A stretch of 53,563 bases of DNA from Candidatus Thorarchaeota archaeon. Lineage in GTDB: Archaea > Asgardarchaeota > Thorarchaeia > Thorarchaeales > Thorarchaeaceae. The position numbers and the translations under genes are program-made. The notes beneath the pieces were generated by a model. That model saw only the letters and a list, made by a program, of their open reading frames with translations. It did not search any database and had not been told where the DNA came from. Shown piece by piece: positions 1 to 53,563 of the stretch; position 1 is the first letter of the stretch; the number at the start of each line of letters is the position of its first letter. The stretch covers positions 1 through 53,563 of the forward strand of contig JBHLRZ010000023.1 of NCBI GenBank assembly GCA_048882045.1. The letters are read 5' to 3'.

Positions 1-632
1 GGGCAAGGAAGTAGACTTCAAGGTATTTAGTCAGTGGACCGGTTGCGGTCACCCATCCCAAGACTTCACGATAATCCGTTCACAGTCGTATCAGGCTTTC
101 TCAGAGCGGATCATCCTCGCCTCACAAACCCGAATCCCTTACATCCATCTCTATCCTGCACATTCAGTCTGGCATCATATCAAAACAGCATTAGTATACA
201 ATATTTTTGAACCTGAAAAAAACATACAACGGAGGAGTGATATTAGAACACCTACAATCAAGTAATTGTAATGCAAATTCGACTAAAAAGAAGACAGGGG
301 TCTTCAGACAAAGTCTAGTACTAGACCATCAAACAGATTCGATCTTAGAATTATGCATTTGAAGAGCACCAAGCTGTGCTCTTCATTGCATTCTCTGATA
401 GACTAAAGCTACTTCCCCTGAAACTGAGTCCATAATTCGGAGTCTATCGACATAGACAGAAGTGCAGAGACTCTCTGGATTCTCTTCATCTTAATTGTAG
501 GAGAAAGAAGGTAGAGAACTAGTGGTCATTGAAAGATGTGGTTGTTGGTTTGCTTAAACGCGTACTACGATAGTGTTTTTACATGCCGTGCATATCTTAT
601 GCACACCATTGGTCTGAGGAGAGAAGTCACTG

Positions 633-1775
633 ATGAAGGTCCTTGTACTAGGGTCAGGTCTCATGGGCAAAGGTGCTGCCTATGATCTGGTAAAACAAGA
701 CAGTGTTGAGGAAATCATCGTTGCAGATATTGATCCCAAATGTGCGGAAGCTTTAGCCAAAGAAGTCGGTCCGAAGGCTGTGGCTGAGACAGTTGATGCA
801 ACGAAGAAGAACCAGCTTGCCAAAGTGTTCTCAAAGGTCGACGCGGTAATCAGTGCGGTAAGCTACAAGGTCAATGTCCTGCATACTGAGGTTGCTATTG
901 AAACTGGAACTCACATGTGCGATCTTGGTGGAAACAAGTACATCGTTGAAGAACAGCTTGCCATGAATGACAAGGCAAAGGATGCAGGCATCACAGTCGT
1001 TCCTGATTGTGGCCTAGCTCCAGGAATGGTAAGTGTTCTTGCACGAGAGGGAATAGAGTACCTTGATAGAGTTGATAGTGTGAAGATACGAGTGGGAGGC
1101 CTTCAACAAGAACCAAGACCCCCTCTGAACTATTCACTGATCTTTGCAGTCGAAGGTCTGATCAATGAATACGTCGAACCATGTGTGGCAATCAGAAATG
1201 GCAAGATTGTCGAAGAAGATCCATTGGTCGGTTTTGAAGACATCACATTCCGAGAGCCTTTTGGAAAACTTGAGGCATTCAACACGAGTGGAGGGACATC
1301 CACGCTACCCCAGACATATCTTGGCAAGGTCAACAATCTCGACTATAAGACAATCCGCTATCCTGGACATGGGCACAAGATGTGGTGCTTGATGAAATTA
1401 GGGCTGATGGATAGTGAGGAGATAGATGCTGGAGGTGTGAAGGTCGCACCAAGACAAGTCCTTGAGTCATTGCTCGAGAAGAACCTACCACCATCAGGTA
1501 AAGATGTGACACTCCTGCGTGTTACTGTAGAAGGTTGGAAAGGTACCGAGGCCAGAATTGTCGAGTACGAAACCATCGATTACTTTGATGACGAATCTGG
1601 ACTTACTGCTATGATGCGGACCACTTCATTTCCTGCAGCTGTTACTGCAATGATGATGGCTGATGGACGTATCAGTGACAGAGGTGTTCTTACTCCAGAG
1701 CGGTGTATTCCTCCAGCTCCATTTATCGAGGAACTCAGAACACGCGGGATTGAGATCAAACATAGAGTGATATGA
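633..1775 (+). CDS. Saccharopine dehydrogenase / lysine 6-dehydrogenase family oxidoreductase
   Basis: N-terminal Rossmann motif VLGSGLMG; family motifs DLGG, CGLAPG, RVGGL, GLINEY, YKTIRYPGH, TAMMRTT; GAGGAG upstream. Confidence 0.9.
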   Translation: MKVLVLGSGLMGKGAAYDLVKQDSVEEIIVADIDPKCAEALAKEVGPKAVAETVDATKKNQLAKVFSKVDAVISAVSYKVNVLHTEVAIETGTHMCDLGGNKYIVEEQLAMNDKAKDAGITVVPDCGLAPGMVSVLAREGIEYLDRVDSVKIRVGGLQQEPRPPLNYSLIFAVEGLINEYVEPCVAIRNGKIVEEDPLVGFEDITFREPFGKLEAFNTSGGTSTLPQTYLGKVNNLDYKTIRYPGHGHKMWCLMKLGLMDSEEIDAGGVKVAPRQVLESLLEKNLPPSGKDVTLLRVTVEGWKGTEARIVEYETIDYFDDESGLTAMMRTTSFPAAVTAMMMADGRISDRGVLTPERCIPPAPFIEELRTRGIEIKHRVI

Positions 1776-1849
1776 GGGTCTTCAGAAAGCAGGACTACTG
1801 CTAAACCTTATCAGTTCTGAATCAAACGCATCGAAGAGGTTTTTGTGCC

Positions 1850-2554
1850 TTGAAAGTTTTGGTGATGAACGGTAGTCCACGCAAAGACCGTGGGGCAACA
1901 GGTAGCCTCCTTGCACATTTCATTGAAGGAATGAAGGAAGCTAAGGCTGATGTTGACCTTCTCTATACCAAAGGTCTGGACCTTGGTGACTGTCGAGGAT
2001 GTTTCAATTGCTGGTCGTCTACACCTGGAGAATGCATCCAAGATGATGAAATGAAACCGATACTTGGAAAAATAGCAGATGCCGACATCATCGTGTTGGC
2101 CACTCCGGTTTATGTGGATGGAATGACAGGATCACTCAAGACAGTACTTGACCGTTCCATTCCTCTTCTTCACGGAGCATTTGAGATCAGAGATGACCAT
2201 TGTCGCCATGCACTTCGTGAGGATGTTAAGGCAGGAAAGATTGTTCTCTTCTCTGTATGTGGATTCTATGAAATGGACAATTTTGACCCTCTGATAGCTC
2301 ACGTCAAGGCATTAAGCAAGAACATGAACCGTGAGTATGTTGGAGCCCTCCTTAGACCATATGCTTGGATAATTGAGCCCGGCATGAAGCAAGGCGCTCC
2401 ACTCGGATTCATTCTGGAAGCAATAAAGCGAGCGGGTCATCAATTGATATCTGAAGGGACCATGAGTGAAGAAACCATTTCAACAATAGCAAGTGAGATT
2501 GTACCACGAGAAAAAGTCGTAGAGTTGTTGAAACAGAGCTATGGTGACAAGTAG
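1850..2554 (+). CDS. Iron-sulfur flavoprotein / NADPH-dependent FMN reductase (flavodoxin-like fold)
   Basis: NGSPR...G.T FMN phosphate loop; compact CX2CX2CX7C motif (CRGCFNCWSSTPGEC); ADIIVLATPVY; TTG start. Confidence 0.88.
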   Translation: MKVLVMNGSPRKDRGATGSLLAHFIEGMKEAKADVDLLYTKGLDLGDCRGCFNCWSSTPGECIQDDEMKPILGKIADADIIVLATPVYVDGMTGSLKTVLDRSIPLLHGAFEIRDDHCRHALREDVKAGKIVLFSVCGFYEMDNFDPLIAHVKALSKNMNREYVGALLRPYAWIIEPGMKQGAPLGFILEAIKRAGHQLISEGTMSEETISTIASEIVPREKVVELLKQSYGDK

Positions 2555-2565
2555 GTATTGCAGTA

Positions 2566-2607
2566 TACATAATAATGTACTCATAGTAATGTGTACATAA
2601 TAATGTA
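2566..2607. promoter_or_regulatory. Three tandem 14-bp imperfect palindromes (TACAT-N4-ATGTA), probable operator
   Basis: TACATAATAATGTA (2566-2579), CTCATAGTAATGTG (2580-2593), TACATAATAATGTA (2594-2607), running into TATATA and ending 37 nt before an HTH gene. Confidence 0.65.
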
Positions 2608-2644
2608 TATATGCAACTTGGTCACTAATTTTGCTTGATTCAAA

Positions 2645-2929
2645 ATGATTCTCCCGATTTCATCACCAAGAGTTGATCTGGCACAGGCCATGATTGCAGT
2701 GCTTCAGGTGCTCAAAGAAGCCCCGTCAATGTCGATTGCTGGAATCTCTAAGGCAACTGGAATTGATAGGCGCACTGTAGCAAAAGCAGTCGATTTGATC
2801 ATGAAGGTCCAGAAAAGCCTGGCAACTCAAAAGATAGAGAGGGAGAAGGTAGGAAAAGCTTGGGTCATTAGTCTGAAGAAGAAGACATCTGAGATCATTG
2901 GTTCTGCGAAAAGTAAGATGAAACGGTGA
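2645..2929 (+). CDS. Small winged helix-turn-helix DNA-binding protein
   Basis: HTH pattern MSIAGISKATGIDRRTVAKAV followed by a wing-like EREKVGKAWVISL; basic, 94 aa. Confidence 0.75.
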   Translation: MILPISSPRVDLAQAMIAVLQVLKEAPSMSIAGISKATGIDRRTVAKAVDLIMKVQKSLATQKIEREKVGKAWVISLKKKTSEIIGSAKSKMKR

Positions 2930-2936
2930 ATGCAAC

Positions 2937-3467
2937 ATGTCAACGAGGGCCACGGTTTACTCTCTTCTAGTCCTATTTGTAATCCTCTCCACCTATACCT
3001 CCCATCTGTTGTGGTTCCAGGTTCAATGGAGAATGATTCCTCATATGCTTCTAATCATGTCTATTGCTTTGATTGGAGAGAATCTGGTGTCCTCTAAAGG
3101 ATACTATCATTATACTAGACAGGACCCAAATGGTCCATTTGTACGTAACACTCCTGTTTGGATTGTTTTTTTGTGGGTATTTTGTATTCAAGCAAGTCTC
3201 TTGATACCTCTTGCATTAGGATTTGGAGCGTTGTCATCAATTCTGACCTCTGGTCTAATTGCATCTTCAATTGACTTCTATTTCTTTGAACCATATATGA
3301 GTAGAAGGAGGAAGCTATGGCTCTGGAATTCTGTTGACAGTGGATATTTCGGTTTTATTCCATCACGTTTGAATAGATTCACTGCACCACCTGGGAATTA
3401 CATTACATGGCTTGTTTTCCCAATCCTTGCGAATTCTTTTCTTGCCCTTTTGTGCATCCTGCCCTGA
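2937..3467 (+). CDS. Integral membrane protein, CruF-like (carotenoid 1,2-hydratase, Caroten_synth family)
   Basis: Several TM helices with the CruF-type motif order E....GYYHY, GP....P.WI...W, D....EP, W.W, PPGNYITW. Confidence 0.6.
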   Translation: MSTRATVYSLLVLFVILSTYTSHLLWFQVQWRMIPHMLLIMSIALIGENLVSSKGYYHYTRQDPNGPFVRNTPVWIVFLWVFCIQASLLIPLALGFGALSSILTSGLIASSIDFYFFEPYMSRRRKLWLWNSVDSGYFGFIPSRLNRFTAPPGNYITWLVFPILANSFLALLCILP

Positions 3468-3578
3468 TCGGTAGAAAACGCTACTGCGCGAATCACTAAA
3501 ATCCTGTAAAAGCTATGTTAAGAAGAAATTCTTGCGTAGAAGGAAACCGCTAATGTGCTCCTTGAATTGATAATTACT

Positions 3579-4484
3579 ATGATCAAAGAGATTTCCCTAG
3601 AACGTCTTGATGACATTCACCCGATAATTGACCGATTCAGAGAAAGCATTGGTAACAGGGCAGTTCCTGATGATTTTTCTGAAAAGATTCGTGATTCAGT
3701 AGCAAATGACAGAGCGAGTCTTTTCGGTGATTTCGCTGATGACGGATCTTTGCGAGGTATTGGACTCTTTGGAAAAGTAAACAATAGAATTTCCTTCGTC
3801 TTTGCAGATGGTGATTTCGAGATTGAGAAGACTATTGCAACTGCTCTCTTTGACAAGTTTTCCCCAAAGAGGTCCTATATTGTAGCAAGTGGACTCTGGA
3901 TTTCAGAGTCAATGTCTCAGCTACTGGTTGAGATTGGTTTTTCAAAACATGACCGAGTATATATGACATTGACTAGGGAAAGTGTTGAAGATCTACCAGA
4001 ACCCATTATCTTAGAGGGTATGCATTTCGATTCCTATATTGAAAAAGACCGTCAGGCAATCTCAGATCTTGTATTCAAATGCAATGATGGTCATGTTGAT
4101 CAAGATGTCTTTCCTGAATTCTTTGAAACGCCAGAGAGTTGTTTACGACTTGTGAAACACATTGAGGAAAGCAAGTACGGAGAATACAAAGAAGGACACT
4201 CTTGGATTTTACGAAAGGGAGATCAGAATATTGGCGTCTGTTTCATGACATGCAGAAATGGAGATACTGGATATATTCCTGATATTGTTCTTGAACCCGA
4301 ATTCCGTGGTCAAGGATTAGGGAAGGCGATTCTTGTCCAGTCAATGAAGCGACAACTTGAATCTGATTCTGCTATATCAAAAGTAGATCTTGATGTCACA
4401 CTCAACAACAATGCTCGATTTCTGTACAGGTCACTAGGTTTCAAAGATGTTCAAGAATATACAATGTATACTTGGAAGAAATGA
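3579..4484 (+). CDS. GNAT-family N-acetyltransferase
   Basis: Acetyl-CoA motif A (VLEPEFRGQGLGKAIL) and motif B (NARFLYRSLGF) in the C-terminal domain; ATG 3579 preferred over GTG 3555. Confidence 0.85.
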   Translation: MIKEISLERLDDIHPIIDRFRESIGNRAVPDDFSEKIRDSVANDRASLFGDFADDGSLRGIGLFGKVNNRISFVFADGDFEIEKTIATALFDKFSPKRSYIVASGLWISESMSQLLVEIGFSKHDRVYMTLTRESVEDLPEPIILEGMHFDSYIEKDRQAISDLVFKCNDGHVDQDVFPEFFETPESCLRLVKHIEESKYGEYKEGHSWILRKGDQNIGVCFMTCRNGDTGYIPDIVLEPEFRGQGLGKAILVQSMKRQLESDSAISKVDLDVTLNNNARFLYRSLGFKDVQEYTMYTWKK

Positions 4485-4538
4485 ATTCCAGTGAAACCAT
4501 TAAATTAGTGGGGAGCTCTTTCTGTTAGCGTGGCAGCT

Positions 4539-5762
4539 ATGAGTAAGTACAGTAAAATCTACTCCAAGATTTTGAATGCCCAAGAAGTTCTGCGTGGTAT
4601 AAAACACACAACTCGTCTTGATACATCATCAACATTCAGTCGATTCTCTGGTGGTCATGTCCATCTCAAACTAGAGAACCTACAGAAGACTGGATCTTTC
4701 AAAGTGAGAGGTGCAGCCTACGCCATGTCCCAGCTCGATGAGAAGGAGAAGAAGGTTGGTGTTATCGCGGCTAGTGCTGGGAATCACGCACAGGGTGTTG
4801 CCTACGCTGCAACAAGATTGGGAATCAAATCAACAATAGTAATGCCAGTATTCTCACCTGTTGCAAAGATTCAAGCTACAGAAGCATATGGAGCTAATGT
4901 TGTGCTACACGGAACAGTCTTCGATGAAGCGTTGGCTCATGCCCGAGAAACAGCGGAAAAGACTGGCGCGACTTTTCTTCATCCGTTCAATGATGAGGAT
5001 GTCATCGCTGGACAAGGTACCATCGGATTGGAGATAATGGATGAATGCGCTGACGTTGAAGTCATTGCAGTTCCTATTGGTGGGGGTGGTCTTGCTGCTG
5101 GGATTGCCATAGCTGTAAAAGAACAGAGACCAGACATTGAGTTGTATGGAGTTGAGGCTGCTTCAGCGGCGTCGATGAAGGCTTCGTTTGATAATGGAAA
5201 AATTACCAATGTGGAAAATATAGATACAATCTGTGATGGTATCGCTGTCAAGAGGCCTGGAAAGCTCACATATAAGATTTGTAAAGATTTGTTAACAGAT
5301 GTTGTCACGGTCGAGGAACTAGAAGTCACTCGGACATTGTTCATGCTTCTCGAAAGAGCAAAGATAGTTGTGGAACCAGCAGGTTGCGTAGGTCTTGCTG
5401 CGTTCCATCACAAGAAGATAGATGTCACTGGAAAGACAGCGGTCGCTGTACTCTCAGGAGGGAACATCGACATGTCGTTCCTATCCAAGGTTGTTGAGAA
5501 AGAGCTATTCCGACTGGGTCGCTCAGTACGTGTTCGTGGTTCCATTCTTGACAGAGTGGGGAGCATGAGTAAAATCCTAAGTGTCGTTGCAGAATCTGGA
5601 GTCAGTATTATTGAGATCAACCAAGACCGGTTCGATCCAGACATCATGCCAAATAGAGCTGAGCTTGAGATGATTCTTGAGGTTCCTGATGAAAAAGCAG
5701 TCAAGAAGATGCTCAAGATGCTGGATGAACAAGGACTAGAATTTAGAGTCTATGAAGACTGA
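4539..5762 (+). CDS. ilvA: Threonine ammonia-lyase (dehydratase) with C-terminal ACT domain
   Basis: PLP lysine motif KLENLQKTGSFKVRGA, ASAGNHAQG, PIGGGGL, VLSGGN; ACT-like C-terminus (ILDRVGSMSKIL). Alternative GTG start at 4530. Confidence 0.93.
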   Translation: MSKYSKIYSKILNAQEVLRGIKHTTRLDTSSTFSRFSGGHVHLKLENLQKTGSFKVRGAAYAMSQLDEKEKKVGVIAASAGNHAQGVAYAATRLGIKSTIVMPVFSPVAKIQATEAYGANVVLHGTVFDEALAHARETAEKTGATFLHPFNDEDVIAGQGTIGLEIMDECADVEVIAVPIGGGGLAAGIAIAVKEQRPDIELYGVEAASAASMKASFDNGKITNVENIDTICDGIAVKRPGKLTYKICKDLLTDVVTVEELEVTRTLFMLLERAKIVVEPAGCVGLAAFHHKKIDVTGKTAVAVLSGGNIDMSFLSKVVEKELFRLGRSVRVRGSILDRVGSMSKILSVVAESGVSIIEINQDRFDPDIMPNRAELEMILEVPDEKAVKKMLKMLDEQGLEFRVYED

Positions 5763-5795
5763 CTGCTTCTTACTATGGATTATTTGTACACCTGC

Positions 5796-7409
5796 TTAAA
5801 TCAGTGGTAGACTAGTCACTATGACTAACGCAAGTAGAAATGCAGATAGTATCACTGCTGGCCAAGTGTTTTCGAACCTCATTGCAGTAAACACTGTCAA
5901 GAAAGTTATCAGGACTTGGATGGTTGCAATCAATATGAGCAAATAACCAAGTACAACAAGAGTTCCACCAGTCAAACCCAATCCTCCCAAAGAAAACGCA
6001 AAGAGAACAGCACAGACCGAGGAAGCAGCAAGTCTCGCGACAAGTGCGAAGGCTGTTTTCTTGATATCGTTCAGGTACATTGGCGCCTGTTCGTTCCAAT
6101 CACGATGACTGAGTAAGAGACCTCTGACCCAGGCGGCTTCAACAACTAGAAATGGTATCGACAGGACTGCTAATACGAATGTGTCGAAAGCTTTGATTCC
6201 CACAGGCCACCGTAGGAACAATATGTAAGAGTGTGGACTCATTGTTTCTGGCAGTCCTGCAATTGCCAACCATATCATTATCCAGAAGATTGGAATAGCT
6301 ACGATAGCTAGACTCTTCACAATGTCGAACACAGGTTCTCTGATCCTAGATCGCTCTACACCAACCGAGGACAGAGCTAACTGGGTCTCGTTCATTCCCA
6401 GAAAGAATATCATCAGAATAAGAAGACCAATCAATCCTAAATAGTAGGAAATTAGGAGATCAGTTCCAAACAGAAAATTAAGCCATGCTCTGCTACCAAG
6501 AATGGATCCTGCAGAAATCGTTACAACGAAGATGACCATAGTTGCTATGCCCATCAGAGAACTGAGAAGGAATGTTTTTTGGAAACTAAGTGAGTTTGTT
6601 TTAAGAGGGATTCTTCTCGGTCGGAGTCTATCAGACAGTGTATCATAGACTAGCATCATTATTGGAATTGTTGAGATAAGAAGAAATATTGATCCCATGA
6701 TTGTAGCGAGTGTCTTGTTGAAGTATATCTGAGTGTTCGGATCCCGCGTGATGGCAAGCTGATCATCTCCCTGAATGTTTTGAATAAGCCATGTAGTGGT
6801 TTCACTAACAATTGACGCACCAAAACCTGCTTTAACCGTCAGGTTTGCAGGTAAATTTGAGTACTGACTCAACGCCATCTGTCCGACATCACCAACTGCT
6901 GCAAATGCAGAGGGTGCTATTGGAAAGTCCGTCAACTCTATTCCGACTCGGAATCCAAATGAGTATGAAACAATACCATAGGTCTCGTTGTCGACATTCG
7001 AAAAAGTCGTTTGGACATGCCGAAGAGCAAAGTAAGCGTCTTCTGCCATCGCATCAAAATCTGTGGCGTCGAAAGTAAGAGTTGAGTCCCCATGACCTGG
7101 AAGATCAATGGCTACAACAGTGAAGTTCCTTCTTGCAAGCTCGATGTTGAAAGGATACATCCCTTCTTTAGAGTCAGCAAGTCCATGAATGGACAGGATG
7201 ATTGGTGTTGGCTCCAAGAGTCCGCCCAACGCTTCGTCCCGAGGTTGGTAAACCAATATTTCCACAGGTCTTCCTATCTCCCTCTCCAATGATAACCTCT
7301 GAACTGTTATCTGTCCCATCCCCGTATCGACGGACCACGATAGATAGAGGGATGATCCTATCAGTATTCCAAGGATGAATACTGTGAAGTAGAGGTGTTG
7401 CCTTTCCAT
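5796..7409 (-). CDS. Membrane protein: N-terminal TM, alpha/beta-hydrolase-like domain (apparently degenerate), multi-TM C-terminus
   Basis: IHGLADSKE, VAIDLPGHGDS hydrolase motifs; nucleophile elbow reads SYSFG; about 8 C-terminal TM segments. ATG 7409 has GGTGA upstream and avoids overlap with the preceding gene. Confidence 0.7.
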   Translation of the reverse strand: MERQHLYFTVFILGILIGSSLYLSWSVDTGMGQITVQRLSLEREIGRPVEILVYQPRDEALGGLLEPTPIILSIHGLADSKEGMYPFNIELARRNFTVVAIDLPGHGDSTLTFDATDFDAMAEDAYFALRHVQTTFSNVDNETYGIVSYSFGFRVGIELTDFPIAPSAFAAVGDVGQMALSQYSNLPANLTVKAGFGASIVSETTTWLIQNIQGDDQLAITRDPNTQIYFNKTLATIMGSIFLLISTIPIMMLVYDTLSDRLRPRRIPLKTNSLSFQKTFLLSSLMGIATMVIFVVTISAGSILGSRAWLNFLFGTDLLISYYLGLIGLLILMIFFLGMNETQLALSSVGVERSRIREPVFDIVKSLAIVAIPIFWIMIWLAIAGLPETMSPHSYILFLRWPVGIKAFDTFVLAVLSIPFLVVEAAWVRGLLLSHRDWNEQAPMYLNDIKKTAFALVARLAASSVCAVLFAFSLGGLGLTGGTLVVLGYLLILIATIQVLITFLTVFTAMRFENTWPAVILSAFLLALVIVTSLPLI

Positions 7410-7470
7410 GTGGCTCACCGGATGCATTGTATTTGGCTCTCCTCTCATTGTCATAAAGGTGACGATTGAA

Positions 7471-9015
7471 TTATTGCAGTTTTCCGAGTTCCCATGCGAT
7501 GATGACAAAAAGAATTCCTACGAACATTAGATATAGCCCAGCTGAAATCTGAATGATGGGTGGGAATAGTGCAAATTCGGTGTAATCCAAGATGCTTGTG
7601 AATATCAGTATTAATCCAATCAGGAATAGAAAACAGGGAATAGCCTTAGTGCATATCCATTCATTGTGACGCGGTCCGGTCAAGCGGAGACACAAGAACA
7701 TTGTAAGTGATACTATGTCTCCGAATAGATAGAAACCTGCAGTTTCTGGCGAAAGAACCATGATAGTAGCGCTATACAAGATTATGAATAACACAAACCC
7801 AATGGACCTTCTGAAACGAAATGTCCAATGTGGTTCATTTTTTTCATCCTCTTCTTGAAATAAGGGTGGACTGATCTGTTCAGGAATTTCTACATCGAGA
7901 TTTTCAGGGGTTATCAATGACGGATTGGACAACTCACCACCAAACCTTCCCTGTTCCCGCACATTGACAACTAAGGTTATCACAATCATAAACAAGTAGA
8001 AACTGATGAATAACCAATAGAGATAGTACGAATCCTTGTAACCAAAGACACTGTCTATTCCTACCATAAAGAAGTAGGCTCCTATAATCAGGAAGAAACA
8101 AGGACAGAATGCATCGATCCTTATGGGTTTCTTGATTCTTGACATCAAAATGAAGAAGATGATGACAATGTCCACCACCAGAATGACCAAGGCAGATGCT
8201 GCATATTCCAAGGTCATTTGAACTATGGCTGGAAGCATCAACAGAGCACTGTAGACTAGTGTTGCTATCAGCAGATTGTTGGATTTAGAATAGTCTAGTT
8301 TTGTGAGGTCGACTTTAGGAGGAGGTTCATAGTGTTCATCGTATAATCCAAGGTCCATCTGTAGATTCATGTCCATCTCTTCAAGCCCTTGGATCGCATC
8401 AGGATATTTTCTACCGCTCTTGGTAGCAATTCCCCATGGTGTTCCCATATAAGACTGAATGACTAGTCCTTTGTCACCATCAAGAGTTATTGAAGTGTCA
8501 AAATCAAGAGCGATCTCTTCTCCTATAATCTTGGGGAGCTCGAAGGCTTGTTCTAGCTTTGATCTGACACTTTCGGTTTCCAATTTCTCCGAAAGGTCCT
8601 CCTTCATTTTGCCTTCTAGTTGGTTTCTGAGTTGTTGAGGAATCTGAGCACATTCTAAGGTTCTGCAATCTCCGACTGCAATCATCCACCCATCTACAGT
8701 CCCATAACTCTCTACAAAGATAGGTTTGATAACTAGACACTTTTCAATATCCTGAACAATGATAGTACGTGGCACACCGATAACGAATACGTACGTAATA
8801 TCCTCCAGGGCTCCAAGTAGTGATTCTACACCCTGTTGCTGAACAGCTAGCGAATCAGTCGAGTAGAGAAGAGTCCCTTTTTCATTGATTATTGTAATTT
8901 TATCGTAGGATAGTTTGTCACGATAGTGCTCCAGCAACTGCATTGCCTGTTCAAGCAGAACAGGGTCGTTTGTCCTGTCCAACTGTACCCACGATATCTG
9001 AAGGTGCTTTGGCAC
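7471..9015 (-). CDS. Hypothetical membrane protein: soluble N-terminal domain (possibly roadblock-like) plus two duplicated 4-TM modules
   Basis: 514-aa ORF; two hydrophobic blocks each carrying YSA..M, DIV, PCF...IG, YL. Confidence 0.65.
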   Translation of the reverse strand: MPKHLQISWVQLDRTNDPVLLEQAMQLLEHYRDKLSYDKITIINEKGTLLYSTDSLAVQQQGVESLLGALEDITYVFVIGVPRTIIVQDIEKCLVIKPIFVESYGTVDGWMIAVGDCRTLECAQIPQQLRNQLEGKMKEDLSEKLETESVRSKLEQAFELPKIIGEEIALDFDTSITLDGDKGLVIQSYMGTPWGIATKSGRKYPDAIQGLEEMDMNLQMDLGLYDEHYEPPPKVDLTKLDYSKSNNLLIATLVYSALLMLPAIVQMTLEYAASALVILVVDIVIIFFILMSRIKKPIRIDAFCPCFFLIIGAYFFMVGIDSVFGYKDSYYLYWLFISFYLFMIVITLVVNVREQGRFGGELSNPSLITPENLDVEIPEQISPPLFQEEDEKNEPHWTFRFRRSIGFVLFIILYSATIMVLSPETAGFYLFGDIVSLTMFLCLRLTGPRHNEWICTKAIPCFLFLIGLILIFTSILDYTEFALFPPIIQISAGLYLMFVGILFVIIAWELGKLQ

Positions 9016-9064
9016 AGCATATCCTTTTCGGACATAGTGATTTCGTCAAACAACATGGACTTGC

Positions 9065-10018
9065 TCAGTAATCGACACCAAGTTTCTTGGATAGCTTCTC
9101 AAGCATGTCCTTGACCATTGCTGCTAGGTCATATTCGGGTTTCCAGCCCCACTCCTCACGAGCAGCACTGTCATCTAGTGAAGATGGCCATGTTTCTGCA
9201 ATCTGCTGTCTGAAGTCTGGTTCATAACTGATCTCAAACTCTGGAATGTGTTTCTTGATCTCAGCTGCTATCTCCTCAGGTGCAAAGCTCATTGCAGTTA
9301 TGTTGTAGCTACGATGAATTAGTTTCTCTGCAGGGGCTTCAACCAGATCTATTGTACATTTCAAACAGTCGGGCATGTACATCATGGGTAAGTAGGTTCC
9401 CTTGTCGAGGAACGATGTGTACTTCTTGTTTTTCAGAGCCTCGTAGAAGATTTCAACTGCGTAGTCAGTCGTTCCTCCACCGGGCAGAGCCTCTGAGCTG
9501 ATGATCCCTGGATACCTGAGCGAGCGGAAGTCCATGCCATAACGTCTGACATAGTACTCTCCCCACAATTCGATGAATACTTTCGAAACTCCATAGGCAG
9601 TGGTTGGTCTCATGATGACATCATTTGGAGTGTTCTCTTTTGGGGTGTTAGGTCCAAAAGCTGCGATGGAACTTGGAATGTTCACCTGATCGATATTAAG
9701 GATTCTCACAGCTTCAAGAACATTGTAAGCTCCCTCAATGTTGGTCCTGTAGGCCAACTGCGGGTTTTTCTCTCCTGTGCCCGACAGAAGGGATGCATTG
9801 TGGATTACGACATCGATATCATTATCGACCAGCATTGCGTGAAGCTGGTTCGTGTCCAGAACATCTAGCTGAAGATAGGGTCCTCCTTCCTTGAGAATTG
9901 CAGGTGGCTTTTTCCTACCAGTAGCAACGACGTTCTCGCCTCCATATTTCTTCCTAAGAGCTCCGATGAGTTCAGTTCCAATTTGTCCGTAGCTGCCAGT
10001 CACCAGTATCCGTTTCAT
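9065..10018 (-). CDS. tdh: L-threonine 3-dehydrogenase, SDR / NAD-dependent epimerase type
   Basis: MKRILVTGSYGQIG, PSSIAAFG, YGVSK catalytic motif, RYPGIIS, PGGGTTDYAV, LPMMYMPD. True start is ATG 10018 with GAGGGATGA upstream, not 10204. Confidence 0.92.
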   Translation of the reverse strand: MKRILVTGSYGQIGTELIGALRKKYGGENVVATGRKKPPAILKEGGPYLQLDVLDTNQLHAMLVDNDIDVVIHNASLLSGTGEKNPQLAYRTNIEGAYNVLEAVRILNIDQVNIPSSIAAFGPNTPKENTPNDVIMRPTTAYGVSKVFIELWGEYYVRRYGMDFRSLRYPGIISSEALPGGGTTDYAVEIFYEALKNKKYTSFLDKGTYLPMMYMPDCLKCTIDLVEAPAEKLIHRSYNITAMSFAPEEIAAEIKKHIPEFEISYEPDFRQQIAETWPSSLDDSAAREEWGWKPEYDLAAMVKDMLEKLSKKLGVDY

Positions 10019-10164
10019 TCTATCATCCCTCAGGATATGATGTATGTACGCGAGAGGCCGAGAAGTCCTCGTTTTAAGTGTTGACCTTAAGTTTGAATTC
10101 CTTCGTTGTCGTTCAGGAGGTAGACTGAATAGTAAGTTTTCCAACGGTAGGTTGTGGGATAGGA

Positions 10165-10821
10165 ATGGTTTCACAGCGCAGCATATCTTGGATTGGTCCA
10201 TCACTTGCTGTTGTTGTTATTCTGATTGGTGTCCTGAATTTTCAACTTGTCACGAAATATGATTTGCTTACTTCTATCAGTAACTACGTACATTTACTAT
10301 CACTCTCGCCTCTTATTATGTTCTACAACCCTATTCATTTGCTCCTCATCTTTCTCTTCATAGCTGTGTTCGGTTGGTTTTGATGGAGAGATCCGCTCTC
10401 AGTCATCTTTTTCTTTCTTTCATTCTTCGCTTCAGGTGTGAATTGGCAACCTTCTCCGTACCTATACCCCCCAGGAGTTGTAATCGACTATCTCCCGCTG
10501 TTCTTTTTTGTTGTACCGGGATCAGCTTTCGTCTTTTTCAATTCTTTAGAATCCGTTCTCTTCATCATTTCTGCAATCATTCTATCAATACTATCGGTTC
10601 TAACAATGGAGTTCGTGGAACTTGTGTGCACTCGTAAACTGAAATCCTACAGATCTGCTTTCCTCATATTCATAATTTCAGTCGTCTGGAGTTTCCTCCC
10701 AGCACTTCCACTATTGCTTCACCCGTATGTAAAATCTGTAATATCACTTCCATTCGGTCCAGTCGCCGCTCTCTTTGCTTTACCAACAATTGATAACTTC
10801 AGAGGGCCCAGACCAGTCTAA
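10165..10821 (+). pseudogene. Membrane protein gene interrupted by one in-frame TGA (10381-10383); paralog of the next gene
   Basis: ORFs 10165-10383 and 10438-10821 share a frame and the sequence between them is open (GWF*WRDPLSVIFFFLSFFASGVNWQPSP). The joined 218-codon product resembles 10902-11534 (FFASG vs FFVSG; LPFGPVAALFALPTI vs VPLGPLSALILLPRI). Confidence 0.6.
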
Positions 10822-10901
10822 GGGAATAGTACTAACCTTATTCCATAATCAGATTGATATCTATATCACTACAGAAAGAGTATTGTGGAGAGGGAAGTCG
10901 A

Positions 10902-11534
10902 ATGGACCTACCGAGAGGAATGAAGTGGGTTGGACCACTTTTTCTAATATTGTACATTGCTCTGTGGTTGAGCAGAGGTTTGGTCCCGTTTGCAATTATG
11001 TTGGTATATGCCTTCGCTATACCCCTTTTCTTGCCCTTAATCATCTTCGTCTTTATACTCCTCTTCATGGTTCTACAAGATAGACATGCTGAGACCACAC
11101 TTGTAGCCTATCTGTGCTTCTTTGTGTCTGGGATTTTGATAGAACCTGTGCCAACTCCAATCGGAGGAATCCCTCTTCCTAATCCACCATTGCCACCACC
11201 GGATATAATGTCTGCACCAATCATGTTTCTCACGTCATTGGTGGGTCTACTTGTACTCCTAATCCACAGCTCTTATGTCACCCCAGTGATTGTAGTTGCT
11301 ATAATTGTTGAAATCTTATCCATTATCACTGTGCTAGTCACATCCTCTTTTGCTAACGGACAACTTGGATGTGTGCAAACCATGATCCTGCTTGTCATGA
11401 TACTAATCTTCTTCACTTTCTCCTATATCCCACTCATCCCTTGGTTTGGTCATGTGCATTATATGCCAGTACCTCTCGGACCATTATCCGCGCTCATTCT
11501 TCTACCTCGGATTTCAGAGAAAAATACTCAATGA
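10902..11534 (+). CDS. Hypothetical multi-pass membrane protein with proline-rich loop
   Basis: About 6 hydrophobic segments, loop PVPTPIGGIPLPNPPLPPPD; ATG 10902 has GGAGAGGG upstream. Confidence 0.7.
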   Translation: MDLPRGMKWVGPLFLILYIALWLSRGLVPFAIMLVYAFAIPLFLPLIIFVFILLFMVLQDRHAETTLVAYLCFFVSGILIEPVPTPIGGIPLPNPPLPPPDIMSAPIMFLTSLVGLLVLLIHSSYVTPVIVVAIIVEILSIITVLVTSSFANGQLGCVQTMILLVMILIFFTFSYIPLIPWFGHVHYMPVPLGPLSALILLPRISEKNTQ

Positions 11535-11620
11535 ATGATGACATAGTGCGTGGAACCGCTGTTTTTTATTATCTTTTCAATCATATCTGCTTACCATTCG
11601 AGATAGGAGAAATTTCAGGA

Positions 11621-13231
11621 ATGGAGTTTGGAAGAAGATCACACAGGATGGTCTGTATTGTTGTCGCAGGTCTGCTGTTTCTCAGTTCTGCATCTTCAGT
11701 AGCGGCAAATCAGTTTGTCCCTGCGATTGGTTCCACATTCATCACATTTTTTGGAGGATCCAACTTTGAGGATGCGACGAAGGTTGCCTTTGACAACGAT
11801 GGAAACACCATACTGATTGGACAGACTCAATCAGACAACCTCAACACTACCGATAACGCTTTCCAACCTGACGAAGGTGGTGGAGATTGGGATGCATTCA
11901 TAGCGAAGTTCAATCCAATGGGGGAACTTGCCTTCTGTAGTTACCTCGGTGGTACTGATTATGAACACATCACATCAGTGAATGTCGATGTTGATAACAA
12001 CATAGTAGTTGCTGGAACAACAGCAAGCACTGGACTGCCAACAACACCAGGAGCACTTCATGAGACCCTGATTGGTTCGACCGATGGCTTTGTCTTCGTC
12101 ATCGCACCCAACGGGACTATTCTATATGGGACATATTTTGGTGGAGCGCAAGAAGACTGGATTTACGGTATGGAGTTTGATGATTCGGGTAACCTGTTGT
12201 TTAGTGGTTGGACCAATTCAATTGGACTAGCAACCTCAGGCGTATATCAGACAGCATATGCAGGTGGAGGTGCTGATGCATTCGTTGCGAGACTTAGTGC
12301 TGACTGTTCAACACTACAGATGTTCACATATATTGGCGGCGCTGGTGACGACAGAGCTTGGTCGATGACAATTGATGACTCTGATGACTACATTATCAGT
12401 GGGGTTGCAGGAGCTGGATTTCCAATAACCGCTGGAGCCTATCAGAGCTCACATGGTGGACTCTCTGATGCCTATCTCACCAAGGTCTCTTACGCAGGAG
12501 ACTCGTTGAACTTCAGTACATACCTCGGAGGTATAGCTAATGATCTGGGGCTTGGGGTCGATGTCGACAGCCAGGGTAACATTATCTTGACAGGTGACAC
12601 GGAGTCTGATGATATCACCACACTGAATGCTGTCCAAGGAACTTTCGCCGGAGGAACCAATGACTTCTTTGCATCAAAGTTCAATGCGACAGGATATCCT
12701 TCCTTTGTGACATACATAGGTGGTAATGCAACAGACAGATGTTGGGACGCGAGAGTAGATGCTGATGATAATCTTGTTCTTGTTGGGAGAACGAGCTCGG
12801 TCGATTTTCCCGCATTTGCTGGTATGAATAATACAAAATCTGGTGGATTTGATGCTTGCGTGACTATGCTATCCTCAGATGGCCAGACAATCTACGCTTC
12901 TACCTTTATCGGTGGTGATGGAGAAGACATAGGTGAGGGCATTGCAGTCAACAGTCTCGGGGACATTGTGGTGACTGGTAGGACCTGGTCAGCCAATTTT
13001 CCAGTATCAGAAGGTGCTCAACAAGAGGAGATAGGAGGACTGTCAGATGTCTTTGTCTGTCATGCTCCGTTCTACAACCGAACTCTTCCTCCAACTGCTT
13101 CTTGGACGACAACATCTCCTACACCTAGTGGGTACCCTACCTTGGATACGACCACTATTTTGATACTTGCTGCAACTGGAGGTATCGTCGCCGTAATAGT
13201 TCTAGCAGTTCTATTGGTCTATAAGAAGTAG
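11621..13231 (+). CDS. SBBP-repeat beta-propeller cell-surface protein with C-terminal TM anchor
   Basis: Signal peptide, about 7 repeats of TY.GG...D....+.VD..GN+++.G.T.S..FP, Thr/Pro-rich linker, TM plus YKK. Start 11621 avoids overlap with the upstream gene. Confidence 0.88.
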   Translation: MEFGRRSHRMVCIVVAGLLFLSSASSVAANQFVPAIGSTFITFFGGSNFEDATKVAFDNDGNTILIGQTQSDNLNTTDNAFQPDEGGGDWDAFIAKFNPMGELAFCSYLGGTDYEHITSVNVDVDNNIVVAGTTASTGLPTTPGALHETLIGSTDGFVFVIAPNGTILYGTYFGGAQEDWIYGMEFDDSGNLLFSGWTNSIGLATSGVYQTAYAGGGADAFVARLSADCSTLQMFTYIGGAGDDRAWSMTIDDSDDYIISGVAGAGFPITAGAYQSSHGGLSDAYLTKVSYAGDSLNFSTYLGGIANDLGLGVDVDSQGNIILTGDTESDDITTLNAVQGTFAGGTNDFFASKFNATGYPSFVTYIGGNATDRCWDARVDADDNLVLVGRTSSVDFPAFAGMNNTKSGGFDACVTMLSSDGQTIYASTFIGGDGEDIGEGIAVNSLGDIVVTGRTWSANFPVSEGAQQEEIGGLSDVFVCHAPFYNRTLPPTASWTTTSPTPSGYPTLDTTTILILAATGGIVAVIVLAVLLVYKK

Positions 13232-13343
13232 GGGACCTTTGGGTTTCCCAACTTTTCTTTTTGCAACCCTGTTCTAAGATTAGATTGATATCTAACCAAT
13301 TCCATACTATACGTGGAGGTTTCGAGGAGGGCAGAAAGAAGGT

Positions 13344-15008
13344 ATGAAAAAAGGAGTACAATCCACCATGCTGTTGGTTCTCCTTGTTCTCTCTATCATG
13401 CCTCTCTATTTTCCATTCGTCGTTGATTCCGGTGTCATTGACCCTCCTCGAAATCTTACACTGCAACACGAATTAGCCACTGAAACAACAGACCTAGTAT
13501 CATTGACTTGGACATCTAGAAACCAGACAGATCCCCTCCCTGTGCAGAATAATTCTGTGCTCTCAGGGGACCATGTCATTCTCACGAGCGTCTGGGATGT
13601 CCCAGTCCTATCATCACGTATGACACTATCACGGGGATTCAATGAAACAAGAACCGGGCTAGTACCTGCTCCGATTTATGAAGATGCCTGGCCGACTCTT
13701 CTTTGTCGCAAAATTAATTATTCAATGGAACTCTTTGAGGGAATTCATGAAGGCGACAGAGTAGATATTGCGTTGAATATGAGCAGCAATGGTGATCCTG
13801 CCTTTGATGTCATGTTAGTACAAGGTGTTAATCCAGACGACAATATTACAGAGGTCAGAGATGGTGGAACACTCCTTTTCATGAGAGATGATTATGGCGG
13901 CGGTGGGGCAGAATCCCTTTCCTTCATAGCCAACGAAAGTTATGATATAGCTGTGTTTGTCTATTGCTGGGCTTGGGCTTATGTTGATAACATGACATAC
14001 GACCTCTCGGTGTCTTCTCTATATTCAATCACTGCTGACAATGGAGAAACTGATCCATCCAGGATCAGATACGACACATACTATGAGATAGGGAATTCAG
14101 TCTTCAATGTGACCTTGGAATCTTGGGAGGGAACTGAGAGAAGAAAGTGGGAGTACAGGAATTTGTCATTTGTGAACTACTTTGCTCCTGACATCACTGT
14201 ATTAGATGCAATCGATCTTGGTGGAGATATGTACAATATCACCTGGTTGTCAGTTGATCCGAACGAAGAGGATACCAATTACTTCTCAGTTTCGGTGAGT
14301 TATGACGGAGGTCAAACATATTATCTCTTGGCGCAAAATCATACTGACTCATTCTTTGTCTGGGACTCGACAGGTTTCTTGACCCAGGACTATCACATTA
14401 GAATCAAGGCATACAGTTTAGATTTCTCGAATCCAATATGCAGAGTTGACCATCCACCATCAAGCTACTGGCCAGGGGATTTCAGTACTGCATCGATATT
14501 ACTAGAAGCTGGAGATGGACCCTATGATTGGTGGATACCATTACCTTCAACCCTGAGTTCCCCCGCAGACATCTCATACACGGTTGGTTCAATTGGAAAT
14601 CAAATTGTTTGGATCCATTCAGACTCGTATCTTTCCTCATACCCGTTTGTTGTAACAAAGGATGGTGTAAACTACAAATCCGGATATTCTGTGAATAGAA
14701 GAATAGTTGTTTCAATTGATGATTTACCAATTGGCAGATATGAGTTTGAGGTGACTATGTTCAGCCTTTCTGATACTGTACTGGTTCAAGTAGTTCCATT
14801 ATCGGATACTCTGAGTCTGGCAGATACTGCACTTCTTTCAGGAATAGCAAGAGGTGTTTCATTGGGTTCAGCGATTGTAATCCTAATGTCAATTGTTTCC
14901 ATCAATCGTTTGGTGAGAAGAAAGAAGTTCGAAGCCATGACCGCTGTTGAACCGTTAATAATTGTTGACCCAAGTTCCATCCTTTTGACAGATACGGAGG
15001 ATTCTTAG
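13344..15008 (+). CDS. Cell-surface protein with FN3/Ig-like domains and C-terminal TM (paralog A)
   Basis: Signal peptide, many N-x-S/T sequons, FN3-like ITW..DPN..DTNY.SV.VSYDGG, additional Ig-like module, TM then basic residues. Confidence 0.8.
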   Translation: MKKGVQSTMLLVLLVLSIMPLYFPFVVDSGVIDPPRNLTLQHELATETTDLVSLTWTSRNQTDPLPVQNNSVLSGDHVILTSVWDVPVLSSRMTLSRGFNETRTGLVPAPIYEDAWPTLLCRKINYSMELFEGIHEGDRVDIALNMSSNGDPAFDVMLVQGVNPDDNITEVRDGGTLLFMRDDYGGGGAESLSFIANESYDIAVFVYCWAWAYVDNMTYDLSVSSLYSITADNGETDPSRIRYDTYYEIGNSVFNVTLESWEGTERRKWEYRNLSFVNYFAPDITVLDAIDLGGDMYNITWLSVDPNEEDTNYFSVSVSYDGGQTYYLLAQNHTDSFFVWDSTGFLTQDYHIRIKAYSLDFSNPICRVDHPPSSYWPGDFSTASILLEAGDGPYDWWIPLPSTLSSPADISYTVGSIGNQIVWIHSDSYLSSYPFVVTKDGVNYKSGYSVNRRIVVSIDDLPIGRYEFEVTMFSLSDTVLVQVVPLSDTLSLADTALLSGIARGVSLGSAIVILMSIVSINRLVRRKKFEAMTAVEPLIIVDPSSILLTDTEDS

Positions 15009-15053
15009 CAATTGAGGATAAAGATAGTTTTGTGAGGAGGTTTGTGAGAAGAA

Positions 15054-16460
15054 ATGAAACTTGATAATGAAGGTTTGATACTTTTTCTCGTAATCTCTTT
15101 ACTTATCTTCAATTGTCCAAATGCCTTCGATTATGGTTTCATGGACTCTCCTCGAAACCTCCTTTATGGATATACTAGTGCTGAAACTAATGTTTCATTT
15201 ACTTGGACCTCAAGATGGCAACCAGAACCTCAAGATATCGTCAATTTCTCATCAATAGCTGGCGATCATATTATCATTCGTAGTTCATGGGATATCCCAG
15301 TAGAATCTTCATCGATTCGGATTCAGAGTGGGATCTACGACACTCGAACAGGAGATGTGGCAGCACCAATAGATCCCGATGTGTGGCCTCGTCCCCTCTG
15401 CTGTGAGCAAAATTATACTTGGGAAACATTCAGTGGAATTCATGCAGGAGATAAGATTCGAGTATCTCTAAACTTCAGTGAGGAAGGGGATCCAGCCTTT
15501 GATGTATGGTCTTGGAAAGATTCAGACCAAGACAATGAGATCGACGTAGGTGAACTCGGAATGAGTTCATTGATTCAAGTGGATGTGGGAGGTTTGGGGG
15601 TGAACGAGTCCGCAACCTTCAGGTCGCTATTCACCCAAGATATCGCAATCCGAGTCTTTTGTTGGACTTACGCATATAGAAGCAACATGACATACATTCT
15701 CAATGTTGATACTAGAGAATCTGTTTCGATTGAGAATGAATCCGGTAATCCATCAGAGGTTATCTTTGACACCTACTATTTACTACGGAATACCACAGCG
15801 AATATCACATTGAGTGCATCATATGACTCTATAGCGGTGTCGACTCAATTTAACAGTGTGACTTTCGGGAACTACTTTGTACCTCATATCGAATTCGTTT
15901 ATCCTCCTCCCACATCTGTGAATAATGACAATTCACAGTTCGGGATGAGTCAGGAGATACTTCAGATACCAGTCCGTGAGGGTATTGTTCAGCTCACATG
16001 GTATTGTAGTGACCCGAATGCAAATGATACAAACTACTATTCTGTCTGGCTTAGTAGTGATGGAGGATTTACATTCCAGTTACTAGCGCAGAATCTTACA
16101 GAAAATCATTACGACTGGAACTCCACTGGATTCATCGATTCAGATTACATCTACAGGATACGAGCCTATAGTTTAGATCTGACTATGGAGATTAATACAA
16201 CACGTCTCTGTTCAACTGCAACTCCTCCAGGGAGTTATTGGCCTGGTGATTATGCGGATGTGGTCACTGACTACTGGCCACAACATATCATCCCTGTTAC
16301 TAGTTCCGATACTACCTCAATTACCGATGACAACCCATCTGCGACTACCGACTTTCTCTCGCCATTGCTTGTCCTCTCGATTGGCATAAGTGCTGGAATG
16401 ATATCCGGTATAATAGTGGTAGAGATCCTCAGGAGGAAGAGAATTACAAAAATTGAATGA
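15054..16460 (+). CDS. Cell-surface protein with FN3-like domain and C-terminal TM (paralog B)
   Basis: Collinear with 13344-15008 (WTSR, GDH, GIH.GD, GDPAFDV, LLAQN, STGF, AYSLD, SYWPGD); Thr-rich linker, TM, RRKR. Confidence 0.8.
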   Translation: MKLDNEGLILFLVISLLIFNCPNAFDYGFMDSPRNLLYGYTSAETNVSFTWTSRWQPEPQDIVNFSSIAGDHIIIRSSWDIPVESSSIRIQSGIYDTRTGDVAAPIDPDVWPRPLCCEQNYTWETFSGIHAGDKIRVSLNFSEEGDPAFDVWSWKDSDQDNEIDVGELGMSSLIQVDVGGLGVNESATFRSLFTQDIAIRVFCWTYAYRSNMTYILNVDTRESVSIENESGNPSEVIFDTYYLLRNTTANITLSASYDSIAVSTQFNSVTFGNYFVPHIEFVYPPPTSVNNDNSQFGMSQEILQIPVREGIVQLTWYCSDPNANDTNYYSVWLSSDGGFTFQLLAQNLTENHYDWNSTGFIDSDYIYRIRAYSLDLTMEINTTRLCSTATPPGSYWPGDYADVVTDYWPQHIIPVTSSDTTSITDDNPSATTDFLSPLLVLSIGISAGMISGIIVVEILRRKRITKIE

Positions 16461-16515
16461 TGAAGTGAAAGGAGAGAAATTTCCAGTTAATTCTACAGAA
16501 AAAGTAGAGAATGGA

Positions 16516-17655
16516 TTAATAGTTGCGACCCAGTTCAACACCTGGAAATTCATGAAGGCAGTTGTTGCATTGAATCATTCCACTGTCTGGTATTTTGGTG
16601 TGTGAGTAGTTGTAAGTTGCTTTGCATTTGGGACACTCAATTGTCAGCGTTGCATATCTACTGTTCAATTCGCCACGAAGAGTAGGAAGTCCTAAAATCT
16701 CCCAAACCCCTACTGTTTTAGCACTGGTCAAAAGAGGAAGTTCTCTAGAGCTGATTTCTAGATTCTCGTCAGTAAGTTCTCTACAGTCATTCAAATCATA
16801 GATGATATCTACATTGGATGCAACTCTGACTAGATATTTTAATAGAGGAATTAGATTGGGTTGTTTTGAATAGACTGGATAGTCACATTGATGCTTTTCA
16901 ACAATTGATGATGACTGTTTCAATATCCCAATAATCGTGTTCAGGAATTTGTCAGATGGGACAGTTACACGTATCCCAGTTTCCCATCCATCTGGTCCAA
17001 TCATCTTCCCTGCAACTACTTCTCTCTTTTTTACTGAAGTAGATATTACTACAATTGTCCTATCACCCATTGGATACAAGATTAGATACTGCGGATAGAC
17101 AACCATCAGCTTTGCTTCACTTCCCATATCGCTCAATACTCCTCCGAACAGAACTTTGGAAAGAGTTGACGTGGATAATCTCTCAATCATTTCATACCCG
17201 GCTGACAATTCCTTCAGTAATTTCATGAATGTTGAATCTCCCTCATGTTCCTTCTCCTTTCTTACAAGAGCATAGAGGGGATTCATGTAGCTTCGTTTCT
17301 CTTCTCTCTCAAGTTCCAGTGGGACAATGTCCTTTGGCAATATCACGAGTCCTCTAGGAATAGGTACCTCAACTATCATTCCCATTTGAATTCCTATCAC
17401 ATCGAATAGATTAGAGTCCTGCATGTAGATTACTGGGTATTGTAATCCTTCCAATTCGAGTTTCTGAAAGAATCGAAATCGACCTGTCTGGTAGGTGACC
17501 TTGGTGCCTGGCTGTACCTGAGATCCAGCATGCCAGACGTAGATCCTCTTTGACGTACTTTTTAATAATCCAGTAAACATCTGGTCTGAGTTTGCCTCCA
17601 TAACTTGTCGGATGCTTTCGAAAACTAAATCCAATCTCGACTCATCGCTTTGCAT
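16516..17655 (-). CDS. Hypothetical protein with C-terminal zinc ribbon
   Basis: CPKC-X16-CNNC at the C-terminus; ATG 17655 preceded by AGGTGA. Confidence 0.7.
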   Translation of the reverse strand: MQSDESRLDLVFESIRQVMEANSDQMFTGLLKSTSKRIYVWHAGSQVQPGTKVTYQTGRFRFFQKLELEGLQYPVIYMQDSNLFDVIGIQMGMIVEVPIPRGLVILPKDIVPLELEREEKRSYMNPLYALVRKEKEHEGDSTFMKLLKELSAGYEMIERLSTSTLSKVLFGGVLSDMGSEAKLMVVYPQYLILYPMGDRTIVVISTSVKKREVVAGKMIGPDGWETGIRVTVPSDKFLNTIIGILKQSSSIVEKHQCDYPVYSKQPNLIPLLKYLVRVASNVDIIYDLNDCRELTDENLEISSRELPLLTSAKTVGVWEILGLPTLRGELNSRYATLTIECPKCKATYNYSHTKIPDSGMIQCNNCLHEFPGVELGRNY

Positions 17656-17666
17656 GTTATTATCAC

Positions 17667-18002
17667 CTAGAAATTCGTACCACAAGTTGGACAGATGAGA
17701 TCAGGGTCAATGAACGCTTGTTTGCACTTCTGACAGAATACAGGCAGTATTTGGTCCGGACTTATTTTAGGCAAAACATTGAGAGGAGCATCTTCCTCCC
17801 CCAAATTATAAACAAAGAAGGACTTCTTGCATTTGCATTCTATCGCTATGCCTATTTTCCAAGATTCATCCCACTCATTTTGCCCTGTTAATTGTATGAT
17901 AGGTTGCCAGGGTCGGTCCAGTTTTTTAATCCCGTTGACTGGATCATATTCAATCTTACTTTTCTTTCCACAATGAGGGCAGACTGTCTGTTCTTTTAGC
18001 AC
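17667..18002 (-). CDS. Small double zinc-ribbon protein
   Basis: CPHC...CKC and CQKC...CPTC pairs in 111 aa; GTG start with GGAGTGGG upstream; ends 11 nt before the next start. Confidence 0.75.
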   Translation of the reverse strand: MLKEQTVCPHCGKKSKIEYDPVNGIKKLDRPWQPIIQLTGQNEWDESWKIGIAIECKCKKSFFVYNLGEEDAPLNVLPKISPDQILPVFCQKCKQAFIDPDLICPTCGTNF

Positions 18003-18060
18003 TCTCTATCCCACTCCAACTTGACTTACATCATCGACTTCCTCGTATATAAGATATATG

Positions 18061-18110
18061 AAGAAGAAAGAGATGGTGCTTGGATTTAGGATTTTCAAGC
18101 ATCCATATCT
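18061..18110 (-). terminator. Hairpin plus U-rich tract directly after ppdK
   Basis: Minus strand ATGGATGCTTG...CAAGCACCAT stem (one bulge) followed by CTCTTTCTTCTT. Confidence 0.55.
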
Positions 18111-18111
18111 A

Positions 18112-20862
18112 CTACTTCTTCAGAAGCAGCCAGTCAACAGACTGAATTGCTGCCTGAGCTGCTGCCAATCTTGCTATCGGTAGTCTATATGGTGAGCAGG
18201 ACACATAGTCTAGCCCAATCTCATGAAAGAATCCAACTGACCTGGGGTCTCCACCATGCTCCCCACAGACACCAAGCTTGATGTCGGGTCGGGTCTTTCG
18301 ACCACGTTCAATAGCAATCTCCATGAGTTGCCCAATTCCTCTTTTATCGATGCTAACAAAGGGATCGTTTCGGAGAATGTGTCTATCGAGGTATTCTGGG
18401 AGAAATGTGTCGATATCATCTCTGGAGAATCCAAATCCCATCTGAGACAAGTCATTCGTTCCGAAGCTAAAGAACTCAGCAGACTCAGCCATGTCTCCTG
18501 CACGCATGCACGCACGAGGAGTTTCAATCATGGTTCCATACATGTATGGTATATCTACTCCAACATCGTTCCTGACCTCTTCATAGACGCGGTCGACTAT
18601 GAGTTCCATGGTCTTGAGCTCAGCGCTCCCAATGGTCACTGGAATCATGATCTCGATCTTTGCTTTCTTACCATCCTTGATCAGTTCTGCACCAGCTTCT
18701 AGAATTGCCCTCACCTGCATCTCATAGACTTCAGGATAGGTTATACCCAATCTCACTCCTCTGTGTCCCATCATGGGATTGCTCTCATGGATCTGTTCTC
18801 CACGTTTTCTGACCTCATCAAGAGGAATTTCAAGAGAGTGTGCTAGTCTCTCCTGTCCAATTCTAGACTGAGGAACAAACTCATGCAGAGGTGGATCGAG
18901 TAGCCGAATAGTGACAGGTAATCCATTCATCACCGCTAGTGTAGCTTTGATGTCTTCTTTCACAAATGGTTCAAGCTCACTCAGAGCTCTCAGTCTCTCA
19001 CTACGTGTTTTACTGAGAATCATCTTTCTCAGGAGGAAGAGTGGTTCATCACTGCCTTCTCCATAGAACATGTGCTCCGTCCTCAAGAGACCAATACCTT
19101 CTGCTCCAAATTCAAGGGCAATTTTGGCATCATCCGGTGTGTCAGCATTTGCCCTCACGCCAAGTCTTCGATACTTGTCTATTAAGCCCATGAACTCCTG
19201 AAGTTTTGGATTCTCGGTTGCTTCAATCATTGGAAGTTCGCCATCGTAGACGAGACCTTGAGTTCCATTGAGGGTGAGAACATCACCTTCCTTGTAGATC
19301 TTACCGTTTATTGTTACAGTCTTTTCAAACGTGTTAATGTCTAATCCACTTGCTCCAACAATACAACACTTTCCCCAACCACGAGTCACAAGCGCTGCGT
19401 GACTGGTCATTCCTCCTCGAGCTGTTAGGATTGCAATAGCAGCTCTCATTCCTTCGATGTCTTCAGGACTTGTTTCTTCACGTACAAGTACTACATGCTT
19501 TCCTTTTTTGTTCCCTTCAACCGCAGCTTCGGATGTGAAGACTATCTGACCCACAGCTCCTCCAGGACCTGCAGGAAGCCCCCTAGCGATAGGTGTTTCT
19601 TTCTTCTCAGCCTCGGGATCGAGGATTGGATAGAGAAGCTGTCCAAGTTGTTCGGGAGCAACACGGAGTATAGCAGTTGGTTCATCAATGAACTTGGTGT
19701 GAAGCATGTCCATAGCAATGGTTAATGCCGCAGTAGCAGTTCTCTTTCCAACTCGATGCTGGACTAAGAACAACTTTCCCTCCTGTATTGTAAACTCAAT
19801 GTCAAGCATATCACGAGTATCATCCTCAAGTTTGTCCTTGATTGCTACGAGTTCTGCATAGATGTCCGACATGGTTTCCTCAAGGGTTGGAAGGTCCTTG
19901 CTCTGCTCGTTCTTACTGTCCTCGTTCATCGCATTGGGAGTACGGGTTCCTGCAACGACGTCCTCTCCCTGTGCATTGATGAGGAACTCACCATAGAACT
20001 TGTTTTCTCCAGTAGCTGGATTTCTAGTGAAAGCTACTCCTGTAGCTGAACTGTCACCCATGTTGCCGAATACCATGCTTTGTACTGTGCACGCAGTCCC
20101 CCATTCGTCAGGAATGTTTTCGATTCGTCTGTACGCAACAGCACGTGCTCCGCCCCAGCTCTTGAATACTGCACCGATCCCTGCCCAGAGTTGTTCGTAA
20201 GGATCATCAGGAAATTCCTTTCCAAGGGTCTTTTTGATGGCATCTTTATATTCGTCGCATAACTCCTTCAAGTGTTCTACTTTCAGACAGGTGTCTGTCA
20301 GACAACCAACTTCTTTCTTCTTTCTCTCAAGGATTCTCTCTAATTCTGCCCGAATACCGTGACCTTCCTCAGGTTCGATTCCTTCTGCTTTTTCCATTAC
20401 AACATCACTGTACATTGTGATGAGTCGTCGGTAAGAGTCATAGACGAATCTCTCGTTCTGTGTTACCTCTATGAGACCTGGAATCGTTGAAGTTGTAAGT
20501 CCAACATTGAGAACGGTTTCCATCATCCCAGGCATACTCTGTCTGGCTCCAGAACGACAGGAAACCAATAGGGGGTTTTTAGGGTCGCCAAACTTCATGC
20601 CCATATAATCTTCAATTTGCTTCAGCGCTTGTCTTGCCTGTTCCTTGACGCTATCACTCAGTCCTCCAGATGCAAGGTAAAGGTTGCAAACCTCAGTTGT
20701 GATTGTAAAGCCTGGTGGTACTGGTAAACCAAGTAGTGTTGCTCCTGCGAGAGAAGCTCCTTTTCCCCCCAGCAGGTTCTTCATAGTCCCATCACCATCA
20801 GCTTTGCCTGCGCCGAATATGTACACGTGTTTATCTTTACTCATCTTATCATTACCCACCAT
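18112..20862 (-). CDS. ppdK: Pyruvate, phosphate dikinase
   Basis: LLGGKGA, PVPPGFTITT, SMPGMMETVLN, NAQGEDVVAG, phospho-His motif GGMTSHAA, ESNPMMGHRG, FSFGTNDL, CGEHGGDP. Alternative start 20844. Confidence 0.98.
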   Translation of the reverse strand: MVGNDKMSKDKHVYIFGAGKADGDGTMKNLLGGKGASLAGATLLGLPVPPGFTITTEVCNLYLASGGLSDSVKEQARQALKQIEDYMGMKFGDPKNPLLVSCRSGARQSMPGMMETVLNVGLTTSTIPGLIEVTQNERFVYDSYRRLITMYSDVVMEKAEGIEPEEGHGIRAELERILERKKKEVGCLTDTCLKVEHLKELCDEYKDAIKKTLGKEFPDDPYEQLWAGIGAVFKSWGGARAVAYRRIENIPDEWGTACTVQSMVFGNMGDSSATGVAFTRNPATGENKFYGEFLINAQGEDVVAGTRTPNAMNEDSKNEQSKDLPTLEETMSDIYAELVAIKDKLEDDTRDMLDIEFTIQEGKLFLVQHRVGKRTATAALTIAMDMLHTKFIDEPTAILRVAPEQLGQLLYPILDPEAEKKETPIARGLPAGPGGAVGQIVFTSEAAVEGNKKGKHVVLVREETSPEDIEGMRAAIAILTARGGMTSHAALVTRGWGKCCIVGASGLDINTFEKTVTINGKIYKEGDVLTLNGTQGLVYDGELPMIEATENPKLQEFMGLIDKYRRLGVRANADTPDDAKIALEFGAEGIGLLRTEHMFYGEGSDEPLFLLRKMILSKTRSERLRALSELEPFVKEDIKATLAVMNGLPVTIRLLDPPLHEFVPQSRIGQERLAHSLEIPLDEVRKRGEQIHESNPMMGHRGVRLGITYPEVYEMQVRAILEAGAELIKDGKKAKIEIMIPVTIGSAELKTMELIVDRVYEEVRNDVGVDIPYMYGTMIETPRACMRAGDMAESAEFFSFGTNDLSQMGFGFSRDDIDTFLPEYLDRHILRNDPFVSIDKRGIGQLMEIAIERGRKTRPDIKLGVCGEHGGDPRSVGFFHEIGLDYVSCSPYRLPIARLAAAQAAIQSVDWLLLKK

Positions 20863-20920
20863 TTTGATTTGATTTAAGGTGAGTTTCTACCCAGTATCAT
20901 GTGGCTAGATTGAATATATC

Positions 20921-20973
20921 ATCAACCAGAGTGTTAAATTCTCTAGGCTTAGTCCGGTTTCACTCTGGTTCAT
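20921..20973. repeat. Inverted repeat upstream of ppdK
   Basis: AACCAGAGTG (20924-20933) and CACTCTGGTT (20961-20970) are exact reverse complements, extending to 13 bp with one mismatch; 27-nt spacer. Confidence 0.7.
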
Positions 20974-21276
20974 TATTAAACATTCTATAGTGGCGATAAG
21001 TAACCTTATTCATGCGGTCTATCACGCGTGTAACACTGGAAATATTCGGTGTTTGTAACCTGATTTGAACTCTTCAGAACTATCATATAGTATTATGAAA
21101 GAAATGGAGGTCTATGGTGCCTCTTTGAAACCGTGTTTTTACAAATTTACAAAATCATCATTATAAATAATTGATAGATAATCTTCTGTAATCATTTCGA
21201 GAATGCCGCGCCCACCACACTTTGCTGTTGGTTAGTATTCATTCTTGATTTGAAATGGCTAAAGTTGGTTGCAGTT

Positions 21277-23292
21277 ATGGTACAAGTTCATACAGTTATC
21301 AAAATGGGACTAGTAATCGGTCTTCTTGTATTGCTTTCAGTTCCCATCGTTGATATGTCCCAACGATCAAACAATGTAACACAAGAATTCAGTAACACGC
21401 CTTCTCCATCAGTAAATCTGGCACAAGTATATGATTCTTCAACCTTGAACTTTGTTAATATGACGAGGAACATTGATGGGAACGATGCTGTATCAATTGA
21501 GCAGATCTTTTTCCGTATTGGAACATTAAAGATTCTTGATCCCGCGTTGTCCTCACTCTCTCCATCCGAAGTAAGCTATTTGATTTCCCAAGTTCTCTCA
21601 TTTCAAAGATCTTCTGGAGGCTTTGGAAACTGGAAAGGAGATCGTAGTAGCGTTTCACCAACACACATGGCTCTACAAGTTCTTGATTGGCTAGGATACT
21701 CGGGTTTGAATAATACCGCAATAGAACAATACCTTGACAGACTACAGAACACACTAACAGATGGATTCAACTCTCACCTGCTAGATACTGATAGTGATGT
21801 CCATTCATCATATCACGCAATCAGGTCATATGAGCTAATCGGGAGTGCGCCTACAAATGTGACAGCGGTTGTTGAATATTTCAGAAGAGCTCAGAATCTG
21901 GATGGCGGCTTTGGTCTCCAAACAAATAATGAGAAGGGCATTTTTTGGACATCTCGAGCAACAGTTACGCAGGACGCACTATTAGGATTAGCAGTGTACG
22001 GCGCAGAAGCAGGTAATCCGACTGCAGCTTTGAATTTTGTTCAAGGCCTTCAGTTGATAGACTCAGGAGGCTATGTTAACCAAATTGATATCCTTAGTAC
22101 ATCTGCAAGCTACACAGCTGCAGCTTTGGATTCAATATACTATCTCAATGGAACTGCTTTGAATATCACATCTGTGACTAACTACCTGTACTCACTTGAA
22201 ACTTTGAATGGTGGATTCAGGTACAATCCAATAAGTACAGATTCTTCTCTAATTGGAACCTATTTTGCAGTCCACGCCCTTTCTATATTGGGAGAATCTC
22301 CAACAAACATTACTGCAACCATAGATTATGTGTCGCATCCTCCCATCAGTGATGGTTACGGGGGTGTACCTGGAGATTCTCCCTCCCTTAGGGAGACCTT
22401 TGATGCAGTATACACGCAAATTCTAATGGATCAGATTCCTGACAATGTTCAAGGAATCATAGATTATGTAGCATCATATAGGAATCCTGATGGTGGTTTT
22501 GGTCTTACAGGATCCTTTGTTGAGAGTACTCTTCGAGCTCTTGAAACATACGATTTACTCGGTGTTGCATTTCCCAGTCCTTCAGAAACCATTACATATC
22601 TGCAGAACCTGCAACAACCGAATGGAGGCTTTGTGAAGACTGCAGGTGATACTACTGCCTTTGTTGTATCAACCTATAGAGCTGTACGGGCTCTAGAAAT
22701 ACTTGAGGCTCTACCACTCAATGTGAATAATGCGATATCATTCTTGCAAGGAATACAAAATGGCGATGGCGGTTGGGGAGGTTTCATTGGAGACACAAGT
22801 GATGTTACGAGCACCTATCGTGCGGTTCGAGGTTTAGATATTCTTAATTCGCAACCTCTGAATCCTAACCAAGCAATTACTTTCCTCCAAAGTAGTCAGA
22901 ATGCTGATGGTGGTTTTAGAAGGAGTCAGTTCGACAATGTCCGCCCCAACAATGTTTCCCACGCAATCTACACCTACTCTGCAGTTAGGGCACTTCATAT
23001 TCTTGGAACTGCTCCACTGGATTTGATTGGCGCTCATGATTATATAACATCTCTTCAGAATTTGGATGGAGGTTATGCAGAGCATCCTGGCTTTACTTCC
23101 AACATTGCATATACCTATACCTCGGTATTTCTTCTAAGTAACTTCGACCTCTACACCCTATCTTCTAGTACAACAACGACTACAAATACCAATTTTCCTC
23201 CAGTTGGTTTACCTGATCTTCTACTGTACTTAGGAATGGGACTAGTAGTGATCGCAGTCATCACTGTTGTTCTTCTTCGTCGCCGAAAATAG
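21277..23292 (+). CDS. Exported prenyltransferase/squalene-cyclase-repeat (alpha/alpha toroid) protein with C-terminal TM anchor
   Basis: About 12 repeats of Q-N-x-D-G-G-F/W/Y...S.V.STY.A+.AL.+L; N-terminal hydrophobic signal; Ser/Thr linker, TM, RRRK. Start uncertain (21250 TTG, 21277 or 21304 ATG). Confidence 0.85.
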   Translation: MVQVHTVIKMGLVIGLLVLLSVPIVDMSQRSNNVTQEFSNTPSPSVNLAQVYDSSTLNFVNMTRNIDGNDAVSIEQIFFRIGTLKILDPALSSLSPSEVSYLISQVLSFQRSSGGFGNWKGDRSSVSPTHMALQVLDWLGYSGLNNTAIEQYLDRLQNTLTDGFNSHLLDTDSDVHSSYHAIRSYELIGSAPTNVTAVVEYFRRAQNLDGGFGLQTNNEKGIFWTSRATVTQDALLGLAVYGAEAGNPTAALNFVQGLQLIDSGGYVNQIDILSTSASYTAAALDSIYYLNGTALNITSVTNYLYSLETLNGGFRYNPISTDSSLIGTYFAVHALSILGESPTNITATIDYVSHPPISDGYGGVPGDSPSLRETFDAVYTQILMDQIPDNVQGIIDYVASYRNPDGGFGLTGSFVESTLRALETYDLLGVAFPSPSETITYLQNLQQPNGGFVKTAGDTTAFVVSTYRAVRALEILEALPLNVNNAISFLQGIQNGDGGWGGFIGDTSDVTSTYRAVRGLDILNSQPLNPNQAITFLQSSQNADGGFRRSQFDNVRPNNVSHAIYTYSAVRALHILGTAPLDLIGAHDYITSLQNLDGGYAEHPGFTSNIAYTYTSVFLLSNFDLYTLSSSTTTTTNTNFPPVGLPDLLLYLGMGLVVIAVITVVLLRRRK

Positions 23293-23303
23293 GTGTGGAA
23301 AAA

Positions 23304-26300
23304 ATGAAGAGCAATCGATGCTTCCTTGGCATTTATGTCATTCTGACGTTGCTCTTCATTTCGACATTTTCTAACAACTCTGTGACAATATCTGTATCAT
23401 CATCTCTTGATGAACCATACCTGGAGTTTGAATTTACTCCTTCACAACAATCGGTTTTCCAGAATACAACATTTAATCATGAAGTCATGTTATTCGTACA
23501 GAGGTCGCAGGATGTTGGAGATGTAGCAGTACCCTCCATGGACGTAGCATATAATTTAGGAATGTCGATTCATTATCTGACTGTATTTGGCTATCCAGCT
23601 CCAGATAACCTAGTAGCAGAGGTTCTGAATTTTATTAATTCTTCTAGGAATGAAGATGGAGGCTATGGAAATTGGAATGGAGCAAGGAGTTCAGTTGAGT
23701 CAACCTTTCAAGCACTCCAACTATTAGTCACATACAATAACCTCTCTGTCCTTTCTATAGAAAGTGTAAATCGAACCGTTGGGTTCTTAGAACAACTAAA
23801 GACATTTGACAAAGGCTACTTACCATTACCCCAGTGGGATGCTCCTGATGTTTCTTCTACATACAGAGTAATCTATGGATTAAATCGAATTAATACAGAA
23901 TTTCCCAGCATTAGTGTTCAGATCGATAATTCATCTAGTGGATTTATCAACAGTACATTTGTTCCCCCCATTTTTGTCAATGGCGCTTCCGGATTCTCTG
24001 AGAATCTAGGGGGACCGGCTGAGCTTCTGGCATCCTTGAATGCCGTCCAAGCATATCTCCTATTGAATATCACAGACACACCTTACTTCGAATCAGTTGC
24101 GAAATTCATGAATTCCCTGATTGCGACAAATGGCGGAGTGGCTGGTTACGCGGGAGGTTTGCCAACAATGGGTTTTACATCAGCTGCTATACAACTCTAC
24201 CATCTTTTCAAAACAGAAACATCATTCGCAATTGATGATTACCTTCCAAGTACTTTTCTTGAAGATGGTCTTAACTACATTCTCGCTAATAGAGAAGCAG
24301 GATCTGGATTTACAGCATCAGAGCGGGATACAACTGCAGAACTAAGGTCCTCCTTTTTTGCACTACGAATTCTTCACCTTCTTGATGAACACAGCCTTCT
24401 TTCAACGATACCTGATCTCACTGGTGTCTTTAATTATCTCGTGGAGGGAGTTCAGCCAACCTTTGGATACGCGAATTATCCCGGTGACGTTCCTGATATT
24501 TCATACACAGCTCAAGCAATACTCATTGGAAAACTCATTGGTAATAGCTCTTATGTCGGTCCAGGAGTTAGCGAATACGTTGAACGCACCTATAGTGAAA
24601 CAGGAAGAGGATTTGGTTTTAGGCCTGGATCTTCTGCTAGAGTAAAGTATACCCACTTTGGAGTCAGGGCAACTCGAAGTCTTAATGGACCGTTAACAGT
24701 CGCTCAAAATATCGTTCAGTATCTATTAGACTCCCAGAATGAGGGTGGAGGATTTGGAGAACGACCAGGTTCTACAATTAGCTACTTGACTCACACCTAT
24801 TGGGCAATTACTGCTCTCAACCTCCTAGGAAACATTCAAAGGTTTCCAATTGATCCAACCTCTGTCCTAAGCTGGTTGACTTATTTAGAAAAACCCGATG
24901 GGACCTACTCTAATTTTCCCGGTTTCAATTCAACTCTAACATCTACATATCGAGCCATGATGATTCGATTGTTACTAGACGATGATATAGATGCCAATAG
25001 CTCTCTAAAGACTACTCTTGCTGATTACCAACAGATATCTGGTGGATATGTCTCATCCTTGGATCGAACTGCTCCTTCAATGGAAGCCACGTTCTATGGT
25101 GTTGCCCTATCACTTATGCTAGACATACCTCTTAATGATACACTTCTTCTTGACTTCGTATTCTCGCTACAAAATGGAGACGGAGGTTTTGGTTTACGAC
25201 CTGGATTTTCAAGTAGAGTTGAATCTACATTTTACGCTATTCTGACTCTAAAACTGCTATATGAAAATCTGGAATCATTAGAACCCACAGACCTTAGCGA
25301 AGATCCTGAAGATTTCTACTCACCAATTATTGTACCTACGTTCATCCCAGTCATCGACAATTATCGAGTGTTTCAGAATTCCTACGTACTCTCATCGACC
25401 ATCATTGAACCTGAGAGTTCACTGGTCCATGTTTGGGTAGAAGCTGATTGGACATCTGATGAATCAGGAGATATAGTATATCTTGAGTTCGAGGGAGTTC
25501 CAAGTGAAATCTATCAAAATGAATGGATTTTCATCATGGGAACATTTGATGCTGATGGTGAATTGAGATTCAGGGTTCATGCATCAGATTCCAATGGAAA
25601 CTCAGCAGTAACCGAGTATTATTTCCTTACTTCCCTCTCAGATATTCATTCTATACCTATCCCTAGTCAGAATCTTACTGCAGCTTTACTTCCCTTCATT
25701 CTTCCAATATTCCTCATCATTGGTTCTGTTGATGGATTTTCCCTACATAGGCGAAAGAGAAACTCCGAAAGAAGTGATGTGAAAATGACCCTACAATCCA
25801 AAAGAAGAAACGAAATCTTTGGCAATGAATCACTGAATATTATCGCGTTCATCATGGTTTTTGGTACTATCGCGATACTTGCCAGATTCTTTATCCAGGA
25901 TGCGGTTCTCATTCTGGAGAACTCCATATTCCTCTTCAGATTTCTGTTGGGCATGATCGTCATTCTCGTTGGAAAGTATGTTATTGGTCTGAAAACATTG
26001 GGTCTCTTTGGCCCAACTGTCCTTGTAATATCGCTACTTGCTCTAGGTCCTTTTTGGGGGCTTCTGATTTTCCTCAATATATTCGTAGTTGGTTACGTGA
26101 TTAGGGCGCTTATCAGCCAGTTCAATTTAGCTGTTGGATTTCGAATTGGAATACTAATGATATTCACCGTTGCGTTTGTTGGTTTATTGGAATTACTTGG
26201 AGAAATCTTTCTGATTCCGATTCTTAGTGGTTCAATACTAGTACCAATCATAATCACTCCTTGGTTCATTGATAGGTATGTCATTGAGTCAGAGCAAGAA

Positions 26301-27464
26301 AGCCAGCTTATAGCCTTCCAACGCTTGTTGACGACATTAGGAATTTCCATTGTCTCATTCATTCTCATGAGTATTGATACTCTTGTTCTAATCCTAATCA
26401 GTAATCCAGAACTTTGGGTCGTTCTATCAGCAAGTGTCCTATATTTTGGACGAAACACAAAATACACAACAGTGGATAAGAAACGGTTCACTCGATTGTT
26501 CGCCAAGGGTGAGGATCCACTCTCAGTTCAAATCAGAAACCGAAATTATATTGCTAAATACAACTCGAGCATGCTATTCTCAGTAATTAACAAGTACAAT
26601 CTGAAAGATCAATTCGACAAGTGGCGAGTTCCAACTGCAGAACTCTATTCCATTATCAATAGTGAGAATCAGATTGATGATTTGATGATGCGTTTGAAAA
26701 CAGAGAAGCAATTTGAGAATGGCTTTGTTATCAAACCCTCCCAAAGTTATGGCGGAAAGGGAATCATGGTGGTAAAGAATCGGGATGAAAATGGGAATTT
26801 CCATGTTGGTTCTGAAATCTATGCTCCACGTGTAGTAGAAACGGAAATTCGTAAAATCGTCAAAGGAGAATATCTGACAAGTCAAACAAAATCCGATTAC
26901 GACATTGTCATCATAGAAGAAAAAGTGGTCAATCATCCCGATTTGGCAAAGATCTCCACTGGTCTGCCAGATGTTCGGGTCATCGTCTTTCGAGGAATCC
27001 CAGTTATGGCGATGATGCGACTCTCAACAGTTGCGAGTGATGGACTAGCAAATTTGAAACAAGGGGCAATTGGAGCTACTGTCAGAATTGCTGATGGTAG
27101 AGTGACTCGCGCTGAAATGAAGGGGATTGAGGTCAAGAATCATCCAGATACAGGTGAGCTCATTGTTGGATTTACACTTGAGAATTGGGATGAGATCTTA
27201 TCTACAGCCTGTCTAGCTCAAAAGAGTACTGGATTAGGATATGCAGGTGTAGATATTGTAATTGATGAGAACAACCGTGTTCTTGTTCTTGAGGTGAATA
27301 AACGACCTGGTCTTGAAATTCAAAATGTGAATCAAAGTAGTCTCTTGAATCGCTTTGAGTTCATAGAACAGAATAATCTAGATGCCACAGAGCTATCTCC
27401 GATTGCTGCTGCAAGGTATGGGATGAATTTGGCAAGGACAAATTGGGAACAGAGGGGTGATTGA
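23304..27464 (+). CDS. Fusion protein: exported prenyltransferase-type repeats + Ig-like domain + TM + 7TM_transglut-like domain + alpha-L-glutamate-ligase-related ATP-grasp
   Basis: Repeats such as SRNEDGGYG, SQNEGGGFG, LQNGDGGFG; 7TM signature IGLKTLGLFGPTVL; ATP-grasp motifs RNRNYIAKYN, FVIKPSQSYGGKGI, DVRVIVFRG, ANLKQGAIG, GYAGVDIV, LEVNKRPGLEIQ. Alternative GTG start at 23295. Confidence 0.88.
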   Translation: MKSNRCFLGIYVILTLLFISTFSNNSVTISVSSSLDEPYLEFEFTPSQQSVFQNTTFNHEVMLFVQRSQDVGDVAVPSMDVAYNLGMSIHYLTVFGYPAPDNLVAEVLNFINSSRNEDGGYGNWNGARSSVESTFQALQLLVTYNNLSVLSIESVNRTVGFLEQLKTFDKGYLPLPQWDAPDVSSTYRVIYGLNRINTEFPSISVQIDNSSSGFINSTFVPPIFVNGASGFSENLGGPAELLASLNAVQAYLLLNITDTPYFESVAKFMNSLIATNGGVAGYAGGLPTMGFTSAAIQLYHLFKTETSFAIDDYLPSTFLEDGLNYILANREAGSGFTASERDTTAELRSSFFALRILHLLDEHSLLSTIPDLTGVFNYLVEGVQPTFGYANYPGDVPDISYTAQAILIGKLIGNSSYVGPGVSEYVERTYSETGRGFGFRPGSSARVKYTHFGVRATRSLNGPLTVAQNIVQYLLDSQNEGGGFGERPGSTISYLTHTYWAITALNLLGNIQRFPIDPTSVLSWLTYLEKPDGTYSNFPGFNSTLTSTYRAMMIRLLLDDDIDANSSLKTTLADYQQISGGYVSSLDRTAPSMEATFYGVALSLMLDIPLNDTLLLDFVFSLQNGDGGFGLRPGFSSRVESTFYAILTLKLLYENLESLEPTDLSEDPEDFYSPIIVPTFIPVIDNYRVFQNSYVLSSTIIEPESSLVHVWVEADWTSDESGDIVYLEFEGVPSEIYQNEWIFIMGTFDADGELRFRVHASDSNGNSAVTEYYFLTSLSDIHSIPIPSQNLTAALLPFILPIFLIIGSVDGFSLHRRKRNSERSDVKMTLQSKRRNEIFGNESLNIIAFIMVFGTIAILARFFIQDAVLILENSIFLFRFLLGMIVILVGKYVIGLKTLGLFGPTVLVISLLALGPFWGLLIFLNIFVVGYVIRALISQFNLAVGFRIGILMIFTVAFVGLLELLGEIFLIPILSGSILVPIIITPWFIDRYVIESEQESQLIAFQRLLTTLGISIVSFILMSIDTLVLILISNPELWVVLSASVLYFGRNTKYTTVDKKRFTRLFAKGEDPLSVQIRNRNYIAKYNSSMLFSVINKYNLKDQFDKWRVPTAELYSIINSENQIDDLMMRLKTEKQFENGFVIKPSQSYGGKGIMVVKNRDENGNFHVGSEIYAPRVVETEIRKIVKGEYLTSQTKSDYDIVIIEEKVVNHPDLAKISTGLPDVRVIVFRGIPVMAMMRLSTVASDGLANLKQGAIGATVRIADGRVTRAEMKGIEVKNHPDTGELIVGFTLENWDEILSTACLAQKSTGLGYAGVDIVIDENNRVLVLEVNKRPGLEIQNVNQSSLLNRFEFIEQNNLDATELSPIAAARYGMNLARTNWEQRGD

Positions 27465-28616
27465 ATGGAATATACAATTGAAACAGCGGGAAGAATACGC
27501 GCTACGAAATATATTGGGGGATTTATACTCATCATCATAATGGTTGCTTCAATTGGAGTTGTCTATGGACAAGAAGTTCAAGAAACGAAGCGAGGTTCAG
27601 CTGAGTTTCGGCTAAGCTATCGATACTTCCTGAAAAACGAGGGGCCACTTGATCTTACATCGGTAACCCTTCGACTTGCTGAGTTGAAAGACTGGGAACC
27701 AATACAGAAAGTATCTAATTTCGTGATTGATACAGCTCCAAATCAGACTACAATAGATGAGTATGACAACCATTATCTTTGGTACGAATACACAGATTTC
27801 AGAATCAATCAGACTCTTGACCTCTGGTTCCATGCTAACGTTACCTTGGACTTTGTAAACTATGCAACACCTGATCTTGCAGTTCAGCCATATAATGTAG
27901 AGGATGAGCTATATCAACTGTATACAGCGTATCATCCTCTTTCTGATTATACCGATCCCAACATAAGACACATAGCCCAGCTTTTAGAAATTCCAAATGA
28001 CCCGATTGGGACCGCGTATAACCTTTACAATTTTACAGCGAACTACATTGACTATCGACTACTAAGTTCCATTCGAGGTGCAACATATGCACTAAGAAAT
28101 CATGAAGGTGACTGCGATGAATACACAACCCTCTTTGTTGCATTAGCTCGGTCATTGGGAATTCCTGCTGTAAGCCACACAGCATGGCTTGCAGAATTTG
28201 AAACTGGATTCGTTGGCACTGATGATGGAGCAATTGCCCATGCATATCCAATGTTCTTTGTTCAAGGAGTTGGCATGCTTCCAGTAGATCCAACTCGAGG
28301 CAAAGATAGCATCTTTGACAACTGGCTTAAGACTGACCACAAAAGAATCACTATGACACGTGGACCTGACAATCCATATCGACTCCTACAATACCGTTGG
28401 CTCCCAGTAGAAGGACTCTCAGATCCATCAATAATCAGCAACTACACAATAATGATTCATGAAATGAATACAGTGTACACATCGATATTAAGGAGTCTAA
28501 TAATACTCTCTTTAGTTAGTATTCCAGCAATATTCGGATTGATGAATGTCGTAGTTGGATTCAGAATTCGAAAGGAGAACAAACAGAAACTGGAACGGTT
28601 GCTTTCACCTGAATAG
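27465..28616 (+). CDS. Membrane-anchored transglutaminase-like protein with intact catalytic triad
   Basis: GDCDEYTTLFVALARSLGIPA (Cys), AHAY (His), PVDPT (Asp); N-terminal signal/anchor and C-terminal TM; ATG abuts the upstream TGA with GGGGTGA RBS. Confidence 0.9.
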   Translation: MEYTIETAGRIRATKYIGGFILIIIMVASIGVVYGQEVQETKRGSAEFRLSYRYFLKNEGPLDLTSVTLRLAELKDWEPIQKVSNFVIDTAPNQTTIDEYDNHYLWYEYTDFRINQTLDLWFHANVTLDFVNYATPDLAVQPYNVEDELYQLYTAYHPLSDYTDPNIRHIAQLLEIPNDPIGTAYNLYNFTANYIDYRLLSSIRGATYALRNHEGDCDEYTTLFVALARSLGIPAVSHTAWLAEFETGFVGTDDGAIAHAYPMFFVQGVGMLPVDPTRGKDSIFDNWLKTDHKRITMTRGPDNPYRLLQYRWLPVEGLSDPSIISNYTIMIHEMNTVYTSILRSLIILSLVSIPAIFGLMNVVVGFRIRKENKQKLERLLSPE

Positions 28617-28705
28617 AACGTTCGAAAATGATATGTTCTATAAGAGCCGAAAGCCTTTTTCCTAAAGCCTGTCGGTCCTGATTGACTTCATACGAGGATT
28701 GTAGC

Positions 28706-30172
28706 ATGATTGACCTTACAATGAATGAGTTTCAACTTGAGAGAACTGTCGAGAGATGTCGTGAACGAAACATCGTCATACCGACCTTTGAACAGATGAA
28801 GGATCCTTCCAAGACACCTGACAGAATAAAGGATGAACTGAAAGACATCGAGCTCTGGGATGTTGTCCCACAAAACCTCTTCCGAATCACTTGGAAAAAC
28901 GAACCTATTGACAAGGGCGGTCTCTTCCAACCATTAGCAAATTACATGGAGGTGCCTTCCGAACTCACTGGAGTAGAAGCCCGTATCATTGCACTAGTCG
29001 GCAAATGGTTTCCAACAGGTGCCCACAAAGTTGGTGCAGCCTTTGGATGTCTTGTTCCACCACTGGTCACTGGTCAATTTGATCCTACCTACCACAAGGC
29101 TGTGTGGCCGTCAACTGGCAACTATTGCAGGGGAGGAGCCTATGACTCTACCCTTCTCGGGTGTGATAGCGTTGCTATCCTTCCTGAAGAAATGAGTCAA
29201 GAACGATTTGACTGGCTTAAGAGTGTAGCAAGTGAAATTATCAAGACACCAGGAAGTGAGAGCAATGTCAAGGAAATCTATGATAAGGTCAATGAACTTG
29301 TGGCAACGAGAGACAATGTATTCGTCTTCAACCAGTTCAACGAGTTTGGTAATTACCTATGGCACTATGAAGTCACTGGAAAGGCGATGAGAGAAGTACT
29401 GAACAAAGAGCTCGGGAATGACACCTATCAAGGTCTCTGCCTTACGACGGGGTCTGCAGGGACTATCGGAAGTGGAGACTTCATGAAGCAAGCATACCCC
29501 CAGTCCAAGGTAGCTGCTGGCGAAGCAGTCCAGTGTCCCACACTCTGGCTCAATGGATATGGTGCTCATAGGATCGAAGGCATAGGGGACAAGCATGTAC
29601 CCTGGATCCACAACGTTAGGAATACTGATCATATCATCGCAATCGACGATAACGATTCCATGAACTTAATTCGTCTATTCAATGAGGATGCTGGAAAGAA
29701 GTATCTTGTAAATGATATCGGCGCTCCAGAACCTTTGGTCAACGACCTCTCACTGCTTGGTATTTCTAGCATCGCGAACCTTTTGATGGCAATCAAATTT
29801 GCGAAGTACTATGAACTCACAAAGAATGATGTTGTCTTGACTGTCTTTACTGACTCTATGGACATGTATCAGTCAAGAATCATGGAGGCAAGAGACGAGT
29901 TTGGAAAATATTCAGAGAAGGATGCCATCAGGGACTACCATCGACATCTCATTGCTCAAAAGACCGATGCCATGATAGAACTTGACCACTACGACAGAAA
30001 ACGAATTCATCACCTGAAGTATTTCACATGGATTGAGCAACAGGGAATGGAGCTAGATGAGCTGAATGCTCAATGGTACGACTACCCCGGATCCTGGGAA
30101 CGTGTTCAGCAGATGACTCCCAAGATTGATGATCTAATAGTGCAATTTAACGAAAAAGTTGGGTTGATCTAG
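28706..30172 (+). CDS. Fold-type II PLP-dependent enzyme (cysteine synthase / threonine synthase beta superfamily), substrate unknown
   Basis: PLP lysine motif FPTGAHKVGAA, PSTGNY, TTGSAGT, HRIEGIGDK; ATG 28706 with GAGGA upstream. Confidence 0.85.
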   Translation: MIDLTMNEFQLERTVERCRERNIVIPTFEQMKDPSKTPDRIKDELKDIELWDVVPQNLFRITWKNEPIDKGGLFQPLANYMEVPSELTGVEARIIALVGKWFPTGAHKVGAAFGCLVPPLVTGQFDPTYHKAVWPSTGNYCRGGAYDSTLLGCDSVAILPEEMSQERFDWLKSVASEIIKTPGSESNVKEIYDKVNELVATRDNVFVFNQFNEFGNYLWHYEVTGKAMREVLNKELGNDTYQGLCLTTGSAGTIGSGDFMKQAYPQSKVAAGEAVQCPTLWLNGYGAHRIEGIGDKHVPWIHNVRNTDHIIAIDDNDSMNLIRLFNEDAGKKYLVNDIGAPEPLVNDLSLLGISSIANLLMAIKFAKYYELTKNDVVLTVFTDSMDMYQSRIMEARDEFGKYSEKDAIRDYHRHLIAQKTDAMIELDHYDRKRIHHLKYFTWIEQQGMELDELNAQWYDYPGSWERVQQMTPKIDDLIVQFNEKVGLI

Positions 30173-30189
30173 AAACCAAGTCTCTAGAC

Positions 30190-31185
30190 TCAACGCCTTC
30201 GAATCAGTACCGCAATGACTACAATGACTCCAATGATCACCACTCCTGCAGCGACTACAATTATCATCGACGACCATGGAATGATTGCTGGCTCGACAAC
30301 TATCAGCACTGTATCAGACGCCGAGTTACCTCTGACATCATAGACTGTGACAGTATAATTGTACACACCAATACTATGTCCATCAACATTTACAGTAATT
30401 ACTTCACTAGAGAGATTCCAACTACCAGAACTGGATAGGGTTCCATCGAGACGTATCTCATACCTGCTTGGATAGTCATCAGATGCATGCCAACTGATAC
30501 TATTACCTTGTTGCCCTTCGTAATAAGTCAGGTCAGATGGATGGTCAATCACTGGTTCAATTGTTTCACTATATTGCTCTATCCCTATTCGTTCTAGGGT
30601 GACCTCACCAGTATCTGCTCCAGTGGTGGTGTTGTATGCATCCACAGAATAGTGAGTGAGGAAACCATCTGTTTTTAGATATGCAACATGGACATATAGT
30701 GTATAGTTAGAATAGACCGTAGCTTGACCTGCATGAAGCACCCAGTCTGCATCTGCCCAACTATACCCCCAAAAGAAGGGATCTTCAGTGTCAAGGGTGA
30801 AGTTCTCAACAGTGTGTGTAGTCTGCGCTAGTGTGCTTAATAGAGCCCAGTTACCAATTGGCAAATATACATTGTACATGGCCACGAAAGTCAATATCTC
30901 GATTCCGAGTTGGGTTCCGTTGGCATAATACGCATTCATGACAGTATATGGTATATCCGTCCAGTTGTCCATTGAGTCTGGTATAGTCAGAAGGGTGTCA
31001 TTAGAAACAAGGTATATCTCTTCATCAATTTGGAAACCTGTACCATTAAGATGCATCATGAAATGTATCTCATCATCATATGCAAATCCCCATTCAAAGC
31101 CCTGATCAGTTTGCGCATTGACTGGTAAAGCAGATATTAGCATAGTTAGAATTAGAATGACAACCAATTTTTGAACACGTATCAA
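30190..31185 (-). CDS. Cell-surface protein with C-terminal Ig-like module and TM anchor
   Basis: Signal peptide ending VNA-Q, sequons, module PVIDHPSDLTY..G..GNSISW...DG...GVYNYTVTVYD..GN, TM, RRR; AGGAGA upstream of TTG. Confidence 0.82.
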   Translation of the reverse strand: MIRVQKLVVILILTMLISALPVNAQTDQGFEWGFAYDDEIHFMMHLNGTGFQIDEEIYLVSNDTLLTIPDSMDNWTDIPYTVMNAYYANGTQLGIEILTFVAMYNVYLPIGNWALLSTLAQTTHTVENFTLDTEDPFFWGYSWADADWVLHAGQATVYSNYTLYVHVAYLKTDGFLTHYSVDAYNTTTGADTGEVTLERIGIEQYSETIEPVIDHPSDLTYYEGQQGNSISWHASDDYPSRYEIRLDGTLSSSGSWNLSSEVITVNVDGHSIGVYNYTVTVYDVRGNSASDTVLIVVEPAIIPWSSMIIVVAAGVVIIGVIVVIAVLIRRR

Positions 31186-31284
31186 ATTTCTCTCCTTCTG
31201 GAATTATTCTAAAAACAATTCCACAAATTTCGTTAAAAACAAATTGACAGTCGAGAAAAGTAGCTTGAATTTCTGATAGAAAAT

Positions 31285-31409
31285 CTGGAGCAGGATGAAC
31301 TGATGCCCAATGGTTCGACTACCCAAGATACTGAGAACATGTTCAAAAGGTGACCCCAGAAAATTCCAAACTCATCGTCGATTTCAATGACCGTGTTGGT
31401 CTGATTTGG
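31285..31409 (+). pseudogene. Decayed duplicate of the last ~41 codons of the PLP-enzyme gene (30047-30172)
   Basis: Translates LEQDEL-AQWFDYPRY*EHVQKVTPENSKLIVDFNDRVGLIW versus MELDELNAQWYDYPGSWERVQQMTPKIDDLIVQFNEKVGLI*, with a 1-nt deletion and a TGG>TGA stop. Confidence 0.85.
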
Positions 31410-31590
31410 TTCAGCGGACTCCTAGTAAAAGTCCCCGCTTATCGTGATGCAGTCTGCACGACATTTGCTGAAATACGTCAGAATCTAGTATATTCTGGAA
31501 AAAAGACCGATTCTATCTGGACCCGCCTGCAAGAGGGATTGCTAGCAGTGAATTATCGATAGTTTTCGGTTATGTTGAAAACTCAGTGGA

Positions 31591-34500
31591 GTGCGAAAAG
31601 TGCGAAGGAACAGAGTAGTTGCTATTCCACTACTTATAGTCCTCCTAGCTTTGCTCCCGTTTCTCAGTTTTCCGGTCCCTTCTTATGATTCCTTGTCAAA
31701 CGATATCATAGGTCCAGACAATAAGAGCCATCTATTTTACACATCTGATCTTAAAACCGGGACCTTGAATCCCGTCTTAATTCAACACACTGGTACTTCA
31801 TCTGGAATGACGACCTCTGATTCAGCAAGAACCGATGTAGATCGTTATCCCTCAGCAGAAGTCTATCTGCCTGCTGGAGCTCCTATCGATTACTTTTCAG
31901 GCGAAGGAACAGGGGGCTACTATCTCGTTGGATCTAGTGGTTCAGGCGACTTTGGTTCAGTCGCAGGGTCAATCTCATTCTGGATTAAATGGGACCTTAC
32001 TGCTCCCCATGGAAGATTCTGGGGACAACACGCCAACTTCGAAACACGTTGGACGAGCAATCGTTTGGTTTTAGACTGGGGTTCTGATACTACTGCACAG
32101 GGAACAAAATCTGACTGGCTTGTAGACCACTGGTATTTCATCGCCATTTCGTGGAATGAGACATCGAACTATCTCGCTATATTCTGGGGCGATGAAACTA
32201 CTGTCCCTGTTGAGGATTATGTAACATATGGCTGGACGGTTTCAGTTGTTGGACTCCACACAGAGAACAACATCTTGAATTCGATAGCTCGTGTCGGGGA
32301 GCAAGTAGATGGGCATATTGACGATTTTCGCTATTACACTTCAGATAGAAATCTATCTGATATTCAAAGCGATTATCTTCCTGTTGGCATCATATCTGAC
32401 CCAACTTTAAGCGCTCATTATCAGTTTGAGAACGATCTGACAGATAGTGTGGGTGACTTAGACCTCCAAGTGTCTGGTGCCACCACAATTTCAAGAGATG
32501 TACCTCGCTCTTTACGTGGCTGGTTTGGCGACCAGATCAAGGTTACAGCAAATGATCTGAGAAAATTGTATGTCCTCAATGGCACATTTGATACTGGAAA
32601 TCCAGGAACAAATGAGGACTGGCCTGAAGGTACGGATGGCACTTATTATGCTGATGGATGGTTGGCTCGAAGAGAGGTCGATTCATTTCTTGGACGGCAA
32701 AGAGCCTCTTACGTAGAAGACTTTGATAGTTACGTTCTACTGGAGAACGAGGCTTACTATATTGGATCAGATTTCCGACATTACAATGCCACAGAAATAT
32801 ACTGGTATCAAGACGTTGAAAATTCTGCTCTGAACAATTTATTCTACTTCAGCATGGATTACAATTACATGAGAGGTCCGATTGGGACTAGCTTCTCCGG
32901 AATCTTTGACTTCCGATTTGAGATTCTCAATGGTTCGGAAATCATTTGGTCCTGGTCTATTGATCCAACTAACATCACACAGAGACAGAACTGGTACAGT
33001 ACTGGCCAAGTTTTGGTGAATATGACTGATTCACCATCCTCTTTCAGCGCAAGAGTGATGTTGTCTGTAATCACTCCAAGTACATACATTGCGATTGATG
33101 AAACACATCCAGACCTAGATGGTGATGCAACAAATGGTCAGTTCTTGACATTTTACATTAATAATGTAGAACTGAAGAGTTATGAACCCCTTACTGGTCC
33201 ACAGGTGGACCTACAGATAAGCTCGCCAGAGACTGGACTCTGTAGTTTCTCAAATGCAGGAGTAGCGTTATTGAATCATTCAGTTTGGGAAGAGTCCGTA
33301 GTCCCACTAGTATTCTCATCAAACACAACTATCTCCTACGATTTTTCTGCAGAATTTAGCAAGATGTTCAGATACTACAATTCGTCAGCAACAACCAATC
33401 TCAACAATCTCGGCGCATCTTATTCAATTGATTTTGGGCAGAGTGCGAACATTACTTTCTTCACATATGTTCAGTCTTCCCCTGGGGTCAAGGACCTCGG
33501 ATTCGTAATTTTTTGTCCGACTGATTGGGAGAACGCAACTGTCGAGGATCCATTTGGCAGTTTAGTGTATGTAGAAGAGAATGAGAACGTAGAAGTTCCC
33601 TCAGGTTATGTGAATTCAGTTGGTTGGTGGAAAATTGAAATCTCCGCTCCCAACTATGCTCACTCTGTCTACACAGAAATGTACAATGGAGTAGATGAAT
33701 GGGAGGAAAGTTCTACCTTCTTCATCTTAGATCAAATTCGATGTACTGTAGTGATTGGATCAGACACCAGTCTTGTTGCTTCAATCGATGATCTGTCCAT
33801 TTCGTGGTACACTCCATCTTCCTCATTGTGGGCCAGCGAGATCAAGGGGAACGCTACAGGTTCTAATGTTGTAAGTTCTGAAATGACTGTAGGGTCTTCG
33901 AATACCTCTGCGGGAGCATGGCATTTGGAAGTATCATGGACAAATGGAACTGAAATTGCCCTGGGTCTTAGCAATTTTCAAATACATCATCAATTGAATA
34001 TCATTGCTGCAACACCACATATCGACACTCAAGTTGACGAGATTTTCACAGCTGCCATCTATCTCTATGATCAAGACAGTGGTACTCCAATTCTCAGCAA
34101 TGCTGATGTAAGGGGAAACTGGTCCGCTGGTGATGTTCAGTTCAGCCCTAACTTGGCCAAAGGTTGGTGGGAGGCAGATGTCAATGCGTCTCTTACTGGA
34201 ACTGGAATTTATACAATGACCGTAAATGCAACACTAGCTTACCATTCAATGTCTAGTTACACAATAACTATAGAGATAACTACTGTTACCATTATGACGA
34301 TTCTCGGTGAACAGATCATTGAGCTTGAACCTGACGAACTATATGCTGTTAAATTGCGATTCATGTTTCTCGATGGTTTAGGAATTGAAGATGCTGACGT
34401 TTCAGTATTGTCCTACAGTGGACCAGAAAACGGACTCAGCTATGGTTCTGGACTTTCAGTCATTGGTCAGCCAGGAAATTACTCTATTGAATTCTCGGGA

Positions 34501-36291
34501 AATATCAGTGGAACGTACTTTGTAACACTTACTGCTTCCAAGAATGGAGTCAGTACTGCGGCTACATCCTTCTATGTCGTAATCGGTGCTGTATCAGCAG
34601 ATGTAGATATTTCTGGCCCCTCGCCTCCAGATGTTTTTTATTTCAATCAGACCTACACTGTAACTCTCTTCTATCATACTAATGATATACCAGGCGGTAT
34701 TGACGGGGCAGTATTGGATGTGACATATAATCCAGTGAGTGTGGTAGAATGGGTTGAAACCACTGATGGGTATTACAACGTATCCATTAGAGTTCCTGAA
34801 ATAGGATCATATTCAGTGTACCTACGATTCTCTAAATTTGGATATGATTTTGCTGAGATCTCATTCACATTTGATGTCATCGAGGTGCCAACAGTAATTA
34901 CCTACTTTGGGCAACGGACCACATATTATGAATCTCGAACATACGAATTCGCACTTTATTACAACTCGACCCTAGAGAATGGGGTTGTTGACGCTGACAT
35001 AGTCCCAATCGGGCCAATAAGAGATTTCTTCGAAACCACAGTTTTAGGAGATGGGTGGTATAACTTCTCTTTGACTCCCACACTCGGTAACTGGAATGTA
35101 ACAATCTGGTTAACAAAGACAGGATATGCAGAACAAGTGTTACGCTTTGAGATGGATGTTGATATGATACCGATATTACTGTCTTCTATGCATCCACTGA
35201 ACTCGACATATACACGATATTCTGAATCGATCCTCACATTGAGAGTTCTTCCGTTGGCGGGCGATAATTTTGAGAAGATCCCATCTGCTCTGATTAGATA
35301 CACTTTGACTGATGCGAATGATCCAGACAGCACAGTCGTGATTATTGGTTATTTCAGCGAGTTCGCCAACTATTATGAGGCAAAGATCACAGTACCGTCT
35401 GTTGGTCTTTATGAGCTTAGGATCACAATCGCAAAAGATCATCATGAGTCATTTGTTCAAGTGATTGTTCTCAATTCCGAAAGCTCTCCAAGTTCTGTCT
35501 TTGTATCCTATCTCAGTGCCGGCTTAATCGGTGCACTATCCCTCTTTGCCATTGTAGGTTCAATTTTTCTTGGCCAGAGATGGTATTCAGATATGACCTC
35601 AAAGAGAAGTCTTGAACTTCTTGGAATGAAGAATAGATTGGATGATGTAAGAAACCTACTCGGGCTTTTAGTCATTCAAAGAAATGTCGGATTGTCAATC
35701 TATTCCAAGATTTTGAAAGGAGGGTTTGAGGAAGCATTACTCAGTTCCTTCATTTCTGCCATTTCTCAATTCAGGGAGGAGTTCTCGATGGATGAAGCCA
35801 AATGGACAGCCATACCTCTAACTGAAGTCATAATGGCTTTACAGACTGAAGCATTCATCTGTGCAATCATCACTGTTGATTCTGCATCAATTCATCAAAG
35901 AGAGCAGTTGGAATCTTTTGGCCTTGAGATAGGTGGCTTTTTTGATCATGATGAAGAAGCAACTAAGCAGAGCCTTCAGACTCCGAAGCGCATTGAATTC
36001 TATCAGGAAAAGTTCGAGCCGATATTTGAAAAACACTTTGACATTAATTTGATGAAGAGATATGTTGGAGCAAAGAAGACACTTCCTGACCACTTGAAAC
36101 CAGTATCCGATGCTATCAAAAAATCAGCATTGGACCGTGGTGTCACACCGGAATCCATGATCAAGTCAGTTCTTGAAGCAGGTGTCGGTGAATATCATGC
36201 ATACTCATTGGTATTCGAAGCAATTGATGGTGATTATTTGATACCTAGTGAACATCGATTACCATTTCCTATAGACACTTTTGAATCCTAA
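31591..36291 (+). CDS. Giant single-pass surface protein: LamG-like domain, Ig-like repeats, TM, cytoplasmic longin-like domain
   Basis: LamG motifs GSISFWIKW, WYFIAISWN, GHIDDFRYY; repeats ending G.Y.+.+...K.GY; TM LIGALSLFAIVGSIFL; tail LLGLLVIQRNVGLSIYSK...LLSSFISAISQF. Confidence 0.82.
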   Translation: MRKVRRNRVVAIPLLIVLLALLPFLSFPVPSYDSLSNDIIGPDNKSHLFYTSDLKTGTLNPVLIQHTGTSSGMTTSDSARTDVDRYPSAEVYLPAGAPIDYFSGEGTGGYYLVGSSGSGDFGSVAGSISFWIKWDLTAPHGRFWGQHANFETRWTSNRLVLDWGSDTTAQGTKSDWLVDHWYFIAISWNETSNYLAIFWGDETTVPVEDYVTYGWTVSVVGLHTENNILNSIARVGEQVDGHIDDFRYYTSDRNLSDIQSDYLPVGIISDPTLSAHYQFENDLTDSVGDLDLQVSGATTISRDVPRSLRGWFGDQIKVTANDLRKLYVLNGTFDTGNPGTNEDWPEGTDGTYYADGWLARREVDSFLGRQRASYVEDFDSYVLLENEAYYIGSDFRHYNATEIYWYQDVENSALNNLFYFSMDYNYMRGPIGTSFSGIFDFRFEILNGSEIIWSWSIDPTNITQRQNWYSTGQVLVNMTDSPSSFSARVMLSVITPSTYIAIDETHPDLDGDATNGQFLTFYINNVELKSYEPLTGPQVDLQISSPETGLCSFSNAGVALLNHSVWEESVVPLVFSSNTTISYDFSAEFSKMFRYYNSSATTNLNNLGASYSIDFGQSANITFFTYVQSSPGVKDLGFVIFCPTDWENATVEDPFGSLVYVEENENVEVPSGYVNSVGWWKIEISAPNYAHSVYTEMYNGVDEWEESSTFFILDQIRCTVVIGSDTSLVASIDDLSISWYTPSSSLWASEIKGNATGSNVVSSEMTVGSSNTSAGAWHLEVSWTNGTEIALGLSNFQIHHQLNIIAATPHIDTQVDEIFTAAIYLYDQDSGTPILSNADVRGNWSAGDVQFSPNLAKGWWEADVNASLTGTGIYTMTVNATLAYHSMSSYTITIEITTVTIMTILGEQIIELEPDELYAVKLRFMFLDGLGIEDADVSVLSYSGPENGLSYGSGLSVIGQPGNYSIEFSGNISGTYFVTLTASKNGVSTAATSFYVVIGAVSADVDISGPSPPDVFYFNQTYTVTLFYHTNDIPGGIDGAVLDVTYNPVSVVEWVETTDGYYNVSIRVPEIGSYSVYLRFSKFGYDFAEISFTFDVIEVPTVITYFGQRTTYYESRTYEFALYYNSTLENGVVDADIVPIGPIRDFFETTVLGDGWYNFSLTPTLGNWNVTIWLTKTGYAEQVLRFEMDVDMIPILLSSMHPLNSTYTRYSESILTLRVLPLAGDNFEKIPSALIRYTLTDANDPDSTVVIIGYFSEFANYYEAKITVPSVGLYELRITIAKDHHESFVQVIVLNSESSPSSVFVSYLSAGLIGALSLFAIVGSIFLGQRWYSDMTSKRSLELLGMKNRLDDVRNLLGLLVIQRNVGLSIYSKILKGGFEEALLSSFISAISQFREEFSMDEAKWTAIPLTEVIMALQTEAFICAIITVDSASIHQREQLESFGLEIGGFFDHDEEATKQSLQTPKRIEFYQEKFEPIFEKHFDINLMKRYVGAKKTLPDHLKPVSDAIKKSALDRGVTPESMIKSVLEAGVGEYHAYSLVFEAIDGDYLIPSEHRLPFPIDTFES

Positions 36292-36337
36292 CTTCTCCGA
36301 AATGTCAATATGGCTAATTCAAGATTGCAGTTTGTCG

Positions 36338-37471
36338 ATGAAAGTTATCACTATCAAGTATTGGGGCCACATGGGTCGTCAGGAAGAAACCAAATTTCAG
36401 TGTACTGACCGTAAGATCGACATGATGATGAGAGCTGCTCAGAGAATCGACCTTTCAGAACTTTCAAACTGTACAGAAATAGATGTCTTGAATTTGAGCA
36501 CCAATATAATTGAGGAGGTCGACTTAGCTCCTTTATCGAATTGTCATACATTAACTAGCATAATACTTGAGAATAATCGTCTGAAAACCCTTAATCTGTG
36601 GCCATTGTCGAATTGCCAGTCTCTCGGGCTCTTGGATATCAAAAACAACCAATTACCCAAAATTGACCTAACTCCTGTATTCCTCTACGCGAACATCGAA
36701 CTTGATTCATCTGTTGTTATTTCTGCAGATTACATTCTACGATTTGCATTAACAAGTGAACAGCTGAAGAGTAGGTTCCTTCTGATTCGCCCAGACCGGG
36801 CTCCATGGACTGCAACTCCAGTGATACTCTGGAATTCGTACGAAACCCTCTCAAAGTCACTTCAATGGTCGGATATTTCTAGGCGAATTCACACAATCCT
36901 AGACCAAGTTCAAGAGCAAGACTGGTTCGGAATTCAGAGAGGCCTCATGATGGGTTTCTCTCTCGATGAATTATCTGGATATGATGGAGACCCTCGTGAC
37001 CTACTTTCTACAGCTACTCCTGACTTGGACTATATATCAGCAAGAACTGCGGTATTCGACAGAGCTGTGGAACTTCTAGACCATCAGGTGGAAGAGGGCG
37101 GATCCACTTTATTCTTAGACACAGAATCTATGAAGAGGACAAAGGCATCCAAGCTCATCCCGAAGATAGTAGAGGCTAGGAGTCGTGAGATGGAGAACGC
37201 AGTTGTTCCAACCAAAGGTAGTGTAGCGTTGATGAACTCCTTGTGGATGACTCACTACGGGTTCAAGATCCTCCAAGCGCTTGATGTGGGAACGCAGCAC
37301 TATGGTGATGGCTTAAATCAGATGAAGGAAAGCCTGGATGACCTTGGCTTTGATTTGAAAACAGAGGAAGTTGCTTCGATCGGATCAACTAAAATCTCGG
37401 ATCCAATAATTGCATCAGCAAGCTTGAAGAAATACATCATGCATATTGTTGAGAAGTCATACACAATATGA
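36338..37471 (+). CDS. Leucine-rich repeat protein
   Basis: About 3-4 24-residue LRRs (IDLSELSNCTEIDVLNLSTNIIEE, VDLAPLSNCHTLTSIILENNRLKT, LNLWPLSNCQSLGLLDIKNNQLPK) then a helical C-terminal region. Start uncertain. Confidence 0.82.
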   Translation: MKVITIKYWGHMGRQEETKFQCTDRKIDMMMRAAQRIDLSELSNCTEIDVLNLSTNIIEEVDLAPLSNCHTLTSIILENNRLKTLNLWPLSNCQSLGLLDIKNNQLPKIDLTPVFLYANIELDSSVVISADYILRFALTSEQLKSRFLLIRPDRAPWTATPVILWNSYETLSKSLQWSDISRRIHTILDQVQEQDWFGIQRGLMMGFSLDELSGYDGDPRDLLSTATPDLDYISARTAVFDRAVELLDHQVEEGGSTLFLDTESMKRTKASKLIPKIVEARSREMENAVVPTKGSVALMNSLWMTHYGFKILQALDVGTQHYGDGLNQMKESLDDLGFDLKTEEVASIGSTKISDPIIASASLKKYIMHIVEKSYTI

Positions 37472-37534
37472 GTCACTTCATTACCGTTTTCGATACTTTA
37501 AATTATAATTTCATAAATCTACCAAGAACCGAGG

Positions 37535-38134
37535 TTGATGCTCCTGCTCGAAAAACGGAGAACCTACTTTGCTGAACCCATAGTGAGGGCAAAGGTGACT
37601 AGGGTTAGATTTCCCAAGACATGTCCTGTCTGTGGTGCTCCTGCAACTAAATATGCAGGAATCTCTTCTAGCTCACGCAAGGTCTGGCTCCGTCCACATT
37701 GGGATCCTCGTTTTGGTGTGAGACGAAACAGAAGTGTGGAGGATGTAAGCGCCAAGAGCTTCATAGTTGATGTATGTGAGGACCATGTGATGACTGACAA
37801 TGCTGAGCTGAAGCTTCGAGGTCTCTCGACATTGATAGCTTCCATTATCTCAGGAGTATCTCTCATTGCATTGATTTATGCAGGAAGTGATTACTGGCTT
37901 GGAAGGCCAGTCAGTCCATGGGTCTATTCGTACATCTTCATTCTTTCACTCTCACTTTTCCTCGTATACTTGGCATTCAAGCCTTCAGCCCTTGAATCGT
38001 CAATCAAGATTATTGGTTTTGATTTTGAACGACAATATGTCTGGCTCCGTCTGAAGAACCATGAATATCTAGATCAATTACTGGCTCAAAATCCGATGGA
38101 TACCGAACTGGTCAATTGGGTTGTAAAAGTCTGA
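37535..38134 (+). CDS. Hypothetical 2-TM membrane protein with putative Zn site
   Basis: FPKTCPVCG and VCEDH (C2-CH ligand set) before two hydrophobic helices. Confidence 0.72.
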   Translation: MMLLLEKRRTYFAEPIVRAKVTRVRFPKTCPVCGAPATKYAGISSSSRKVWLRPHWDPRFGVRRNRSVEDVSAKSFIVDVCEDHVMTDNAELKLRGLSTLIASIISGVSLIALIYAGSDYWLGRPVSPWVYSYIFILSLSLFLVYLAFKPSALESSIKIIGFDFERQYVWLRLKNHEYLDQLLAQNPMDTELVNWVVKV

Positions 38135-38136
38135 TT

Positions 38137-39570
38137 CTAGAGATTTCTCCGTTCTTGGGTTTCATAATAATAGCAGACTCGAGAGAGGGCACTGACTGCC
38201 TCGTTCATGTTTCTAAAGACTGGGAGTCCACTTTCAACGAAGACATTCCATGCTTCAGTTCTCTGCTCCGGATAAGCAACCTCTGGAATCGCCACCAGCA
38301 CAGGTTTCTTTTCTCTTTCGACGACTCTCTTGCCTGCTTTTGCCATGACTTTCCAGAAGTCAACCAATACGTCCGCTGCACCCATGATGGATGCGGCTTG
38401 GTACATGTTGTGAACATCTGCTCCAATGATCAATGAATCGAAATTCGGTTCACTGCCTGCAAGACGAATCACCTCTGATGTAGTTTGATCTTGATAGTAA
38501 TCAGCTGCGAGGTCTATTGGATTTCCAAGCCCTGTACCCACATCAAGAATCAATGGATCCAATTGCTTGATTGTATCATCAGATGTCCGTGGAACATTTA
38601 GTCCCCTCTCAATGCACAAGTCTGTTAGAATAACACTAGTTCCTCCACTGATTGTAATGAGTCCTACATTCCTCGACTTTGGTTTTGGACTGAGAGAGAA
38701 GACACTAAGCGTAGCAAGCAAGTCTTCGATTGTATCGACTGTTATAACATTGGCTTGACGAAAGACCGCATTCCAAATCTGATTACTCCCTGCAAGAGCA
38801 CCAGTGTGAGATGATGCAGCCCGTGCTCCTTCTGTTGACCGACCCCCCTTTAGAACAACAAGTGGCTTCTTCAGAGCTACACGTTTCAGTGACTCCAAGA
38901 CATTCTTCCCATTCCTTGCCCCCTCAATATATGCACCAACTACCATGGTTTCATCGTCATCTGAGAAGAATTCTAGAATCTCTTGGGGTGTTATATCAAC
39001 TTGATTCCCAAAGCTGAACACTTTACTAAAACCCACTCCTGCTTCAACACCTGCGGTGTAGGTTGTAATGGCAACGCCTCCTGACTGAGATAGGAACCCT
39101 ACATCTCCAATGCGTCTCTTGATTGTAGGCATGAACGCAAAACCAATCTTTGGATACATCAGTCCCATGCAGTTTGGTCCCAATGCTCTCATACCAGTTT
39201 CATCGAGTATCTTGCGAATCTCAACCTCTCTCTGTTTGCCTTCTTCTGTTCCAAGTTCTGAAAATCCGCTAGTGAATATTGTGACCGCTCGTGCACCCTT
39301 CCTATGGCAATCTCTCAATGTATTAGGAACTACTTTGTATGGAACCCTAATAATGGCATAATCGATGTTTTCAGGAATTTCATCGATGCTTTCGAGAATC
39401 TTGTGCCCCCGAACTTCTCCGCCGCGTCTAGAAACAAACCATACCCTAAGGTCATGCTCCCACTGTAACATTGAGTGTGCCCAATAATACCCCATACTTG
39501 CAGATACACCGATAACCGCAACAGACTTGATGTTGAGAATTTCAGATATCGTGGGTTTCTCAGGGTTCAT
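38137..39570 (-). CDS. acdA: ADP-forming acyl-CoA synthetase alpha subunit (CoA-binding protein)
   Basis: SVAVIG, FTSGFSE, GPNCMG, SQSGG, SFGNQ, phospho-His ASSHTGALAG, SGG, NPIDL; no fused ATP-grasp beta domain. Confidence 0.85.
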   Translation of the reverse strand: MNPEKPTISEILNIKSVAVIGVSASMGYYWAHSMLQWEHDLRVWFVSRRGGEVRGHKILESIDEIPENIDYAIIRVPYKVVPNTLRDCHRKGARAVTIFTSGFSELGTEEGKQREVEIRKILDETGMRALGPNCMGLMYPKIGFAFMPTIKRRIGDVGFLSQSGGVAITTYTAGVEAGVGFSKVFSFGNQVDITPQEILEFFSDDDETMVVGAYIEGARNGKNVLESLKRVALKKPLVVLKGGRSTEGARAASSHTGALAGSNQIWNAVFRQANVITVDTIEDLLATLSVFSLSPKPKSRNVGLITISGGTSVILTDLCIERGLNVPRTSDDTIKQLDPLILDVGTGLGNPIDLAADYYQDQTTSEVIRLAGSEPNFDSLIIGADVHNMYQAASIMGAADVLVDFWKVMAKAGKRVVEREKKPVLVAIPEVAYPEQRTEAWNVFVESGLPVFRNMNEAVSALSRVCYYYETQERRNL

Positions 39571-39636
39571 CTAAGTCTCTCCAGATACGCCCGTGGGAAT
39601 TTCTCTTCGATTTAAGAGTACCTGATTGACAACAAG

Positions 39637-39773
39637 AAAAAAGGTGTGAGGAGATGGCGCCAGCGGAAGTAATGGGGATCGATGCATCACTGTACTCGCC
39701 TGCGGATACGAGCACGATAGTCCGTAGGGACTTATCGAGGAGAACCGATGTAGTTTCTTGCGGCTGACGCCAC
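39637..39773 (-). ncRNA. Putative novel structured small RNA
   Basis: 10-bp closing stem UGGCGUCAGC/GCUGGCGCCA (39772-39763 with 39664-39655) and two internal hairpins; mismatches become G-U pairs only on the minus strand; TTATATAT at 39805-39798 upstream; U6 tract at 39642-39637. Confidence 0.7.
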
Positions 39774-39797
39774 AATTATGAATATTAGTTGCTATTA

Positions 39798-39805
39798 ATA
39801 TATAA
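39798..39805 (-). promoter_or_regulatory. TATA box for the putative small RNA
   Basis: TTATATAT lies 26-33 nt upstream of the first paired base of the RNA, consistent with archaeal TATA-to-start spacing. Confidence 0.55.
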
Positions 39806-39893
39806 TATGTGTGTATATATGTTGCTTATTAGATTCTATATAGTGGATACTTGAACCAGTCTGTTAATATGGACTGAATGAGAACGATTCTCT

Positions 39894-42068
39894 ATGCGTC
39901 GCGCTTTGGTTCTATTACTATTGTTGGTCCTTCTCTTCGTTACACCTTTTGGCGATGACAGACTATTGGTCAATCCGCACGTGACCTACATTCCTAGCCA
40001 AGGACTTTATGATATTGAACGGAATTGGACACTCAATGTCGTTATTGTTGGCTATGAACAATCCGTAATTGACGAAGCAATTCTACTATCTGGAATGCCT
40101 ACTGAGAGGGTATACGTGTCTGAATCCGTTGATATTACGTACAATATCGATTACAATATTGAATATGCAGACACCACCTATTACAATGACCTCCATACAG
40201 TCATGCTGGAAAACTCAGTGAACGGTACTGGTACAGGAACGTGGTTGAATCAGACTGCGTTACAGTATCAGAAGGATCACTTGGATGAACCTCAGAGAAT
40301 CTTCTATCCGAGAGATGGAAGAGTCATTGACGCATTTGAGGTAGAAGACTGGCTCATAGAAAATCCTGTCGTAAATTCTCCTTCTTTGGGTTACACACTC
40401 TATCTAGTGAACTTCTCAATGTTTGACACTCCAGCCCTTGAGCATTGGTATGACTACCATCCAGTTGACCCTGACACTGGTGAGGAACAAGACTGGTTTC
40501 GACTTGAATGGGACAATGCATTGAATCCGGATGTTACCATGGACTACCCGTCATTTGGAGGGCGATACAACATTCATGTTGTTGATCCCAGTGCGCATCA
40601 GTGGTATCTCAAATGGTGCAAAATCTGGTGGAGCGAGTCCATAACTACAGAGTACGACTTCTGGACCCAAGACTTGGAGGATAAGATGGCTACTCTCGAT
40701 ATGGGTGTACCTGCAGATGTTGATACGCTGAATGTATACCTCAGCGAGTGTATATGGGATCCGATCAATCTTCTCTTCTTCCCATATCAGCATCAACCCG
40801 CAAAATATGTACAGTCTGGCAGACTGACCGGATTGGTCTTCTGTATGGATGTCTCATCTGGTGTTTCAATAGATAGTTTGGAATGGGTTACAGATGCCGA
40901 GATGCTGAAGAATGACTTGGAAGAACTATATCCATTCATAGACTGGACAGTAGATATCGAGTTCTTGGACATCAATAATGAGCCAGCTTGGAACACACTA
41001 TTCTGGATGCATTCCTATATTGACAGTGGTACAACCATCGTAGATGGGGGAGCGATGTTCGATACGATCTATGATGTGATGCGACCTCAATATGTTGCTG
41101 ATGATGAAAACATCAATGTGTTCAGTGTGGTCTTCATCAAGAAACAGATGGAAATGCATGTCTATGGAAGAACATATACAGGACTTGGTGGCCAAGGGCA
41201 AGCAGTGATATGGAAATCTTGGGAGCGGTACTATCGGCCAGATGGAGTGACACCAAAAGATGGAGTTTCCTCTGTTCAACTTCATGAAACAATGCACGCG
41301 ATAGGATTCCTACATACATGGCAACATGAGCAATATTCAAGCGACTTTTCATGGGGCCCAATGGGTTACTTCGCTTTCAGGCCAGGTACAGCTACATATG
41401 ACAAGAACTGGGTTCAGGGAACGTACCTCGATCAGATGGAAGCCATTCTGTGGGATGAGTTCCTGACTCAACAAGCCCTTCTTGGTGGAAGTGAACGTCC
41501 AGAAACATATCTGGCTGAACAGGGAGCAATAAAATCATTTGACGAGGCGAGATCGTTCTATAATCAGATGGACTGGATGTCTGCATTCGAAGCTCTTTCA
41601 GAAGCTAGGGACTGGATGAGAAGAATGATGTATTCACAGGTTGATGATACTCCTCCTGTGATACTGTCCTACAGTGTGAATCCTGAAGAGATTCCTTCTC
41701 AGACATACTATTACTCTGCAATTATCAGTGATAATCTTGCAGGAGTCGAAAATGCTTCTCTCTTTGTCCAGTTTGACGGAGGGGATATTTACAACTTTCC
41801 GTGTACAAACAGCAGTAACAATTGGTCTGTCACATTTACAGTTCCACCTGAGGTCGCTGCTCCGCCCCCTGTCAATCGTTTTCAAAACATGACAATGTGG
41901 TTAGTTGCCCATGACTGGGGTATGAACAGTGCTACCGGTGGCCGTATAGAACTTCTTACTCCATCCTTCAGAGATTTTTATGAACTTCTGTTTCCTATTG
42001 CAGTTGCTGGTGCGACATGTATTATCGTGATTGGTGTTGGAGTCTACCTCATGAGGAGAAGAAGGTGA
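39894..42068 (+). CDS. Surface-anchored zinc metallopeptidase-like protein (metzincin-type motif)
   Basis: Signal peptide; HETMHAIGFLH matches HExxHxxGxxH; possible Met-turn GPMGY; Ig-like domain (DDTPP); TM plus RRRR. Confidence 0.78.
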   Translation: MRRALVLLLLLVLLFVTPFGDDRLLVNPHVTYIPSQGLYDIERNWTLNVVIVGYEQSVIDEAILLSGMPTERVYVSESVDITYNIDYNIEYADTTYYNDLHTVMLENSVNGTGTGTWLNQTALQYQKDHLDEPQRIFYPRDGRVIDAFEVEDWLIENPVVNSPSLGYTLYLVNFSMFDTPALEHWYDYHPVDPDTGEEQDWFRLEWDNALNPDVTMDYPSFGGRYNIHVVDPSAHQWYLKWCKIWWSESITTEYDFWTQDLEDKMATLDMGVPADVDTLNVYLSECIWDPINLLFFPYQHQPAKYVQSGRLTGLVFCMDVSSGVSIDSLEWVTDAEMLKNDLEELYPFIDWTVDIEFLDINNEPAWNTLFWMHSYIDSGTTIVDGGAMFDTIYDVMRPQYVADDENINVFSVVFIKKQMEMHVYGRTYTGLGGQGQAVIWKSWERYYRPDGVTPKDGVSSVQLHETMHAIGFLHTWQHEQYSSDFSWGPMGYFAFRPGTATYDKNWVQGTYLDQMEAILWDEFLTQQALLGGSERPETYLAEQGAIKSFDEARSFYNQMDWMSAFEALSEARDWMRRMMYSQVDDTPPVILSYSVNPEEIPSQTYYYSAIISDNLAGVENASLFVQFDGGDIYNFPCTNSSNNWSVTFTVPPEVAAPPPVNRFQNMTMWLVAHDWGMNSATGGRIELLTPSFRDFYELLFPIAVAGATCIIVIGVGVYLMRRRR

Positions 42069-42229
42069 GCCGACCTTCGGAATATCGTGAATATGTCCTA
42101 TTAGTCTTAGTGTCGATAATTCGACAAGCTTGACGATTTCACTGGGCCAAATCAATTCATATAGTCGAAATATACTACTCAGGTATCCAGTCGACTGAGT
42201 CGGACACATGCCCTTAGGGGGACCTGAAT

Positions 42230-45200
42230 ATGAAAATCAAAAGGAATTTGTCTCTATTTCTTGTGATGGCGTCCCTTATCCTGAGTTTTGGATCACTTGG
42301 AACTCAGAATAACATTTCCAGTTCATCAGTCTCGGGTTCAGAACTGGTCAATCTTGGAGATGGCCAATTTATTGAGGTCGGACCTGACGAAGTCCTTGAA
42401 ACGTATTCACTATCCGATGTTCCGACAACATTGGAAGGTGAAGGTTCTCCGTTGGTCGTGTCCGAGTATGGGCAACGGACAGACACCCATGAAGACCTTG
42501 AGCTTGTGTACTATACCACAAACACAACCACGACTCAGACTGTTTCAGTTCCCCTTGGTCCACTCTGGGAAGGAACTGACATGGCTTTCGAAATAACTGA
42601 TCTCCAAGAGAATAGGACATACTTGACCAATCCTGGATTTGACTCAACGGCAGATTGGACACTTGGTACAGATGATGTCGGAACTCATACTAATCCCATG
42701 TCTTCTACAATAACTGGAGGTTATGTCAGCTTTCAGATGGATGGTGTCTACGACGGCGGATACTACCGCCATGACCTTGGTGACAGACAGTATGCTCAGC
42801 AGACAGTTAACACAGCCAGAGGAGATGTCACATGGGTTGGCGTTTCACTCGACTACTGGGTCGATGATGCTTGGGGTGGGTTGCCAATTGGTTTCTGGGA
42901 GCTTTATGCTCAGGTAGGATCAGCTGACAATGTGTCAAATCATCTATGGCATATGCAGTTCAGTGATGTCTTGGCACAACAAGTTTGGTATTCCACTGGC
43001 TTGATTGAGGCGAATCCTTCACTAATCACTTCAGATACTTTTGTCCTACAGATAGGGTCCAGGACAACCAGGTCATTTGGAAGCAATCCTCAGCTTTATC
43101 CTGAGGTGAGGATGGACAATGTTAGGGTTTTCATCAAGACACGAGTGCAGCCAAGTCAGGTTAACTTGGAAATGAACGGGATACCAGTGGCAAATGGCGC
43201 GACATGGAGTCTAGGTACAGTCCAAGAATCTGCCACCGTACCATGGAGTGGAATTGCAGTCAATGCAACTTTCAGTTGGACTCCAACTCCTGTGAATCCT
43301 GATCCAAATGAGGACATTCGAGTTAGCTTCTCTGCTGACATGACAGTGTTTGCTAGGAAGGTTGATCAGTCATCACTATTCGAAGCTGATGTACTAAGCC
43401 CTGGAACTCATTATGCTGTTTCAAACGCAAGTCAAGTTGATTGGATTACTTACTACTATATCGCAGTACCGAATGGATATTCAGATTATTTCTTCTTCAA
43501 TGTGAGTAAGTCTGATACACTAGTGATTGACACAGTATCTGAACCTCGCTTCCCCGGTGTCAATTTCCCATATTGGTCCACTACAGCTACCAGTCTCAAT
43601 ATCTCGGTTTATGATGGAGTTGTGGGGACTTACCAGAATGGCTTTTGGAAGATTACTGGTCACTCAGCGAACATAATTCAGGACCTAAGGATGTCAAGTG
43701 GAGCTGCATGGGATACAACCAATACGTACCGTGCAAATGAGAATGTGCGATTCAGAGCTTATCTCGACACAATTTACAATAGCGCGACTGTTAATTTCAA
43801 AGTCTATGATACTACAGGTGAAATATGGTCCTCGTTGAATGCAGTTGTGACTTCTGGAATCGCAGAAACAACTGACTTGAACCTTTCTGCATATACTGCA
43901 GAAGTAGGACACTGGACTGTTCAAGCCTTTGTCAATGACTCGATTTCGGGAAGTCCTATAGAGAATATTGGAGTGTACTCTCGGACCTTCACAATTGAAC
44001 ACGGATCTGAGATGAACATAGCTTATCCAAGGCAATCCATACTTACTTGGGAGCGAAACCTGACCTATGGTCAAGACATGCTTCTGCAGATCAGAGTGAA
44101 TGATTCTGATAATGGTCTCCTATTGCCTGAAGGCTCTGCAACATACAATTGGACCACAGGCACATACGCACTAAATGATATGGGGACTGGTGAGTACAGC
44201 GTTGTAGTGAACACTGCAGATCTTGGTACACCTGGCAGATATGTCATCAGCATCACATGGAGTAAACAATACTACGATCCCATCCAACGATATTTTGTTA
44301 TCAATGTCGTCGAAGAAACTACCCTTCAGTCCTCAAGTGCACCTGGCGTACAAGTACCTCGAGGCGATAATGCAATCTTAGAACTATTCTATGCAGACTC
44401 TCAAGGTTTTGGAATAATCGACGCGGCACTCTCATGTAATTGGACTGATTCTTCATACTCTATTGACCCTGTTATTGGGGAACCTGGAAACTACACCTTG
44501 TCTATCACAACTGGGAATTCGAATCTTGGAACCTATGCTGTTGTTGTAACCGCTCAACAAGACTATTACACAACATCAAAGGTCCTCTTGTTTGTCGAAG
44601 TCAGACAGATCTTTACCTCTGTTTCCGTATCACAGAACCAACTTGCACTCCCGGTTGGATATGAGCAGACTATCACATTGACCTATAGGGACACAGATCA
44701 TGACCTACCGATAACAGGTGCAGAATCATCAATCTCATGCAATTGGTCAGACTACACCGTTGTGGAAAGTGCACCTGGTGAGTATGATATCACATTCTTC
44801 TCCGAAGAAACTGACCCAATTCAGGATTATACTATTGTTTTCAACGTGAATCGGTTTGCCTATCAAAATCACACCTTCGACATTACTATCAACATAATCA
44901 CACATCTGACTTCCTTCTCTCTTGACAATCCAATAGAACCAACACCATATACTGGTCAGATAACCATCTATGTCCTCTACTATGATATTACGACATCATC
45001 AGGCATTGTAGGGAGTGATGTACTGATTTATGCAGAAGCCTCAGGTATTCCGTCCCTTCAGTTCACAGTTGTGAACGGTTCCATAGCTGGTCAGTACATC
45101 ATAAGAGTGAGGGCTGATCAGTGGGGTTCGATTGGGAGGAAAGACATTACCATTTATGCGAATTGGACGGGTCCGCAACCAAAACATGACAACAAGGTAC

Positions 45201-48200
45201 TGCAAGTAAGTGCGAGGGTGGCAGGCAGTCCAGCGGATCTGTTCATTGGAACGAATCCAATTGCCACGCCCTATGGAGAGGACATAACATTCTCAGTGGT
45301 ATATTGGGATATCAGCAACAGCACTGGAATTACCAATGCAACAGGTGCATACCCATTCAATGTTTTCTTCTTCATCGAGGTGTTAACACCTGGTCAGACT
45401 TTGATCCAAGACTTGATGACAATTACAGAATTGGGGAGTGGAGAATACCAGATTTCATTTGATAGCTCCCTTCTCAGTGGTCTAATAGGATGTCAACTTC
45501 GGATCTATGCGAATTGGACTGCTGGTCAATTACCGCTTTTTGAAAATCGGACTCTTGCAGTTACAGTCTACACGCGTTATAGACAGACAAGTGTAGTTTG
45601 GAATCCTTTGCCTACTACTCCGTATGGCGAAAACGTCAATCTAACATTCTCCTATGTTGATGTCTTAACTAGCCTATCAATTCCTGATGATGCACAATTG
45701 AGCTATCAAGTTCAAGAATCAGGACTCGTCTTGAGCTCAGTCTATCTTTCGGGAAGTCAGGAGTTCGTTCTGACTCTTGACACTACTTGGTGGAATAATA
45801 TTGGAACGTATACTTTCCACCTAGATGTTGTTTGGAACGGTGCTCCCTATTATCAGAACAGGACGAGTATCCCGATATCAATCACAATACGGAATAGGTT
45901 CACAAATCTTGACCACGGACCATACACGTCGATCCAATTCGGTAGTGACTTGGTCATTGTTTTCACTTATAGAGACCTGGATGATCAATCACTTCTCAAT
46001 ACCGGAGTATTGACTCTGGATGCTTCACTCTCCGGTTTCTATAATGTAGTCAATAATGGTGATGGAACATTCACAGTCACGCTGGACACAAGTGCCTTCG
46101 GATCTCTCGGAACTTACACTGTGAATGCAACGATGACCTATACAGGCACCAACTTTGGTCAAGATGCGACTGATTTCTTCTATCTTACTCTAATTGAAAG
46201 AAGAACACAGTTGACAAGTGATGTCCCATCTCTGGCTATCTTTTTAGAAGAAGCAATAATCTATGTTTCATACTTCGATGATAGTACATTAGTAGGAATT
46301 TCAGGCGCAACAGTGACTGCTACCTGTCCCAACACAACCCTCCAGCTAGGAGTAAATTACTGGGTTGACTCGCTTCCGGGTGGAGAGTATCGAATTAGGA
46401 TATCAACGGTAGCTTTGGGTAATTTTGGACAGTACACAATCACGATTTCTGCAAGTAGGTCAGGTTCTCCATTCTATCGGAGCAGGATGTTGGATGTTTC
46501 GATTGACGTAGTAAGAAGATACGCTACTATCTCGGTAACTCGTTCTCCTCTCACGACTCCGTACCTAAGCGATGTCCAATTCCAAATCAGTGCCATTGAC
46601 GATGTGAACAGTACAAGAATTCCTCTTACCAAATCTGTGCTGACCATCACTCATGGAGGAGGTACACAGATTCTGGATTCAGAGTATACCCTCTCCGGGT
46701 CAGGAGGATATTACTGGATATCATTCAATTCAACAATCATTACCTCGATACTTGTGAATGCCTATCCGATTACCATCCTCTTCCATTGGGGTGACATAGC
46801 ACCATACTACGAAAACTCTACCGCTTCGACACAGGTGACAATAACAACTCGCTTCACACAAGCAGCTGTATTATCGACACCTCCAGCATACTACTTCTTC
46901 AATATCAGCGCGTTGATCGATTTCAGAGATTACCTAACAGGGAATGGAATTGCCGCCGCAGATGTCAGTATTGGGTCAGTTAATTCATCATCATTCACAC
47001 AGTGGATTATTGACAACGGAGATGGAACATATCAGATTCTTGTTGACACAACATCTCTCTCTGGACTGGGACGTTACTTCTTCAAGGTAAATCTGACTTG
47101 GTACGGAAGCCCCTATTACACAAACGTCACAAACCTCAGCTTCTCAGTCGTGATCAATTCAGTTTCGACTACACTTAGTTTCGCACTTCCACAAGGTGTG
47201 ACCTACTATTTGGGTGACGAGATTCGTGCCAATATCACCTACAATGCAATAGAGTTTGGTGTGGGAATTACAGGCGCAGAGATTTGGAGCGATTGGAATA
47301 GCACCTATCCGACAATCGCTACTATAAATGAGATTGATATGGGGATCTATGAAATGATAATTCAGACCTCAGGAATGGATGCTGGATTATATTCATTCAT
47401 GATAAACGCCTCAAAGTATCTTCATCAAAACCAATCGATTCTTGCAGACATATTATTGGCGGCTGTACCTGTTCAAATAGAGCTTACCTTCAATCCAACA
47501 AATCCATTCTGGGGTGACTCAATCGACTTCACAGCCAATGTTACTGATGCACGAACAGGAGCACCTGTTTCTGGTGCCTATGTCAACCTTACAATTTCAT
47601 CAATCGATGTTGATATGATTGCTGGTGCACCTGGTATCTACACAGCTACAGTCCAGAGCTGGCAAATCATTGCAGGTGAGCATACCGTTACAGTAAGGTC
47701 AGTGCTTCTAAACTACGAGAGTAGGCAGAGAGACTTCCAGATACGAATTGATAAAATTGCATCAAAGATTGCAGGTTCAATTGATCCGCTCACCACGGTG
47801 AATGGATTGACACTTTCTCTTGATGTAGACTATCTCATCCTCTCCAACAGCTCTCCAATTGAGGTCGGTCTTCTTACCTATAGCTGGATTGGAGGAAGTG
47901 GACAACTCACATGGTCCATTGCTGATGGTCATTATGTGGTAGACTTTGTTGTAGCTGGTGTCCCGGTGGGTACTCATCAGATTCTAATACAAGCAAAATC
48001 TGACAATTTCAAGAGTGTATCATTGCAACTCACTGTTGAGATAACAGAACTCACTTCTAATCTAGTTGCAGTTTCAGATTTCATCATAACAGTATCCTAT
48101 GGAGATTTTGCAAACATCACTGTTTACCTGAATAATACTGATCTAAATTCACCAGTAAGCGGATCGTTTGTGCATTATGGAGTGGGTCCAGTTGTTGGAA

Positions 48201-49924
48201 ACCTAACTGAAATGGCTACGCCTGGATACTATACTGCATTAGTAAATACATCTGAATTGAGTGTCCAAGAGTGGCAAATCTTCATCAACAGTGAAACACC
48301 AGGTTACACTCCTTCACAGATTCAATTCACACTTAATGTTGAAGTGGTTGAAACTGAGATCGTACTTCTTACATCTGCCACTCTGAATGGATATTATGGT
48401 GACGAGGTGACCTTCCTACTCTTCTTCCGTGATACAATTTCGGATGTGGGAATTCCTGGGGCAATAACCAATTACACATTAGAGCAGTTCAAAGGGTCTC
48501 TGATTGACTTCAACAATGGAACATACTCTCTCACAGTGAATACTTCATTGGTCCTTGCTGGAAGTGTTCCTCACGACATTTCTATTTCGTTCCGAAAAGA
48601 CAACTACCGTTTTGCCTCAAGTCTAGTAAAGCTTCGAGTAGATCCAATTAGGACAGTTGTAGTCGGGGAGACAGCAACTGAGTTTGCTGTTTATGATGAC
48701 TATACAACCCTGTTTGGATTCTGGGATGACCTCAACAGCAGATGGATTACAGATGGGTTCGCCACAGCCACCTGGGATTTCGGAACAGTTCAATTAACAA
48801 ACCTCAACAATGGTTCCTATGCCTTTGGACCGACAGAGGCAGATTTAGCAACACCATTGCAAGATAGACCAGCACCATATTCGATCCGAATTACAATATC
48901 AAGGGGCAACTACTCTATTGGCGAAATTGAATACTTGCTAACGATACGTGAAATTGCTACAGATGTAACAGCATCAGTACTTCCTAGTCCAATCTTCGTT
49001 GGGCGACTATTCTTACTCAATTTCACATACTTGGATGTAGATCATGGTACTGCTATCGAAGATGCTGAGATCACTGTCATCTCTTCAAGCAATATCGCTA
49101 CAACTAGCTTGATTTGGGAAACCGAATACGATATTGATTACGGAAATGGTACATACACAATCGCTATCACTGCACCTGATCTTGCCTATTATAACCTCAA
49201 GATCATCTTCAGCAAGGTTGACTATCAGAGTTTTCAAGTTGAATTTGATATATACACTGATTTGACGCCAGAACAAGAACTACTTGTTGCTGGATTTCAA
49301 TTCAGTACAATCGCTTTACTTGCTGTAGCAGCCTTGGGTGCTCTATACTTCAGAGTACTCTCTGTTCCAAAACTACTGAGAATCATTAGACGGATGATTA
49401 ACGCGCTCTCGAAAGGTAGGATTCCTAAACCAGCTGATGTTCCACAGAGGAGATCGATGCTCCTCGCAATGATGAATGAAGACCTCCAACCAGTTGGAAT
49501 CCGAAAGTCTGTCGATGATGTAAGTCTGTCAACTGTAGACGTGACTGTCATGGATGTTGAAGAGCTACTGGAGGATTTGGCGGTTGTTGTTGGTCTGACA
49601 CCTGATGACATTGATACACTTCGTCAAGATCTTGATAAGATGCGACCAAGTGAGAGAGCGGGCTTTATCAATGAAGTCCTCAAACAGGAGAGGTCTCGAC
49701 GAGCCCGAGAGCTTGCTGAGGCAGAGCGCATTGTAGAGGAGGGCGTGCCTACTGCTGATGTAGAGGAACGTCTAACCGAAGAAGAACTTCTGCATCTAAA
49801 GGAGCGCTTACTAAAGATGGGTATCGAAGAAACAGAAGCCGATCTGATGATAGAACAGGCACGAAACCTGACTAAGGCTGAAATAGATGCACTTCTTGAT
49901 GAAATTGGAGGGATGGAAGAATGA
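42230..49924 (+). CDS. Giant (2564 aa) single-pass surface glycoprotein with tandem ~100-aa Ig-like repeats and helical acidic cytoplasmic tail
   Basis: Signal peptide; recurring TPYG....F.Y.D, G.Y.+.+.T..LG..G.Y, W.G.PYY.N; many sequons; TM IALLAVAALGALYF; about 190-aa charged tail. Confidence 0.85.
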   Translation: MKIKRNLSLFLVMASLILSFGSLGTQNNISSSSVSGSELVNLGDGQFIEVGPDEVLETYSLSDVPTTLEGEGSPLVVSEYGQRTDTHEDLELVYYTTNTTTTQTVSVPLGPLWEGTDMAFEITDLQENRTYLTNPGFDSTADWTLGTDDVGTHTNPMSSTITGGYVSFQMDGVYDGGYYRHDLGDRQYAQQTVNTARGDVTWVGVSLDYWVDDAWGGLPIGFWELYAQVGSADNVSNHLWHMQFSDVLAQQVWYSTGLIEANPSLITSDTFVLQIGSRTTRSFGSNPQLYPEVRMDNVRVFIKTRVQPSQVNLEMNGIPVANGATWSLGTVQESATVPWSGIAVNATFSWTPTPVNPDPNEDIRVSFSADMTVFARKVDQSSLFEADVLSPGTHYAVSNASQVDWITYYYIAVPNGYSDYFFFNVSKSDTLVIDTVSEPRFPGVNFPYWSTTATSLNISVYDGVVGTYQNGFWKITGHSANIIQDLRMSSGAAWDTTNTYRANENVRFRAYLDTIYNSATVNFKVYDTTGEIWSSLNAVVTSGIAETTDLNLSAYTAEVGHWTVQAFVNDSISGSPIENIGVYSRTFTIEHGSEMNIAYPRQSILTWERNLTYGQDMLLQIRVNDSDNGLLLPEGSATYNWTTGTYALNDMGTGEYSVVVNTADLGTPGRYVISITWSKQYYDPIQRYFVINVVEETTLQSSSAPGVQVPRGDNAILELFYADSQGFGIIDAALSCNWTDSSYSIDPVIGEPGNYTLSITTGNSNLGTYAVVVTAQQDYYTTSKVLLFVEVRQIFTSVSVSQNQLALPVGYEQTITLTYRDTDHDLPITGAESSISCNWSDYTVVESAPGEYDITFFSEETDPIQDYTIVFNVNRFAYQNHTFDITINIITHLTSFSLDNPIEPTPYTGQITIYVLYYDITTSSGIVGSDVLIYAEASGIPSLQFTVVNGSIAGQYIIRVRADQWGSIGRKDITIYANWTGPQPKHDNKVLQVSARVAGSPADLFIGTNPIATPYGEDITFSVVYWDISNSTGITNATGAYPFNVFFFIEVLTPGQTLIQDLMTITELGSGEYQISFDSSLLSGLIGCQLRIYANWTAGQLPLFENRTLAVTVYTRYRQTSVVWNPLPTTPYGENVNLTFSYVDVLTSLSIPDDAQLSYQVQESGLVLSSVYLSGSQEFVLTLDTTWWNNIGTYTFHLDVVWNGAPYYQNRTSIPISITIRNRFTNLDHGPYTSIQFGSDLVIVFTYRDLDDQSLLNTGVLTLDASLSGFYNVVNNGDGTFTVTLDTSAFGSLGTYTVNATMTYTGTNFGQDATDFFYLTLIERRTQLTSDVPSLAIFLEEAIIYVSYFDDSTLVGISGATVTATCPNTTLQLGVNYWVDSLPGGEYRIRISTVALGNFGQYTITISASRSGSPFYRSRMLDVSIDVVRRYATISVTRSPLTTPYLSDVQFQISAIDDVNSTRIPLTKSVLTITHGGGTQILDSEYTLSGSGGYYWISFNSTIITSILVNAYPITILFHWGDIAPYYENSTASTQVTITTRFTQAAVLSTPPAYYFFNISALIDFRDYLTGNGIAAADVSIGSVNSSSFTQWIIDNGDGTYQILVDTTSLSGLGRYFFKVNLTWYGSPYYTNVTNLSFSVVINSVSTTLSFALPQGVTYYLGDEIRANITYNAIEFGVGITGAEIWSDWNSTYPTIATINEIDMGIYEMIIQTSGMDAGLYSFMINASKYLHQNQSILADILLAAVPVQIELTFNPTNPFWGDSIDFTANVTDARTGAPVSGAYVNLTISSIDVDMIAGAPGIYTATVQSWQIIAGEHTVTVRSVLLNYESRQRDFQIRIDKIASKIAGSIDPLTTVNGLTLSLDVDYLILSNSSPIEVGLLTYSWIGGSGQLTWSIADGHYVVDFVVAGVPVGTHQILIQAKSDNFKSVSLQLTVEITELTSNLVAVSDFIITVSYGDFANITVYLNNTDLNSPVSGSFVHYGVGPVVGNLTEMATPGYYTALVNTSELSVQEWQIFINSETPGYTPSQIQFTLNVEVVETEIVLLTSATLNGYYGDEVTFLLFFRDTISDVGIPGAITNYTLEQFKGSLIDFNNGTYSLTVNTSLVLAGSVPHDISISFRKDNYRFASSLVKLRVDPIRTVVVGETATEFAVYDDYTTLFGFWDDLNSRWITDGFATATWDFGTVQLTNLNNGSYAFGPTEADLATPLQDRPAPYSIRITISRGNYSIGEIEYLLTIREIATDVTASVLPSPIFVGRLFLLNFTYLDVDHGTAIEDAEITVISSSNIATTSLIWETEYDIDYGNGTYTIAITAPDLAYYNLKIIFSKVDYQSFQVEFDIYTDLTPEQELLVAGFQFSTIALLAVAALGALYFRVLSVPKLLRIIRRMINALSKGRIPKPADVPQRRSMLLAMMNEDLQPVGIRKSVDDVSLSTVDVTVMDVEELLEDLAVVVGLTPDDIDTLRQDLDKMRPSERAGFINEVLKQERSRRARELAEAERIVEEGVPTADVEERLTEEELLHLKERLLKMGIEETEADLMIEQARNLTKAEIDALLDEIGGMEE

Positions 49925-52900
49925 ACTTCAAACACAGATTCTTAGTATTGATGCTTGTTACAGCGCTAATGATATTCAATACCCAAGCTATTGTTGATCC
50001 AGAATTCCCAATAAATCATTCAACCGTTATTCCAGATGTAGATTCTCCCTTCTCAATCCAAGATACTGCACCTGACTTTGTAAGTGCAGAACAAGGTTGG
50101 ACAATGTGGACAGGTCAGTCAGATGGACTTCCAGCTCAAGCATACGGAAACAGAACTGATATCTTCACGAACAATCAAATGCGGTACTTTTCAGGAAATG
50201 GAAGTACAAGCAGTACTTCGGTATCAGTACCTATGGACTCAACATGGGAGGGGCATGAGCTCGTTGTAGAACTCACAGACATCACAGAGAATCGAACTTG
50301 GGTTGAGGATCCGGATATGGAGAATAGTCCCACAACTTGGACCTTGAATACACAATCAGTGGGAGGTGGTACATATCCTCAAGCAAGGTGGGTGACTGAT
50401 GGTCACGGAGCTGGAGATGATTGCGTTGAGTTCGATATCGCTGGTGGTTCTGGTGACCCATCAGTGGGTGAACGTGCTTGGGCTGAACAGACATTGTCCA
50501 TCAGTCGTGGTGATGTGGTATGGGCTGGCTTCAGATTGGATTACTGGATCGAGTCAGACTGGGGAGCAGACGGATTTGTTGCCATATTCGTTTCCATTGA
50601 AACAAATGACTATACTCAACGTGTCTGGCAAAAATCCTTCCCAGATATAGATAATGAGATGGTTTGGTACGATAGTGGTCTTATCACTATACCTGATCTA
50701 TCCATTTTCGATCTGTCAGATGGTGTCTTGGTCACTGTTGGTCTATATAGTCAACAGGCTGTCAACTACATTCCAGACCTTGATCCCTATGCTCGTATTG
50801 ATAACTTTGAGCTATATCTCAAGACACAGACAGATCCAAGTGATCTCAATCTACAAATGAACGGACTTGATGTGAATGACTACATTCTCGGAGGTTCGTC
50901 AGTCCCTGGACTTGGCAATGTCACACAGATTCCATCGCCAACTTGGACAACTACTCCTGTTGATGTGGACTTTTCATGGACTCCAATTCCTTCAACACCT
51001 GATCCTAACCGAGAAGTTTGGGTCGAGTTTACTGTTGAAACCAATCTTTGCTCAAGAGGAGTTTCGACCACTGTAACAACACAGGATCCCGTATCACATG
51101 GAGAGAATTTTGAAGTGACAAATTCCTCTGTTGTTGCATACGAAACTTGGTTCTTTGCTGATATTCCTGACGGATACGACAACAGGTACTACTTCAATAT
51201 CTCACTGCCAGAAAATCGCGATGTTTACTATGTAGGCTCTCCATTGAGAACCGGTGTGAATATCTCAACATGGGATGAAGGACATGGTCCTGCTTGGTAT
51301 GCAAATGTCACTGCATATCCGTTTGCTGACAGATGGGGATATTGGTTCATCAAGAGCTATGGTGCCAATATGATTACTGACCTCTTGATGACTGATCCAG
51401 TAGGAGGAACAACTACTCAGACCATGGACCTTAGAGCTGCTGACTCTGCATACTTTGCAGTGAATGTTGGACCTCAATTCGCAGGCGTATCAGCGAACAT
51501 TACCGTGTTCTCGCCCTCTGGTGATAATTGGTTTACAGAAGTTGCTGTAGTAAATGGTACTGGTTATGCCAACACGCAATTACTAACGTTTGGAGTCAAT
51601 GCTTCTGCAGGTGAGTGGATTGTTCAGGCATTCTGTAGTAATAGTATTGGAGGATCAGACTGGAATAAGACTGGATTCTTCAGACGCTCATTCAATATTA
51701 TTCACTCTTCTGCTTCAACACTGCTGAATCCAGCGGATGCGGTTTCAACATGGATTACAAATGTAACATATCCAGACTTATTCTTGGTCCGAATTCGCAT
51801 CAACGACACTGATATCACAGGAACGACTGTTTCTGGTGGTCAGTTGAGTTATAACTGGACTACTGGTACTGAGTACTTTGGTGAAGCAGGCAATGGGGAG
51901 TATATCATAACACTAGATTCAGGTGATTTACCGCAGAAAGGTAGGTACATCATCAATCTTGAATGGACTCATCCTTACTACGATTCTGTACAGGATGTAC
52001 TCACAATTAACCTGAACTTTGATGCAGACCTATTGCTCGAAGCTCCTGACTCCCCAGGTCTTTCGATTCCTTCAGGTTATAATGGCTCGTTTAGAATTGG
52101 CTTTGAGGACTACCTTGGTGCGAGAATTGACACGGGTGTAGTAGATTGTAATTGGTCAAGCTATTACAGTGTTGCTCCGGTAGTAGGGTCTCCGGGAAGC
52201 TATCTGTTTTGGTTGAACACTACATTCACGCCAATGGGAGAATATGTATTAGAGATTACAGGAACTGCACCATATGTCCTACCTCAAACATATCTGCTCT
52301 ATGTTGAAGTCCGTGAATTGTACACAAGGGTGACTTACCTACAGAATGTAGTAAACATCCCAGTGGGTGAAGCCAAATCTTTGACATTTGAGTGGACAGA
52401 CGCAGACCATGATACACCTATAACAGGCATGAATGACTCAATTCTCTGTGATTGGTCAGGTTCCTACAGCATTATAGAAACTTCTCCCGGATTGTATGAA
52501 TTAACAATAATCACAACAGATGTTACACCTCTTGGGACATATCCTGTCCAAGTGTCTTTCTCAGGTTCAAAGATGCAGAACCATACAATCTCAATACAAG
52601 CGATTGTCAGATCTCATACAACATTATTCACTCTGGAAGACCCGGTACCGCAGACTCCTTACGGTGTGGATACATTCATCCTAGTCCGCTATCTCGATAC
52701 AGATCTGGGAGTTGGTATTGACAACAGCTCTGGATTTGTCCACATCATGGTTTCGACTCTTGATCTTCCAACTCTATCATATTCTGTAATTGACATAGGT
52801 TCGGGCAACTATAACATAACTGTTCCAACATCGCAATGGTCTACTATAGGATGGAAGAACTTCTCTGTTCAAATAAGTTGGACTGGGCCTGTTCAGAAGT

Positions 52901-53563
52901 TAAACTCAGGTTCATTGGATATCTCATTCAGATTAGTTGGTACACAGACAGACTTGTATCTGGAAACTGTACCTGTTGCCACATACTACCTTGACAACTT
53001 TACATTCTCAGCTGTGTACTATGATGTTGTAAATTCCACGTACATCTCCAATTCATCTGAAGCAGTTTCAATCTCGTTCACTCCAATCGGAGTCAATCCA
53101 GTGACTGGTGACGACTTCTATCTACAGATTGTGTTTGATGATCCAATGTGGTTGTATGAATTTCATTTGAATAGCACTCACTTGGGAGGAGTAGGATTAT
53201 TCGAGGTGGAAATTAGTTTCCATTGGAACAGCGGAGTGCTCCCTCTCTATGAGAATCAGACAATTACAGTGTTCCTGATGGTGTTAGAGCGACCCACATA
53301 TGTGGATTACACTCAGGTTCCACCAACTCCTTATGGTGAGGATGCCAACCTAGTCTTCACATTCGTTGACTCCCTTAGGACTGAGCGAATTTCCGACTCT
53401 CCATCCTTGACAGTCGGCATCAATGAGGGTGGTGTCAGCTGGTCGTATTCATTTGATTCCGGAACATCAGAATTCACAATCGTCATCGATACATCTAGTT
53501 TAGGTGGGGTTGGTCAGATTACACTACACCTTAATTTGACTTGGTCAGGTAATCCTTTCTATG
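49921..53563 (+). CDS. Giant surface glycoprotein, paralog of 42230-49924; partial (at least 1214 aa, runs off the window)
   Basis: ATG 49921 overlaps the upstream stop (ATGA). I saw no in-frame stop, which would explain its absence from the ORF track. Signal peptide MNFKHRFLVLMLVTALMIF; YGNRTD...SVPMDSTWEGHELVVELTDITENRTW matches YGQRTD...SVPLGPLWEGTDMAFEITDLQENRTY. Confidence 0.88.
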   Translation, partial: MNFKHRFLVLMLVTALMIFNTQAIVDPEFPINHSTVIPDVDSPFSIQDTAPDFVSAEQGWTMWTGQSDGLPAQAYGNRTDIFTNNQMRYFSGNGSTSSTSVSVPMDSTWEGHELVVELTDITENRTWVEDPDMENSPTTWTLNTQSVGGGTYPQARWVTDGHGAGDDCVEFDIAGGSGDPSVGERAWAEQTLSISRGDVVWAGFRLDYWIESDWGADGFVAIFVSIETNDYTQRVWQKSFPDIDNEMVWYDSGLITIPDLSIFDLSDGVLVTVGLYSQQAVNYIPDLDPYARIDNFELYLKTQTDPSDLNLQMNGLDVNDYILGGSSVPGLGNVTQIPSPTWTTTPVDVDFSWTPIPSTPDPNREVWVEFTVETNLCSRGVSTTVTTQDPVSHGENFEVTNSSVVAYETWFFADIPDGYDNRYYFNISLPENRDVYYVGSPLRTGVNISTWDEGHGPAWYANVTAYPFADRWGYWFIKSYGANMITDLLMTDPVGGTTTQTMDLRAADSAYFAVNVGPQFAGVSANITVFSPSGDNWFTEVAVVNGTGYANTQLLTFGVNASAGEWIVQAFCSNSIGGSDWNKTGFFRRSFNIIHSSASTLLNPADAVSTWITNVTYPDLFLVRIRINDTDITGTTVSGGQLSYNWTTGTEYFGEAGNGEYIITLDSGDLPQKGRYIINLEWTHPYYDSVQDVLTINLNFDADLLLEAPDSPGLSIPSGYNGSFRIGFEDYLGARIDTGVVDCNWSSYYSVAPVVGSPGSYLFWLNTTFTPMGEYVLEITGTAPYVLPQTYLLYVEVRELYTRVTYLQNVVNIPVGEAKSLTFEWTDADHDTPITGMNDSILCDWSGSYSIIETSPGLYELTIITTDVTPLGTYPVQVSFSGSKMQNHTISIQAIVRSHTTLFTLEDPVPQTPYGVDTFILVRYLDTDLGVGIDNSSGFVHIMVSTLDLPTLSYSVIDIGSGNYNITVPTSQWSTIGWKNFSVQISWTGPVQKLNSGSLDISFRLVGTQTDLYLETVPVATYYLDNFTFSAVYYDVVNSTYISNSSEAVSISFTPIGVNPVTGDDFYLQIVFDDPMWLYEFHLNSTHLGGVGLFEVEISFHWNSGVLPLYENQTITVFLMVLERPTYVDYTQVPPTPYGEDANLVFTFVDSLRTERISDSPSLTVGINEGGVSWSYSFDSGTSEFTIVIDTSSLGGVGQITLHLNLTWSGNPFY

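Follow-up and report, generated by a model that had tools for sequence, protein, structure and literature searches.

To our knowledge, no product, substrate or activity has been established for any member of the 7TM/ATP-grasp family, RloB and RloC included. The original comparative-genomics account of the family is reportedly that of Iyer et al. in 2009. RloB and RloC are the current names of the bacterial 7TM_transglut and alpha-L-glutamate-ligase-like systems (bioRxiv 10.1101/2025.03.18.643919; PMC11957051 / PMC12239564). It was shown that the secreted RloA of Pseudomonas aeruginosa cleaves polyE of at least 8 residues in vitro, that loss of rloB or rloC suppresses the rlo protease-null phenotype in Pseudomonas, that the transglutaminase-like domain of RloB is inactive, and that in bacteria Rlo has an effect on osmotic tolerance, on the formation of biofilms and on sensitivity to antibiotics (bioRxiv 10.1101/2025.03.18.643919). 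The suppression by loss of rloB or rloC points to a protease-sensitive, RloBC-dependent entity outside the cytoplasm.

Ligases are paired with peptidases or transpeptidases elsewhere as well. RimB is the retropepsin antagonist of RimK, a poly-alpha-L-glutamate ligase, and in the CapBCA(E)/CapD system of poly-gamma-glutamate capsules a Mur-ligase-like enzyme, CapB, is teamed with a gamma-glutamyl transpeptidase, CapD. Here we report a three-gene cassette that is an undescribed archaeal form of the bacterial Rlo envelope system.

Results

The window analysed is a stretch of 53,563 nucleotides from a Candidatus Thorarchaeota archaeon (GCA_048882045.1, JBHLRZ010000023.1:1-53563). Three open reading frames, A, B and C, lie in one orientation on the plus strand, as do all features given below, at 21250/21277-23292, 23295/23304-27464 and 27465-28616, with a TTG at 21250 and a GTG at 23295 as the alternative starts of A and B. 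The initial annotation had described three tightly packed, co-oriented genes, and the coordinates agree: 11 nt separate A from B (TAG at 23290-92, then AGGTG, then the ATG of B at 23304) and 0 nt separate B from C, the TGA of B (27462-64) adjoining the ATG of C at 27465, directly 5' of which stands GGGGTGA. Ribosome-binding-like sites are present in both gaps. The domain content that had been claimed was likewise recovered by profile search, with PF00432 in A and B, PF14402 and PF14397 in B, and PF01841 in C.

Gene A (21277..23292) codes for a surface-anchored alpha/alpha-toroid protein of Prenyltrans repeats (PF00432, 4.5e-54). A signal or anchor at its N terminus is followed by about 11 GG[FWY] repeats and a stalk rich in Thr, and near the C terminus a transmembrane helix (residues 657-675 in the 21250 frame) precedes RRRK. 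Gene B (23304..27464) codes for a fusion protein of 1386-1389 amino acids whose architecture is shared by 28 orthologues. Its ectodomain (23382..25664), which shares no more than about 25% identity with its paralogue A, is composed of toroid repeats (residues ~30-660; Prenyltrans, 3.3e-32) and a membrane-proximal beta-rich domain (residues ~660-790). N-glycosylation sequons are plentiful in A, B and C, and 12 of the 16 in B fall between residues 27 and 614. Sequence matches of the toroids in the PDB were to the beta subunits of RabGGTase and FTase and to SQHop_cyclase_C proteins. Cysteine is absent from A and, in the B ectodomain, is confined to a single residue in the signal peptide, and neither toroid carries a DxDD motif. 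Prenyltransferase chemistry is ruled out by the missing Zn-ligand Cys, an alpha2-macroglobulin-type thioester by the lack of Cys, and class II terpene cyclase chemistry by the absence of DxDD. Since the toroids lack these catalytic residues, their sequences suggest that they are most likely binding modules; they are archaeal additions to the 7TM/ATP-grasp system.

The ectodomain of B is followed by a transmembrane helix identified by hydropathy (TM0, residues 794-815; 25674..25739) and a basic loop, HRRKRNSERSD...KRR. The inactive transglutaminase that is usually fused N-terminally to 7TM_transglut is not found in B, which carries toroid repeats and two extra transmembrane helices instead. Nine transmembrane segments, the two extra ones plus the 7TM_transglut core, were counted from ortholog-averaged hydropathy, and the protein is predicted to be N-out and C-in, with its basic loops on the predicted cytoplasmic side. 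TM1 (residues ~848-866) is archaea-specific and together with the 7TM core (residues ~878-1052) makes up the membrane domain (25827..26456), delimited by PF14402, hydropathy and AF2 helices. The 7TM_transglut match (1.2e-17, residues 884-1068) scored 64.7 bits against a cut-off of 25 and covers profile positions 63-247, and the seven hydropathy peaks line up with those of the bacterial homologues. Polar residues, Pro and Gly inside the membrane core are kept from bacteria to archaea, the conserved polar residues of the domain being R937, R950, E966, E970, D993 and E1039. Every Foldseek match of the B model fell in its ligase part, none being informative on the membrane domain.

An internal ATG (Met831; 25785..25787) marks a seam in the fusion. 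Met at this position is present in most fused orthologues of the alignment, and in some Asgard genomes B is split at the same seam (P0122-P0126), the separate 7TM-ligase gene starting at the Met831-equivalent codon. In one split locus (G070) the N-terminal protein, Bn, ends with TM0 and KRNQRIK, and the ATG of MTVQTK starts 4 nt later. TM0 is the C-terminal anchor of the ectodomain half, kept as a relic in the fused form. In "simple" triads the one toroid protein is Bn-like.

The C-terminal part of B (26535..27368) matches ATPgrasp_ST (PF14397, 3.9e-57, residues 1081-1358) over nearly its full length, with 194 bits against a cut-off of 31.4 and profile positions 2-277 of 278 covered. The ligase motifs KP...GGKG, D.RV, ANL.QG and E.N.RPG, which had been called intact, are indeed present; in the form KP...GxG loop, D.R, ANL.QG, GVD and E.N.RPG each is either invariant or conserved to 90% or more across 30 homologues from archaea and bacteria, and likewise in a set of 13 orthologues. 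The AF2 model of B (pLDDT 81.7) has an ATP-grasp fold there, for which the top Foldseek matches were RimK (7qys/5zct/4iwx), with Ddl, LysX/ArgX and cyanophycin synthetase also found; no structure matched better than RimK, which was also the single relative by sequence in the PDB. B scores 217.6 bits with TIGR02291, under the equivalog cut-off of 314.2, and is therefore related to that family, not to be named as its equivalog. Motifs and model together suggest a RimK-like ATP-dependent amide ligase, predicted to be cytoplasmic.

Gene C (27465..28616) codes for a bitopic membrane protein with a transglutaminase fold, recognised by Transglut_core (PF01841, 2.7e-13; 50.6 bits against a cut-off of 23), by its AF2 model (pLDDT 86.7) and by structural matches to 3isr (2e-15), TgpA, TG2, LapG and PeiP, neighbours that span both transamidases and protease/isopeptidase enzymes. 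It consists of an N-terminal transmembrane helix (17-35), a beta-sandwich (42-132), a transglutaminase/papain-like core (148-338) and a C-terminal transmembrane helix (346-364), with a conserved predicted cytoplasmic tail motif, KLxxLLxP. The triad codons (28113..28289) are those of Cys217 (28113-28115), His259 (28239-28241) and Asp275 (28287-28289). All three residues are invariant in 21 orthologues, the divergent P0120 included, as is the GDCDE motif around Cys217, down to 32% identity among the 21 Asgard-type orthologues, and Cys217 is the sole cysteine of the protein. From its intact triad, C is probably catalytically competent. A complex prediction of B residues 775-1389 with full-length C gave a score of 0.15 (mark, 0.32), which speaks neither for nor against binding. 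By hydropathy and positive-inside reasoning, A, the toroid ectodomain of B and the transglutaminase fold of C are predicted to lie outside and the ligase inside, in agreement with the initial annotation.

That annotation had staked its proposal beforehand in part on the co-occurrence of the three genes in other genomes, and a neighbourhood survey found them together in 13 complete loci of other Asgard genomes, in all of which the order A-B-C is kept amid unrelated flanks and an orthologue of A (44-69% identity) stands directly upstream of B. Strong C orthologues are confined to genomes that also have B and, whenever both genes are on one contig, stand immediately downstream of it. Chance juxtaposition is ruled out by this synteny with unrelated flanks, and A, B and C form a conserved functional unit, probably one operon. 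The PLP gene downstream was rejected as a member of the unit, as it is conserved in no other locus examined, and neither a glycosyltransferase nor a flippase gene recurs next to the cassette, the flanks differing in every genome examined.

Distant triads of toroid, 7TM-ligase and transglutaminase fold were also found (L036, L039, L041), and such a triad occurs in nine of ten PF14402-positive Thermoplasmatota genomes. The Thermoplasmatota triads (L041, L048-L055) have the gene order of the Asgard cassette and an A-like toroid (33-44% identity), but their ligase protein has no toroid fusion, leaving one toroid gene against two, and Ser stands at the position of the catalytic Cys found in Asgard C, with His and Asp kept. 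Thiol-based cross-linking is therefore not a universal requirement of the triad. In one Thermoplasmata genome (L038) a subtilase replaces both the toroid and the transglutaminase fold beside the 7TM-ligase, and some relatives, in Halorubrum, lack both partners. Nucleotide-sugar genes lie near some relatives (L039, L037). The triad in Thermoplasmatota, with its Ser, and the split form of B in some Asgard genomes are new here. Literature searches by family name found nothing relevant, and one on Asgard ATP-grasp and transglutaminase proteins brought up a single pseudomurein paper.

Discussion

The link that had been drawn to the bacterial 7TM_transglut and alpha-L-glutamate-ligase-like systems was right: these are RloB/RloC, to which B is tied by a partial match to the NF052267 (RloB) profile (3.3e-10) and by its relatedness to TIGR02291. 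The closest characterised system is rloABC of Pseudomonas aeruginosa, which like the cassette combines a 7TM_transglut domain with a RimK-related ATPgrasp_ST ligase, a transglutaminase fold on the outer face (as predicted here) and a tight operon. The cassette differs in that its ligase is fused to the membrane domain, whereas RloC is separate in Pseudomonas; in that its transglutaminase fold has a gene of its own and an intact triad, whereas that of RloB is fused and inactive; and in having two extracellular alpha/alpha-toroid proteins and two extra transmembrane helices. The retropepsin RloA (PF05618) had no match in the organism's own genome (93% complete) and none in the cassette loci examined, which leaves the analogy to Rlo incomplete. 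C was considered as a replacement of the RloA protease, but this was downgraded: a transglutaminase fold goes with the 7TM domain in almost all lineages, whether on the same chain or in trans, so that C is better mapped to RloB's own ectodomain. C is the in-trans counterpart of the transglutaminase-like domain that is part of the RloB chain in bacteria.

Two of the features that had been named as setting the locus apart do not do so. The 7TM domain and the ligase in one chain turned out to be the commonest arrangement of the family, with more than 460 clusters that include haloarchaea and Thermoplasmata; it was also seen in Gammaproteobacteria. The intact look of the transglutaminase holds in so far as its triad is invariant in the orthologues, but it is not distinctive, as bacterial fusions keep Cys-His-Asp as well. 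In the bacterial TGase-7TM-ATP-grasp proteins (Thalassomonas viridans SG34_019065, Pseudomaricurvus HBA55_31740) all three modules are in one chain, with Cys and His kept and Asp in nine of ten. Their transglutaminase is N-terminal to the 7TM domain, in cis, whereas in the cassette it is in trans, and they have no toroids but a TPR protein downstream. They form a long separate branch in the tree, and the 7TM-ligase part of B shares ~24-29% identity with the bacterial fusions that were compared when aligned and 28-32% in local BLASTP.

RimK/RimB follows the same logic of pairing a ligase with a peptidase, and RimK resembles the cassette ligase; RimK, however, is a soluble cytoplasmic enzyme whose target is ribosomal protein S6, whereas the cassette ligase is membrane-fused and its partners are predicted to be extracellular. 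Members of the same ligase clade are fused to or stand beside MATCAP, retropepsin or subtilase peptidases. CapBCA(E)/CapD, with no homology to the cassette, is like it by analogy only, in joining a membrane-coupled, ribosome-independent amide ligase to an extracellular anchoring or releasing enzyme.

We tentatively favor, at a little under even confidence, a reading of the cassette as the archaeal version of a 7TM/ATP-grasp envelope system of the RloB/RloC type, combining peptide ligation, membrane passage and processing outside. The initial annotation's proposal, in which a tag would be made inside, exported and cross-linked outside, is one among several that would fit. In the reading favored here the ligase would make a short acidic peptide, with oligo- or poly-glutamate the likeliest, either free or carrier-bound; the membrane domain would pass or present it to the outer face, transport through the 7TM domain being an assumption; C would cleave or transfer it by acyl-enzyme chemistry; and the toroids would keep product or acceptor at the surface of the cell. 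We count in favor of this mechanism the tight gene spacing, the conserved gene order, the ligase motifs, the predicted topology, the toroids' lack of canonical catalytic residues, the Rosetta-stone fusions of TGase (Cys-His-Asp), 7TM and ATP-grasp in bacteria and the split and fused Asgard forms, and in favor of peptide chemistry the peptidase partners of the ligase clade, the cleavage of polyE by RloA and the rlo epistasis. Counted against it are the Gln, not Glu, donors that a classical transglutaminase requires, the Halorubrum relatives without partners, the TIGR02291 score below its cut-off and the failure to find a retropepsin gene. Moreover, the Ser of the Thermoplasmatota triads and the inactive domain of RloB suggest that the transglutaminase-fold partner may act mainly by binding. 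It is unlikely, though conceivable, that the cassette is a ribosome-independent surface-polymer machine in which the ligase polymerises an acidic peptide and threads it via the 7TM domain and C transpeptidates it onto toroid-held surface glycoproteins; if true, this would amount to a novel way for Asgard and Thermoplasmatota archaea to modify their cell surface covalently and would supply the missing biochemical function of bacterial Rlo.

It was also considered, in line with the alternative offered by the initial annotation, that nothing is exported and that the cassette signals across the membrane, with the ectodomains sensing a ligand, the 7TM domain relaying and the ATP-grasp modifying a cytoplasmic target, for which RimK, which glutamylates ribosomal protein S6, is a model. 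The receptor-like order of extracellular domain, 7TM and cytoplasmic enzyme, the swaps of ectodomain across lineages (inactive TGase, active TGase, toroid or none) and the tolerance of the transglutaminase-fold partner to loss of its Cys are consistent with such a role, and the Rlo epistasis would also fit a protease that removes an activating ligand. Nevertheless, the conserved polar, Pro and Gly residues of the membrane core would suit a path for substrate no less than a relay, members of the family are found time and again with extracytoplasmic hydrolases, and the polyE specificity of RloA suggests that the ligase product itself gets outside, so that we regard signalling as improbable.

Doubtful, too, is a role in envelope-precursor modification, where the ATP-grasp, at the inner leaflet, would amidate a carboxylate on a lipid-linked glycan or the like, the 7TM domain would handle the isoprenoid carrier, and outside the toroids and C would act on the glycan or a glycoprotein. 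The Pfam name of PF14397 ("sugar-transfer associated") carries this idea, alpha/alpha toroids belong to a six-hairpin clan that also holds glycan- and isoprenoid-binding proteins, and the many sequons in A, B and C and the nucleotide-sugar genes of L039 and L037 would agree with it; yet RimK, the closest solved relative, is a peptide ligase, the partners across lineages have peptidase folds, and the neighbourhood offers no conserved glycosyltransferase or flippase gene. That C serves the membrane domain chiefly as a structural or gating subunit, equivalent in trans to the inactive domain of RloB, with a dispensable triad and the essential chemistry done by the ligase alone, we think quite improbable: the fold does accompany the 7TM domain in nearly all lineages, active or not, and the tail motif suggests contact with B, but Cys-His-Asp and GDCDE are invariant in 21/21 Asgard-type orthologues around the protein's only cysteine, and in the variant from Thermoplasmatota His and Asp are still there, along with a Ser that could serve as nucleophile.

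For Rlo itself, the archaeal cassettes serve as natural experiments. Ligase and membrane domain are found both fused and split; the transglutaminase fold is either part of the chain or supplied in trans; Cys, Ser or neither stands at the position of the nucleophile; and a toroid, a subtilase or a retropepsin acts as partner. Such variation reveals the parts that belong together and opens several routes toward the product of the ligase. The cassette also bears on the cell envelopes of Asgard archaea, which are poorly known, and an ATP-dependent ligase wired to extracellular enzymes would be a new route for archaeal surface modification.

Results

Organization and conservation of the three-gene unit

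Three genes on the forward strand encode a surface alpha/alpha-toroid protein (A, 21250/21277-23292), a fusion of toroid, 7TM_transglut and ATP-grasp ligase (B, 23295/23304-27464) and a transglutaminase-fold protein (C, 27465-28616). The stop codon of A (23290-92) overlaps an AGGTG, the ATG of B at 23304 lies 11 nt past it, and the ATG of C abuts the TGA of B, with GGGGTGA immediately upstream of the C start and a T-rich stretch 3' of C. In Pfam searches both A and B matched Prenyltrans (4.5e-54 and 3.3e-32), while B also matched 7TM_transglut (residues 884-1068, 1.2e-17) and ATPgrasp_ST (residues 1081-1358, 3.9e-57) and C matched Transglut_core (2.7e-13), in agreement with the co-oriented, tightly packed genes and domains of the initial annotation. 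Among NCBIfam models, B scored 217.6 bits against TIGR02291, under the 314.2 cut-off, and gave a partial match to RloB, the 7TM protein of a Pseudomonas operon. The gene downstream of the cassette (28682-30172) encodes a PLP-dependent cysteine-synthase-like protein of 496 aa that carries a long N-terminal extension; it scores far under equivalog cut-offs, and its place beside the cassette is not conserved.

With the 7TM-ligase half of B as query, 28 proteins sharing the complete domain architecture of B were recovered (1339-1509 aa, 50-83% identity), and those named were all from Asgard MAGs, save one record labelled 'Methanobacteriota archaeon'. In three neighbourhoods (Heimdall, 'Odin' and one other) the toroid, B and Transglut_core genes were found together, with wholly different flanks. 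Of 400 genomes surveyed in the phylum, 17 carry B, as do 3 of the 27 from the genus to which the window belongs; across the 400, strong C orthologues were limited to the B-positive genomes, and C lay directly downstream of B in every case with both on one contig. The order A, B, C was confirmed by ORF comparison of 12 loci and the 3 neighbourhoods, A orthologues (44-69% identity) being clearly separate from the B ectodomain (~25%). The three genes, first proposed to form one system from this window, thus do co-occur in other genomes.

Membrane topology

Protein A carries a signal or anchor at its N-terminus and, near its C-terminus, a TM with RRRK after it; C has a TM at each end and a basic tail. 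In B a signal peptide is followed by an ectodomain to residue ~790, a helix, TM0 (794-815), a very basic loop, hydrophobic segments to ~1050, a second basic stretch and the ligase. Ortholog-averaged hydropathy indicated that TM0 and a second helix, TM1, are archaea-specific, and that exactly seven peaks come after them, aligning with the seven of bacterial homologues. B is predicted to have nine TM segments, with its N-terminus outside and C-terminus inside, an orientation that agrees with the ATP need of the ligase and with the periplasmic ectodomain of RloB. The ligase is predicted to be inside and the barrels and C outside, the same sides to which they had initially been assigned. The AF2 models were of good confidence, with a pLDDT of 86.7 for C and 81.7 for B residues 775-1389.

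Ligase and transglutaminase-fold domains

The ligase motifs KP...G.G, GL.D.R, M.R, AN..QGA.G, HPD, G.D and E.N.RPGLEIQN were invariant or at least 90% conserved in an alignment of 19 Asgard sequences with 10 bacterial fusions and P0032, a single chain of 7TM, ligase, TM helix and subtilase; the KP, D.R, AN and E.N.RPG motifs among them had already been read as intact in the window. RimK was both the top structural match of the ligase and its sole sequence relative in the PDB. Ligases of the same clade are also fused to MATCAP-type and retropepsin-type peptidases; many such fusions with MATCAP (tubulin tyrosine carboxypeptidase-like, PF08014) or retropepsin (PF05618) were seen in bacteria (proteins P0057-P0087, P0072 and P0079), each chain pairing a ligase with its likely antagonist, a peptidase.

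The GDCDE motif of C, which holds Cys217, the sole cysteine of the protein, did not vary across 21 orthologues, even those of only 32% identity, and nor did His259 and Asp275; the proposed Cys-His-Asp triad appears intact. In structural comparison its fold was nearest to the putative cysteine protease 3isr, followed by TgpA, TglA, TG2/TG3, LapG, PeiP and PNGase, and these mixed neighbours leave protease, isopeptidase or transamidase undecided. The cytoplasmic C-terminal tail of C (residues 373-381, 28581-28607) bears a KLxxLLxP that is conserved in orthologues, often within a few residues of the C-terminus, and may either touch the cytoplasmic ligase or serve as a substrate for it.

Toroid proteins

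Canonical prenyltransferase or cyclase chemistry was excluded for the toroids, which lack both a DxDD motif and any Cys outside a signal peptide. In A orthologues an acidic D-x-D-x-D (DTDSD, residues 179-183, 21784-21798) and a QN..GG.G.QTN block (residues 215-226) are invariant and, within the first toroid, could make up a candidate site for binding a metal or ligand. The window's A (680 aa) is without a small membrane-proximal beta-rich domain of ~50-100 aa (residues ~636-645, 23155-23190). Most of 11 aligned orthologues (757-837 aa) have this segment between the toroids and a Ser/Thr stalk, with the first gap filled in all 11 and the second in 7; from the alignment, the absence looks like a lineage-specific deletion.

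Fusion seam and distant triads

As judged from its orthologues, B is a fusion with a visible seam. In genome G070 it is two genes, an anchored toroid protein terminating in TM0 and KRNQRIK and, 4 nt on, the ATG of a 7TM-ligase, matching the position of B Met831 (25785); most fused orthologues aligned have a Met there. Four more complete split forms were found, and in the tree split forms nest twice within the fused clade (support 100), indicating that the fused/split state changed more than once. Two 'simple' triads (loci L036 and L039) combine a toroid of 752-759 aa, like the N-terminal half of B, with a 7TM-ligase and a transglutaminase fold; in the tree they branch as the sister group of the Asgard clade (support 97).

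The triad extends beyond Asgard. Among 301 genomes from the phylum to which one Thermoplasmata genome belongs, 10 have PF14402, and nine of these carry a toroid, then a 7TM-ligase, then a transglutaminase fold (one locus interrupted by a contig end), and the tenth a subtilase paired with the ligase. The Thermoplasmatota toroid is A-like (910-1004 aa, 33-44% identity). In its transglutaminase-fold partner (loci L048-L055), Ser stands where the catalytic Cys would be (EGGSAE) and His and Asp are present, as seen in all seven complete sequences aligned; the partner would be a papain/transglutaminase fold of Ser-His-Asp type or else a domain that has lost its activity. A Heimdall-family locus (L013, G077:C445) has a divergent cassette of an anchored toroid, a 7TM-ligase that is not fused (35% identity) and a C-like gene (29%), in which a genome search reported a single in-frame TAG. 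The ligase of this locus falls with the Thermoplasmata/haloarchaeal branch in the tree, outside the main Asgard clade, a placement that hints at inter-phylum transfer.

Discussion

Two features initially taken as distinguishing, the 7TM-ligase fusion and the intact transglutaminase, are not unique to this locus. Single-chain 7TM and ATP-grasp proteins of 540-650 aa are plentiful: at E<=1e-30 they form over 460 clusters, with Halorubrum, Natronomonas and Thermoplasmata represented. Gammaproteobacteria have TGase, 7TM and ATP-grasp in one chain. These bacterial chains show no variation at the transglutaminase Cys and His, and 9 of 10 also carry the Asp. One such gene, in Thalassomonas, is followed by genes for a TPR protein of 642 aa (L020:8439-10367) and for a 378-aa protein that belongs to no known family, and has a divergent two-component system upstream.

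To our knowledge, rloABC of Pseudomonas is the only characterised relative. It encodes RloA, a secreted retropepsin, RloB, a 7TM protein with an inactive TGase, and RloC, an ATP-grasp; deletion of rloB or rloC suppresses protease-null defects, and in vitro RloA cuts polyE that is 8 or more residues long (bioRxiv 10.1101/2025.03.18.643919). By homology the C-terminal half of B corresponds to the 7TM of RloB plus RloC, and C to the RloB ectodomain, but in trans and with catalytic residues intact. The toroids of A and B have no bacterial counterpart and RloA has none here, PF05618 having no match in the window's own genome, a Thorarchaeota MAG of 3.6 Mb that is 93% complete. On this mapping the cassette would work much as the Rlo system does, yet it misses two features of membership in rloABC.

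We tentatively propose, at somewhat under even odds for the whole, that the product of the ligase is a peptide, most likely an acidic one, which would reach the outer face by way of the 7TM core or beside it, where R950 and E1039 are kept from bacteria to archaea in alignments; C would cleave or transfer it, with the toroids as binding modules. That the ligase is instead under receptor control seems unlikely, and amidation of a lipid-linked envelope precursor slightly more so. A non-catalytic role for C is the least probable, its triad being invariant, although the Ser variant and the inactive domain of RloB call for caution over thiol chemistry as central to the peptide mechanism. The domain composition, the conserved three-gene linkage and the conserved catalytic residues were observed directly. 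The cassette is a real and conserved archaeal form of a known system whose biochemistry is unsolved; this form is apparently undescribed, though not categorically new.

Follow-up and report, generated by a model that had tools for sequence, protein, structure and literature searches.

This locus raises the question whether the DNA between acdA and its divergent neighbour holds an RNA gene of its own and, if so, what its product might do. From the letters of the window, by which we mean the complete analysed stretch of 53,563 nt from a Thorarchaeota (Asgard) contig, a structured small RNA that has no annotation and carries a promoter and a terminator of its own had been proposed on the minus strand. 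It was to be either an independent ncRNA of a new class or a riboswitch or attenuator leader of acdA. The described elements (TATA region at 39808-39795, closing stem, both hairpins, T6 run at 39642-39637) are all found at their places, and the distance of 66 nt between RNA and acdA, with the acdA ATG at 39570, is correct. The analysis confirmed by sequence comparison that the minus strand at about 39773-39637 is a single-copy gene for a folded non-coding RNA of ~135 nt without a match among the catalogued families.

The coordinates are collected in Table 1. A G+C-richer unit (39773-39654, minus strand) is bounded by an 11-bp helix, and reading along the minus strand one meets the promoter block, the G+C-richer unit, the tail, the T6 run, the element CTCTTAAATC, a short GGAGAG leader and the acdA start codon. 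We infer transcript ends that would give a length of ~133-137 nt, with a start probably at the 5′ strand of P1 (39773). A second copy of the promoter block, of the P1 pair or of the loop motif in its context was not found in the source genome (G000), and a repeat or mobile element was rejected because the RNA gene is single-copy there.

Table 1 Features of the RNA locus and its two neighbours, in the order met on the minus strand.
Feature	Position in window	Strand	Remarks
up724	39894..42068	+	divergent gene for a 724-aa protein with hydrophobic N-terminus; no Pfam match
Promoter block	39795..39820	-	AT-rich boxes ATATATAC (39820-39813) and ATATTATATATTAA (39808-39795), 4-nt spacer
P1 5′ strand	39763..39773	-	GUGGCGUCAGC; pairs with 39654-39664
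P2 5′ strand	39744..39749	-	AUCGGU; conserved AAAYUAC just before
P3 hairpin (hairpin 1)	39716..39736	-	GAUAAGUCC-CUAC-GGACUAUC; 4-nt loop variable
P4 hairpin (hairpin 2)	39692..39715	-	GUGCUCGU-AUCCGCAG-GCGAGUAC; loop conserved
3′ junction region	39665..39691	-	RGAUGC, AUCGAU (P2 3′ strand, 39678-39683), CCCC, variable linker
P1 3′ strand	39654..39664	-	GCUGGCGCCAU; RNAalifold consensus and compensatory changes
3′ tail	39646..39654	-	UCUCCUCAC; single-stranded, conserved; proposed effector/seed
T6 run and T/C-rich tract	39631..39642	-	T6 at 39642-39637; likely archaeal terminator
acdA TATA element	39608..39617	-	CTCTTAAATC; outside the RNA, delimits the RNA gene
acdA	38137..39570	-	ADP-forming acetyl-CoA synthetase type; Pfam Succ_CoA_lig, CoA_binding_2, Ligase_CoA_2

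The minus strand folds with -45.0 kcal/mol (z = -4.14), an energy equalled by one of 200 shuffled sequences, and the plus-strand fold has a z-score of -0.71, so that the energy is unusual on the minus strand only. This agrees with the earlier argument that the mismatches in the stems resolve as G-U pairs on the minus strand. RNAalifold derived a consensus of four helices (P1, P2, P3, P4) from a MAFFT alignment of 14 sequences, in which P1, an internal loop and P2 precede a three-way junction where P3 and P4 abut. In this alignment 97% of the cells are paired and compensatory double changes occur in 12 of the 31 pairs. None of 500 shuffles matched its pairing and compensatory score, and in a control where the partners were slid by 1-3 columns pairing was 27-43%, with 1-5 compensatory pairs. 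A second alignment of 22 sequences shows compensatory changes in 21 of the 31 pairs; it was fitted to a covariance model and is thus biased towards the structure. Over both alignments, 94-97% of the cells are paired.

Covariation among homologues, which had been suggested as a check, was found in three helices across 14-22 homologues. In P1 it affects 5 of 10 pairs and the sequence of the core, GCGUCGG/CCGRCGC, is nearly invariant; P3 has 4 of 8 compensatory pairs in the MAFFT and 7 of 8 in the model-fitted alignment, and P4 has 3 of 7 and 6 of 7, respectively. We regard P1, P3 and P4 as solid. P2 (AUCGGU at 39749-39744 with AUCGAU at 39683-39678) is paired by RNAalifold and has a shifted register in the divergent clade; because its sequence is nearly invariant in the main clade it is poorly tested, and it is considered likely but unsettled. 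An all-against-all covariation search for further helices or pseudoknots returned only clade artefacts, and a helix between variable parts of the P1/P2 internal loop was rejected as inconsistent across homologues. Alternative pairings had also been pointed out, and they do exist in the window sequence, among them several between AUCG-type palindromes. Their positions are not conserved, however, and the pairing of CCUACGGA with UCCGCAGG cannot be conserved since the loop of hairpin 1 varies between homologues.

These substitution patterns also bear on the idea that the region is a conserved DNA element, such as an operator or promoter region, or an overlooked small protein gene. A 71-codon frame with a TTG start (39775-39560) in the open-reading-frame list overlaps the RNA, and the DNA palindromes ATGCAT and ATCGAT lie inside the region. 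However, the indels among homologues are not multiples of three, and a small protein was rejected because half of the homologues (11 of 22) have stops in all three frames. The changes in the helices are compensatory and the G-U pairs work on one strand only, which is the signature of an RNA and not of DNA or protein. We therefore give the DNA or protein reading next to no credence.

Conservation is not confined to the helices. The P4 loop has the consensus UUUCCGCAGG (with AUCCGCAG in the window), and 20 of the 22 homologues retain its core UCCGCAG; in the 3′ junction region GAUGCAUCGAUCCCC is invariant across the main clade. Together with this loop, the fixed unpaired positions comprise AAAYUAC before P2, UAUCCUC in the junction, and RGAUGC and CCCC on the 3′ side. 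As the stems covary and many unpaired nucleotides are fixed, the pattern suggests that the RNA has a defined tertiary fold or contacts a protein or a ligand.

None of the known families accounts for this RNA. Rfam 15 (4227 models, which cover riboswitches, ribozymes, and C/D, H/ACA and Hgc RNAs) gave no match in the whole window at gathering thresholds. At E <= 10 the interval 39500-39950 returned only a spurious 22-nt match to a viral pseudoknot in the acdA promoter, and four homologue loci gave no match at E <= 1. The original prediction had set the RNA apart from 5S rRNA, tRNA, SRP RNA and RNase P RNA, and this holds. In its size (~120 nt), its ~10-bp closing helix, its three-way junction and its distance to the TATA box the RNA is like 5S rRNA, but it lacks the loop E and loop C signatures. 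5S rRNA was rejected because RF00001 (gathering threshold 38 bits) did not match within 39500-39950 at E <= 10; the true 5S gene of this genome (G000:C2:109912-110031) scores 64 bits. ARAGORN finds no tRNA in the window, and the 17 nt before the P1 3′ strand form no covarying T arm, so that a tRNA was rejected as well. RNase P RNA and SRP RNA were discarded because Rfam shows neither here and the genome has both elsewhere, on C1 (167 bits) and C11 (80.5 bits), respectively. As a separate observation, ARAGORN reports a tRNA-SeC gene on C17 and a 'tRNA-Stop' with a suppressor-type anticodon on C11, from which it appears that this genome may use selenocysteine and perhaps another recoding tRNA.

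The putative transcription signals fit a separate gene. We assign the downstream AT-rich box (39808-39795) by its sequence and position as the TATA box of the RNA gene, and the upstream one (39820-39813) probably plays this part for the divergent 724-aa gene. The promoter block of 24 nt is nearly invariant in 14 genomes and the DNA flanking it cannot be aligned. Its TATA end lies 21 nt ahead of P1; where this genome encodes 5S rRNA, RNase P RNA and SRP RNA, the corresponding distance is 22-27 nt. By these measures, the putative promoter is of the BRE/TATA type and has the geometry of a stable-RNA gene. At the other end, T-rich or T/C-rich tracts follow the tail at ~2-35 nt in all 22 homologues and resemble the trailers of the tRNA genes in this genome. 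Archaeal termination needs no RNA hairpin, and the tract at 39631-39642 is likely to be the terminator.

The genus of the source genome, which includes the SMTZ1-45 and AB_25 assemblies, was represented by 27 genomes; BLAST detected homologues with 72-79% identity in 13 of these and in none of 33 genomes from other genera. A covariance model built from the 14-sequence MAFFT alignment detects the RNA in 21 of the 27 congeners and has no match in 58 genomes from 15 other genera of the family. A signature consisting of P1 plus the tail occurs in 15 of the 27 congeners and in none of 372 other Asgard genomes from 84 genera; the reversed control pattern gave no matches. When metagenomes were scanned with the pattern, more than 119 matches resulted, most of them random; of the 80 metagenome loci among the matches listed, three pass the covariance model and one of these is identical to a known homologue. 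With signals, covariation and these homologues, the proposal of a structured small RNA gene with separate promoter and terminator, so far without annotation, is supported.

Two of the congeners lacking a model match, G001 (L237) and G013 (L236), have kept the gene order and the double AT-box promoter. A spacer of ~230 nt separates the promoter block from the acdA promoter in both, and it is otherwise unalignable; in G001 it retains the fragments ACAUGGAAUA and UUCCGCAG, and in G013 it ends in a T9 run. Here the locus seems to have continued to yield a transcript of some kind despite the turnover of its sequence.

Five of the 17 genomes from a second genus have, at the corresponding place ahead of acdA, an element that is ~100 nt long, or 70 nt in one case. 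It is located at L063:2744-2843 and also at L064, L069, L082 and L092 (genomes G088, G091, G089, G093 and G083). The element has a similar double AT-box promoter and the same P1 core (GCGUCGGCC/GGCCGACGC), and CGAYCCCAAAUU before the P1 3′ strand is common to it and the RNA described here. Its interior differs, with an internal unpaired CUCCACACACAC in place of the 3′ tail, and the 70-nt version is devoid of the middle hairpins. As the covariance model does not detect this element, the kinship is based on position and motifs only, and on these grounds we regard it as a putative diverged relative. In several other genera, the spacer between up724 and acdA is only ~130 nt long and has no RNA. 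A different arrangement was seen in other genera at L061, L062, L066 and L070-L077, in the region lying ~100-300 nt ahead of acdA. There the spacer adjoins a divergent gene, and the predicted product of this gene begins in the manner of PIN-domain proteins. That spacer has conserved blocks (ATTAAGGTCTTTCGCTA) and a possible closing stem GCUGAG...CUCAGC, and could represent a further structured RNA or else a long leader.

The constant position upstream of acdA leads to the second half of the original proposal, namely that the RNA is a cis-acting leader of acdA. Its fold would sense a ligand and control read-through of the T-run, or its tail would sequester the ribosome-binding site of acdA. The RNA is indeed on the strand of acdA and directly upstream of it in 21 of 21 homologues and in the second-genus variant. 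The linkage is thus retained in every homologue, and an orthologue of the 724-aa protein is found on the other side in 20 of the 21, which is wherever the contig reaches. As the homologues are close relatives with conserved synteny, this linkage is uninformative either way. The conservation pattern is aptamer-like: riboswitch aptamers of the purine class and similar ones, like this RNA, have a closing P1 and two hairpins meeting at a junction, and in them, too, the stems covary while nucleotides of the junction and loops are conserved. The palindromic repeats AUCG, CGAU and AUCGAU permit alternative pairings, and UCUCC is able to pair with GGAGA of acdA. Finally, T-runs do not exceed four residues in three homologues, and for this reason termination is possibly leaky.

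There is, however, a conserved TATA element between the RNA and acdA. It lies 47-63 nt ahead of the acdA start codon at 28 loci that represent several genera, and every Thorarchaeota genus examined has kept it, even those in which the ~130-nt spacer has no RNA; because it is kept at this distance also where the RNA is absent we consider CTCTTAAATC to be acdA's own TATA. T/C-rich terminator tracts lie between the RNA and this promoter in all 22 homologues. The spacer from the tail to the acdA promoter (~20-55 nt) varies in length and sequence, and a conserved expression platform is thus not apparent. In contrast to known riboswitch aptamers, the RNA matches no Rfam riboswitch, and between it and acdA there are a terminator tract and the acdA promoter. 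Pairing of the tail with the acdA ribosome-binding site is ordinary (5-6 bp, -9.0 kcal/mol, rank 940 of 4565 start regions). In two genomes a C-to-U change in the tail goes along with a GGGA-type site, but a third, a metagenome homologue, combines GGGAG with an unchanged tail. The acdA promoter, the T/C tracts, the variable spacer and the ordinary complementarity all speak against a riboswitch or attenuator leader, and we consider this reading improbable; a classical riboswitch in particular is not favoured by the data at hand. Of the two options offered originally, it is the independent ncRNA of a new class that is supported.

Some further observations were made on the acdA surroundings. The consensus of the acdA TATA region is (C)TAC(T/G)CTTAAATC (window 39601-39620, minus strand; loci L058-L093) in many Thorarchaeota genera. 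Many congeners have an inverted repeat CGAGG-N8-CCTCG between this element and the ribosome-binding site, perhaps an operator or 5′ hairpin, of which the window has a degenerate copy. The neighbourhood is rich in large uncharacterised proteins: a 2564-aa ORF without Pfam match lies just past the gene for the 724-aa protein (42230-49924, plus strand), and downstream of acdA there is a weakly LRR-like ORF of 396 aa (36281-37471, plus strand).

Of all unpaired stretches of the RNA the 3′ tail is the most constrained, and it is the most conspicuous candidate for an active part. Among 22 homologues, 19 share the tail UCUCCUCAC without change and three have a single substitution in it, and the spacer adjoining it is saturated with changes. 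The tail is predicted to be unpaired with a mean probability of 0.96. Within it lie complements of both GGAG and GGUGA, which are the cores of archaeal ribosome-binding sites; the tail motif is complementary to Shine-Dalgarno (SD) cores, and the 16S rRNA of a congener ends in GGAUCACCUCCU. The second-genus relative has a similar unpaired motif, CUCCACACAC, at a different position inside P1, which argues against a role of the motif in the terminator only. Our best guess is a trans-acting regulatory RNA with the tail as its seed. In such an RNA, the folded core would provide stability and possibly bind a protein or ligand, and the unpaired pyrimidine tail would pair with purine-rich SD-type sequences (GUGAGGAGA) in mRNA leaders and thereby block or modulate the initiation of translation. 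As the best explanation that we can offer, an independent gene for a stable structured ncRNA with a tail acting in trans on mRNA leaders has about an even chance of being right.

Trans-acting RNAs which mask ribosome-binding sites by C-rich unpaired motifs include RsaE/RoxS from Firmicutes and sRNAs from Methanosarcina mazei. The RNA resembles these in its length of ~100-150 nt and its structured body, in having a putative promoter and terminator to itself and C/U-rich motifs (UCCUC, CCCC and CUCCUCAC) that are unpaired and complementary to SD-type purine tracts, and in being lineage-restricted and fast-evolving. There are also differences: sequence or model similarity is not found (Rfam negative), and the seed would be a 3′ tail behind a long closing helix instead of hairpin loops. 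Compared to typical seed-type sRNAs, the core is far more conserved, and its targets are putative; one would sooner expect the many invariant unpaired nucleotides of the junctions and the P4 loop in an aptamer or RNP RNA than in a simple seed-type sRNA. The complement of the tail, GUGAGGAG, is not generally enriched at start sites (6.7% versus 18% for GAGGUGA).

For the trans-acting reading, one mRNA leader deserves attention. The sequence GUGAGGAGA(A) lies 11 nt before the ATG of a gene for a secreted subtilase of 1617 aa (Pfam S8) and forms a perfect 10-bp match to the tail, which places it at rank 11 of 4565 in a ranking that used crude start regions of one genome; ten start regions thus outscore it. 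All of the 13 congeners examined have it unchanged, but three congeners without a detectable RNA have kept the site as well. The leader has its own anti-SD sequence, GUUCUCU or GUUCUCC, and the anti-SD/SD hairpin that it forms largely explains why the site is conserved. In the second genus the subtilase leader is not complementary to the motif of the second-genus element, and a matching or compensatory change was not found. We consequently treat this putative target as a lead only. A second candidate, a gene on C15 for a 364-aa protein, was rejected, as conservation of the site was lacking and its mRNA appears to be leaderless. A secreted protease and an acyl-CoA synthetase of peptide fermentation would make a thematically coherent pair. 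Independently of the RNA, the subtilase leader (G000:C3:111070-111150, minus strand; L290; orthologues L242-L258) is long and highly conserved. It has a covarying hairpin CCAUCU...AGAUGG, the anti-SD-like GUUCUC(U/C) and an invariant GUGAGGAGAAAA before ATGAACAACCTGAAGAAG, so that this mRNA looks as if it were translationally regulated.

The conserved unpaired positions allow a further interpretation, in which the UCCGCAG loop, the C-rich junctions and the pyrimidine tail are protein-binding sites. An RNP or decoy RNA of this kind would scaffold or titrate a protein instead of pairing with mRNAs, its partner being for example a KH-type or Sm-type protein or a factor which recognises the helix plus CCUCC tail at the 3′ end of 16S rRNA. 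That many junction and P4-loop positions are invariant while the stems covary would fit, as would the P1 core GCGUCGG/CCGRCGC being fixed in two genera even though adjacent pairs covary. A helix followed by a CU-rich tail also superficially resembles helix 45 of 16S rRNA with the anti-SD tail, but the resemblance is compositional and not a sequence match. In 16S helix 45, CUGCGGA is the complement of the P4 loop motif UCCGCAG. Pairing with 16S rRNA was dropped as a candidate, as the duplex energies of all four conserved segments against 16S rRNA and its flanks are no better than those of shuffled sequences. Furthermore, a linked gene for a partner protein was not found, the restriction to one genus and part of another would be unusual for a core RNP, and the locus has diverged beyond recognition in some congeners. 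We thus rate an RNP or decoy function as rather unlikely, still ahead of a leader of acdA.

Within the trans-acting reading, the three-way-junction core might itself be an aptamer for a metabolite of peptide or acyl-CoA fermentation, which would gate the availability of the anti-SD-like tail. This is a speculative extension that we deem very improbable. If it were true, the RNA would be a ligand-responsive trans-acting riboregulator in Asgard archaea, coordinating a secreted protease with an ADP-forming acyl-CoA synthetase, and among archaea a core working as a sensor would be a rarity.

Most Asgard archaea have yet to be cultured, and a literature search found no description of regulatory small RNAs from Asgard archaea or Thorarchaeota. 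As judged from the comparative data, the family is genuine, new, structured, fast-evolving and genus-restricted, with transcription signals of its own. The locus turns over quickly: 21 of 27 congeners have a recognisable RNA, a second genus has a putative remodelled version, in others the sequence is unalignable, and the short spacers elsewhere lack it. This makes it useful for studying how such RNAs arise. With clear covariation, a defined promoter geometry and a near-invariant single-stranded motif, this new RNA family offers a concrete handle that can be tested.
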